From: Blepharisma stoltei ATCC 30299
Taxonomy: Eukaryota > Protista > Ciliophora
Direction: 5' to 3'
Assembly (NCBI GenBank): GCA_965603825.1
Contig: CBFDEM010000030.1
Coordinates: forward strand, 124,001-188,000
DNA length: 64,000 bases
Position numbers and translations under genes: made by a program. Shown here piece after piece: positions 1 to 64,000 of this stretch (its first letter is position 1; each line of letters opens with the position of its first letter). The notes under the pieces were generated by a model. That model had not been told where the DNA came from. It did not search any database and saw only the letters and a list, made by a program, of their open reading frames with translations.

Positions 1-460
1 GATTAATTAAAAGTAAACTAATCGAAAATTGTTAGAGAGGATCGCCAAGATAATATAATAATAAATAGATTTAATAATATTAAAAGAGGCTTTTGAAATA
101 ATGAAGTAGTACGATAATTGACGATATCTAATGATTTATAATAAAAAAAGCAATATAATTCTAATTTAAAAGAGAGTAGTAAGCTAAAATATATCAATAA
201 TATATGCTCAGATATTCATGGTTAAATCAGTCGCTTTATTTAGTCAACTTAAATTTCAGTCAGAGCATTTTTCTACAAGAGCAGTAAAATAGCTTAAATT
301 TTATAATTATTATTTAGGTACATGGATAAACATAGAATAATAAATTTTCTTTAAAAAAAGTTATACACAGATCAGATCCTGTTTTAACTTACAAATATAT
401 GCTTAATCCTAGTAGATTAAGCTTCCATCAAGCGCATTCCTAGATATGAGTCTAATAATA

Positions 461-2806
461 ATGTCACGTCTGTGTTTTAAGAAAGGCTGTGAACTCGAAG
501 TTCAGTATATATGCCAAACTTTCTCTGCAGAAATCTACTCTTGCAAATTGCATCTTGAAGAGCTACTTAAATTACCCAATCGAGATCATATGATAGATTC
601 GATTCTCATGGAGCATTGTGAATGAACTAAAGATGCAGTTCTTGAGTATCTTGAAAAAGAAAAGTCTAAGAAAGAGTATTTGAAGGAGGTATTCTTTGCT
701 ACTTTTAGAAAAGAACTTCACAGAAAAGGTATTGAAGAGACGCTAAGAAAGCTGGATTCAGATTTGGAAGAATTTAAAAGGTTAATTGAAAAAACCGTTC
801 AAGCTGATAACTCAGGCCTATTAAGTAGCATTAGGCGATTTTGCGAATTGAACAAGCTAAGAACTAAAATATCTGCTGTCTTAGCCAGGCCTAACAGTGC
901 ACAAGCAGAACAAGACTTTAGAAGTACGATCTCCATGTATGAAAATAAGACTCTTGATCCGTTAATTGCACAAGCTTATCAAGAATACGTCAAAGTTTAC
1001 CATCAAGCCACATCTCTTTATCGAGTTACTTCAGACTATGATGGAAAAAATAGTTTGCTTATTTATGACACTGAAAATGAGAAAGAAGAAGAAAAAGAAC
1101 TAAAAATTCCATTTCAATTAAATTCTGAAAAAACGATTACTCAACTACCAAATGGCGAGTTATTTTGTTTTTCTGAATCAAATCCAGTTATAATTGACAA
1201 AAATTATGGATTCCTAGTCCTTCCAGCTGGAGATCCCAATTTCGAAATCGCTATTTATTTTGACAGAAACGTCTATTGTTTTGGATCAGAGGAAGATTTT
1301 GGAGGCCGGTGCAGTAGATTTGATATGGATTTATATTGCTGAAGGAAAATAAATCCGATTGGAGGGACGGATTCTAAGTATCATGGAGTATTATTTAATG
1401 GTAATATTGTGATTTCTGGATATTGAGACATAAATCTTAAGCTATATACAGTTGGAACCGACTCTTGATCAAATATTGATTATAAATTTGGGAATGCTAA
1501 AATAAAGATCATGATAAATGCAAATGATGAGAGATTATATGTTATTGAGCCTCGTGGCTCTATCTATGAAAGTGAATTTGGAAGTGAGTATAATTGGCAG
1601 CGCTTAGCAAAATCAATTATTACTGGATATAACAATTACATTACTTGTTCATATAATAAAGGAGGATTTTACATCTTAAATAGCATGGGATCTTGTAGAG
1701 AATATTGCAAATTTAATTTAGATCAAAAAGTGTTCATTGAGTTTGCTTACTATGATAAACATGTAGCTTTTAGAAGGGTAGGTAAAATGTTTGAAGCAAT
1801 TGAATGCCCTAACCAAAATTTTAGCCTTGACCCTAAAGATGTGTTTCTTTACAACAATAAAGAGTATTCTCTTTATTATTTAGGATTAAACCTAGAAAAA
1901 ATAGAGTGATGTAATGAAGAAATCAAATTCAACCCGACCAATGCTGAAACTTACAATAATAAAGGCAAAGCCCTTTATGCAATTGGAAGAAATCTTGAAG
2001 CAATAGAGTGCTATGACAAAGCAGTCAGACTAAGCCCTAGAGATTATAATATTTATGATAATAAAGGACTTGCTCTTCATGCTATGGGAAAAAATCTTGA
2101 GGCAATAGAATGCTACAACAACTCAATTGAGCTCAATCCTAATGATCCAGAAGTGCATTCTAACAAAGGTCATGCGTTTAGTGATTTAGGAAGAAATCTT
2201 GAAGCATTGGAATGCTTTAATGAAGCAAATAGACTTGAAGAAAAGACACCTGCTTATGTCTATAAAACCTCTGCCTATTTAAATAGTGGAGGTAAAATTC
2301 TTTACTCTTTAGATAGAAATCTTGACGCAATAGAGTATTATGACAAAGCACTCCAAAACGACCCTTTTGATGCTGATATTTACAATAATAAAGGCAAAGC
2401 TCTTTATGCCTTAGGAAGACATCTCGAAGCAATAGAATGCTATGACCAAGCAATTAAAAATGATTTTTATTGTGACGCAGCTTACATAAATAAAATTAAT
2501 GCTCTTGAAGATGAAGAACAATATTTCGAAGCAATCCAATGTTATGATGAAGTAATCAAAATTAAATCTAATTGCCCTGTGTACTTCTGCAATCGAGCTA
2601 GAATCCTTAAGGCATTAGGAAAAGAAACAGAAGCTCTGCAGGATTTAGATAGAGCTTATAATTTGATGCAAGATATCCAGGCAAATGAGATTTTAAATAG
2701 CATTCAATATGATGATTATAAAAGAGATTTTATTAGCAATGAATCAATAGAAAACTTTGCAGAGTGATTTAAAAAATTGCAAAGTGAAAAGGAATTAGAG
2801 GTATAA
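461..2806 (+). CDS. Cys/His-rich N-terminus + coiled coil + Kelch-like beta-propeller + TPR repeats (~781 aa)
   Basis: One frame runs from ATG 461 to TAA 2804-2806 when TGA=W, joining track ORFs 680, 1511 and 2084. Kelch-like motifs are QLPNGELFCF and IYFDRNVYCFG..RFD...W. C-terminal TPRs repeat YNNKGxALxxLGRxxEAIECYDxA. Confidence 0.85.
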
Positions 2807-3519
2807 AAAATGATCCAGAGAAAGAAGCTAAGGAAGAAGATAAATAAATTTCGCAAATTTTTGAAGAGGATCGTTTAAGCTCAAATAATAATAATAATAA
2901 CCAATAGAAAAAATCCTATAGACAAAAAGCAGTTAAAATAAAGAAGTAATAATTGATAATTCCTGCTTATCTATGTAGCAAAGCGTAGAGATTTTATTTT
3001 AGAATAATTCTAATATAAAAGAGAGTGATAAGTTAAAATATGTCAATAAGCTTAATGTATTTCAAATATATGTTGAAATCAGTCGTTTTATATTGTCTTC
3101 TAAAAGTTTCTATCTTATTTATTTTCTTTAATAATAGCTGAAAACTTAAGAACTATATCAAGTACCAGGCATTCTTAATGGCTTCTCAAGAATCAAGACC
3201 TGAAAGGGTTAGACTGTCTAATCTCACCATTTTTTGGTAACGGCAATGGAAAAATGGCGTTATTTGGAGCTGGTTCAAGTGCCATCTGATCATAAAGCTA
3301 AAATTATTTTCCGCATTAATTGCACTAAAATTCAAGCAAAATTAATGAGCATGCAATATAGCCATTTTTATTGGTGTTAAATTTGCAATATTAATTTTAA
3401 TTTATTAATATTCAATTATTCTATATGTGATATTATACTAAATATTCTGTTTATAGTTCATTCAAAACCATTAGAAATTCCCGGATATAGTGTTTTTGTA
3501 AAAGCGGATCCAATATCAT

Positions 3520-6500
3520 TTAATCCTCATCAATTTTCAATTCTTCTCCCTGAATTTTATCTTCCTTTACACTTCCATCTTCATAAATGCTTTCTTCTGC
3601 ATTGCTTCCTTCTACGAATTTTACTTCAAAGCAATTTTCTTCAATATTTATTTCCCTTATGTCATCTTCTTCAGTGTTTTTCTTGTCAATTCCGCTTTTT
3701 TCAATACTGCTTATCTCTTCAATTTTTTCATTTTTAATACTCATATTTCTTTTTAAACTTCCTACAAATAGCTGCATCATGCTAATTTCATTAAAAGATA
3801 TCTTTTCAGGGTTTAATATTTCCTTTCTAGAAGAGCTTAGAATTAATTGATGTGCAGATTCTCCAATTTTGCCGGTTTTATTAACTCTCAAAGAAATGCC
3901 CCCCACAATATTATAACTATGATTTTTAAATTTTTTTTTCAAAAATGGGATTTTTTCAACTATGATTGTAATATAGGCATTTCCAGCTTTTATTCCCCAG
4001 TAAATTACAAAATATGAATTTGCTAGAATAATAACAATGAAAAATATGAGTTCAGTAAACCAATCGAGAGATCCAGTTAAATAGTACATTCCACAGTAAA
4101 TTGTTACTGCTGAAGCTGAAATAGAAATAGCTTCAAGCCTGTTTAGGTCGTCTCCATTATAAGGCTTTATTTTACATTGGAAGTATAGACAGGCTATTAA
4201 AATGAAAAGGGTGGTTAAAGCTTGGATATTGACTGATACTGTTGATAAAAACACAGAGCAGCAAATAATAGCAATTTTTCTGTAAATAATTACAAATTCT
4301 CAATAATAGCTACTAAATTTATACCCATTAAAGAGAAATCCATACTTAATCCTGATATCTATATTCGTAAGTTTTTCCTTATTTTTCATAATTAAAAATA
4401 AACAAGTTGTTGGGATCCCAATTCCTCACAAAAGAATAGCTGGAAAAGCAATAGCAGTTATATAAAACACATGCTGGCTGTCTCAGCACCTTAAATTCAA
4501 ATCATCAACAAGCCAATCTTTTCCATAATCAAGCTCAGTACAGTCAAAAGAGCTAAAATAATACTTTATTAAGCTTGGGTGTACTAAAAATGCGACTATA
4601 ATTGAAGTGGTCACAATATGATTCATCAGCAAAGCACACTTTTTTTTGCATATTGATATTAAAGATCAACAAATACCTGCAATAAATGGAATAAAAATTG
4701 GTAAAACAGCCATAACGAATAATTTTTGATAAAAAATCGGAGTGCTTTTTCCCTTTAAGTCTTCATTGTAATATAAAAGGCAGTCAAAAGAAAAGATTTG
4801 ATCACTTATAAAGCTTGCGTTATTTTGTATAGAAAATAAATGTTTCACGTAGCTAGGTCAGGAGAGGCTAAAAGTTGTGGTTAAGGTTATAAGCTGCACG
4901 TAGTTGATGAATATTTTTATATAGACACTTGAAAGCGACTTTGGCTTATAAGCAGAATTTTTTGACATCCTAACCATTAGTCAGCAGAGTAAGAGAAATC
5001 CAAGGCCAATTCCAGATGCTTTTATGATAATAATGGTAAGACTTTGACATTTCGCACATTCGTTTTCCATTGCTTTTGAATAACCTTCTTCACAACTATG
5101 GCATAAATTTCCATAATAACCTTTCTTGCAGTTTCCGGTATAAGAAATATTTTGGGGATCTGAGCCAATGCAAGCTTTTGAGTTAGGACAAGACCAAAAT
5201 TTTGTGCTTAGCATATCAGACCTTCAATACCCTGGCTTAGGAACCATTGTATAATTCCCATAACAAATTGCTTCATCAGGACATGCTAAACATTGCTCGT
5301 TTTTTGGATCTAAACTATAAAATTCTTTTGGGCAAATAATGCAATTAACGCCAACAGTAGCCTCTCCTAAAACACATTCTCTCAAAGTTACCTTTGTAAA
5401 CAAGCTTGAGTTATAATTCAGTCCGTCATTTGCTTTGACACTTTTTGAGATATCAACACCATTTGTTTGAATTTCTATAGAAAAATTGCTTCCAGGCTGC
5501 GCAGAAATTATAAATGAAGAAAAAGTAAAAATTCCGTTGACAGCAGCTACTTTAAGTTCTCCTGATAAAACTACATCTTTTGATGTAGATATTATTTCAG
5601 CTACGCTAGAATTATCAGTAGTAACAACTGAGCCAAGATGGTCAATAAGACTAACAATTAATAGAGTTGTAGTAGGCTGCCCAGACGCTAAATCTTTTAG
5701 CTCGCCATTCCAATCAGCATTCATTATTTTTATACTAACAGGATAAGAAGCTATATTGTCACCGTATTCTGCTTTATTATTTTCACATGAGTTATTTTCA
5801 AATTTAGGCATAACTTCTCGTCAATCGATAGCTCCTCCTTCATATTCTGCAGTATTCCTAACAAAATCATTTGAAAAAACTTTAAAATCGCATTGTCCTG
5901 AATAGCTACATCCTAATTTTATCGCTCCTCCTATTCCTGAATCGTGGGTATTTTCATATGTTTCAAAAGTATTTAATGCTGTATTATCGTAAAATCTGGA
6001 TGATTTAATATCGATATTTATGTTATCCACAAAAATAGCTCCTCCAGCCGATGATGTATTATTAAAAAAATCTGTAGAGATAACTTCATAAGATTGTGCG
6101 TTGATTGTATTAGATGTAAAAATAAAATATAAAGCTCCACCATGCAGTGATGTGTTATTCTCGAAAGTGCAGGAATCAATATAAACATAGCCAGTATTTG
6201 TACAACTAATTGATCCTCCTACTTTTCCTAAGCTATTTTTAAAGCTTGATTCTATAATCTTCAAAGTCTCCACTTCTGTGCCATCTATAGCTGTATAAGT
6301 AAAATTTTCAAAGGATGATTTTTCAATAAAAATATTATTCCCAAAAATATTTATCACTCCTCCAGAACCTGAACTATAAGTGTTTAAAAATTGGCATTGA
6401 GAAATATTTAGAGATGTTGAAAAAGCCAATATAGCGCTGCCAGCGCTAGAAATTGAGTTTTCAAATAAACTATTTTTTAATGATAAAGAGCTAGAAAGAG

Positions 6501-9500
6501 CATAAATTGATCCACCTGAGGAAGAGGATTTCCCATTGGCAAAACTTGAATTCTCAACAACTAGTCCACTATCAGAAGCCAAATAAACGAAACTTCCAAA
6601 ACTGCCTTCTTGGTCATGGAATTGAGAATTTGTTATGGTAGCATTAGAGAGTGTCAAATAAATACCTGGAGTAATTCTATCAGCAGTGTTACTATATATT
6701 TGGCATTTATCAATTTTGATATTCGATGTAAGCGAATAAATCAAGCCTTCTGATTCTGCATGATTATAATATAACTCTGAATTTTTCAAAACGCAATTTT
6801 CATATGACCCAATTACATATATAACTGCTCCTTTATCAGTACAAAAATTTTTGTTAAATTTTGAATTTTCAATAGAAAAATAAGACAATTGGTCAAAATA
6901 AAGGACTCCTCCATATTTAGCACTATTTTGGTAGAAAGTGCATTGGTTACAGTGAAAATATGATTTGCCTTCAGCTCTAATTGCTCCTGCATATTGTGTT
7001 GAAGTGTTGTTTGTAAAAGTTGTTAGCTCACAATCAGCTGTTGCATTTGAGGTTAAATAAACAGTCCCTGCCGTTATTGTTGAGTTTGCTATGATAGATC
7101 CAGTATCTTTCCAATAATCATGAATAAGGTATATCGCGAGTCCTTCATTTTTTTGAAAAATGCATTCTGCAGTCTCAATATAAGAATAAATTGCCATATC
7201 ATCAGTGCATAAAACATTTTTCCCTGAATTTTCGGTAAAATTGCATGAAGATAGGATCATTTTGGATGCTTCGGGACTTGACTGCTCTGAACTTGTAAAA
7301 TACAAAGCAGAGCCAAGCTCAGCGTAATTATCGACAAATAAAGAGTTAGAGACGACAAGGATTCCATATTTAAATAAATTCGCAATCGTTCCTTTGGTTT
7401 CAGCATTGTTATAGATAAATGTGCATGATTCTAAAATAGAATCAGTTGAAAGAGCTACATTATTATCAATATATATTGCTGATCCACTTGGTGCTCAATT
7501 GGACTCAAATAAATTATTTTTCGCATATAAAGAAATCGGATCTTGTGACAATATGTTGCCTGATATAAATATAGCTCCTCCTTTTGTGCTGAGGCTTTTA
7601 TTTTCTTTAAATACAGAATTTTTAATATCAAATTCGTGAGTGTCTACTTCTGTGGAGACAGAAAAATAAACAGCACCAAGCCCTGATCTTGCTGTATTTG
7701 ACTCCACAGTTACATTATTGAGCATTAATGAGCCTCCTGAAAAATTAATTCCAGGGTTATAACTTGCAGAGTTGTTTGATATTATTGTATTTTCTATAGA
7801 AATATTAGTCAAGCTAGAAACAAAGCATAAAGCTCCTACTCCTTGAGCATTGGTATTTGTATTATTACTGAATACCGAATTAGTGACTTTTATATTGCTA
7901 GATAAATCAGTGACTATACAAATTCCATAGGAAGAACTGCCTGTGTTTTTTTCAAAAATGATATCGGTGAAATTAGCGTTCACAATCTGTTCGTAATTTA
8001 TTGATGGGGATGAATTTTTGCAAACATTGTTTTTAAATGTACTTTTGGATACTTCGTGGTTATAACAATAGGAAGCAATTCATAATCCATTACAATTTAT
8101 ATTAGCTGGGCTAGAAATAAGCTTTTTGGTATAAAGATTGCTATCAGCTACAAAGTAGCTTCATATAATTGTATTAATATTTTGAGTATCTATACTGCCA
8201 TTAGACTCTACAGTCAGATTCTGTATACGAATATTGAATAGTTGAGTAATATCGAAAATACCATTTCCTCCTGAATAGTTATTGGTGATTGTAGAGTCCT
8301 TAAATATAAAATCTCGTTTTTTAAATGTAGCTTCAACCAAATTTCCATTTGTATCATTGATAGCTATTTTTGTATCAGTGGCTCATTGAGAAGAGAAATA
8401 ATTGTTATTGATTAATATCAAAGGCCCTGATTGAACTCCATTTCCATCTATAACCAAATTTTCTAATAAAATCCTCTGTAGCTGAGCCAGATAGCTGATT
8501 GACAAAATCCCTGCATTTAATCCAAAATTATTTCTAAAAGTAGTATCATGTATATAAATATGATATAGCAATAAATCAATTAGCTCTCCATTAGAATTCA
8601 CATCATCTCTAAACGTCAATGTTGTTGGAAACAAATAAATAAGCCCATAATTCGCAATATTTTTATCAAAAACACAATTAGAAATTTCAATTGACCGAAA
8701 TAGGGCGAGCTTTATAAGGGAGTAAGTATTAGAGTCCACATATGGAGTATACACAATATTGTTAACAAAAGTCACATTTTTCAGCTTGACAGTCCTGACT
8801 TTATCTGCACTTAAAAATCCTGAAAATTGAGCTGACCCATACTCATAGCCATTATTAAGCCTTGATACCACTCCATTTGTATACTCAAAACTTCCACAAT
8901 TATAATTAGGATCTCCACAATCCAAGAAATAAATCACTGCATACTTTCCTTGAGCTGCAGGAGTTTGCCCTGGCTGAGTCGTAGTCACTACTGTCCAATA
9001 GCACCTAATATTATCAAAATTTACATTGTTTAACGTCAAATTTCCTCCATAGTTTGTAATTATTGATTTTAATTCAATTCTAATATCAGTAAAATTTACA
9101 TTTTTCAGGACTAGCTTAGAATTATAATACATAGTAAATATGCTTTTTGTGTGTACTGAGTTACAATTTGTGGTAGCCATAAAAGTGGTGACTTTAGCAC
9201 CTTGGTCATTGTAATAATACCCATCAGATTTTAATGTAACATTAGCACAATAAGAACAATAAGAGCTTACCGATGAAGGGCAAGCTGAAAGAAGGTCTTT
9301 AGCAGTGAAAACTACATTTTTTAATGTAAGAGTCGTCGAATTGGTTATAATTCATCAAAAATATTTGTTATCTGGCTTGTTTTTTATGGTAACAATGGAA
9401 TTTTCATAAGTAGTAATAACGAGGTTTGTAAAGTTGAAGCTTCTGATAAAAGGATTGCAGGCGTCAGATAAAACAGTGCTTATAGGATTTGATGTGCTGA

Positions 9501-10974
9501 CACAGGTAGCATAATAAACCCCATCGTTGAATAAATAAAGAATTGCGTATTTATTATATATTGAAGCTATTGCTACAGAAAGGGAAGAAAATGGGTTGGT
9601 AAAAGTCCCATTTCCTTCATAAATGTCGGTGCTTGCTTTTGAAGTTACATAATAAACTGCTGGACTATCTTTTGTTGAATAATCTTTAGGAATTAAGCAA
9701 ACTGGGTAATTTCCTAGCAAATTGACAGCTTCATGACCGCTTGGGCATTTAAATAGGCAATAACCATAAAATTGATAAGTATTTGTGTTGCATTGGAAAC
9801 AATCTCCTAGGGTTTTTGAATTGCAAACCAAGCAGTTAGAATCAGCACAAGTATACGTTGTACACTTATTTCATGAATAAATGCAGCTATTTGATTTGCA
9901 ATTTGAATGGCAAGTGCTTGAATCAAGAACTTCAGTAGATAAGCAGCTCGTAGCATTTGTACAGTTATCTGGGCTTACATTCATAGTAAGATTTTTAAAA
10001 ATCAGCCCATAATGTAAAGCAAATAAAATTTGGTTTGTATTTTGGCATTTAGAAGTGCTACTAATAGTATCATATCTGCAAAAAGAATTCATGCATGCAT
10101 CTTTGCATTGTCCATAGCTTTCTATACCGCAGCCCTCGGAGCAGCCACAGTCATAATTATCATAATGGCAATCATTTAAATTGCAAGCAGAGTTACAAAC
10201 TCCATCTCCTAACATAGACATTAAACACCCAGGAGCGCATTTTTGACATTCTCCTCTATCATAATCGCAAGCTGAATTATCACAAGCTTCATCACAAACT
10301 CCATTAGATTTCATATAAGAATGGCAGCCTTGGGAACAGTCACAATCCCCTCCATCTCAGTTACAAGCCAGATTATCGCACTCTTTATTACAATTATTGT
10401 CTCCTATCATTCAAAGTTCACAGCCTGAACTACATTGATTATTATTACAATCTCCAAAATCATAATTACAAGAAGACACATCGCAAGATTTATCACAAAT
10501 CCCATCTCCAAGCATTTCCCTGCTGCAACCCGCTGAGCAATCTTTACAAATTCCTAAACCATAATAACAATTTTCATTATCGCAAGAATTAGAGCATGTG
10601 ACACCTAAATCATCTTGAAAGCCTAAATATCTTTTACAATCTGAAGAGCAGTACCCACAATCTCCAAAATCATAGCCACAAGCTGGATTATTACAGCTTT
10701 GGTCACAAACTCCATTTCCCAGATTAGAAGGTAAACAAGAATAATTATCTATGCATATTTGATAGCAGTCAGAGTTTTGAGGATTTAGCATAGGATTTGT
10801 GGTTGAATTTGAGTCGAAATTGCAAAATGAAACCATGCATTTCGGGTCGCAAATTCCATCTCCAATCTGCGTAATTGTTACCGATGAAGGAGAGCATCAT
10901 GATGGATTGCACAATATATTTGCCATCAAAGACCAAGAAGGCGGAAACAATGCAAAGAATAAATTGATTTTCAT
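3520..10974 (-). CDS. Receptor-like membrane protein, copy A (~2,474 aa): signal peptide, LNR repeats, Pmp-like right-handed beta-helix, Cys-rich stalk, ~9-TM TRP-like domain
   Basis: The main minus-strand track ORFs from 10836 to 4254 share one frame and break only at TGA. The start reads MKINLFFALFPPSWSL. Motifs include LNR (CAPGC..MLGDGVCN.ACN...C.YD..DC), GGAI/FxxN repeats, C..GY.GNLC..C and YGFLFNGY..YYWE..RK. Two 15-nt introns. Confidence 0.88.
10623..10637 (-). other. 15-nt intron (copy A intron 2)
   Basis: GTAAAAGATATTTAG. It is in-frame and stopless, but homologous to the frameshifting 16-nt intron of copy B. Confidence 0.8.
10867..10881 (-). other. 15-nt intron (copy A intron 1)
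   Basis: GTAACAATTACGCAG. It is stopless here, but the same position carries an in-frame TAG in copies B, C and D. Confidence 0.75.
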
Positions 10975-11735
10975 AATCGAGTTTTTTATATTATTAAATC
11001 AGAAATAATTTCTGACTTTATTAGTTAAGTTAAGATAAAAATAATAAAATGTTAGAACTATTCAAATTTGCCACAAAAGATTAAGATAGGGTCGATTTAA
11101 ATGATAACTTTGATATCATACTAGAATTTGATATTTTTCTTGTTAAAAGCTGAAACCTTAAAATTTTTACGCTTTATGCTTCTTTTTATTTACTGTCCTA
11201 TTCGTTTTATAACTTTAAGTTTATAAATGAATAAAAAAATTCCATAAAGTAATGAAAATTTTTTGTTGCACTGAAAGCATTATTTCAATCAAAGAGCAAT
11301 ATAATCTGTACTTGCTTCCCATTATTTTTTAACGTCAATGAATTTGCACAATTTTTCCCAGAGGAATTTCCTTGAGTATTTCCTTATTTGATTTGGTTGC
11401 ATTTTTGCATCAACACATGAGCTCTATTGAATTGATGAGGGGTAGCAGCAGGCTTTTGCAGAATTAGAGAGATACGGGGTGCATAGGATATAAGAAATCA
11501 ATATATCAACAACAAAAAATTCTTCATTTCATAGCGATAAGAAAAAGTCATGCATTACAATAGCTAAAATAAAGCTGTTAAAAAATGTTTGAGCTGAGTA
11601 AAATGCCCGTAAAATCTATAAAATAAGTAAGATCAAAGAAAAGTGATAATAACCAAATAATTTATTTGTGCTAATTTTTTCAAAATATTTGTTAATATTT
11701 AGATTTTATAGTTATTTTTGCTCCAAAATTTGTAT

Positions 11736-14700
11736 TTATATGTAATCGTGATCTATTGTTAAATCATTCGATGAATCTTTCTTTAAAAATGAATCAAGAA
11801 TCACAACTCGATCGAAATCAATTTCTTCTTCTTCTTCAATTTTTACTTCTTCTTCATTAACTTCTTCATGACTATTCTCTTCATAATGATTTTCTTTATC
11901 TAATTTTACTTCTTCTATATTTATTTCTTCAATATCACTTTCTTCACTTTTCTTTTCAATTTCGCTATCTTCAATGCTGTCTTTTTCAATACTGTTTTCA
12001 GCTCTTTTCCCCCAGATAGATGTATTTCCTTTCAAAGTTCCTACAAATAATTGCATCATGCTAATTTCTTTAAAACTTATACCTTGCTGTTTTAAATATT
12101 CTATTCTAGGAGAGCTTAGAATTAGATTGCGAGAAGATTCTCCAATTCTACTATTTCTATCATCCCTAAAGGTAGAGTCGCTCATAATATTATAGCTTTG
12201 AGAATGTAATTTTTTCTTAAAAAATGGGATTTTTTGAGCTATCATAGAAATATAGGCACTTCCAGCTTTAATGCCCCAGTAAATAACAAAATATGAGTTC
12301 GCTAAAACAATAGCAATGAAAAATACGAGTTCTGTAAATTGATCAAGGGATTCAGTTAAATAATACATACCACAATAAATAGTTATTGCAGAAGCCGAAA
12401 TAGAAATAGTTTCAAGTTTATTTAAATCATCTCCATTGTAAGGCTTTATCTTACATTGGAAATATAGAGAGGTTACTAAAACAAAAAGAGTAGTAAGAGC
12501 TTGAATGTTGACAGATACTGTTGATAAAAATACAGTGCAGCAAATAATTATAATTTTTCTGTAAATTATAATAAATTCCCAATAGTAGCTTCTCGATTTA
12601 TACCCGTTGAATAGAAACCCATATTTGATCCTTACGTTTATATTATTCAGCCTGTCCTTATTTTTCATTATTAAAAAACAGCAAGTAGTAGGTATCCCAA
12701 CTCCCCATAAAATAATAGCTGGAATGGCTATAACAGTTATATAAAATACATGCTGTCTGTCCCAACATCTTATATTCAAGTCATCAACAAGCCAATCTTT
12801 ACCATAATCAAGCTCAGTGCAATCAAAGGAGCTGAAATAATACTTTATCAAAGTTGGATGTATCAGGAATGACACTATAATTGAAGTAGTTACTATATTA
12901 TTTATCAATAAAATGCAGCTTTTTTTGCATATTAAAACCAAGCCTCAACAAATAGCTGCAATTAATGGAATAAAAATAGGTAAAGCGGCCATTATGAATA
13001 GTTTTTGATAAAAAATTTCAGTGTCCTTTCCCCAGATTTCTCTATTATAATATAAAAGGCAATCAAACGAAAAGATTTGATCACTTATAAAGCTTGCATT
13101 GCTTTGTATTGAAAATAATCTTTTTACGTAGTTTGGCCAAGATAGACTAAAAGTTGTGGTTAAAGATATAAGCTGGACATAATTGATAAATATTTTTATA
13201 TAAATACTTGAGAGAGATTTAGGTTTATATGCAGAATTTTTTGACATTCAGACCATTAGTCAACAAAGTATGAGGAATCCAAGGGTAATGCCTGACGTTT
13301 TTATGATAATTATAGAAAGAGCTTGACATTGTTGACATTCGTTTTTCATTATTTTAGAATAGCCTTCGGAACAAGCTTGGCATAGATTTCCAGTATAGCC
13401 TATGCGGCAATCTCCAGTATAAGAAATATTTTGTGGATCAGAGCCAATGCAAGCATTTGAATTAGGGCAGGACCAAAATTTGATGCTTAGCATATCAGAC
13501 CTTCAATACCCTGGCTTTGGGACCATAGTGTAATTTCCATAACAAATTGCTTCATCAGGACAAGCTAAGCACTGCTCATTTTTTGGGTCTAAGCTATAAA
13601 ATTCTTTCGGACAAACAATGCAATTAACACCTACTGTCGCTTCTCCTAAAACACAATTTCTTAGAGCTACATCTATATGCAAACTTGAGTTATAAGTCAA
13701 TCCATCTCTTGCTTTAATACTCTTTGAAGCATCAATTCCATTTGTTTGAATTTCTATTGAAAAATTGCTGCCAGGCTCTGCGGAAATGATAAACGAAGAA
13801 AAAGTAAAAATTCCACGGACAGCTGTAACTTTAAGCTCGCCAGATAAAATTACATTTTGTGAAAGTGATATCAATTCACCTACACTAGAGTAATCTGCAG
13901 TAACAACTGAGCCCAAGTGATCAATGAGGCTAATTATTAGTGGGGTTGTAGTTGGCTGTCCAGATGCTAGATCATCTAGTCCCCCATTTCAATTAGTATT
14001 CATAATTTTCATAGTAACAGGATAAGATGCTATATTGCTACCATATTCGGCTTCATTGTCGTCAAAAGAATTGTTTTTAAAATCTGGCATGACTTCTTTC
14101 CAAACAACAGCTCCTCCTTCATAATCTGCTATATTCCCTACAAAATCATTAGAAAATACATTAAAATTGCATTCTCCTGAATAACTGCACCCTAGCTTGA
14201 TAGCTCCTCCTATTCCTGAATCGTTACTCGATTCTAGCATGCTATAAGAATTAATTGCGGTGTTATTACAAAATTTGGACGATTTAACATCGATACTGAT
14301 ACTATCCACAAAAATCGCTCCTCCAGCTGAAGCTGTATTATTTATAAATTCCGAAGAAATAACTTCATAAGGCTGACGATTCATCATATTGGACTTAATT
14401 TCAAAGTATAAAGCCCCACCATAAAGTGATGTATTGTTCATGAAAGCGCAGGATTCAATAAAAATATACTCAGTGTTTGTACAACTAATTGCTCCTCCTA
14501 CTTTCCCTAGGCTATTTTTAAAGCTTGTATCTATGACTGTCAAAGATTCCATTTCTGTTCCATCAATTGCTGAATTGGTGAAATTTTCGAAAATTGATTT
14601 TTCAATAAAAATACGATTCCCATTAATATTTATAACTCCACCAGAACCTGAACTGTATGTATTTAAAAATTTGCATTCAGAAATACTCATGACTGTTGAA

Positions 14701-17700
14701 AAAGCTAATATTGCATTTCCAGAGCTCGAAACTGAATTTTCAAAAAGGCTGGTTTCTAAAGTCAAAGAGCTGGACAGAGCATAAATTGATCCACCTGAGG
14801 AAGAGGATTTTCCATTCATAAAAGTTGTATTTGTGACAACTAGTCCACTAACTGAAGCTAAATATACAAAACTTCCAAAATTGCCTTCTTGGTCATGGAA
14901 CTGAGAATTTGTAATAGTGGCGTTAGAAAGAGTTAAATAAATACCTGGGGTAATTCTGTTAGCAGTGTTATCAAATATTTGACAGCTATCAATTTGAATA
15001 TTTGATGTAAGCGAATAAATCAAGCCTTCTGATTCTGCATGGTTGTTAAACAATTTTGAATTTTTTAAAACACAATTTTCATCAGATCCAATTATATATA
15101 TTACTGCGCCTTTATCAGTACAAAAATTGTCGTAAATTTTTGAATTTTCAATAGAAAAATAAGACAATTGGTCAAAATAAAGGACTCCTCCATATTGAGC
15201 ACTATTTCGAAAAAAATTACATTGGTTGCAATGAAAATATGAATTGCCTTCAGCCCTTATTGCCCCTGCGTATTTTGTTGAAGTATTGTTAGTAAATATC
15301 GTTAACTCGCAATCAGCTGTTGAATTTGAGGTTAAATAAACAGTCCCTGCAGTTATTGTTGAGTTTGCTATAATAGATTCAGTATCTTTTCAATAGCTAT
15401 GGGCAAGAGATATCGCGAGTCCTTCATTTTTTTGGAAAATGCATCTAACTGTCTCAATATAAGAATAAACTGTCATATCATCTGTGCATAAAACATTTTT
15501 CCCTGAATTTTCTGTAAAAATGCAGGAAGTCAATACTATTTTTGTTTTATCAGGGCTTGACTCTTCTGAGCTTGTAAAGTATAGAGCAGAGCCTAGCTCA
15601 GCGTAATTAGCGACAAAATAAGAATGCGATATATTGAGAATACCATACTGAAATAAATTGGCGATCGTTCCTTTGATTTCAGCAGTATTGTAGACAAATG
15701 TACAGGATTCTATAATAGAGTCATTTGAAAGAGCTACACTATTATCAATATATATTGCTGAGCCACTTGGTGCTCAATTGGATATAAACAAATTATCTTT
15801 CACATATAAAGAAATCGGATCTTGCGATAATATGTTGCCTGATATAAATATAGCTCCCCCTTTAGTATCGAGGCTTCTGTTGTCTTTAAAAATAGACTTT
15901 TTTATATCAATTTCATGAGTGTCTGCTCCTGTATATACTGAAAAATAGACAGCGCCAAGCCCTGAACTTGCTATGTTTGAATCCACAGTTACATTATTCA
16001 GCATTAATAAATCACCATTAAAATAAATTCCAGGATTATAGCTTGCGGAGTTATTTGATATCACTGTATTTTCTATAGATGTATTTGCTAAGCTTTCAAT
16101 AAGGCACAAAGCTCCAATTCCTTGCTCATGGGTATTTGTATTATTATTGAATTTTGAATTAGTTATTCACATGCCTATAGAACCTAAAGAATATATACAA
16201 GTTCCATAAGAAGAGCTGGCTGTATTTTCTTCAAAAGTGCAATCGTTAATATTTGTATTTCAGACCTGTATATAATTTATTGATGGAGATCCAGCTTTAC
16301 AGGTATTGCTTTTAAACGTACTTTCTGATAATTCATAATTATAGCAATAAGAAGCATATGATAAAGCAAGACAATCTATATTAACTGGATTTCGGACGAG
16401 TTTTTTTGTATATATATCGCTATTAGCTACAAAATAGCTTCATATAATTGTATTGATATTCTGGGTGTCTGTGCTACCATTGGATACTATAGTGAGATTT
16501 TGCATTCTTATATTGAATAGTTGATTAATATCGAAAATTCCATTTCCTCCTGAGTAGTTGTTTGTAATAATAGAATCTTTAAATATAAAATCTCGTTTCT
16601 TGAATATTGCTTCGAATACATTTCCATTGGCATCACTGGCAATTACTCTTGTATCATCGAAATATTGAGAAGAGTAATAATTGTTATTGATTGATATCAA
16701 AGGTCCTGATTGAACTCCATTTCCATCTATAACCAAATTTTCTAATAAAATCCTCTGTAGCTGAGCCAGATAGCTGATTGACAAAATCCCTGTATTTAAT
16801 CCAAAGTTATTTTTAAAAGTCGTATCATGTATATAAACATGATATAGCAATAAATCAATTAGCTCTCCATTAGAATTCACATCGTCTCTAAACGTCAATG
16901 TAGTCGGAAACAAATAAATAAGCCCATAATTCGCAATATTTTTATCAAAAACACAATGAGAAATTTCAATTGACCTAAATAGGGCGAGTTTTACAAGTGA
17001 ATAATTATTAGAGTCCACATATGGAGTATACACAATATTGTTAACAAAAGTCACATTTTTCAGCTTGACAGTCCTGACTTTTTCTACATTTAAAAATCCT
17101 GAATACTGGGCTGACCCATACTCATAGCCATTATTAAGCCTTGATACTACTCCATTTGTATACTCAAAACTTCCACAATTATAATTAGGGTCTCCACAAT
17201 CCAAGAAATAAATTAGTGAATTTTTGGTTGGTGTTGTAGGTGTTTGTCCAGGCTGTGTTGTGGTAACTACTTGTCAAAAGCATCTTATATTATCAAAATT
17301 TACATTTTTAAATGTAAGATTTCCTCCTGAACTATAGATTAGTGATCTATGCTCATATCTAAAATCAGATATATTTACATTTTCCAAAATTAAATTGGCA
17401 TTTGTCACATTAATAAATGCTTTAGTGTGATAAGTGTTAGTGCAGAATGTTGAAGGCACATAACTAGTAACTTTAACACCTTGATCGCTATAATAGTAAC
17501 CATCAGAACCTAATGTGATATTTGCGCAATAAGTACAATAAGGGTTTGCTGATGAGGATGGGCAGCCTGAGGTAAGGTCTTTTCCGTTAAAAGCAATATT
17601 TCTTATTACAAGTGTCATATAATTTTGCACAGTAAAAAAAAGAAGTTTTCAATCTGCCCTGTTCTTTATTACAATCATGGAATTATCATAAGAAGTAATT

Positions 17701-19254
17701 AGAAGGTGTTTTATGGTGAAGGTTCTGATTAGAGGACTACAGACGTCATTTGTTAATCAGTATACAGGGTTTGAGGTGTTCACGCAGATTAAATAATGAT
17801 CTCCGTCATTAAGTAAATAAACAACTGCATATTTGTTATAAATTGAAGCTAAAGCGACAGCAAGAGTAGTGAATGGGTTGGCTAAAGTTCCATTTCCTCC
17901 ATATATGTCAGTGCTGTTTTTTGAAGTCACATAAAAAATTGCTGGATTATCTCTTGTTGAGTAATCCTTAGGAATCATACAAACTGAATAATTTCCAAGC
18001 ATAGTAACAGCTTCATGACCATCTGGACACCTAGTAAGACAATATCCATAAAATTGATAAGTTTGAGAGTTGCACCTAAAGCAATCTCCTGCGGATTTTG
18101 AGTTGCAAATTAAGCAGTTAGAATCATAGCAAGCATATGTTGTACACTTATTCCATGAATAAATGCAATTTTTTGATTTGCAATTTGAGTGGCAAGAGCT
18201 TGGATCAAGGACTTCAGTAGACAAGCAGCTTGTAGTATTCGTACAGTTATCTGGGCTTACATTTGTAATAATATTTTTATAGATAAATCCATAATATAAA
18301 GCGAATAAAATTTGGTTTGTGTTTTGGCATTGAGAAGGTTCGCTAATAGTATCATATCTGCACATAGAATTCATGCAAGAATCTGTGCATTGCCCATAAC
18401 TTTCTATACCGCAGCCTTCAGCGCAGCCACAGTCATAGTTATCATAATTACAGTCATTTACATTACAAGCTGCATTACATGTTCCATCTCCTAGCATAGA
18501 CATTAAACACCCAGGAGCGCATTTTTGACAATCTCCTCCGTCATAATCGCAAGCTGAATTATCACAAGCTTCATCACAAACTCCATTAGATTTCATATAT
18601 GAACGGCAGCCTTGGGAACAGTCACAGTCTCCACTATCTCAATTGCAAGCGAGATTATTGCACTCTTGATTACAATTATTGTCTCCTATCATTCAAAGTT
18701 CACATCCTGAACTACATTGATTATTATTACAATCTCCAAAATCATAATTACAAGAAGAAACATCGCAAAATTTATCACAAATCCCATCTCCAAGCATTTC
18801 CCTGCTGCAACCCGCTGAGCAATCTTTACAAATTCCTAAACCATAATAACAATTTTCATTATTACAAGATTCTGAGCAATTTGCATTTAAATTGTCTTGG
18901 AAGCCTAAAATAACTTTTACAATTTGAAGAGCAGTACCCGCAATCTCCAAAATCGTACCCGCAGACCGGATTATTACAATTCTGGTCGCATATTCCATTT
19001 CCAAGATCAGAAAGTAAGCAGGAATAATTATTTATACATGATTCGTAGCAATTGGAATTTTCCGGATTTTGTTTTGGGTTTGTTGAAGGATTTGAGTCAA
19101 AATTACAAAATGAAGTCATGCAGTTAAGATCACAAATTCCATCTCCTTTCTAAGTAGAAATTACAGATGATGGTGGACATAATGTTGGGTTGCACAGGAA
19201 GTTCAGCGCTAAAGACCAAGAAGGAAAGATAAAGAATAGAAAGCAGATAATCAT
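11736..19254 (-). CDS. Receptor-like membrane protein, copy B (~2,495 aa), same architecture as copy A
   Basis: The start reads MIICFLFFIFPSWSL. The frame is continuous with TGA=W after removing introns 19150-19164 and 18905-18920. Confidence 0.88.
18905..18920 (-). other. 16-nt intron (copy B intron 2)
   Basis: GTAAAAGTTATTTTAG. Removing it repairs the frameshift between track ORFs 18862-19119 and 18693-19004, giving CSSNC|FQDNL. Confidence 0.9.
19150..19164 (-). other. 15-nt intron (copy B intron 1)
   Basis: GTAATTTCTACTTAG, containing an in-frame TAG. Confidence 0.9.
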
Positions 19255-19520
19255 AAGCCTATTTTTTTATTGATTAAATTCATTTTTCGCAAATTAAGTC
19301 TCAAAAAGTTACAAAGCAAAAAAATTATATTCGGTTTTAATTCTAAAATTATTTATAAAACAATATAAGCTAATATATTAGAAAGATTAAGATCGAGATT
19401 GTCTCAATTATAATGTTGGAGGATTAGGAAATTTTTTATTACTTTTCTATATATACATCATAATAAAATTGTTTAAAATATTTAATGCTCGAAATAATAA
19501 TAATATAAATTCATCAAAAC

Positions 19521-19580
19521 TTTCTCAAGTTTTTTAGCTTTTTCTCAAGTCTTTTAGCTCTTTCTCAAGTTTTTTAGCTC
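19521..19580. repeat. 20-bp minisatellite x3 (TTTCTCAAGTYTTTTAGCTY)
   Basis: Three near-identical tandem units are directly visible between copies C and B. Confidence 0.9.
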
Positions 19581-22500
19581 TTTCCCATAATTAAATTGAT
19601 ATAATGCTCTAACTAAAGCAAAAGAAAATCGAGAATTTTAGTTTATTTATTCCTTTTTATATTTAAAGAATTAAAATTCCACTGTCCGTTATCATATTTT
19701 TCTTAAGAAATTAATACTTTCCAGATCTATGATATATGAAAATTGTATTTTTTTAAAAACAGTTTACTTTTCCTTTCATTAATTCATATTACTTAAGCAA
19801 AATCAAATGATTAAAATTCTGAATCATTTCAGAAAGCAGGCTCTTACACCTCTAGTAAAAAAAACACTTACTTATTCAAAAAATATTTTATTTCTAAAAT
19901 TTAGATAATTTGAAATTTTCCTTCGCCTTCTACTTCTTCTATAATTTTTTCTTTGCAATCTAAACCTTTTGAATTGTTAAGCCTAAAGCAGTTTTCTTCA
20001 AAGCTATTTTCTTCTGTATTAATCCCTCCAATACTTTTCTTTTCCATATAGCTATATTCAATGCTATCTTTTTCAATTTCTTCATATATAATAGGCATCC
20101 CTCCTTTCAAATTTGCAAAAAATAAATCCCTCATCTTGATTTCTTTAAAATCAATCCCTTGATGATTTAAGTTTTCGCTTGGAGAAGACTTCAGAATCAT
20201 CTCATATGGAAAATCTCCTGTTTTTTTATTATTACTTCCAATATCTATATTTTCATAATTTTTATGATGGAATCTCTTCCTCAAAAATGGAACTTTCTCA
20301 ATTATTATGGCTATATATGCATTTCCAGCCTTAATAATCCAATAAATAACAAAATAAGCATTTACTGATATAATGACAATAAAAAATAGCATTTCAGTAA
20401 ATTGATCAAGAGACTCAGATAAGTAATACATTCCACAATAAATTGTTATAGCAGAAGATGCAATAGAAACAGTTTCAAGCCTATTCAGATCGTCTCCATT
20501 GTAGGGCTTTATTTTGCATTGAAAATAAAGATAGACTACTAATACAAAAAGTGTAGTAAGAGCTTGAATATTGACTGATACAGCTGATAAAAAAATAGAG
20601 CAGCAAATAATTACTATTTTTCTGTAAATAATAACAAATTCTCAATAATAGCTTCTGGATTTATACCCGTTAAAAGCAAATCCATATTTGATCCTAACAT
20701 CAATACTGCTCAGCCTATGCTTATTTTTCATAATCAGCAGCAAGCATGCAGCTGGTATTCCAATCCCCCATAAAAGTATAGCAGGAAGAGAAATAGCTGT
20801 TATATAAAATACATGCTGGCTATTCCAACACCTCAAACTTAAATCCACTACAAGCCAATCTTCGCCATAATCAAGCTCTTTACAATCAAAAGAGCTAAAA
20901 TAATACTTTATTAAGCTTGGATATACAAAAAATGCAGCCACAATTGAGCTAGTAATTATATTATCAACAAATAATGAAAAATTTCTTTTACAATAGGATA
21001 TCAAAGACCAAATAATAGCTGAAATAATAGGAATAGAAATAGGCAGAAGGGCCATAAAAAACAATTTTTGATAAAAAATCACAGTTGTGCCACCTCTTAA
21101 GTCTCTGCTATAATATAGAAGGCAATCAAAAGAAAAAATTTGTTCACCAATAAAGCTTCCTTTATTTTGTGCAGAAAATAGCTGTTTAGCATAGCTTGGC
21201 CAGGATAGGCTAAAAGTAGTTGTTATCATAGCTAGCTGGATATAATTGACTAATATTTTAATATATACGCTTGTGAGAGATTTAGGTTTATATGCAGATT
21301 TTTTGGACATTTTGACCATTATTCAACAGACTATTATATATCCGATACCAATCGCACACGTTTTTATGATGACTATAGGAAGACTTTGGCATTTTTCACA
21401 TTGATTTTTTGTTATTTTTGCGTAGTCTTCTGAGCAGCTATGGCATAAATTTCCAGTGTATCCTTCAAGGCAGTTTCCTGTATAAGAAATATTTTGTGAG
21501 TCAGAGCCAATGCAAGCATCTGGATTAGGGCAAGGCCAAAATGAGTCAGTCAGCATACTAGATCTTCAATATCCCGGCTTAGGGACCATTGTGTAATTTC
21601 CATAACATATAGCCTCATCAGGGCAAGGCAAACATTGATCACTTTTTGGATTTAAACTGTACAAATCTTCTGGGCAGATTATGCATTTAACTCCAACTGT
21701 AATTTCACCTAATACACAATCTCTTAAAGTGGCATCTACAAGTAAACTTGAATTATAACTAAGGCCATCATTTGCTTTGATACTTTTGGAACTATCGATG
21801 CCGTCTGTTTGTATTTCTATAGAAAAATTGCTGCTCGGCTCTGCGGAAATGATAAATGAGGAAAATGTGAAAATTCCACTGATAGCTGTAACTTTAAGTT
21901 CACCAGATAAAATTACATCTTGTGAGGGCGATATTAATTCACCTACACTAGAATCATCTGTAGTAACAACTGAGCCTAAGTGATCGATCAGGCCAATTAT
22001 TAGTGGGGTTGTAGTTAGCTGTCCAGATGCTAAATTATTTAATTTACCGTTTCAATTAGTATTCATAACTTTCATAGTAACAGGATAAGATGCTATGTTT
22101 TCACCATACACTGCTTTATTGTTTTCAAAAGAATTGCTTTGGAAATTTGGCATGACTTCTTTTCATATATACTATAGCTCCTCCTTCATAATCTGCTATA
22201 TTTCCTACAAAATCATTAGAAAATACATTAAAATTGCATTCTCCTGAGTAACTACATCCTAGTTTCATAGCTCCTCCTATTCCTGAATCATGAGTAGCTT
22301 CAGATGATTGATTCATTGCTTGTGCTTTATTATCATAAAATCTACAATATTTAATATCAGCATTTATATTATCTAGATAAATTGCCCCACCAGCTGATGA
22401 TGTATTATTTACAAATTCCGTAGACATTATTTCATAATTTTTACTATTGATTGTATTGTCTGTAAAAGCAAAATACAAAGCCCCACCATAAATTGATGTC

Positions 22501-25500
22501 CCATTATCAAAAACGCATGAGTTAATATAAACATAATCAGTATTTGTACAACTAATTGCTCCTCCTATTTTTCCTTGACTATTCTTAAAGCTTGTTTCCA
22601 CGATCTTTAAAAATTCCATTTCAGATCCCTCAATTGCTGAATATTTAAAATTTTCAAATAATGATTTTTGTATAAAAGTTCTGCTACCAAAAACACTTAT
22701 AACCCCCCCAGAACTTGAGCTCTCGGTATTTAAAAACTTGCATTGAGAAATATTTAATGCTGTTGAAAATGCTAGTATTGCGTTGCCTGTAATAGAAGAT
22801 GAGTTCATAAATAAGCTATCTGTAAGATTTATTGAGCTTGAAAGAGCATAAATTGACCCACCTGACGTTAAAGATTTTCCATTAAGAAAGGTTGAATTTA
22901 CAACAGCCAATCAATTATCAGAGGCTAAATACAAAAAGCTTCCAGAGTTCCCTTTATGGTCTTTAAATTGTGTGTTAGCAATAGTGAAATTTGAAAGTGT
23001 AAAATAAATCCCTGGAGTAACCCCATTAGCCGTGTTTTCATATATTTCACAGTTATCAATTTTAATATTAGACGCAATTGAATAAATCAAGCCTTCTGAT
23101 TCTGCATGATTATGATACAGTTGGGAATTTTTTAAAATGCTATTGCTTTTAGCTCGGACTATATAGACCACTCCACCTTTATCTTTGCAAAAGTTTCCTC
23201 TGAAAATTGAATTTTCGATTAAAAAATAAGATAATTGGTTAAAATAGAGAACTCCTCCATATTTAGCACTATTTTTATAAAATTGGCATTTGTTGCAGTG
23301 AAAATATGAGCTACCCTCAGCTCTGACAGCGCCTGCAATTTTTGTAGAAGTGTTGTTGGTAAAGCTCGTTAACTCACAGTCAGCTGTTGAATATGACGAT
23401 AAATAAACAGTCCCTGCATTTTTTGTTGAATTTGCTATAATAGATTCAGTATCTTTTCAAAATCCATGAGCAAGATATATAATAGACCCTTCATTTTTTT
23501 GAAAAATGCATTTAGCTGTTTCAATATAAGACAAAATTGCGACATTTTCAGCACATAAAACATTTTGTCCTAAATTTTCAGTAAAATTACAAGAAGTTAG
23601 GATTATTTTGGATTTATCAGAGCTTGACTGTTCTGAAGCAGCAAAATATAAAGCAGATCCAAAATCAGCGTAATTGGAAAAAAATAAAGAATTTGAAATT
23701 TTTAATATTCCATATTGGAAAAAATTCGCAATTGTTCCTTTGTTATTAGCAGTGTTATAAGCAAATATGCAAGACTCAATAATAGAATCGACTGTAAGAA
23801 TTACATTATTTTCTATATATATTGCTGAGCCAGACAGTGCAGAGTTGCACTTAAAGTCAGTATCTGAAATTGATAAACTAATCTGGCTTTGCGATAATGA
23901 TGTGCTTGAGACATAAATCGCGCCTCCATTTACGTCTAAGCTTTTATTATTTTTGAAAACCGATTTTTTTATATCAATTGCACGAGAAATTGCTCCTTCA
24001 AAATCTGAAAAATAAAGAGTTCCATGCCCTAAATTGGCTATATTTGAGTCAAATATTATGCTATTTATAATTAATGAGCCACCTGTAAAATATTTCCTTC
24101 AAAACTGCAACCAATAATATTAATGTTCTCAGATACCTCAAATCTTAGATTTGGGCTTGAATTTTGGCAAAGGTTGTTTTTAAAAGTGCTTTCTAATATT
24201 TCATGATTATAAGAATTGCGAATAGATCATAAAGAATAACAGTCGATGCCATTAGAATCTGTGACAAGGTTTTTTATATATAAATCACTGTTGTCTACAT
24301 AATAGTTTCATAAGATAGTATTGATATTTTGAGCTTCCAGGCTTCCATTAGATTCAATAGTCAAGTTGTAAAAACGTATGTTCACTAATTGATCAAGATC
24401 TAAAATCCCATATAAACCAGAGTGATTGTTGGCAATTGTTGAATTTTTAAAAATAAAATCTCGCTTCTTATATATTGCTTCTATAGAATTTCCATTTGCA
24501 TCTGTTATGGATATTGAAGTATCTGTAAGATATTGAGAAGAATAATACAGATTATTAATATAAATCAAAGATCCTGCTAAAATTCCATTTCCATTTATAG
24601 TCAAATTTTCGAATAAAATTTTTTGTAGCTGAGACTGATAATCAACCCATAAAATGCCTGCAATTATTCCATAGTTATTTGTAAAAATTGAATCGTGAAT
24701 GTAAATGTGATAAAGCAATAAATCAATCAGCTCGTTATTAGAATTTAAATCATTACGAAATACTAATGCCAGTGGCTCTAAATAAATGAGCCCAAAATAG
24801 ACTGCATTTTTTTCAAAAATGCAGTGAGAAACTTCAATTGATCTGTATAGAATCAATTTTATAAGACAATAAGTTGTGGATACGACATAAGGAGAATATA
24901 CAATATTGTTAACAAAAGTGACATTTTTCAGCTTTACAGTCCTGATTTTATCTGCACTTAAAAATCCTGAAAATGGTGCTACGCCATACTCATAGCCATT
25001 ATTAAGCCTTGATACAACTCCATTTGTATACTCAAAGCTTCCACAATTATAATTTGCATCTCCACAATCAAGAAAATAAATCACTGAAGTTTTTTCCTGT
25101 TCTGGAGTTGCTTGTCCTGGCTGTATTGAAGTCGCACCTCACATGCATCGAATACTATCAAAATTTACGTAGCTGAATATAATGTTTGCTCCATAGCTTA
25201 TAATTAAAGTTTTTAATTCCATTCTCCAATCTGTAAAATTTACATTTTTCATCTCTAAATTGGCGTTTAAATATAAACTAAAAAGGCTTTTGGTGTGAAA
25301 TGTGTTGCATGTGGATGAGTCTAAATAATTAGAAACTACAGTCCCTTGATCACTGTAATAGTATCCATCAGAACCTAGCGTAATATAAGCGCAATATGAG
25401 CAATAAGGGTTTGCTTCTGATGGGCAAGTTGATAGAACATCTTGTCCATTGAATACGACATTTTTTATTGTAAGAGTATTAGTACTTGACATTGTAAAAG

Positions 25501-26766
25501 TAAAAAAATCGTGGTCTGCCTTCGTTTTTACAACAATCATAGAGCCATCATATGAATCAATCACAAGATTTGCTGGGCTAAAGCTTTTTGACAATGGATC
25601 ACATACATCAGCTAGCACAGTGCTCACAGGATTTGATGTATTAACACAGGTAAAATAATGATCCCCATCATTCAATAGATAAATAATGGCATACCTATTA
25701 TATATTGAAGCAAGAGCTAGAGAAAGGGATGCAAATGGGTTGTTAAAAGTCCCATTTCCTTCATAAATATCGGTGCTTGTTTTTGAAGTTACATAATAGA
25801 CTGCTGGACTTTCTTTTGTTGAATAGTCTTTAGGAATCAAGCAAACTGGATAGTCGCCAAGTAAATTAACCGCCTCATGACCACCTGGGCATGAAGCCAG
25901 GCAATATCCATAAAATTGATAAGCATTTGAGTTGCATTTAAAACAGTCTCCTAACTTATTTGAGTTGCAAATTAGACAATTTTGGTCTGCACACGTATTT
26001 ACTTCACATTGATTTCATGAATAAATGCACTGAGCTCCTTTACAATTTGTGTGACAAGAACTAGAATCAAGGACCTCTGTTGATAAGCAGCTTGTGTTAC
26101 TTGTGCAATTATCTGGGCTTGTATTTGCTACAAGATTTTTAAATATAAGCCCATAATGTAAAGCAAATAATATCTGGTTTGAATTTTGGCATTTAGAAGT
26201 TTCGCTAGTAGTATCATATCTGCACATAGAATTCATGCAGGAATCTTTGCATTGTCCATAACTTTCTATACCGCAGCCTTCAGCACAGCCACAGTCATAA
26301 TTATCATAATGACAATCATTTACATTGCAAGCAGAGTTACAAGTTTCATCTCCTAGCATAGACATTAAACAGCCAGGAGCACATTCTTGGCAGTCTCCTC
26401 CATCATAATCGCAATCTGAATTATCACAAACTTCATCACAAACTCCGTTAGATTTCATATAAGAATGACAGCCTTGGGAACAGTCACATTCCCCTCCATC
26501 TCAGTTACAAGCCAGATTATCGCACTCTTTATTACAATTATTGTCTCCTATCATTCAAAGTTCGCAGCCTGAAGTGCATTGATTATTATTACAATCTCCA
26601 AAATCATAATTACAAGAAAACACATTGCAAGATTTATCACAAATCCCATCTCCAAGAATTTCCCTGCTGCAGCCAGCTGAGCAATCTTTACAAATTCCTA
26701 AACCATAATAACAATTTTCATTATCACAAGAATTAGAGCATGCTATGCCTAAATCATCTTGAAAGC

Positions 26767-26781
26767 CTAAATATCTTTTAC
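26767..26781 (-). other. 15-nt intron (copy C intron 2)
   Basis: GTAAAAGATATTTAG at the homologous position. Confidence 0.8.
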
Positions 26782-27010
26782 AATCTGAAGAGCAGTACCC
26801 ACAATCTCCATAATCATAGCCACAAGTTGGATTATTGCAGTTTTGATTACATGCTCCGTTTCCCAGATCAGAAGGTGAACACGAATAATTATCAATGCAC
26901 AATTGATAACAATCTGAATTTTCTGGATTTATCAATGGGTTTATATTTGAATTTGAGTCAAAATTGCAAAATGAAACCATGCATGCTAGATTGGAAACTC
27001 CGTCTCCTTT

Positions 27011-27025
27011 CTAAGTAATAGTTAC
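27011..27025 (-). other. 15-nt intron (copy C intron 1)
   Basis: GTAACTATTACTTAG with an in-frame TAG. Confidence 0.88.
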
Positions 27026-28304
27026 TGATAATTGAGGACATCAAGATGGATTACATAAGAAGTTTATTGCAATTGAGAATAAAGGCTGGAGTAAAACAAA
27101 AAAAGATTTGATACTCATAATCTTATGCTATTTTAATTTATAATAAAAACCAGCTCTAGGACCATAATTATTAATTTAAATCATTAAGTACTTTTTAGAA
27201 AAGGTATTTTAAAGTACAAGTAAGAGTAGGTAAATAAAATAATAAAAAATGTCCGAATTTTTTAAAGGTCTATTCAAAATACAAGTTGTTTATATTAAAG
27301 TTCATCTTAATATGTATATAGACAATAATCTTTTAATAAAGCTGAGCATTGGTGTTTTCCTAGTATAGCCAATTGGAAATATTGAACCATCAGAAAGATG
27401 GCTATATTAGGTGATTGATACCACTGTTTTGTTGATAGATATAGGCATTCTAAATTGCTAAAATTCCTTTCCAAGATCAAAGGAAGAAAAAAATTGCTAT
27501 GCATGTTTGATAGCAATCAGAATTATCAGCGTTTATACAAAGTTTGTATTGAATTTGTATAGAAATTATATATTAAAACCATTCATTTCAGATCGCAAAT
27601 TCCATTTCATATCTAAGCAATTGTTACTGATGACAGAAGCCATCAACAAGAGATTTGCATTCAAGGCAGGAATAAACAAGCAATTATCTGTCTTTCATGT
27701 TAAGAAATAAGCTATATTTTTAGGACAATCAAGCATTTTAAGAGTTTAATTATTTCGAAGAGATGCTGAAATAATTGAAATTATTAAAATAAAGTAATCT
27801 GATGAAAATTCCTATCATTACTCGATGATTAAATATAAGAGAATTTGCCATTTTATCCTTATTCGCTAGAATCGAATCCTTTCTTGAATCGGAGCAAAAA
27901 TTACTTTAATTGATGATCTCACAAATTTATTATATATGTATTCTTATTTAATTCAAGGAGTTATATATTTTGGTGCTATTTTTTATATCATTCTTACTTA
28001 ATATAAATAATCAATACTTCTTTTGTATTTTAATATCTTTTCAGTGAATAAATAGACCTTGCGCTCATTTTTTTTAAGCATTAAGTTTGAAATTTATTTT
28101 CTTGACTTAATTTTTATTAGTGAAGCGGATCACTAAATTTACGATAAATTCCTGCCATCTATTATATAAAAATGCATAATGTAATTTTTTGAAAAATTAT
28201 CTATTTAATAATCTAAATTGTATTTCTTATTTTTTCATAATTTGTTGATCTACAGTGTTCCTTTTTAATAACTTAATGAATCAACCATTTAATTAATTCT
28301 TTTC

Positions 28305-31300
28305 TTAATAACTGCTCTCTTCTTGAAAATTTCCCTCTCTACGATTCTCTTCAGAATTCTTCTCTTCTATGTTTATATTTTCAAGATCTCCCTCCTCAAT
28401 GCTTTTCTTTTCATTTTTGTCTTCATTACTGTCGTTTTCATAATAACTTTCTTCTTTAATTGTCATACATCCTTTCAATTTTTCAAAAAATAAATCCATC
28501 ATGCTGATTTTTTTAAAAGGTATCCCTTGTGAATTTAAATTCTCTTTATGGGAAGTGCTTACGATTAACTCGTAATCTCCTATTATATTTGCTTTGTCCT
28601 CTCGAAAAAAGATTTTAGGGTTTATTATTTTCTTTAAAAATGGAATTTTTTGAATTATTTTGATAATATAGGACTCTCCAGCTGTAATAATCCAGTAAAA
28701 AATAAAATATAAATTTGCTAGAATAATTATAATGAAAAATATGAATTCAGTAAATTTATCAAGAGATTCAGATAAATAATACATTCCACAATAAATTGTT
28801 ATGGCTGAGCATGAAATAGAAATGGCTTCAAGTCTATTTAAGTTATCTCCAATATAAGGCTTTATTTTAAAATGCAAATACAGACAGCTTACTATTACCA
28901 AAAGTGCAGTAAGAGCTTGAATATTGACAGAAACAGTTGATAAGAAGAGAGAACAACAAATAATTAATATTTTTCTGCAAATAATCACAAATTCCCAATA
29001 ATAGCTTCTAGATTTATACCCAATGAATAAAAATCCATATTTGATCCTGACATCAATGCTGCTCAGTCTATGCTTATTTTTTGAGATTAAAAATAAAATA
29101 ATTGCAGGCATTCCAATCCCAAATATAAGAAGAGCTGGAGAAGATATAGCAGCTATGTATAAAATATGCTGGCAATCCCAGCATCTCAAATTCAAATCAT
29201 CTATAAGCCACTCTTTGCCATAGTCAAGTTCCCTACAGTTAAAAGAGCTTAAATAGTACTTAATTATGCTAGGATAGACTAAAAATGCTGCTACAATAGA
29301 AGTGGAAACTAAATTTTCAATAAAAAATTCAAAAGATCGCTTCCATAAATATATCAAAAACCAAAATGTAGCTGAAATAATTGGAATAGAAATAGGCACA
29401 ATAGCTAAAAGGAACAGTTTTTGATAATAAATAATATTGTCTCCTTTAAAGTCTTCATAATAGTATAAAAGACAATCAAAAGAAAATACTTGGTTACTTA
29501 TAAAGCTTGCATTATTTTGGACAGAAAATAATTCTTTCACATAGCTAGGTCAGGATAGACTAAATGTTGTTGTTATTGCTATAAGTTGAATATAATTAAT
29601 CAGTATTTTTATATAAACGCTCGTAAGCAACTTTGGTTTATATGCAGAATTTTTTGAAATTCTGATTATTATACAACAAAGTATAACATATCCCAGACAT
29701 ATTCCGATAGCTTTTACAGTAATTATAGCAAGACTTTGGCATTTTGCACATTGATTTTTTGCTATCTTAGCATACCATTTTTCACAACTCTGGCATAAAT
29801 TTCCAGTGTAACCTTCCTCACAATTCCCTTTATAAGAAATATTTACTGGATCAGAACCAATGCAAGCATTCTTATTAGGACAAGGCCAAAATTTTGTGCT
29901 CATCATTCCAGATCTCCAGTAGCCTGGCTTCGGAGCCATTGTATAATTTCCATAGCACACAGCTTTATTAGGGCAAGTCAAGCATTTATTATTTTTTGGG
30001 TCAAGACTATAAAACTCTTTGGCGCAAACCACACAGTTAACCCCAACAGTTGCTTCACCCAGTACACAATCTCTTAAAGCCACATTTACCGGTATACTTG
30101 CATTATATATTAGTCCATCATTAGCTTTGACACTTTTTGAGGGATCAATGGCATTTGTTTGAATTTCTATAGAAAAATTGCTGCCAGGTTTTGCTGAAAT
30201 TACAAATGAAGAAAAGTTAAAAATACCTTCAGTTGCTATAACTTTAAGCTCGCCTGATAAAAATACATCTTGTGATGTCGATACTAATTCACTGACACTA
30301 GAGTTATCTGTAGTAATAATTGATCCTAAATGATCGACAAGGGCGATAATTAAAGGTGCTATAGTTAACTGCCCTGATGCCAAATCTTTTAGTCCATCAT
30401 CTGAGTTCGTATTTAGAATATCCATATTTACTGGATAAGAAGCAATATTTTTACCATATATTGCTTCATTGTCTTGATATGAATTATTTTTGAATTGCGG
30501 CATGACCTCTTTTCAAACAATTGCTCCTCCTTCATATTCTGCTAAATTTCTGACGAGATCATTAGAAAATATATTAAAACTGCAATTTCCAGAATAGCTG
30601 CAGCCTAATTTTATAGCTCCTCCAATTCCTGACTCATAGCTAGTTTCAGATGATTTTGAAGTTGAAATTGCTTTATTTTCATAAAATTTGCATAATTTTA
30701 TATCAATATTTACATTATCCACAAAAATTGCTCCCCCAACTGATGATGTGCACCTTCTAAATTCATTTGAAACTATTTCATAAGGTTGGCTATTAATAAT
30801 GTCAGAAGTAAATATAAAATATAGAGCACCGCCATATATTGATATATTATTATCAAAAATACAGGAATCAATATAAACATAATCAGTATTTATACAGCTA
30901 ATGACTCCTCCTACCTTCCCTAGGCTATTTTTAAAGCTTGTTTCTCTAATCTCTAAGGTCTCTATTTCTAATCCATCAATCGCAGAATAACTAAAATTTT
31001 CAAAAAAAGATTTTTCAATAAAAATTTTGCTTCCAAAAACACTTATAACTCCTCCAGAGCCTGAACTATAAGAATTTAAAAATTGGCATTGAGAAATATT
31101 TAAAGCTGTAGAAAATGCTAAAATTGTATTCCCAGAAAGTGAAGCTGATTTCAAAAATAAGCAGTCAGTAAGACTCACAGAGCTAGAAAGCGCATAAATT
31201 GATCCACCTGACTTAGAAGATTTTCCATTTGTAAAGCTTGAATTTGTAGCAATTAGTTTACTGTCTGAGGTTAAATGTACAAAACTTCCAGAGTTTCCTT

Positions 31301-34300
31301 CATGGTCTTTAAATTGAGAATTTGAAATAGTAGCATTAGAAAGAGTTAAGTAAATTCCTGGAGTAATCCCACTAGCTGTATTTTCATGTATTTCACAGTT
31401 TTCAATTTGAATATTTGATGTAATTGAATAAACCAAGCCTTCTGACTCTGCATAATTGTAAAATAATAATGAGTTTTTCAAAATACTGTATTCAGCTGAT
31501 CCAATTATATATAAAATTGCACCGTTTTTATAGCAAAAATTTTTATTGAAAATGGAATCTTCAATGAGAAAATAAGACAGCTGGTCAAAGTAAAGGACTC
31601 CTCCGTATTCAGCAGAATTTTTAGTGAATATACATTTACTGCAATAAAAATATGAATTTCCTTCAGCTCTAAATGCACCTGCATAACTTGTTGAAGTGTT
31701 ATTAGTAAATTCTGTTAATTGGCAATCAGCGGATGCAGATAGTGCTAAATAAACAGTTCCTGCATTTGTTGTAGAATTCGCTATAATAGTATTAGTGTCT
31801 TGCCAATAGCCATGGGCAAGATAAATAGCTGACCCCTCATTATTTTGGAATAAACATTTAGCCGATTCAATATAAGAGAAAATTGCAATATTCTCAGAGC
31901 ATAATATATTTTGTCCTGAATTTTCAGTAAAATTGCAGGAGGTTAGGATTATTTTGGATTTATCAGAGCTTGACTGTTCTGAAGCAGCAAAATATAAACC
32001 AGATCCAAGGTCAGCGTGATTAGAAAGAAATACAGAATTTGAAAATTTTAATATTCCAAGTTGGAAAAAAATAGCTATTGTTCCTTTGTTATTAGCAGTA
32101 TTATAAGCGAATATGCAAGAGTCGACAATAGAATTAGTTGATAGAGTTGCATCGTTTTCTATATATATTGCTGAACCGCTTGGCGCTGAGTTATACTGAA
32201 ACTCAGTATCTGTTATCGATAAATTAATATCATCTTGAGACAATGATGTGCCTGATATATAAATCGCTCCCCCTTTTGCATCTCCACTTTTATTTTTCTT
32301 AAAAAACGAATTTTTTATATCAATTGCTCGAGTAAGTAATCCTGTAAAAACTGAGAAATAAAGAGCTCCAAGTCCTGAATTAGCTGTATTTGATTCAAAT
32401 GTAACGTTATTCAACGCTAGCGAGTCACCTCTATAGTAAATACCTGAGCTAAAACTTGCAGAGTTATTATATATCATTGTGTTTTCAATCAAAGTATTTT
32501 CTAAGCTCATATCCAAGCATATTGGTCCAAATCCATGAGAATAACTATTTATATTACTTTTGAATGTTGAATTAATTATTCGGATATTTCGAGTATATGC
32601 CGTATTAAAACATATTCCCTGCGAATAAAGTGCAATATTTTCTTCAAATATACAGCTTGAAATAGTGATATTCCCACAGTAAGAGAAAAAAAATGATGGA
32701 CTTCAAATTTTGCAATCATTTTTTTTGAAAATGCTTTCGGATATTTCATAGTTATATACAAGATTAAAAACTGCTAGATAAATAAATTCTAAGCTAGCTG
32801 GATCAGAAACCATAGTTTTTGGGTATAAAGTATTATCAGATACATAGTAATTTCAAAGAACGGTATTGATATTTTGGGTTTCTGTATTTCCATTAGATTC
32901 TACTGTAATATTAGACATATGCACATTGACTAGATGAATAATATAAAATATTGTATAGCTTCCTGAGTAATTATGTGTAATTATAGAATTTTTAATAATA
33001 AAAGTTCGCTTCTTAAACGTTGCCTCAACAAAATTTCCATTTGTGTCATATATATTTTCATTTGTATCGGTAATATATTGTGAATAAGGATATAATTGAT
33101 TATAAAGGCTAATCAAACTTGCAGATTCAACTCCATTTCCATCCATAACTAAATTTTCGATTAAAATTTTTTGCAGTTGAGACTCATAAATTGCTGTTAA
33201 AATTCCTCCGTATAATCCATAATTGGTTTTAAAAATAGTGTCATGTATGTAAATATGATAAAGCAATAAATCAATCAGCTCATTATTAGAATTTACATCA
33301 TTACGAAACACTAATGCCAGTGGTTCTAAATAAATGAGTCCAAAATTGGCTGAATTTTTTTCAAAAACACACTGAGAAATTTCAATTGATCTGTATAGAA
33401 TCAATTTTATAAGAGAATAAGCAGTGGATGCAATAGAAGGATTATATGCAATATTGTTAACAAAAGTGACATTTTTCAGCTTTACAGTCCTGATTTTATC
33501 TGCACTTAAAAATCCTGAAAACTGTGCTACGCCATACTCATAGCCATTATTAAGCCTTGATACAACTCCATTTGTATACTCAAAGCTTCCACAATTATAA
33601 TTTGCATCTCCACAGTCAAGAAAATAAATCACTGCATTTTTTTCCTGTTCTGGAGTTGCTTGCCCTAGCTGTATTGCAGTCACACCTCACATACATCGAA
33701 TATTATCAAAATTTACGTTGTTGAATATAATATTTGCTCCATAGCTCGTTATTAAAGTTTTTAATTCCATTCTCCAATCTGTAAAATTTACATTTTTCAT
33801 CTCTAAATTAGCACCTAAGTATAAACTAAAGAGACTTTTGGCGTGAAATGTGTTGCATATGGATGAGTCTAAATAATTAGAAACTACAGTCCTTTGATCG
33901 CTGTAATAGTGTCCATCAGAACTTAGCGTAATATAAGCACAGTATGAACAATAAGGATTCGTTTCTGATGGGCAAGTTGATAGAACATCCTGGCCATTGA
34001 ATACAACATTTTTTATTGTAAGAGTAGTAGTACTTGGCACCTTAAAAGTAAAAAAATCGTGGTCTGCCTTCTTTTTTATAGCAATCATAGAGCCATCATA
34101 TGAATCAATCACAAGGTTTTCAAGGCTAAAGCTTTTTGATAAGGGGTCGCAGACATCAGATAATATTGTGCTCACAGGATTTGATGTATTGACACAGGTA
34201 AAATAATGATCCCCATCATTTAATAGATAAATAATGGCATGCCTATTATATATTGAAGCAAGAGCTAGAGAAAGGTATGCAAATGGATTGTTAAAAGTCC

Positions 34301-35666
34301 CATTTCCTTCATAAGCATCGGTGCTTGTTTTTGAAGTTACATAATAGACTGCTGGATTATCTTTTGTTGAATAATCCTTAGGAATCAAACAAACTGGATA
34401 ATTGCCTATCAAATAAACAGCTTGATGGCCACCTGGACAAGAAGCTAAACAAAACCCATAAAATTGATAAGTATTTGAGTTGCATACAAAACAGTCTCCT
34501 AAACTATTAGTATTGCATATTAGACAATTTTGGTCTGCACATGTAATTACTTCACATTGATTTCATGAATAAATGCAATGAGCTCCTTTACAATTTGTGT
34601 GACAAGAACTAGAATCAAGGACCTCTGTTGATAAGCAGTTTGTGCTACTTGTACAGTTATCTGGACTTGCATTTGCTACAAGATTTTTAAATATAAGCCC
34701 ATAATGTAAAGCAAATAATATCTGGTTTGAATTTTGACATTTAGAAGTTTCGCTAATAGTATCATATTTGCACATAGAATTCATGCAGGAATCTTTGCAT
34801 TGTCCATAGCTTTCTATACCGCAGCCTTCAGAGCAGCCACAATCATAATTATCATAATGGCAATCATTTACATTGCAAGCAGAATTACAAACTCCATCTC
34901 CTAGCATAGACATTAAGCAGCCAGGAGCACATTCTTGGCAGTCTCCTCCGTCATAATCGCAATCTGAATTATCACAAACTTCATCACAAACTCCGTTAGA
35001 TTTCATATAAGAATGACAGCCTTTGGAACAGTCACATTCCCCTCCATCTCAGTTACAAGCCAGATTAGCGCACTCTTTATTACAATTATTGTCTCCTATC
35101 ATTCAAAGTTCACAGCCTGAATTGCATTGATTATTATTACAATCTCCAAAATCATAATTACAAGAAGACACATTGCAAGATTTATCACAAATCTCATCCC
35201 CAAGCATTTCCCTGCTGCAGCCAGCTGAGCAATCTTTACAAATTCCTAAACCATAATAACAATTTTCATTATCGCAAGAGCTAGAGCATGCTATGCCTAA
35301 ATCATCTTGAAAACCTAAATATCTTTTACAATCTGAAGAGCAGTACCCACAATCTCCAAAATCATAGCCACAAGTAGGATTATTGCAGTTTTGGTTACAA
35401 ATTCCGTTTCCAAGATCAGAAGGTGAACAAGAATAATTATCAATACACAATCGATAACAATCAGAATTTTCTGGATTTGTCATTGGATTTATAGTTGAAT
35501 TTGAGTCAAAGTTGCAAAATGAAACCATGCATGCTAGATTGCAAACTCCGTCTCCTTTCTAAGTAATAGTTACTGATAATTGAGGGCATCAAGATGGATT
35601 GCATAAGAAGTTTATTGCAATTGAGAATAAAGGCTGGAGTAAAACAAAAAAAAATTTGATACTCAT
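28305..35666 (-). CDS. Receptor-like membrane protein, copy D (~2,443 aa), same architecture as copy A
   Basis: The start reads MSIKFFFVLLQPLFS. The frame is continuous with TGA=W and two 15-nt introns. Confidence 0.88.
35315..35329 (-). other. 15-nt intron (copy D intron 2)
   Basis: GTAAAAGATATTTAG at the homologous position. Confidence 0.8.
35559..35573 (-). other. 15-nt intron (copy D intron 1)
   Basis: GTAACTATTACTTAG with an in-frame TAG. Confidence 0.88.
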
Positions 35667-36142
35667 AATCTTATGTATATTAATTTATAATAAAAATCAG
35701 CTCTAGCACCATAGTTATTAATTTAAATCATTAAGCATTTTTTATATAAGTAATATAATCAGTCAAGGTTATTTTAAAGTACAAGTAAGAGAAGGTAAAT
35801 AAAATAATAAAAAATGTCCGAGTTTTTTATAGGCCGGCTCAAAATATAAGTTTAGGAAATTAAAATGCATCTTTGTATAGGCAATAATCTTTTAAGAAAA
35901 CAATTAGCATTAAAATTTTATTTTTCAAATTTTATTATACAGAAAAGTAGCACTATTAAGAAATATACAAAATTTTGATATTATTACAATTATAGCCCTC
36001 TAAGGGCTATAAAAAGCAAAGGCCTAGAAATTATTTTTTATAGCTTTGAGACTTTATTTAAATTTGTTAGCGCAAAACTTAATCATTGGAATAATGAATT
36101 AAAACTTTATAATTAGCAATTTCAAATTCTTTAGCTTAATAC

Positions 36143-36631
36143 TTAAGAATCAAACAAATAATGAACTCGGCTAGGATTCTTAAATGTGTTTAGCCCTGCA
36201 TCTGGAATTCTTTCAGCCACAAAACTTGTAGAAAATTTATTATTTATAGGGAAATACTTTGCAGGCAGATCATTTTGATTTGGATGTATTCTTCCATATT
36301 AACTATTTCTTGTCATATATTTCGGGTTTTGCCCTACATTAATACCTATTTCTGGGTATCTCATTTCTTCTGCTTTTACATTCAATGAGGTGATCTTAGG
36401 TTGAGGCACGCATGGGTCATACACATGTGGATTGGGTTCACCTACTTCTAGATCTTCAATTTCTTTTTCTTTCATAGCTTTTGCTTTAAGCAGCTTTAAG
36501 CCAGTTTTTTGCATCAAATCAGTTTCAGCGATCTCTCGATAAGTTTTTATCTGAGTGGTAGTTTTTCTGGGATCTTGGCCTTTGGTAGATACCCATAATT
36601 TTCCATAATCCTGATTTGTAGTTGTAAACAT
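36143..36631 (-). CDS. PIERCE1/2-like (C9orf116/C15orf65-type) ciliary microtubule-inner protein, interrupted by an in-frame TAA at 36299-36301
   Basis: YMTRNS*YGRIHPNQNDLPAKYFPINNKFSTSF...GLNT matches the PIERCE pattern Y.T.N..YG..P....P..F.P..NKFS. The frame continues 51 codons past the TAA to TAA 36143-36145. Confidence 0.65.
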
Positions 36632-36636
36632 ATTTA

Positions 36637-37383
36637 TTACGAATTATTTAAATATGTTTTTAAATTGTGCAAAAATATAGCAGAGGCTGTAGCAATATTT
36701 AAGCTATCGATTGCTTCTGAATGGCCTTCTATCCAAAACTGTTCTTGGCATTCTTTTAAGATACGGGGCCTTATTCCTTGCCCTTCTGAACCAAATATGA
36801 TAATAACATTATCCGAGGGCTTTAAAAATGTGTGGAGGGCTGAAATTGGTGCTCCTTTGCCTGTTCCAATAACTTTTCATTCTTTTAATTTTGCTTGAGA
36901 TAGAAATAAAGGGATATCATTCACACTACAAATATTCATCCAATCAACAGCCCCAGAGCTTACTTTTGCGACTGTAGCTGACAATGGAGCTGTATTTTTT
37001 GATGGAATCAAAACCCCTTCAATTTTCAAAAATTCAGCTACACGAAGAACAGTGCCAAAATTTTGTGGATCTGTGACTTGATCTAGGCAAACTCAAAGTT
37101 GACTATGGTTTCCTGTCACATATAAAGAACTTGGATCTGTAATTTTATTTGGCTCTAATTCAGATGCTTTAAGGATCACTCCTTGATGTGGTTTATTATA
37201 CGCAAACTTCTCAATTTTTTCTTTTGTGATAACTTGTGTAGTAATTTGCATTTCTTTTGCTAAGTCCAGGATTTTTTTATTTTCAAAAATAGGCTCAGTC
37301 ATAAAAAGCTTAAAAAACTTTCTTCGATTTGCACTTAAAGCAGCTAAAATTGGATTAAACCCATAAAGATATTGATATGCCAT
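36637..37383 (-). CDS. SpoU/TrmH-family rRNA 2'-O-methyltransferase (MRM1/RlmB-like)
   Basis: Motifs YLYG.NP..AAL, HQGV, LDQVTDPQNFGTVLR, FGSEGQG and DSLNIATASAIFL. TGA=W at 37093. Confidence 0.88.
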
Positions 37384-37397
37384 TATTAAATACTTAA

Positions 37398-38132
37398 ATG
37401 GCTTCTTTTTTATTGGATACATCTGAAGAATGCCACCTCTTTGGAGAATTTGGCTGGCTCATCCAAGCAATTTTGGGGACAATTTCATTTTGTTCATTAA
37501 TAAGTAAGCCTTAGGCAGTTAAGAGATACATTGAAAAAAACCGAAGATCATGGAAAATTTGGTTTATGGACACTTCAAAGCAAGCTTCTAGTACTTGTCT
37601 TTTACACAGTCTTAACCTTACAGCTGCTTATTTTATTGGAAATGCTGAAGAAGAATCCAACCAATGCACTTGATATTTCTTAAATTTTACTATAGACACA
37701 TTAATTGGGATGGGGATTTGCTATTTATTGTTACACAGTCTTGAGCACATTTTATCATATTGCTCATGTCTTTCGTTTAAATCTGGAGACTATGGTGCTC
37801 CTCCTCGCTGGGGGTGGTGGGCTTATCAACTGTGACTATGACTGATAATTGCTATGACTATGAAGACGTTACTTGTTGCTTTAATGGTTATATTTCATAA
37901 ATTATTAGGAAGTGCTGGAGAGTTTATATTAAGTCCAGTTGAAAAATATCCAAATTTGGAACTGGTGATGGTCATGATAATAATTCCTGTTGTGCTGAAC
38001 TCTTTAATGTTTTGGATAACAGATGGATTTTTGAAAAATAATAAAAAAACTGAAAGTCTTGCCAAGGTTGTGGCATTTGAGCTGCTGGAAGATGGGATAA
38101 AATTTGGAGGAAAAGCTGAGGATAATAATTAA
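37398..38132 (+). CDS. STIMATE/TMEM110-family membrane protein
   Basis: Motifs CHLFGEFGWLIQAILG, KRYIE..RSWKIWFMDTSKQ, CTWYFLNFTIDT, SGDYG and MIIIPVVLNSLMFWITDGFLK. One 15-nt intron and three TGA=W codons. Confidence 0.85.
37504..37518 (+). other. 15-nt intron
   Basis: GTAAGCCTTAGGCAG with an in-frame TAG. Confidence 0.88.
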
Positions 38133-38483
38133 ATGCAAAATTTTCTAATTATTAGTAAAAATTCCAGATTCATAATTAATTGAAAAAAATTCACACAAAA
38201 GATATAGAAAATTTGGGTGAATATTTTTAAAAATAATAAGTCAAGTTTAAATAATTTAAATATTATCTTATAGCCGTTTTTAAATCACCCAAAATTATTC
38301 TAATTTAAATTCTTCAAATAAAATAACCTCATATTTTATTTTATTCCTGATTATAACTATTCTAAAGAAATTATATCAAACTAATATAAAAATAAATTTT
38401 CTATTTGAAATTCAAAATAACTGAAATAAAATACCAGGTATTAATTAAAATAATAACAAAACATTTTGTTAGCTTTGTATATA

Positions 38484-39311
38484 TTAGTTTTGGGCTGAAT
38501 CTGACAACAGCGATAATAATGAACTTCTCTTTTTCTTTGTTTTTGACGGATCGGTTACAATTTTGGGAATATCAACGTTCAAATAAACATTACAGATGCT
38601 GTCAATCTTTTGAAGCAGCCCTGGGTTGTACACAAGTGAACTTTGTCCAGTGCTAGCATTTGTAGCTAAATCTGGTAATAAATTATCAGACGACGACATT
38701 CGTTTATTTTCAAAAAAAAGTGAAAAGGAGTTTGATCTGAAAGATTCTGCTCTTTCATTTTCATCTTTTTTATCATCAGCTTCAGCTTTCAGTTCAGGAA
38801 TTGAATATGGAGGACATGCATGAAGGATGTCGTCAACATAAAAATTGAAATTAAAGAGCTCGCCGCTGTCTCTATTATCAAAAGATGTAAGTTTTTGGTA
38901 CTTGGAATTCAACTCCAAGATACCAATCTGTATAAATGGGGAATGATTTTGCTCTCAGATTTCATAACTTATTAAAAATTTGTCATGGGAAGTCTCAAGA
39001 TAAAACAAAAAAGGCTCCACAGAGTCGCATATTTCCTTTTTTACCGCAAACCCACTAAATAATAATAAATCATGTAATGAATCATCTATTTCAGTTCATA
39101 CATAATCTTCTAAGAAAATACTTCAATATACAGCTTCAATCTCATTGAATATTAATTCTTCACATACGCCCACCAAAAGTCTGTAAAGAGATTGATTTCT
39201 AATTTCACAAGGTATATTTGGATTTCTCAGAATATTCCATATAATTAATTTCACGGTTTGAGAAACCCCATCATTCATGTAATCTGATTTGATTTGAAAA
39301 TATAATTCCAT
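38484..39311 (-). CDS. Hypothetical protein (~275 aa)
   Basis: Track ORFs 39123-39311 and 38484-38918 join in frame through three TGA codons. No recognised domain. Confidence 0.7.
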
Positions 39312-39939
39312 TTTGATATTTTATTATCCTGATATTCAATTAACTACTTACTGTTTTATTAATTATTCTCTTAAATAGGCAAAATTAATAAATTATTTTT
39401 TGAAAAAATTGAAGAAAAATTAGGCCAAATGTGGGATATAGATTTAAGGCCGAGAAAGAATTTTTATTTCTGCTAGTTAGTATTATTATGTTAATTTATT
39501 TTTATATAAAATTATGTTTTAATTGAAGGGGAAATTATTCTGATTTAAGATGAAATACTTAAATAGTAATAGAAAACAATTTTAAATCAAATTTTGCATA
39601 TAAAACTTCTTTTTTCTTCAATATGAGTTGATTCTTCACAAATCCATTTATGTGGATAATCCTTTTAAGGATCTAGCTATATTTAGTTATCATAATCTAA
39701 GCAATTTTATCTTCTTAAGTCATTATAATTATAATGCACTCTGTCTATTCTTTAACAACTTCATTTCCCTGTTTGGTATTTTTGGTTTTTTTATAAAAGA
39801 AATTATCCCTTTACTACCAATTCATTCCAAATGCTTGAAAACCCTAGCAATTGCCTAACTTTTAGAGTCAAAAAATGCCGATTTTCAATCGAACGCATCT
39901 TTTTCTCCACGAAAATTATTTAAGAAAAATGCACAGATA

Positions 39940-40941
39940 ATGAATACAAGGGCACTATTTTACTTAAAAGAAACTAAAGTATTCTCAACATAGGAGCTTA
40001 CAAAGGCTGTGCTATCTCTGTACAATGCAGGAGTATGTACATTAATGTATTGCCATGGCTGCCCTTCGCCTACTTTACTAAACAGTCTGTCTGTGATGTC
40101 TGGAAGCTGTAAATTTTAAGCAGTTTTGATGGCCTGCTCAACTCAAGCATTAAACCAAGCATATGAAGCTCCTATTGACAAAATAATGACAAGAACTATG
40201 AGAAGGCCAATTCCATCAGGGACAATACCAAGATCTGCAGCAGTTGCGATAGGACTGAGCTTAGGAGGAGCATCTCTAGCATTATTAGCACCTTTAGGAT
40301 ATATGACTCAATTGACAGCGTTAAGTATTTGGAGTGGATATTTGATGATTTACACCCCACTTAAAAGGGTGACGAGATTTAGTACTCATATTGGATCAAT
40401 TGCAGGAGCTGCACCTGTTTATTTAGGATGGGTAGCAGGAACTGGAACATTTTATGGGTTGGATCCGTTTTTAATGGGATTATTTATGGCTGCTTGACAA
40501 TTTCCACACTTTTATGGTATATTGTGGACTTATAAACAGGATTTTCTGAAAGGAGGATATAAAATGATTACAAATGTAGACCCAAATGGAATAAAAACTA
40601 GCAGAGGGAATAAAATTGCTGCTTTAAGCCAATTATTTGCGACTATAGGAATGGGATATACAGGAATGATACACCCACTTTTCGTTCCTGTCGCCATTTG
40701 GTACAACTGGACTCCTGTCAAAGCTGCACTTGAGCATTTTCAAGCTGTAATTTATATATAGTTCCCCAATGCTATGACAGGCCACAAGCTAACTATAGTA
40801 AGCTACCGATTAATAGGAACCCTTTTTCTTGTCCTTTTCGGCACAATAGCATGGAGAAAAGCAATGGAATGGGTAAAAGAAGTAAAAGAAAGGACAGATC
40901 AAGAACACAGGAAATACGAGGACTATAAAGCTTCTAGTTAA
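39940..40941 (+). CDS. COX10: Protoheme IX farnesyltransferase (heme O synthase)
   Basis: Motifs ALNQAYE..D..MTRT.RRPIPSG, YTPLKR, GSIAGA.P..GW and W(TGA)QFPHF. Three 15-nt introns. The start codon is inferred. Confidence 0.92.
39979..39993 (+). other. 15-nt intron (COX10 intron 1)
   Basis: GTATTCTCAACATAG with an in-frame TAG. Confidence 0.82.
40109..40123 (+). other. 15-nt intron (COX10 intron 2)
   Basis: GTAAATTTTAAGCAG with an in-frame TAA. Confidence 0.88.
40747..40761 (+). other. 15-nt intron (COX10 intron 3)
   Basis: GTAATTTATATATAG with an in-frame TAG. Confidence 0.88.
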
Positions 40942-40987
40942 TTTATTTCTTGAAACTAAATTTAAATAGGCCGCTATAAATTATAAA

Positions 40988-43900
40988 ATGTACGGGAAGA
41001 ACCAAGGTGACTACGGAGGAAGACCAGGCTATGAAGCCCCTTACAGAGGCCCAGGCCCTGACGATGATTCTGGATTCAGACGGCAACAAGCGATGGACAG
41101 TTCTACAAGAAATCCAGAAAGGCCGAAATTCGCAAGACAACAAGCTATGAATGAAGTTACTCGAAATCCGCCAGATTTTGATAATAGAGGCCCATCTCAA
41201 GGGAGACCGGACTATGGAAGTCGAGACCCGAGAGGACCTGAAAAACCGTCTGAATTTGGCATGGCTAGAGACCCGTATGACAACAGAAATCCGCCAATAA
41301 GAGATAATAGAGCACCCGCTAACAGTACAAAAGGCTATGATTTAAGAGTGCAGGGACCTGATCCATATGATAATAAACAAGATTATTTGAAGCCTGGCTA
41401 TGAGCCTCAGCCTGGAGGACGAGATGTTTATGATAAAAGACCTGATCCATATGCAAAGCCTAGAGATCCTTATGATGCACAATTTGATAAGCCAGGGCCG
41501 TATGACCAGAAGCCAAGGGATTTTGATAGAAGGCCTGGGGAAAATTATGACACAAGGCAGCCTCCTTATGAGGCAAAAAAACCAGGTTTTGAGAGACAAG
41601 GAGCTATGAATAGGGACCCACAAGGGTATGACCCTTATGCAAAAGATGATCCGAGAGGCCCTAAAAGAGACGATTATGGGGCGAATAGACAAGGACCAGT
41701 TGATGACCGAGGGTTCAAAAGAGATGAGCCAGGGTTTTCTAGACAAGCTGCTATAGAAGATCCAAGAAGAAATGAGCCAGGGTATGGCAGACAAGCACCT
41801 ATAGATCCTAGAAGGGATGACCCATATGCAAGACAGCCTCCTATTGATGACCCTAGAAATCCTAGAAGAGATGATCCATATGGAAGACAAGCCCCTGTTG
41901 ACGACCCAAGAAATCCAAGAAGGGATGATCCATATGCACGAAATCCTACACCAAAAAGAGATGACCCATATGCACGACCTCCTATTGATGACCCTAGAAA
42001 TCCTAGAAGAGATGACCCTTATGCGAGACAAGCTCCTGTTGACGACCCCAGAAATCCTCGAAGGGACGACCCATATGCACGACAGCCTGACCTAAAAAGA
42101 GATGACCCATATGCACGACCTCCTACTGACGATCCTAGAAACCCTAGAAGAGATGACCCTTATGCAAGACAAGCTCCTATTGACGACCCCAGAAATCCTC
42201 GTAGAGATGACCCATATGCACGACCTCCTATTGACGACCCCAGAAATCCTCGTAAAGATGACCCATATGCACGGCCTCCTATTGACGACCGCAAAAATCC
42301 TGATCCTCGCTACGATCCCAAATATCCTCCAAAAGAAGACCCAAGATACCCTCCACCAGACAACCGCAGAGACAACACGCCTTCATCCTATACCAACCGG
42401 CCTCAAGATCCCAGACAACCCCAAGGCTACGATACTCCTAAAGGCCAATATAATGTTCCCAAAGTCGACCCCATCTGAAAAGACAACTGTTATAGAAACA
42501 TCGCCTCAATTATAGAAGAACGAAAAATCAGAATCGATGACGTTTTTTCTCGATATGACCCTCAGAGGACTAATAAAATCCGAATGGCAGATTTCCAGAG
42601 AGGATTAAGCACTATAGCTCCTCGACTTACAGCTGATGAAGCTTTAATGCTTGGTGATGAATATGATGTTAGACATGAAGGATTAGTTAATTATCAGTCA
42701 TTCATTAATGCAGTAGATGCTGCTATTGATAAAAGAAAATCGTATAATCAGACAATTGAGAGATTAGGAAAACATTGTATGGACAAATCGCTGAATTTTG
42801 AAGAAAAACTGAAAGAAGTGGACCCAAGAAATATGAAAAAACTGACAAAAGAGGATTTTCTGGCGTTTTTGAATAGGATTGGGTTTACAATGCCGCCTAT
42901 TGAATCGAATACCTTGATTTCTGAGCTACCGAAGGACAAAGATTTGCTAGATTTGAATGATTTGGTTAGGAGACTTCCAAAGCCAAAAACTACTATAAAT
43001 CTTGAGGCGGTTTTCCAAAAAATAAAGTCATATATACAGTCTCGCAGGATAACTGTTTCTCAAGCTGTCAATGAGTTTGACAAAAACCATGATGGCAGTT
43101 TAAGCCCTTATGAGCTTTCACAAGCGCTAACTCAAATGGGGATCACCGGTTTATCAGCTGACGACATAACACTTGTTGTGCAGGAGCTTGATAAAAATAA
43201 AGATGGAAAAATTTCATTATCTGAGTTCTCAGAAAGAATTGGAATGCCAATTGACCAAATTCAAACGTCAGTCACTCAAGATTTCTTTAGAAAAATTTCA
43301 ACTTTTCTCAAAAATCGTGGCCAAACTTTAATTGAGTTTTTCAAAGAATATGATACTGATAAAAGCAATTCTATTGACAGACATGAATTTGATAGAATGA
43401 TTGCATTAATGAGAATCGAGCTCGACCCTATTGACATAGACCGTCTATTCATTGAAATTGATGTCAACAGGACTGGGAATATCACTTTTATGCAGTTTAT
43501 GAATAAATTTGAAAACATGATCGGAGTTATTGAGAAAAAAGATGAGGCGAATAAAGAAAAAATCAAGCAAGCATTAAAAGGGAAAAAGCCTGGAGAAGTG
43601 TTCAAGCTAGTATATGACCAAGCTGCAGGCGAACAAACCATTCCTTTGCGTGAGTTCAAGCAAGGTCTTGATTTTTTAGGCTGCTATATGACAAAGCAAG
43701 ACTTAGATTATATCGTCCAAGAGTTCGACAAAGGAAAAGGCTATGTCTCCCTCCGCGATTTCGCTCCATATTTTGACCAACCAATTGCTAACCAGCCTCA
43801 AAAAATCGATGTCTCCGCCTATCAATCTCCACCAACCCCTTCCAACAAGCACTGGGCTGAAAAATATTTTTCCCAGATCCGCGACTATGCTACAAGAAAC

Positions 43901-46900
43901 CGCTGCACTATAAGAGAAGCTTTTACCCCATACTGTCCTGACAGAAATGGAAAAATGACAAATGAAGAGCTATCAAATGCTTTAAATATGCTAACTATGG
44001 ACATAAGTGCCCAAGAAATCGACAGACTTGGCAGAGAGCTGAGAAGGGATGGAAGAGTGAGCATTGCTGACATATCAGCCTTGGTAGAAGGCAAAGAAAT
44101 CAATACCTCTGAACAAATAATAGAAGACATGAAAGGCTTTTTTGAAAGGACAGGGAAAAAAATAGAAGAGGTGTTCAGGGTGGATTCTAATGAAAATATA
44201 TACAGACCTGACCTTGTAGAAGGGCTAAAAATTATGAATATCCAAGTAAACCCTAACAGTTTGCTAGATTTGATTCATTTGTTAAATCCAGACGCAAAAG
44301 AGTTAAATATCTCAAATCCAACACTGCAGAAAGTAACAAAAAGAGCTTTGATTAATAAATTAAGACTAAGAGAACCTACTGTCCCTACTTCACCGAAAAT
44401 TTCTGCAAGAAATATTGAAGAAAGGCTGAAAAAAGAAATTTTTGAACATATGGCAGAATTTGTTAACAAAAATTCACTGAATTTGGAAAAAAATGTGTTT
44501 GCGAGGTATGATAAGTATGGAACTAATAGGGTTTCTAGTGACCAGTTCACTGAAATTTGCCATTATTTGACAGAAAGAGCTATATCTCCAGAGCAGCTGA
44601 AATTAATAATTGATGAATTTGACCCTTCAAAGACAGGACAAATCAGCTATCAAGCATTTATAGGGAAAATTGAAGATACAGTGATACAAATTTCATTTGT
44701 GGACAAACTGATACAAAGAATAAAGAATGAGACAGCTGATAAGAGGATTAATTTGCAACAAGTATTTGCAGGGCTTGATCCAAGTACAACAGGGTATGTT
44801 ACATTTGATGATTTTATGAGCGTTTTTACAAGAAACCAGATTACGATTCTTAAAGATGATTTGAGTCGGCTCTGTGCAAGCTTTGATCATGATGCCCAAG
44901 GAAGAATTTCGTATCATGATTTGTTAGGCCGCTTGACAAAGCTTAATGATTCTTATCAAATGACTGGAGGAATGGTAACTCAGTCAACATATGGAACGTC
45001 TGATCCTTATCAAAGGCAAGACCAATATGCAAAAACATATGGGAATGATAACTTGGCAAACCCAAGCCAGAATTTAGCAGCTCCTTATGATCCTCCAAAG
45101 CCTTACCAAGATTACGGAGACCGTAATGCTCCATTGACTAGACAGCAGCCACTTGATAAATTCCAAGCTGATCCTTATAGACCTCAGAATTTCTCAGCTG
45201 GAACTCCAAAAGATGACCCTAGATTTCCATCGCAGACATATGACTCGAGATTTCCAGCTCAAACACCAACACAAAGAGGACCAGATTTAAGATTCCCTAC
45301 ACAGCCTTATGATAATCGATTCCCTGACTCTCGCCCACAAGATCCTCAATTCTCCCAACCTCCTTATCAATCTCAACCAGATCCCAGATATCCTTCCCAA
45401 TCCTCTAATAGAATTCCTCCTCATTGGGCTGATCGTTATTTTGAAATAATCCGTAACTACATGAGCCAAAAACGTCTAAGTATCAAAGACATGTTTACAG
45501 AATTCGACATAGACCGATCCAACTCAATTTCCCCATTTGAGTTTTCCCAAGTTCTCCAAAGAATGGGCGTGCAATTATCTCAGACTGAGCTACAGAATTT
45601 AATGAACGAGCTCGACTCTAATAAAGATGGAAGAATTTCTATAACTGAATTTGAAAGAATTCTTGGAACGAAGACAACTGATGCGTGGGCTGAAGAAGTG
45701 CTAAAAGAGATAAGGGAAGCCGTGAAAATAAGCAGGTCAAATTTAAGAGAGCTGTTTTATAGAGCTGATAGAGATAGGAATAACTTTTTAAGTTACCAAG
45801 AATTTATGGCAGCAATTGTTGATATCTATCCAAGACTTACCCGAAGTGATATGGAAAGATTAGCTAAATACATGGATATTGATAATGATGGAAGAATTTA
45901 TTACCCTGAGTTTACAGCCAAGCTTGAGCAAGAATTTGTAGAGTCAATAAATGCAAAAGTCAGCGACTTTATCAAAGCTAACAACATAAGACTAGATGAA
46001 ATCTTCAGCAGGCTAGACTACACAGGTGACAAATGCATCCACATAAACCAAATGATCCAAGCCCTTGACTCTTTAAGACTTCCTCTTGCTCCAAATGAGC
46101 TTACAGCATTGGTCACAGAAAACTCCTTACATAGAACAAGAGACAATAGACTCAGCTATGTCGATTTAATAGAGCGCGTAACAGCAAAAAAGACTGGGAC
46201 TGACTTAATTTATAGCAAAATTAAAGACGTTTGGGATTTACGATCTCTTAATGTAGAGGAGCACTTTAGACAATATGATCTCTATAATGATTTTACAGCT
46301 TTTCCTAATATTTTATATGAAGCTATATCAAAATCAGGGGCGAATTTAAGCACTGAAGAATATAATCAGCTGCTACAGGCACTGCCTAAAACAAGAGATG
46401 GAAGGATTCCAATGAGGGAACTTATTAATAGGATTGTGGGAGGAGGCTCTGAGTATTCAGTAAATGTGTATCAGAAAATAAGAAGAGCTGCAGAGCTGAA
46501 AAGGGTTAATTTGTTAGACGCGATGAGAGATTATGATACTTATGGAGATAAAATGATATCAAAAGCCCACTTCAAGACTGTTTGTGACTCATCACAAATA
46601 CAAATAGCTGACCGTGAATTAGATGCAATTTGGGCTGATCTCGACAAAACAAAATCTGGGCTTATAAACTATGAAGAGCTTTTCCAAAAAATAGTTCCCC
46701 ACTTAACCAGCCTCCCTCCATCAGCCCCTCGTCTTCCTCCTTCTCAGCAAGCTATGGCTCCTCCACCTCCTCATTGGGCCCAGCAATATCTAAACCAAGT
46801 CAAAGACTACATAAAAACCCGCAACATGACCTTAAAACAAGTTTTCAGTAAATTTGACTCTGATATGAGCAACAGTGTTTCTCCACAAGAATTCCAATAT

Positions 46901-49900
46901 GCAATGCAGTCTATTAATGTAAATATGCCTCCTAAAGAAATGCAAAAACTTATCAATGAGCTGGACATTCACAAGGATGGGGTTATATCATTAACTGAGT
47001 TTGAAGGATTATTCCCTGAGATTGCTCAAGAAGAAAAACATATGACGAGGCTGCTTTTTCAGATTAGGAGCTCAATAGTTACACATAATTTAGATACAAA
47101 AACTATTTTTTCAATGAAAGATAGGGAGTTTCTTGGATATATACAAATTTTTGAGTTTATTGACTGTATAAAGCAAATTTGTCCAGAAATTTCTCCGATT
47201 GATTTAAGGAAGCTTTCAGATAATTTTGGAAAGGAAGGAAAAGTTTATTATAATGAATTTATAAGGAAATTAGATGAAGATAAGGTCGGGATGGTGAACC
47301 TTAAGGTAAGAGAAGCTATAATGTCAAGAAGAATTTCAATGGCCCAAGTCTTTCAGCCATACGACCAAGGTGACCATTATGTGGCAGCACGTGATATTCG
47401 TAGAGCTTTAGACACTTTAAACCTTCCCATCTCTCCAGAAGAGCTTACCTCTCTTGTTCATGATAACAATTTATCTAAAAGTCAAGACGGCCGCTTATCT
47501 CTAAGAGACTTAATTTCTAGAATCGGGATCAGAGAAATCTTGCCAGACCCCAAGCCAACTCTTTCTCAAATTTGTGAAAAAATCCGAAAAGAATGGGACC
47601 AGCTGCGAGTCAACCCTGCCCAAGTTTTCAGTGCATTTGACTATGATGGAGACATGCATTTAACAAAGGCAAATTTCAATCAAGCTTTTATCCACAATAA
47701 TACGCCTTTGAATGCTCAAGAGCTTGATGCTATTTGGGAAGGAATTAATAAGCTTCCTGATGGCAGAGGCTCTGCTCAGCATTTAATTAGTCTCATTATG
47801 AGGCAGGAATCCCCTAATCAGTCTGTTTTTCTAAAAATCGGCTCTATTGCTGAACAAAGAAGAATAAACCTCGGAAATTTGTTTGCTAAATATGACGCAG
47901 ATATGGATAAAAAAATAACAAGGCCAGAGCTTGAAAAAGCACTTATGGAAATCAGGGTTGGGCTCACTGAATTCGAATATCGAGCCATTTTTGCTGAGCT
48001 TGATAGAAATAGAGAAGGAAAAATTTTAATCCCAGAGCTAGTTAGCACTATTATGAAAAAGCCAGTCCCTGTTGATACAATGGAACTGCAATGGGCAGGA
48101 CCAATATTAAACAGAATAAGAGAATCACTTGCAGCTATGAGAATGGACTGCTTACAGTACTTCAGACGCTATAATATAGATCCACAAGGTATGATGAATA
48201 TCAAAGACTTCAGAGATGCTTTATTCAAACTAGGCGTAGACCCTGCATCAATTGAAGGCCAGAGGCTGGTAAACCAATTTTCAATTCAAAATCAAGGAAA
48301 AGCAAATTATGCTGACTTTGAATGGGCAGTCAAAAATATAAGGTCAGTTGGGATCCAGCCACCAGCTCCACAATATAGAATCCTCACACAAACAGCTTTA
48401 GACCATCTTTACCAATGCCTTGATTTCATAGGAGACTGCATTAAAAAAGATTTTGGAAAGGTAGAAAATTTAACTAGAAAAGTAGACCCAAGAAATACAG
48501 GGTTTTTTACCTTTGAAGATCTCAAAAGAATTATTGCCCAGGAGCTGAAGACTCCTTCAGAAGAGGATGTTTTTCAAGGTTTGTGCCTTTTATTGGATGA
48601 TGGGAGCGGGAAAATTCCGAATATTAGGTTTGGAGATGCTGTGTCTGGAGTAAGAATTGAGCAAGTTAAAAAGGACCCAAGAGCAATAAATCAAAGAAAT
48701 TCTCTTCCTGCAGGAGGCATGAATCCAAATACACTTGTACCTCCAAATATGCAACAGCCACCAGGAATGCTGCAAAGAGCTATAACTGCTCAGGGCCCCA
48801 GCCCAGGCCAATTCCAAGTCCAACAAGTATCAGGGACTTTTTCACAAGGTCCTCCAGGAAATCAGCCTCAAAATCCAAGCCTTGTTAAATTTGATATGTT
48901 TTTAAAGCAAAACAATATGACAATAGTAAATCTATTTGGAAGGTCATCAGGAATAATCCTCCGTGACGTTTTCTTGCAATGTCTAAGAAACCAAAACGTT
49001 CCTTTAACACAAGAAGATGTAGAATTCCTCTTAAAAATTTCAGCTGATGCTCAAGATCCTAATAAGACTGATTTAGATAAGCTAAATCAAGCTTTAAGAC
49101 AAACTCAGACAAGGCCTGATATTCGGTCAAATCTCCGGCCACCACAGCCAAATACCCCAAGTCGCCCCCAAATGAATAACTCTAGACAGCAAATGCCATC
49201 AAGCTCAAATCCTACAATTTTAAGATTAAATGACGAGCTGGTTAGAGCAGGACTTTCTGCTGAAGAAGTCTTTGAAAGATACGACATTGACCAAGATGGA
49301 ATTCTCAATAAAGAAGAATTCCTCAAAGCCTGCACTGATTTTGGCTTTAGCGTAGACAGACTTGCTTTGGAAGAAGTTTTCAACCTAATTGATATTTCCA
49401 AAAATGGTCAAATCTCTATCAATGAATTTGCAATGCAAGTTCCTGGAGCACGAATTCAGAATGACCAAAGAGTCCGAAACTTAGACTTAGGCCAGCAATT
49501 TGACGCAGAAATTAATGAGCTTTTTAAGATGCTGGACATTGATAAAGATGGATTTTTGAATTATAATGAAATTACGCAAGGCTTAAAAGCATATTGTATA
49601 GTCCCCAATGGTCAACAGCTTAAAGATATGATGAGAAGAATTGACACAAACCAAAACGGGAAAATCGAATGGCAAGAATTCAAAGGGTTTATGGAAGAAA
49701 TGATAAAGAAAAATATCATGGAACAAGAAGACGAACTTCAAGATATGCGCCAAAAATTTCAGCAAGCTGATTTTATGAAGCTAGGCTACTTAACTACTCC
49801 TCAGCTACTGTCAGTTTTCCAGCAAATGGGCTGCGATATCACAGAAGAAGAGCTTTCTCACCTTGTCGCTCTTGCTGATACAAATCATGATGGAAAAATT

Positions 49901-51457
49901 GATATTGATGAATTTATGCTAATTATGGTTGGCGGAAACCCTGAAGTTTACAATAACGACAAAGCAAGTGCTGTGCTTTTTAATATCAGAAAAGCAAGAA
50001 ATATCAATCCTCTTGATTTTCTTAAAGCATTTTCAGGAATGCCAAAGCATTTTATCCCATCTTTTATAGCAGAAAGACACAAATTAAAGAAAAACTTACC
50101 ATCAACCGGCATAACTCCAGCTTTAGATGCTTCAGGGATCCAATTTAGAGATATCAGCAACACAGTGACTCAGTCTAAGCTCCAGTCAGCTACACATCTA
50201 AAACAAAATGAAATAGAAGCCGGAGGCTATATCATTATGAATAGGGCTTCTGGAATTTCTATCCCAGACGCCTCAATTGTGGCTAGGGCTAATATTTTGC
50301 GCAGGGTTGTAAGAATAGCCTCTTGGCATACTGATAAAATGGATTTCATAGGAAATACTTGTCATGTAGAAGCTCAATGGCGTGAAGATATAGAAGACAG
50401 ATGGGCTTTTGAGCTTCCCCAAGACAAAGAATACAACTTTATAGCTGCCAGAATCGGAAAAGGCTATGACCCCTCAAAGGTATTTTTAATCTTTGAATTT
50501 ATCATCATAATGCTAAAAGACCAAAATTCAGTAGAATTTTCCTGTGGGTTTTCACAGATTTCCTACCAAAATTTAATGCTGAGAACTGACCATAGAATTC
50601 CTATACAAGGAGGCAGCCCAGGAAATCTGCAAGAAGTGTCGACTGAAGATATAAGGACTTATAGGAAAGGATGGAGACATTTGTTGAAAATGACAGGGCT
50701 GAGCTCGGTAAGGTCTGAATTAATGCTAGAATTTAGACAGTTTAGAAGACTAAATATACCAGAACAAGGGTTATTGGAAAGTCTTCCTAATGTATGTGTA
50801 GCAAATAAAGGAGGGCTACAGATGATAAATATATATAGAGAATATGTCGCAAACTTGTTTTCACAGAAAACTGGACAGGATTTTATACTCCCCAACGTAG
50901 CTGATCCATTTTTGACACAGTTCCCAAGGATAATGGATTGCCCTGATACCTGGATGCCACTTATGCAGCACTGGAATAGTGTGGAGTTTAATAGAGCTAT
51001 GGGAGCTGCAAGAGATTTGAGCCAATATCATATACAATTGATAAACCTTGTGAAGAAGCTGTATACCATAATAAAAACTGAAGAATTTGCTGTAGATGAT
51101 TATCAATCTACAAAATTCTCTTATGGAATTGTGACTAACAGAGTTGAGCTATACTCGAAGCGGCAAGAACTTGTATGGAAAGCTATTAGAGGGGAGCCTG
51201 ATAAGCAAGCAGCTTATAATTATAAACCTTTTGATGTGGTAGAACTGTCATCAAAGACGCTAATAGATATTGATTTTATTGCAAGCAGAAAAATCAGAAA
51301 TATGTCAAGAGGAGGTCTTCAAGATAGCAGAGGACTGAATCGGTCTATGCAAGAGCTCGGGAAGAGATCGACTGCTCAAGATGGGCTAAGTCAACAGACA
51401 CCAACTGGTGGGCAAGGAGACACCAGGCTGCAAAGATCAAGAGTATCATTTAAATAA
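40988..51457 (+). CDS. Giant 3,489-aa protein: Pro/Arg/Asp/Tyr-rich repeats, ~40 EF-hand-like motifs, C-terminal nephrocystin-1 (NPHP1)-like domain
   Basis: Track ORFs 40988-42478 and 42584-51457 join in frame through one TGA. EF loops include DKNHDGSLSPYE, DSNKDGRISITE and DTNHDGKIDIDE. NPHP1-type motifs lie at ~50220-51000. Confidence 0.88.
41760..42300 (+). repeat. Coding tandem repeat DDPRNPRRDDPYARQ(A/P)P(I/V), ~16-18 aa units with shorter variants
   Basis: The repeats are visible at both DNA and protein level. Confidence 0.92.
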
Positions 51458-51749
51458 CTAAAATTATTAATTATAGTAGCAAAAGAAATATGTTGCTCAG
51501 CTATATATAGTTATTTCGGAAAGTTATTATAAGCATCTCCCAGGATATGGACTTTATTAAAAGTATAAGTTAAATCCATAAAAAATACTTACAATTAACG
51601 AGAGCCAATAAACCAAAAATTTGCTTTTCTTGTTTCAGAAAATAATATCTCTCCATAATTGCAATGCTTTAGCAATTGATAATCCAGGTGGAGAATAAAT
51701 ATATTTTCTTCATAAATAGTAGAATAATTTCATATTAATTTATTAAATT

Positions 51750-52331
51750 TTATTCGTTATCCTTAATACCTTTGGTGAAAATTTGAGATCGCTCAATAAA
51801 ATTAGAGTTTTCTTTAAGCATCTTTATGACTTTATCATGAGACTCTACGAGTATTATCATTTTGAGAAGTGTCGGATAATTCTTCTTGGATTCTTTAAGA
51901 GATGTCAGTACATTTTCAAAAACATAAGCACTTATTGCAAATCCTTTATCTACAGCATCCTTAGCGAACGTATTTGCATACTCAGAATTTTCGAAGAAGA
52001 CATCAATAGCTGCCTTCTTTGTTTTTCTATCAGTGTTTGCTACATTGATAGCGACTTTTCCAATTGCGATTGGGTCTTCAACAAAATTCTTTATATCGAC
52101 TGAAGGTATGCTCGTTTTAGGAAAATGCTTTCCTCGGTGTTCTTTGGAAATAAAGTAGGTTTTATTTTTACAGTCGATTGTGATCCTTGAAGGACACTTC
52201 GAATGCGAACATTTGAAGTAGATTCTATCTTTGTATGAACTACTTCAGTAATAAATATAGTTATCCATAAAATATGAAGTTGAATTATGGAATATATACA
52301 TTTTGACCTTTTTAGCATATTTAATTTTCAT
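51750..52331 (-). CDS. FLYWCH/WRKY-GCM1-like zinc-finger protein (~172-193 aa), absent from the ORF track
   Basis: With TGA=W it reads MDNYIYYWSSSYKDRIYFKCSHSKCPSRITIDCKNKTYFISKEHRGKH (C-x4-C...H-x3-H), open to TAA 51750-51752. Possible starts are 52331 and 52268. Confidence 0.6.
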
Positions 52332-53125
52332 ATGGAAATTAAATTTTGGAATATCAAAATCATTAAATTTGTAAGAACTATTTTAGAGACTTTTTTTAAA
52401 CAGACTTGATTTTAAGTTGTGAGAATGCCTATAAAGTACTCGGATCTGTTAATTTGTCTAAAACATTATTTTTCTTGAGTTTCTCCATTTTATAGATGAG
52501 CAATTTTTTCTTTGAATTTTCCAAAATTCTGATAGCTATATTATTGGGCAGATTATAAATGAATTTTTTGCTAGCAATGCTTCTAAATATTCATAGAAAT
52601 TGTACCCTATAGTGATTAAGACTTTTTGGATTTCTTCATGATCCACCTATTCTAGAATTGAAAACCCTAACTCATCTAAAAATAGCCTTTAAAAAAAGCT
52701 AAATTAGTCTTATTCTACAGTATAGCAGCTTGTATACCATAAAATTGGTTTCTTATGCTTCATTTAACTCTAAATCCATATCCTTTCATCTGGATTCCCA
52801 AGTCAACTTTGTCTGTACGCAGCGGATTTGATGCAAATGGTCTATCTATTTAAGGTATTTGGACATCGGCAGCTTCTCTTTCAGCTCTCAAGGGTATCAA
52901 CTTGGATAAGCAAGACTCCCTAAAGCCCATTTGGCTGATGTAAAGCTTCCAATATTTTTCTGTCCATAGTTATGTTTCCTTGCTTTGCTGTTACTGTAGG
53001 ATAAATTCACTCACAAAGCCAACTTCATACCAAAAATGAATTCTTGTCCAGAGAAAATCAATCTCAAACAGAGCTATATTTTTCTTTTCTAACTCTCCAT
53101 ATCGATTTAATATTAATAATCTTTC

Positions 53126-53833
53126 ATGAATTCTGCTGGAAAACTTATTGAGTTAAGAAAGCTTATTTTACTAAAAAGCCAAGAACTTGTCCCCACCCTT
53201 GGATTTTCCCAAAACCTCTTTCAAGTCGCTGCTAAAGAAATCTCAGTGTCACCAGTATCATCAATTTAGGCAATAGTAGGACATCTCTTCCCAGAAGGCC
53301 CGATTGCCCTAGTGCACCATCTTATGGAGTCTTGGCAAGAGCAATTAAATGAAGAATCGTCGTCCCCTAACTTAAAAGTTATGAATACAAAGGGAAAAGT
53401 CTACTTCTACACAAAGAGAAGAATGGAATACATAATTCCTTATAAAAACGTGTGGAAAGAAGCTATGACACTGAGTGCTTCTCCTAGCAATGCATTGAAT
53501 ACTACAAGAATTCTTTTAAATACATGGGATACAGTGCTGAATCTGAGCGGAGAAAAGCCATTGCCTTACCATTATGTAATACCACAGTTTTTAGCGGCAA
53601 GAGCTGCATATGGGAAAGCTTATTTGTTTACTGAAGTATATTTTCTTACTGATAGTCCAGACTATAGTAAAACTTGGAGTTTTTTGGAAGGGCAAATAGA
53701 CAGTCTATACCTACAAAAAAGTATTGCTAATACATTTTTTGATTTGGCTCAGTTTACGTTGAAAGCGCAGTTTAGAGTGCTTGAAAGCTTTTATCCGCAG
53801 CCAAGAGTTCATGATAACCCAATAGTAAAATAA
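53126..53833 (+). CDS. COQ9: Ubiquinone biosynthesis protein COQ9
   Basis: Motifs FPEGPIALVHH, RMEYIIPY..W.EAM....P.N and Y..TEVYFLTDSPDYSKTWSFL. One 15-nt intron. Confidence 0.82.
53255..53269 (+). other. 15-nt intron (COQ9)
   Basis: GTATCATCAATTTAG with an in-frame TAG. Confidence 0.88.
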
Positions 53834-54491
53834 TATAAAAATTTCATTATGATAAGTTTTCATTTTAGGCTCTTTTAAGAATGCTGGTGATAAGATATCT
53901 TTATCGTAGACTTCAAATTATACAGATAGGAGTTTAGGATTGATAGCGTTTTAATTTTTCCTCAGGCTAAAATCAATCAAGTAGAGCTCTCTAATTTGAT
54001 GTTTACGTTAAAGTTATTTTTGCTAGTTTGAGATGAATAAGAACTGAAAGCAGATCAAGGCAAACCAAAAAACCGTAAAATAGTGTAAGGCAACAAAATT
54101 TAACTATAGTAAAACTGATTGAGAGTTTAATTTTTCGCTAGCATGTTGGGCGAACTTATTGTTCTGGCTTCAGTTAAAACTAGAAAAAAGAATTAAGTTG
54201 CTCATTTCGCTTAGGACATCGTATAATAATACAGGATATTTAGCGATAAGTAAAAATACAAAACTATTCAGACAGAAAACTCATTCAAGGGCAGAAAGAA
54301 AATAATTAATTTTTCCAAAAAATCTTCACATGGTCTAAGAATTTTCCTCTGAAATTCTATCGCCAGTGATATTTCATTATATATAGCAAATTTTAATAAT
54401 ACTAGCCATAGATTCTATCAATCCTAATGAGATATCAAAAAAACTGATAGAGTTAGTCATCTAAAATCGCTTAAATTGATTATACATAAAT

Positions 54492-55385
54492 ATGGAGAAG
54501 TTATTGTTCAGTTTGTTAACAACTCAGGCCCTTGCTTTGTGCTCCTTCACCCAGCATTGTGACCAACCTCCTTATAATTGTGACACTCCGAAACCAGTAA
54601 GCCCACCATACCCTCCTTTTATGGAAAATTTCACAGCTCCATATGCATGTCCCACATTTTTAGGTCAAGAAGTTTGTTGCAATGATGACCAGAATGCAGC
54701 TATGAATTATAAATATTTTCTATTAGACGAGACATTTGGGCACACTGTGGGTGGATGCGATATTTGTGCGTCTAATATGAAATATATGTGATGCCACTTT
54801 ACATGCAATCCTAATCAAGCACAATTTGTTCAAGCGGGACCAGTAATATATGTCCCTAACCCTGTAAGTCCTCAGCAAAAAGTCCTGACAATGCTTACTA
54901 ATTTCACAGTCACAAATTCTTTATCTTGCGAACTTTATCAATCCTGCCAAAAATGCCCTTACGTCACACAAGTTTCAGCAATGCAAAGTCCTGAAGGCTT
55001 TTTACAATTTCAAGGGTATGAAGGGATTTCTATTGAGTTTATTTGGACAACTTTTCTGTTTTCTGATGGGCCTGAAGCTTTGGATTTAGAACTTTTGCCT
55101 TGTAATACAAATGTGACGAGCATGTTTGGGTATAATATTCAGCCATGCACATGTAATAACTGTCTGAACTCTTGTGCAGCAAGTTATTATGTGTCTTCTC
55201 CATCAACTCTTGAAGGGCTTGATTGGCCTCTGGTTGGAATTGCTTATTTGGTGATTCTTGGGGTTTCTATGATAATCTTTTTTTCAAAGTATGCTTGGAA
55301 AAAGCATCAAGAAAAGAAAATGAGAGATATTCAGCCTTATGAAGAGCATCAGCTAACGGACAGTTTGAATAGCTCAGCTTCTTAA
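54492..55385 (+). CDS. Stand-alone Niemann-Pick C1 N-terminal-domain protein with signal peptide and one C-terminal TM (~297 aa)
   Basis: Cys pattern CP...VCC..DQ, C..C..N...WCHFTCNPNQ..FV, LYQSC and PCTCNNC..SC. The two track ORFs join through TGA 54789-54791. Confidence 0.82.
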
Positions 55386-55816
55386 TATTAATTTTTACAA
55401 TAGCTAATCTTTTTATCCTATGAGCTAATACTCTGCCTTCACAAAAATGAGAAATTAAAAACTGTTATTTAATTATTAGCATAGATTAAACTAATTACTA
55501 ACCATTAATAAGACTGTGTTTTCTTATTTATTAATCATTTTATGTAGCTCCAAGCCCTAAAGAATCAAATGCACACATCCAATGAGCATATCTCAATTTA
55601 TCATAATCTGACATTTTCAATTCATGAAAGTCTTCTCTCCATATCAACTATGCTTAATTCTATTTATGGAACATTTATATGATTTGTATTATCTGGCTTG
55701 ATATTCATAAAATTATTTACACTTCTTACATCTTATGCTTATAGGATTCAAACAACATAATCGTTATATGATGTCTCAAGAACTCTATATAAACTATTGA
55801 AAAACTTATTTAATTG

Positions 55817-56050
55817 GTAATAACTGCTTAGGCTCTTGCGCAGCTAGTTATTATGTGTCTTCAGATCAATTCTTGAAGGAAAGGTTGGCCTCTGGTTGGA
55901 ATTCATATTTAGCGATTTTCGGCGCTTCAATGATAGTTTTCTTTTCAAAATATGATGAAAAAAACATCAAGAAAAGAAAAAAAGAGACATTCAGCCTTAT
56001 GAAGAACATCAGCTGACAGATAGCTTGAGTGATTCAGTTTCTTAATGTTA
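55817..56050 (+). pseudogene. Decayed duplicate of the 3' end of the NPC1-NTD gene
   Basis: Aligns by eye to ~55154-55390 (TAATAACTG..TCTTG.GCAGC.AGTTATTATGTGTCTTC; CATCAAGAAAAGAAA..GAGA.ATTCAGCCTTATGAAGA) with indels. Confidence 0.8.
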
Positions 56051-56420
56051 GTTTATTATAAGATTCTATCTAATAGATTAATAAACCTTAAACTTATATC
56101 CAGTCAACAATTTTTTCTTAAAGTTATGCTTTCAATTACTGTATAAATCGATATTGGTCATTTTCCGATAAATATCAGGAATTATATTAACTTTAATCCT
56201 TGTTTAAAAATCAAATATTATCTTTTCTTTAATGTTAAGGATTTTAAAAAACGATAAAACAAGCATTTCTTATTTTTATATGATAATAATAAATCAGAGT
56301 GGAATATTGTATAACTTAATTAAGAAATATAATTATATTAGAAAATGTTGCTGGATGGTTTTCATAGTGTTTAATTTAGGATAATGCAAATTTCTGTAAT
56401 GCTTTAATTATAAGATTATT

Positions 56421-59177
56421 ATGGACAAACCTCAAAGCAAAACAATTGGCAATTATGTAAATTTTATATAGCAACTTGGAGATTGCATTGGCAAAGGGGC
56501 TTTTGGAAAAGTTTATAAAGCCCTTAACAAAGAAACAGCTCAAATAGTCGCAATAAAACAAATTTCAGTCGTAAATGTGTCAGAAGATCAAATATCCTCA
56601 ATCCACAAAGAAATTAACCTAATGAAACGTTTATCCCACCAAAACATCGTTAAATATATCGGTTAGTTTTATTTAGATGTTATATCTTCTGATCAGTATC
56701 TCAACATAGTATTGGAATTTATCGAAAGCGGCTCATTAGCCGCCATTATAAAAAAATTCAGTCCTTTCCAAGAGAATCTTGTAGCGCATTTCACAAAACA
56801 AGTTCTTGAAGGTTTATGCTACCTTCATTCTCAAGGTGTAGTCCACAGAGATATAAAAGGCGCAAATTTATTGACAACTAAAGAAGGCGTCGTAAAATTG
56901 GCTGATTTTGGAGTAGCTATGAAATTGACCGAAAGCACCAAAAGTATGAGCATTGTGGGGACTCCTTACTGGATGGCCCCAGAAATTGTAGAACAGACTG
57001 GGTTTTGTACAACTGCATGTGATATCTGAAGCTTAGGCTGCACTGTAATAGAGCTGCTTACAGGGTATCCTCCTTATTTCGAGCTAGAAACTATGTCAGC
57101 ACTTTATAGAATAGTCCAAGACGACTGCCCTCCTCTACCTGGAAATATTTCCCCAGACCTAAAAGATTTTTTATTAAAATGTTTCCAAAAAGAGCCCATT
57201 GTAAGAGTTGATGCACCTACTTTGCTTATGCATCCTTGGATAAAGCCAAATTTAAATGAAAAAATCCCAATTCATGAAGAAGTTGAGCCTATAACTAACA
57301 CAACTCAAGAGTCTGATGAAGATATACAAACCATAGTCCCTATAAATTTAGATATCCAAGTCCCATCTCCTCCTGAAAAAAATCTGATTTTTGAAGAACA
57401 AGTCCTTGTGGATGAAGATCACGAATATGAAGAAAAAATCAGCACAGTCAAAGAGCTGAAAATCAAGCCGACTGATAGCAAAAAGTATAGCAATTTTAAT
57501 TTGACTAATAAAAGCACAAAAGTGGAGGCTAATGAATTTGGGTATTTCACAGCTGTAAATCAGCTGAAAGATACTAGAAAACAGAGTCCAAAGCATGAAG
57601 AATCAATTATTCATCAATGAAACCAATCAGAAGCTAATGAGCTCGAAAAAATGCTAGATGCACTTGATACTTTTCAAAATCTTGATGCTGTTTTGCCTGA
57701 GTTTCTAGATTTATTAAAGTCTCATCCTAATTTAAAAGAATTATCATCCCCTGCTATTCCTATTCTAAAACAAATTTTAGACGAATTAGAAGCCTCAGAA
57801 ACACTTCATCTCGCTCTTCAATGTGTAAATTTATTATGTGAGAACGATCAAAATATGCAAGAAATGGCTGCTTGTACAGGCTTGCTTACAGTAGCACTCC
57901 GATATATAGGTGAAGAATACTATAAAGAGCTGAGGATTGAAGCAGCTTATTTAATTGGCCAGCTTTTTCAATCTAGTCAGCATATAATAAAGCTTATGCT
58001 GTCGTCTGGAGGGATAGAAGCAATAATAAAATTATTGGACCCAAATTATGAAGAAAACCATGAACTGATTATACTAGGGATTGACTGCTTGCTAGAATTG
58101 ATGACAGAGCAAAGAGAAGAATACTTAAGAATATGGGCAAGCTGTGGGGTCATTGAAAGATTAGCATTGACACTTGACAATCTGAATGGAAACCCAGACC
58201 ATTTGACTCATTTGCAGAAAACTGCAGATTTAATATTGGCGTTTTCAACTGTAAAAGATATGTAGGGACCGAGAAGTGTGCTGATGAAGTTTTGTGAAGA
58301 AGATACACTGATAATTATTATTTCGACGATGCATTCGTTGCCAATTCAGCCAAAACTGCAGATTTTGAGGGCGTTAACTTATCTAGCGAGTGATAGGACT
58401 CTTCAAAACAGGCTTGAAAACATAGGATTTGTTGCAGATTTAGTAAGAATAATAAACAAAGATCAAGCCCCTGAAATTAGACTAGCTGTACTCACAGCTC
58501 TTAACTACTTGTGCATGATGAGTCCTGCACGACAAGAGCAAGCAGTCCTTGCTGGAATAATTCCAACCATCCTAGAAATTATTGACCAACCAGGAAAAGC
58601 TGCCCAAATCAGCATATCTCTTTTGTGCAGCTTCATATCAGCATCACCTGCATGCCGTGCCCACTTGCATAACCACAATGTTTTGCCAATATTTTCCAAT
58701 CTGCTTATTAAATACCCTCCAGTTTTTGACGCAATTGCTTTATGAGTAAATTTGGAGCCTATAAAATGTGAAGAATATATGATAAATGAAAATTTCATAC
58801 AAAAATTAATAGAAACTTTTTCAGATTCTTTGCATTCTGTTCAATCTTTGCAGTGCATGCTAAAAATTATAAATAGTTCAGAAAAGCTATGCAAAGAATT
58901 CGGATACAGAGAATCCTTTCTGCAGAACCTTTTTATCAAACTAAGTGACAGTCGAAAAGAGCCAGGAAAAATAAAAAACTGTTTAGAGCTGCTTTTAGGA
59001 GTCGTAGGAAGGCACCCAAAGCCTAGACAGCTTCTAGATAAGCATAACTTCTACCAACTGATCGTAAAAGTCCTTCATCAATCCAGAGATGAAGACTTGG
59101 TTGTCTTAGAAGAAATCGCAACACTGTTATTGTCAATTTACAGTCATGGAAATGTAAATGTGTCTAATCATAAATAG
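56421..59177 (+). CDS. STE-group kinase, Cdc15/Cdc7/MAP3K-epsilon-like, with a C-terminal ARM/HEAT-like region (~903 aa)
   Basis: Motifs [39 protein letters not shown](TGA)[17 protein letters not shown] and RQEQA. Three 15-nt introns. Confidence 0.88.
56457..56471 (+). other. 15-nt intron
   Basis: GTAAATTTTATATAG with an in-frame TAG. Confidence 0.9.
56662..56676 (+). other. 15-nt intron
   Basis: GTTAGTTTTATTTAG with an in-frame TAG. Confidence 0.88.
58251..58265 (+). other. 15-nt intron
   Basis: GTAAAAGATATGTAG with an in-frame TAG. Confidence 0.88.
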
Positions 59178-59240
59178 AGAGTTACAAACAAGCAATAAAA
59201 AATAAATAACTCTATATATTATTTAACTAATAATTTAGCA

Positions 59241-61916
59241 TTAATTCTTCAGCATCATCACATAAAGAGGGTCTTCTTTGTTTCTTATTGCTTCGGCTAT
59301 TTCTGAATACATATTGTGCGATGGAGGATTGTATGGTGAGGATAAGGATCGGTCGGATAATTCTTCCCAGTCTATGCTGTGGAATCATGGGTGAAGCTTC
59401 AAGGATTCGTGATTCTTCCGTAATGCTGGATTTTTGCTTAAAAGCTGGGATATTAAATGCCTTACTTCTGATTTTATTCTTGGTGAGTCAGGAAATACTA
59501 GGCTATTTTGGAGGATTTGTTGGTAAATTGAATATGGATCGTCATAGTTTTCGCCGAAAGGTAATTTTCCATATAAAAATTCATAAATAATTGTTCCTAA
59601 ACTCCAGTACTCAGCTGAGAAATTGTAGCCTATACCTAAAATAACTTCTGGTGCCATGTAGTGCGGAGTTCCGATGACAGTGTAAGTGCGCCCATTAATG
59701 ATTTTTGCTGCATTAAAATCAATTAGTTTTGGATAACCATCTTCGTCTATCATAATATTTTCTGGTTTATAATCTCTATGCATAATTCCTAATTCATGCA
59801 ATTTTTCTATTATCAAGATTATACAGGCTGCATAAAATTTTGCAGTTTTATTAGAAAATGGGCCTACTTCTTTTAAAATTTCATATAAATCTGATCCTTT
59901 GACGAATTCTTCTAATTGATAAATTCTTTCTTCATCTTCTTTGTGAGCTAATATATTCGAAAGTAATGGATATCGTAATAGTAATAGTTTTTCGGAAATG
60001 TTGTGATTAAAAACACGAGATTTTTCTGTAATTTTTAGTGTATATAGTTGCTTTGTGTATTTTTGAACTACCAGAAAAAGATGGGTATGCTTATTATTGC
60101 TCAGGCTTTTTATGACATAAAAATTTCTCAAGTTAAAATCTTCAATATGAAGCTGTGTATATTTTTTAATAACTTTATGAAGATTTTCACTAATAGTATC
60201 AATGAATTCTTGATATTCAATAGAATAAACAGTAGAGTTTCCATGAGATATTGCACTCTGTGTTCTATGTTTATCCAGATTAAAAACTTCTACACCAAAT
60301 AAATGTCCAGTTTTGAATGTATTAACCTTGCCCTCACCTTTTAATATATCAACTCTACCTGCTATCACAATAAAAAAGCAGTCCGCTTCTGCTCCTTCCA
60401 AATATAGAGATTGTTTATCTCTAAATGCACAAATCTTTATAACGCTAACAAGCTGCTCTAATTTATGGTTCGGTATAGGATCGAAAAGAGCTACATTTTT
60501 AAGCACTTTTATCACATCGTTTTGATTAATAACATTTTCTAAACTTCCTCCTATGCACTCCTGAAATTCACTGATCGTCAATTCAGCTATATCAGTGCTT
60601 GCAGTGCTTATATATTCATCATCATTAATTTGCTCTGGATTTAGCATTTCTCTATCTCCAATACACTGGCCTTGTATAAATTCACTATCTGTATGGATTG
60701 ATTTTATGGATCCATTTAATATAAAAAGTAAACGAGGCCCCTTTTCACTTGAAATCGACAGATTTTCATCTTTCATATAATTCTTTGTTTTCACTTTATT
60801 AATTATAGCACAAATTTGATCTTCGCTCAGCTGTTGTAATATTTCATTTCTTTTTATAGCTTTTTTGATGCAGTTTTTATGTAAAATTTTTTGTAAAAAA
60901 TCTCCGAGGACTCTATAAATATCGCTTCTGCTTAAACACAAAATTTTTGCTTTTCCTTTGGACACTACACACATTGTTTTTTTGGTTTTATAAAGAAGAG
61001 ATTGCTCTCCGAAATAGTCTCCTCTTTTAAGTTCTTTAATATCTATGTTATTTTTCTTGCATATAGCTGTTCCTTCTTTTATGATATAAATAAATTCACT
61101 TAAGTCTCCTTCATTTACGATTATTTCTCCATCTGAAAATTCTTGGGTAATAATTATGTCTAAAATTTTTTCTTTTTGGGATATAGTCAATTGTCTGAAT
61201 ATTTGAGAATTTTCTATCAGATTTTTATTATCATTGTAAATACTTGTGCTTATGCTTTCTATAACTAATCTAAAATTCTTCCTATCAATCCCCCAAAGTA
61301 AGGAATTTTCTAAAGCTTTTACAGTCACTCCATGCTTAAAGCTGTGCATTAGGGCAATTTCTCCAATATATTGCCCTCTTTTAAGAGATCCTTTAGAAAC
61401 TTCATCAGCAAATAACCCTAATTTTCCTGAAGCGACAATAAATAAAGTATTTCCATACTCATCCTGGCTAAATAAAATATCATTTTTATGTAAGAAATAT
61501 AGGCTCATTTCTGAGATAACCAATTCAAGAATCATTTTTGGCAATGAGTTCAGAAGAATAATGCTTTCTATAGCTTTTCTTATAATCTGATAATCATTTT
61601 CGCTTTTTATTTGATTTGTTTTATATTCCTCACTTGTTTCTTTGCTACGTAAAAAGTTTTGTGCTGCAGTTTTTTTCCTTCCATTAGGAGTTCGGAAAAA
61701 AGCTTTGGACTGGTCAGAGGCTTTAGGGGTAAGAAAAATTTTTGCTGATTTTTTGTCAGCAACAGGGCCAGTGGAGTATGGATTTGATCCTACAGAGATA
61801 AGTCCTGAAGTTTTTGCAGTGGGATCTGATGCTACAGATTTTAGATTAAAAGAAATCTTTCGTGATATCTTTGATTTGGATTTGTTAGAATTTTTTGTCT
61901 GAGCACAGTTTCCCAT
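59241..61916 (-). CDS. cGMP-dependent protein kinase-like (four cNMP-binding domains + degenerate AGC kinase), ~891 aa
   Basis: MGNC N-terminus, four cNMP folds, HRDYKPEN, GRTYTVIGTPHYMAPE and HPW(TGA)F..IDW. Stop TAA at 59241-59243. Confidence 0.85.
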
Positions 61917-62496
61917 TTAATTATGATAATTGTTGCATCATAACAATTAATTAATTTTTTATTATTATTAAGCTTATTATGCCGTTCCAATTAAATGGGG
62001 AGTAAATAATTATAAAAATCTAACCAGATTTTTCCTGCTGAATAAAAATCTTCTTTGAGTTAATTTATTTATATTGCAAGGTATCTTTCTGCTCAAAAAT
62101 TAATTATTATAATTTGATCGCAAAGAATTTTAATAATCTACCCATTTTATTTTTTATATGAATATTTTACTAATAAAGCATTTTTTTGGCGTAAATTCTT
62201 TATTAGACTCAATTTCTCGAATAATTTTCAATTTTGGAGTCGCTCAAGCGTGCAGACTCCACACGCAAACCCAATAAGCAGTTCTGGCAAAAGATAATAT
62301 TAAACTTATTTAATAGAACTTTCGGCTGCATTCTAAGATTTGACGGAGATTAAAGGACAAAATTACTAATGACTTTTTGATCATAAATGGCTTTAATAAT
62401 TAGTGGCGATATATTTATTGATTGAAAAAAAAAATATTTTAATAATGGAATAAATTGATTAAAAAACCTAGTTTTTTATAATTCTGATCTATAAAA

Positions 62497-64000
62497 ATGG
62501 AAGAGCATGCAGATTCTGACTTAGGAAATATAAGAGTCATATGCCGTTTCCGTCCGCTCAATGAAAAAGAAAAAGAAATTTCGATGCAAACATGCATTGA
62601 TTTTAGCTCTGACTGTAAAACTGTGACTGTACAAAGCCATACAGAAAATGCTGAGCCTCTGAAGTTTAATTTTGACCATGTTTTTGACCCTTCATCTTCT
62701 CAATCTTCAGTATACGAGATCTCAGCTAAGCCTATTGTAGAAGCAGTAACCCAAGGATTCAATGGTACAATTTTTGCCTATGGCCAAACTTCAAGTGGTA
62801 AAACATTTACCATGTCTGGTTCTGATGTTTCAGATCCAGAAATGATGGGTATTATTCCGAGAATGGTAAGCACTGTTTTTGAGTCTATTGGAAACTCTGA
62901 AGATTACTTGGAATTCCAAGTTAAAGTATCATACTGCGAAATATATATGGAGAAAATTAAAGACTTACTTGAACCAAACAAAAATAATTTAAAAATTCAT
63001 GAAGACAGAATAAGAGGGATTTATATCTCAGGATTATCTGAGAAATATGTAAATGATGACCAAGAAGTATACGATTTAATGAGTTTGGGGCTAGAAAATC
63101 GAGAAGTTGGCTATACTCATATGAATGCTGGATCATCAAGATCTCACTCAATATTTATTATTACAATCGCACAATCAAATACGAAAGTTTTGTCAACAAA
63201 AGTAGGCAAGTTGTATTTGGTCGACCTTGCTGGAAGTGAAAAAGTAGGAAAAACAGGAGCTGAAGGGAAAAGACTTGAGGAAGCTAAAAATATAAATAAA
63301 TCTTTAACAACTCTGGGGCAAGTGATATCAGCTTTAACAGATGGTAAATCAACACATGTTCCTTACAGGGATTCCAAGCTGACAAGAGTTCTGCAAGATT
63401 CTTTAGGAGGAAACTCAAAAACTACACTTATTGTCACCTGCTCACCATCTCCGTACAATGAGAGTGAAACTATAAGCACGTTAAGATTTGGCATCAGAGC
63501 TAAAGCTATTAAAAATAAGCCTAAAGTAAACCGTGAATACACAGTTGGAGAACTCAAGATTTTACTATCAAAAGCTAGAGAAGAAATCACCGAAAAGAAT
63601 AAACGAATTTCTGAGCTTGAAATAAATTTGCAGCAGTCTGGACATCAAATTCCAGATAATTTATTACCTTTCGGATTAAATATTGAAGGAGACTCATCAC
63701 TCCTTAACCTCTCTAAGATGTCTGAATATGATGAGATTTTCCACGAGCTTGAAGACATACGGTCTCGGCTTTCAGAAGAAGTCCAAACCAACCATTCTTT
63801 AAGCCAAGACTTAAGCCAAACTCAAGTTGACTTAGAAAGCTTAAAATCTGTAAGTGATTATATGGTAAAAGAATTAGAAAAAGCCAATAATTTAACAAAA
63901 ACACTAAAATCTGACATTAAAGAAAAAGAAGAAAAAATCTTCACATTAATTGACACCAATGAGAAGCTTACAAAAAAAAACAAAGGGCTTGCCGAAAAAG
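62497..64000 (+). CDS. Kinesin-1 heavy chain-like motor, 5' part (runs off the window)
   Basis: Motifs NIRVICRFRP, GFNGTIFAYGQTSSGKT, SSRSH, LVDLAGSEKVGKTGAEG and HVPYRDSKLTRVLQDSLGGNS, followed by coiled coil. No stop before the window end. Confidence 0.95.
   Translation, partial: MEEHADSDLGNIRVICRFRPLNEKEKEISMQTCIDFSSDCKTVTVQSHTENAEPLKFNFDHVFDPSSSQSSVYEISAKPIVEAVTQGFNGTIFAYGQTSSGKTFTMSGSDVSDPEMMGIIPRMVSTVFESIGNSEDYLEFQVKVSYCEIYMEKIKDLLEPNKNNLKIHEDRIRGIYISGLSEKYVNDDQEVYDLMSLGLENREVGYTHMNAGSSRSHSIFIITIAQSNTKVLSTKVGKLYLVDLAGSEKVGKTGAEGKRLEEAKNINKSLTTLGQVISALTDGKSTHVPYRDSKLTRVLQDSLGGNSKTTLIVTCSPSPYNESETISTLRFGIRAKAIKNKPKVNREYTVGELKILLSKAREEITEKNKRISELEINLQQSGHQIPDNLLPFGLNIEGDSSLLNLSKMSEYDEIFHELEDIRSRLSEEVQTNHSLSQDLSQTQVDLESLKSVSDYMVKELEKANNLTKTLKSDIKEKEEKIFTLIDTNEKLTKKNKGLAEK

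Follow-up and report, generated by a model that had tools for sequence, protein, structure and literature searches.

The window analysed is a 64,000-nucleotide stretch of the Blepharisma stoltei ATCC 30299 genome (contig CBFDEM010000030.1, positions 124,001–188,000), and all coordinates given here refer to it. At 40988–51457 on the forward strand it carries a 10.5 kb gene, which is translated as a single open reading frame of 3,489 codons ending in a TAA stop. From the N-terminus, the predicted protein comprises a disordered head, a very long array of EF-hands interrupted by two linkers, a short conserved junction, a nephrocystin-1 (NPHP1) homology domain and a basic tail. The features are presented in Table 1.

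Table 1. Features of the EF-hand/NPHP1 gene and its predicted product, with window positions and the basis of each assignment.
Feature	Residues	Window position	Strand	Basis or remarks
Complete intronless coding sequence		40988..51457	+	3,489 codons + TAA; ~402 kDa, pI 6.2; no credible 15/16-nt intron
Disordered N-terminus, P/D/R/Y-rich	1–496	40988..42475	+	Composition; without Pfam match
Tandem 51/54-nt (17–18 aa) repeats in the N-terminus, DDPY...DPRNP motif		41798..42301	+	TRF, <=88% matches
TGA in frame, decoded as Trp; EF super-repeat A starts here	497	42476..42478	+	W in five orthologues
EF super-repeat A	497–955	42476..43852	+	Pfam, own HMM, block comparison
EF super-repeat B	956–1325	43853..44962	+	Own HMM, block comparison
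P/Q/D-rich linker	1326–1479	44963..45424	+	Translation, composition
EF super-repeat C, ~10 hands	1480–1905	45425..46702	+	31% identical to D, E 1e-63
EF super-repeat D, tandem duplicate of C	1930–2368	46775..48091	+	Own HMM, block comparison
Partial EF super-repeat E	2369–2560	48092..48667	+	Own HMM, block comparison
Q/P/N-rich linker	2561–2745	48668..49222	+	Translation, composition
Proximal EF cluster F, 5 canonical Ca2+ loops	2746–2990	49223..49957	+	Pfam, own HMM, PS00018
Conserved junction, last EF-hand to NPHP1 domain	2991–3031	49958..50080	+	Collinear with Percolomonas P0102
Nephrocystin-1 homology domain	3032–3427	50081..51268	+	HMMER, profile–profile, AlphaFold model
C2-like beta-sandwich of the NPHP1 domain	Model residues ~20–215	50153..50740	+	Aida C2 and PI3K C2 matches
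Alpha-helical part of the NPHP1 domain	Model residues ~221–400	50756..51295	+	AlphaFold model, structure match
Basic tail, R/S/G/Q-rich, weakly conserved	3428–3489	51269..51454	+	Orthologue comparison, composition

The sole internal interruption of the frame is the TGA at codon 497. In the orthologue alignment this codon faces a Trp that is conserved in P0004, P0005, P0007, P0008 and P0158, so a code in which UGA specifies Trp leaves the frame unbroken. Such a code, together with introns of 15–16 bp, has been described for Blepharisma (PMC9942806); the B. stoltei genome published there comprises 41 Mbp in 64 telomere-to-telomere sequences. A tiny intron as the cause of the TGA was rejected, as no GT..AG 15/16-mer spans it. 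The lone 15-nt GTA..TAG candidate in the gene (at 44515) was also discarded; it lies inside an EF-hand loop and does not exceed chance expectation. Reading the TGA as a true stop would give two genes (40988–42478 and 42584–51457) and was rejected on the grounds of the conserved Trp and of an alignment that continues through the codon. Across the junction between the EF-hands and the NPHP1 domain, 2,992 codons run without a stop. The comparison of predicted proteins confirmed 40988–51457 as one real, continuous gene.

The head (P 20%, D 17%, R 15%) differs in length between orthologues and is almost missing in P0007 and P0008. An earlier note on this DNA, made from its letters, had described the 3,489-residue frame and a disordered N-terminus with repeats, and both descriptions were upheld.

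EF-hands were detected with Pfam (EF-hand_7, E = 7.9e-151, with 13 pair stretches each significant; EF-hand_1, E = 1.1e-87). An HMM built iteratively from this protein returned 24 confident hands (iE<0.01) and 11 weak ones, 35 together, and inclusion of degenerate partners by homology between the super-repeats raised the count to ~40–48. The array is thus predicted to hold about 35–45 EF-hands in about 20 pairs, for which the 'about 40 EF-hands / 20 pairs' of the earlier note was a fair estimate. As the HMM trained on this protein under-counts the hands of distant homologues, Pfam was applied to the latter instead. The hands are organized in super-repeats of ~430–450 aa, and the last four of cluster F belong to an ancestral core that small NPHP1 proteins of protists also have. 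Outside the protein itself, block C finds some of its best matches in the EF-hands of the RPGRIP1L homologue of the same genome (G000:C56:114326-120520), which likewise bears a long EF-hand array.

Canonical Ca2+ loops matching PROSITE PS00018, and hence predicted to bind Ca2+, number 14. Roughly half of the hands are degenerate, so that a large part of the array may serve structure and not Ca2+ binding. The EF-hand blocks are only 26–51% identical between orthologues, yet the Ca2+ ligands at positions 1, 3, 5 and 12 are kept in most of the canonical loops, which argues for selection on Ca2+ binding.

For the NPHP1 domain, phmmer was run against 1.8 billion sequences. This exhaustive search gave 252 matches (a word-indexed protein search had given only three relatives), including the SH3-bearing Chromosphaera protein P0133 (E = 6.7e-9), which in turn matches an Oscarella 'nephrocystin-1-like' protein (E = 1.7e-65). 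Alignment of the protist profile to the opisthokont SH3-NPHP1 profile with hhalign gave a probability of 100% and E = 1.6e-41 over 368 columns. An AF2 model of the domain calculated from a 45-sequence alignment (pLDDT 86.8, pTM 0.88) superseded the single-sequence AlphaFold model (pLDDT 29) and suggests that the C-terminal ~400 aa fold as a C2-like beta-sandwich with a helical domain after it. Its top structure-atlas match was a chordate 'NPHP1 protein (Fragment)' (TM 0.76, 352 residues, r.m.s.d. 3.3), a comparison of one predicted model with another, there being no solved structure of an NPHP1 domain. In the PDB, the C2 part matched the structures of the Aida and PI3K C2 domains. The leading clusters for the language-model features were chordate SH3/nephrocystin-1-like proteins.

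The last 518 aa matched no Pfam family, the library holding no model of the NPHP1 domain. A PDB sequence search with the C-terminus gave no match, and P0133 as the query retrieved generic SH3 domains only. The Pfam scan found no SH3 domain in the Blepharisma protein; P0133 and its relatives have one. Taken by sequence, profile and predicted fold, the C-terminus was confirmed as a true NPHP1 homology domain, as the earlier note had proposed from motifs. The eight motifs quoted in it all occur in the translation, in order, with counterparts in the opisthokont NPHP1 consensus, and the globular region that it placed at ~50220–51200 falls within the domain limits defined here. A search of 41,464,486 bases in 64 contigs located one NPHP1-domain locus in the genome.

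Giant forms of the protein were found to be common to a heterotrich clade (2,828–3,474 aa, including a Climacostomum transcript). In a quick tree of NPHP1 domains with SH-aLRT support, from which P0025, P0027, P0064 and P0110 were omitted as their NPHP1 domains are cut short, the giant collinear orthologues P0004, P0005, P0007 and P0008 formed one clade (SH-aLRT 100%), with which the Blepharisma protein groups, and the SH3 forms a separate one. P0007 is a Climacostomum virens transcript (MMETSP) with a 2,959-aa ORF. The best-conserved parts among the orthologues are the junction and the NPHP1 domain (35–53% identity). More distant giant forms lie outside the heterotrich clade (P0212, P0025, P0027 and P0064), and the other ciliate-like homologues have just 2–3 EF-hand pairs. 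An NPHP1 domain is also carried by a Paramecium protein. A single collinear alignment with the Percolomonas protein P0102 (748 aa; E 2e-30) spans four EF-hands and continues across the junction and through the NPHP1 domain. As this unit is common to a ciliate and a heterolobosean, the domain may have been joined to EF-hands earlier than to SH3.

NPHP1 proteins with N-terminal EF-hands in the place of the animal SH3 were described in some eukaryote clades by Zhang & Aravind (2012; PMC3495828). Since the N-terminus differs by clade in that account, the coiled coil and SH3 define an opisthokont subgroup and not the family. The fusion of EF-hands to NPHP1 is consequently not new as a type, a point on which the earlier note had taken no position, and it appears to be a widespread protist architecture. 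What is new is the giant, roughly ten-fold enlarged array, and this expansion is the only unusual part. The domain order itself recurs in the 748-aa Percolomonas protein with four EF-hands, from which the present one differs in the size of its array. Two widely used surveys give NPHP1 as confined to opisthokonts (PMC4092220) and as missing from Paramecium (PMC7093003, Table 1); the experimental transition-zone literature has overlooked the ciliate homologues. Given an NPHP1 in this genome and an NPHP1 domain in a Paramecium protein, the ciliate NPHP module is probably more complete than the literature assumes. Genes of the RPGRIP1L-type C2 and B9 domain families are both present in the B. stoltei genome. 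In animals, NPHP1 has NPHP4 as its direct partner.

The likely reading of the locus is a single intronless gene, the genome's only NPHP1 homologue, with a giant EF-hand arm and a putative transition-zone, Ca2+-responsive role. The old core would be the NPHP1 domain with the conserved junction and the four EF-hands directly upstream of it. During heterotrich evolution, this core may have been lengthened towards the N-terminus by repeated internal duplication of a ~430–450-aa unit (~5 EF-hand pairs), which would have led to the present ~35–45 EF-hands, 14 with a full canonical Ca2+ loop, and a variable disordered head would have been added. By homology, the NPHP1 domain corresponds to the part that positions animal NPHP1 within the NPHP1-4-8 module of the membrane-adjacent transition zone. 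Going by homology, the protein would act at the transition zone and sense Ca2+, and it might be connected to cortical fibres or basal bodies, as the earlier note had also proposed; its central observation, an NPHP1 domain covalently joined to a very large EF-hand array without SH3 in a ciliate, was found to be accurate. The protein may share a location with RPGRIP1L, itself EF-hand-bearing here, either in the transition zone or on the basal body. Binding of Ca2+ might then alter the shape or partners of the long arm and so render the NPHP module Ca2+-responsive in these large ciliates, for instance in gating or in ciliary-base processes after Ca2+ influx.

A more far-reaching version of this proposal appears doubtful to us. 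It would make heterotrich NPHP1 a Ca2+-driven arm of ~400 kDa, held beside the membrane by its C2/helical end in the transition-zone NPHP module, with ~20 EF-hand pairs that change length or partners on Ca2+ entry at the base of the cilium; together with RPGRIP1L, which bears EF-hands too, it would let Ca2+ directly control the ciliary gate, or how cilia are shed or anchored, and the ancestral eukaryotic NPHP1 would have been an EF-hand protein from which the animal SH3 form is derived. The NPHP1 domain might instead have been kept but repurposed in heterotrichs, in a Ca2+-binding scaffold of the cortex or of fibres (e.g. contractile or post-ciliary fibres) rather than a transition-zone gate. 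Such a function would suit the long disordered head and P/Q-rich linkers, which are consistent with an extended, fibre-like molecule, and the grouping of the 2,800–3,500-aa forms in a heterotrich-like clade when other ciliate-like homologues have so few pairs. We nevertheless regard it as unlikely: with only one NPHP1-domain gene in the genome, it would require that the ancestral role had been given up or was shared, conservation is highest in the junction and NPHP1 domain, RPGRIP1L as a second protein of the NPHP module has EF-hands in this genome too, and distant giant forms occur outside the clade.

An NPHP1 of the usual kind whose long arm is a passive structural spacer or ruler of mostly degenerate pairs, with no regulation by Ca2+, would accord with the small share of hands that have a canonical loop. 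It would also accord with results from Paramecium, where removal of the RPGRIP1L EF-hands, dispensable for the functions assayed, left localization and the deciliation response unchanged (Gogendeau et al., 2020; PMC7093003), a finding that advises caution against presuming a sensor role here. The retention of Ca2+ ligands in canonical loops within otherwise divergent EF-hand blocks speaks against a spacer, which we consider improbable. The least credible explanation, to which we give very little weight, is a gene-model artefact in which a neighbouring EF-hand gene and a small NPHP1-like gene share a frame by coincidence. Some database fragments do split the orthologue, P0001 starting where P0002 stops; against this stand the stop-free run across the junction, the conservation of the junction from ciliates to Percolomonas, and the fact that the Climacostomum ORF P0007, from a transcriptome, and the Trinity transcript P0064 both cover the array and the NPHP1 domain.

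On the likely reading, that of an NPHP1 with a candidate Ca2+-responsive arm, the ten-fold heterotrich expansion and the EF-hand-bearing RPGRIP1L together offer a concrete target for the question of a direct action of Ca2+ on the transition zone. In Stentor, RNAi has already been applied (PMC4019465). The result has no direct bearing on human disease.

Compared with multi-EF-hand proteins of the calmodulin/centrin type, the array has the same canonical 12-residue Ca2+ loops and paired helix–loop–helix units, but those proteins are free small sensors whereas here ~20 pairs are covalently concatenated and terminate in a ciliary C2/helical module. Paramecium RPGRIP1L/NPHP8 is a fellow member of the NPHP1-4-8 module that bears EF-hands in a ciliate; it belongs to another family (coiled coil and RPGRIP1-type C2), and its EF-hands are C-terminal and form a much shorter array. 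The protein of Percolomonas sp. has the identical order of EF-hands, conserved junction and NPHP1 domain. The small protist EF-hand/NPHP1-C2 proteins have ~4 EF-hands, in contrast to the duplicated super-repeats and repeat-rich head of the Blepharisma protein. With opisthokont NPHP1 (coiled coil, SH3 and nephrocystin homology domain) the entire homology domain is homologous, the motifs in common including the E-x-SCGW and GG-x-P blocks. The opisthokont proteins compared have 544–715 aa, the Blepharisma protein being ~5 times longer, and their coiled coil and SH3 give way here to EF-hands over ~2,500 aa and a disordered head of ~500 aa. Interactions that animal NPHP1 makes through the two missing parts are therefore not available to the Blepharisma protein.

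Under the bacterial code table, two ORFs were obtained in one frame, 40988-42478 and 42584-51457. Translation of 40988-51457 on the + strand, the sole long frame there when both strands were considered, gave 3,489 codons with one internal stop (TGA, 42476-42478) and one terminal stop (TAA). The codon counts were TGG 18, TGA 1, CAA 153 and CAG 66; in-frame TAA and TAG were absent, so the gene does not use the ciliate code in which TAA and TAG specify Gln. In the published B. stoltei ATCC 30299 somatic genome (41 Mbp, 66% AT, 64 telomere-to-telomere sequences) UGA encodes Trp and introns are 15-16 bp long (PMC9942806). An invariant Trp stands opposite the TGA in five related giant proteins, with the alignment unbroken on both flanks, and later super-repeats each begin with the same Trp (W956, W1480, W1930 and W2369). 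No credible tiny intron was found within the giant gene, and its frame is continuous.

The calculated mass of the protein is 402 kDa. Pfam EF-hand_7 matched with E 7.9e-151 (13 pairs independently significant), as did several further EF-hand models. The number of EF-hands varies with the threshold used: an HMM iterated on the protein gave 24 hands at iE<0.01 and 35 in total, PROSITE PS00018 was met by 14 loops, and homology between blocks gave about 40-48 helix-loop-helix units, which makes the earlier estimate of about 40 a fair one. The region is built of super-repeats of ~430-450 aa, termed A-F from the N-terminus, some EF-hand blocks being set apart by P/Q-rich linkers. Blocks C (1477-1903) and D (1927-2356) share 31% identity (E 1e-63); the remaining blocks (A, B, E and F) are less closely related copies.

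Features of the giant protein and its collinear giant orthologues (residues of the protein; nucleotide positions of the window)
Feature	Residues	Nucleotides	Length	Source
Head, P/D/R/Y-rich	1-496			
Tandem repeats in head, units of 17-18 aa (51/54 nt)		41798-42301		
EF-hand region	497-2990			
Junction	2991-3031			
NPHP1 domain	3032-3427	50081-51268		
Giant orthologue P0004			2,828 aa	
Giant orthologue P0005			3,474 aa	
Giant orthologue P0007			2,959 aa	Climacostomum virens, MMETSP transcriptome
Giant orthologue P0008			3,332 aa	

Within window positions 40001-52000 the G+C content is 0.35-0.42 in the gene versus 0.27-0.35 elsewhere in the window, and a strong positive AT skew also marks the region; a P/D/R-rich coding composition is probably behind both. 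Upstream, on the opposite strand, lies a very long open frame (28305-35558, 2,417 codons, 8 in-frame TGA). On the + strand, the frames 40120-40761 and 40614-40928 overlap and finish 60 bases ahead of the giant gene's start codon; they resemble a single gene containing a small intron or a frame change.

Pfam and PDB sequence searches with the C-terminus gave no match. When 1.8 billion representatives were searched exhaustively with HMMER, 252 relatives were found. Among them is a protein of 688 aa from the ichthyosporean Chromosphaera perkinsii (E 6.7e-9) that carries an SH3 domain upstream of the matched part. The C-terminal part of this protein matches the sponge (Oscarella) 'nephrocystin-1-like' protein (E 1.7e-65) and other SH3 proteins. 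A profile of 21 protist domains was aligned by hhalign to a profile of five opisthokont NPHP1 sequences (probability 100%, E 1.6e-41, 368 columns), spanning from the L-P-S...D motif ahead of the C2 domain to the terminal K-P-F motif; the NPHP1 motifs listed in the earlier note are found in the consensus of the opisthokont set. In an independent language-model search, chordate SH3/nephrocystin-1-like clusters ranked first. The AlphaFold model calculated from a 45-sequence alignment (pLDDT 86.8, pTM 0.88) shows a beta-sandwich followed by helices, and its best ESM Atlas match is a chordate 'NPHP1 protein (Fragment)' (TM 0.76, 352 residues, rmsd 3.3). PDB matches of the sandwich are the C2 domains of Aida and PI3K, in agreement with the 'NPHP1-C2 + alpha-helical domain' described by Zhang & Aravind (PMC3495828). 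The assignment to NPHP1 made in the earlier note is confirmed at the level of homology. The domain occurs at a single locus in the genome (41,464,486 bases, 64 contigs).

Four giant clusters are collinear with the protein across blocks A-F and the NPHP1 domain; identity runs from 21 to 51% for the EF blocks and from 35 to 53% for the NPHP1 domain. Most canonical loops retain their Ca2+-liganding positions in these orthologues; the disordered head is variable or absent. P0004 is without most of super-repeat C (172/426 positions aligned, residues 1480-1905), so the number of EF blocks differs among close relatives. A quick ML tree built from NPHP1 domains placed the protein and the four giant orthologues in one clade (SH-aLRT 100%) and the SH3 proteins in a separate one (99%).

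Further, more distant giant multi-EF-hand forms were found (P0212, 3,025 aa; P0025; P0027; P0064). Many other homologues, of 1,200-2,100 aa, carry only 2-3 EF pairs adjoining the NPHP1 domain, and small ones of 600-830 aa are also present. A single BLASTP alignment (E 2e-30) joins the last four EF-hands, junction and NPHP1 domain to a 748-aa Percolomonas protein, making this core common to a ciliate and a heterolobosean. The giant array is an N-terminal addition through internal duplication. The P0029 cluster has 81 members of ~1,620-1,630 aa with an NPHP1 domain and few EF-hands; each gene occupies a contig just ~5.0-5.2 kb long, and these contigs look like single-gene nanochromosomes of putative spirotrich ciliates.

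NPHP1 is confined to opisthokonts according to Barker et al. (PMC4092220), is given as absent from Paramecium by Gogendeau et al. (PMC7093003, Table 1), and was not among the proteins tagged in a Tetrahymena STORM study (PMC8041816). Residues ~830-1131 of Paramecium primaurelia P0146 (CAD8094172.1, 1,190 aa) match the opisthokont NPHP1 profile (hhalign 97.4%, E 1e-11, 226 columns); the sole annotation of this entry is 'EF-hand domain-containing protein'. Full-text searches found no literature on NPHP1 in heterotrichs or on a giant EF-hand form. The giant EF-hand and NPHP1 gene noted earlier is confirmed; as a type, the fusion is not novel, having already been described (PMC3495828). The giant EF-hand expansion is the new variant.

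A mis-joined gene model is very unlikely to account for the giant gene, since the junction is conserved and there are orthologues derived from transcripts. Automatic gene calling does sometimes divide orthologues: P0001 and P0002 are consecutive pieces of one, P0002 stopping and P0001 beginning where the NPHP1 domain starts. Alternatively, the protein may be a re-purposed cortical scaffold, or the array a passive spacer. About half of the EF-hands are degenerate, and those of Paramecium RPGRIP1L are dispensable for localisation and the deciliation response (PMC7093003); both points count against a sensor role.

The favoured reading is a Ca2+-responsive NPHP module to which the protein would contribute a very long EF-hand arm, the C2/helical module docking it, as its family suggests, in the NPHP1-4-8 module near the transition-zone membrane. 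Ca2+ responsiveness was proposed by Zhang & Aravind (PMC3495828). This reading is favoured because RPGRIP1L-type C2 genes and B9 genes are found in the same genome, together with an RPGRIP1L homologue bearing EF-hands. The latter (G000:C56:114326-120520, + strand; L004:2326-8520), an RPGRIP1L/NPHP8 homologue, is a 2,064-codon ORF with two in-frame TGA. Its product has two C2 domains, the first of them RPGRIP1-type (PF11618, 108 bits), and a long array of EF-hands at the C-terminus (EF-hand_7, 66 + 159 bits). Block C has some of its best non-self matches among these hands. Paramecium RPGRIP1L also carries EF-hands, but the Blepharisma homologue has more.
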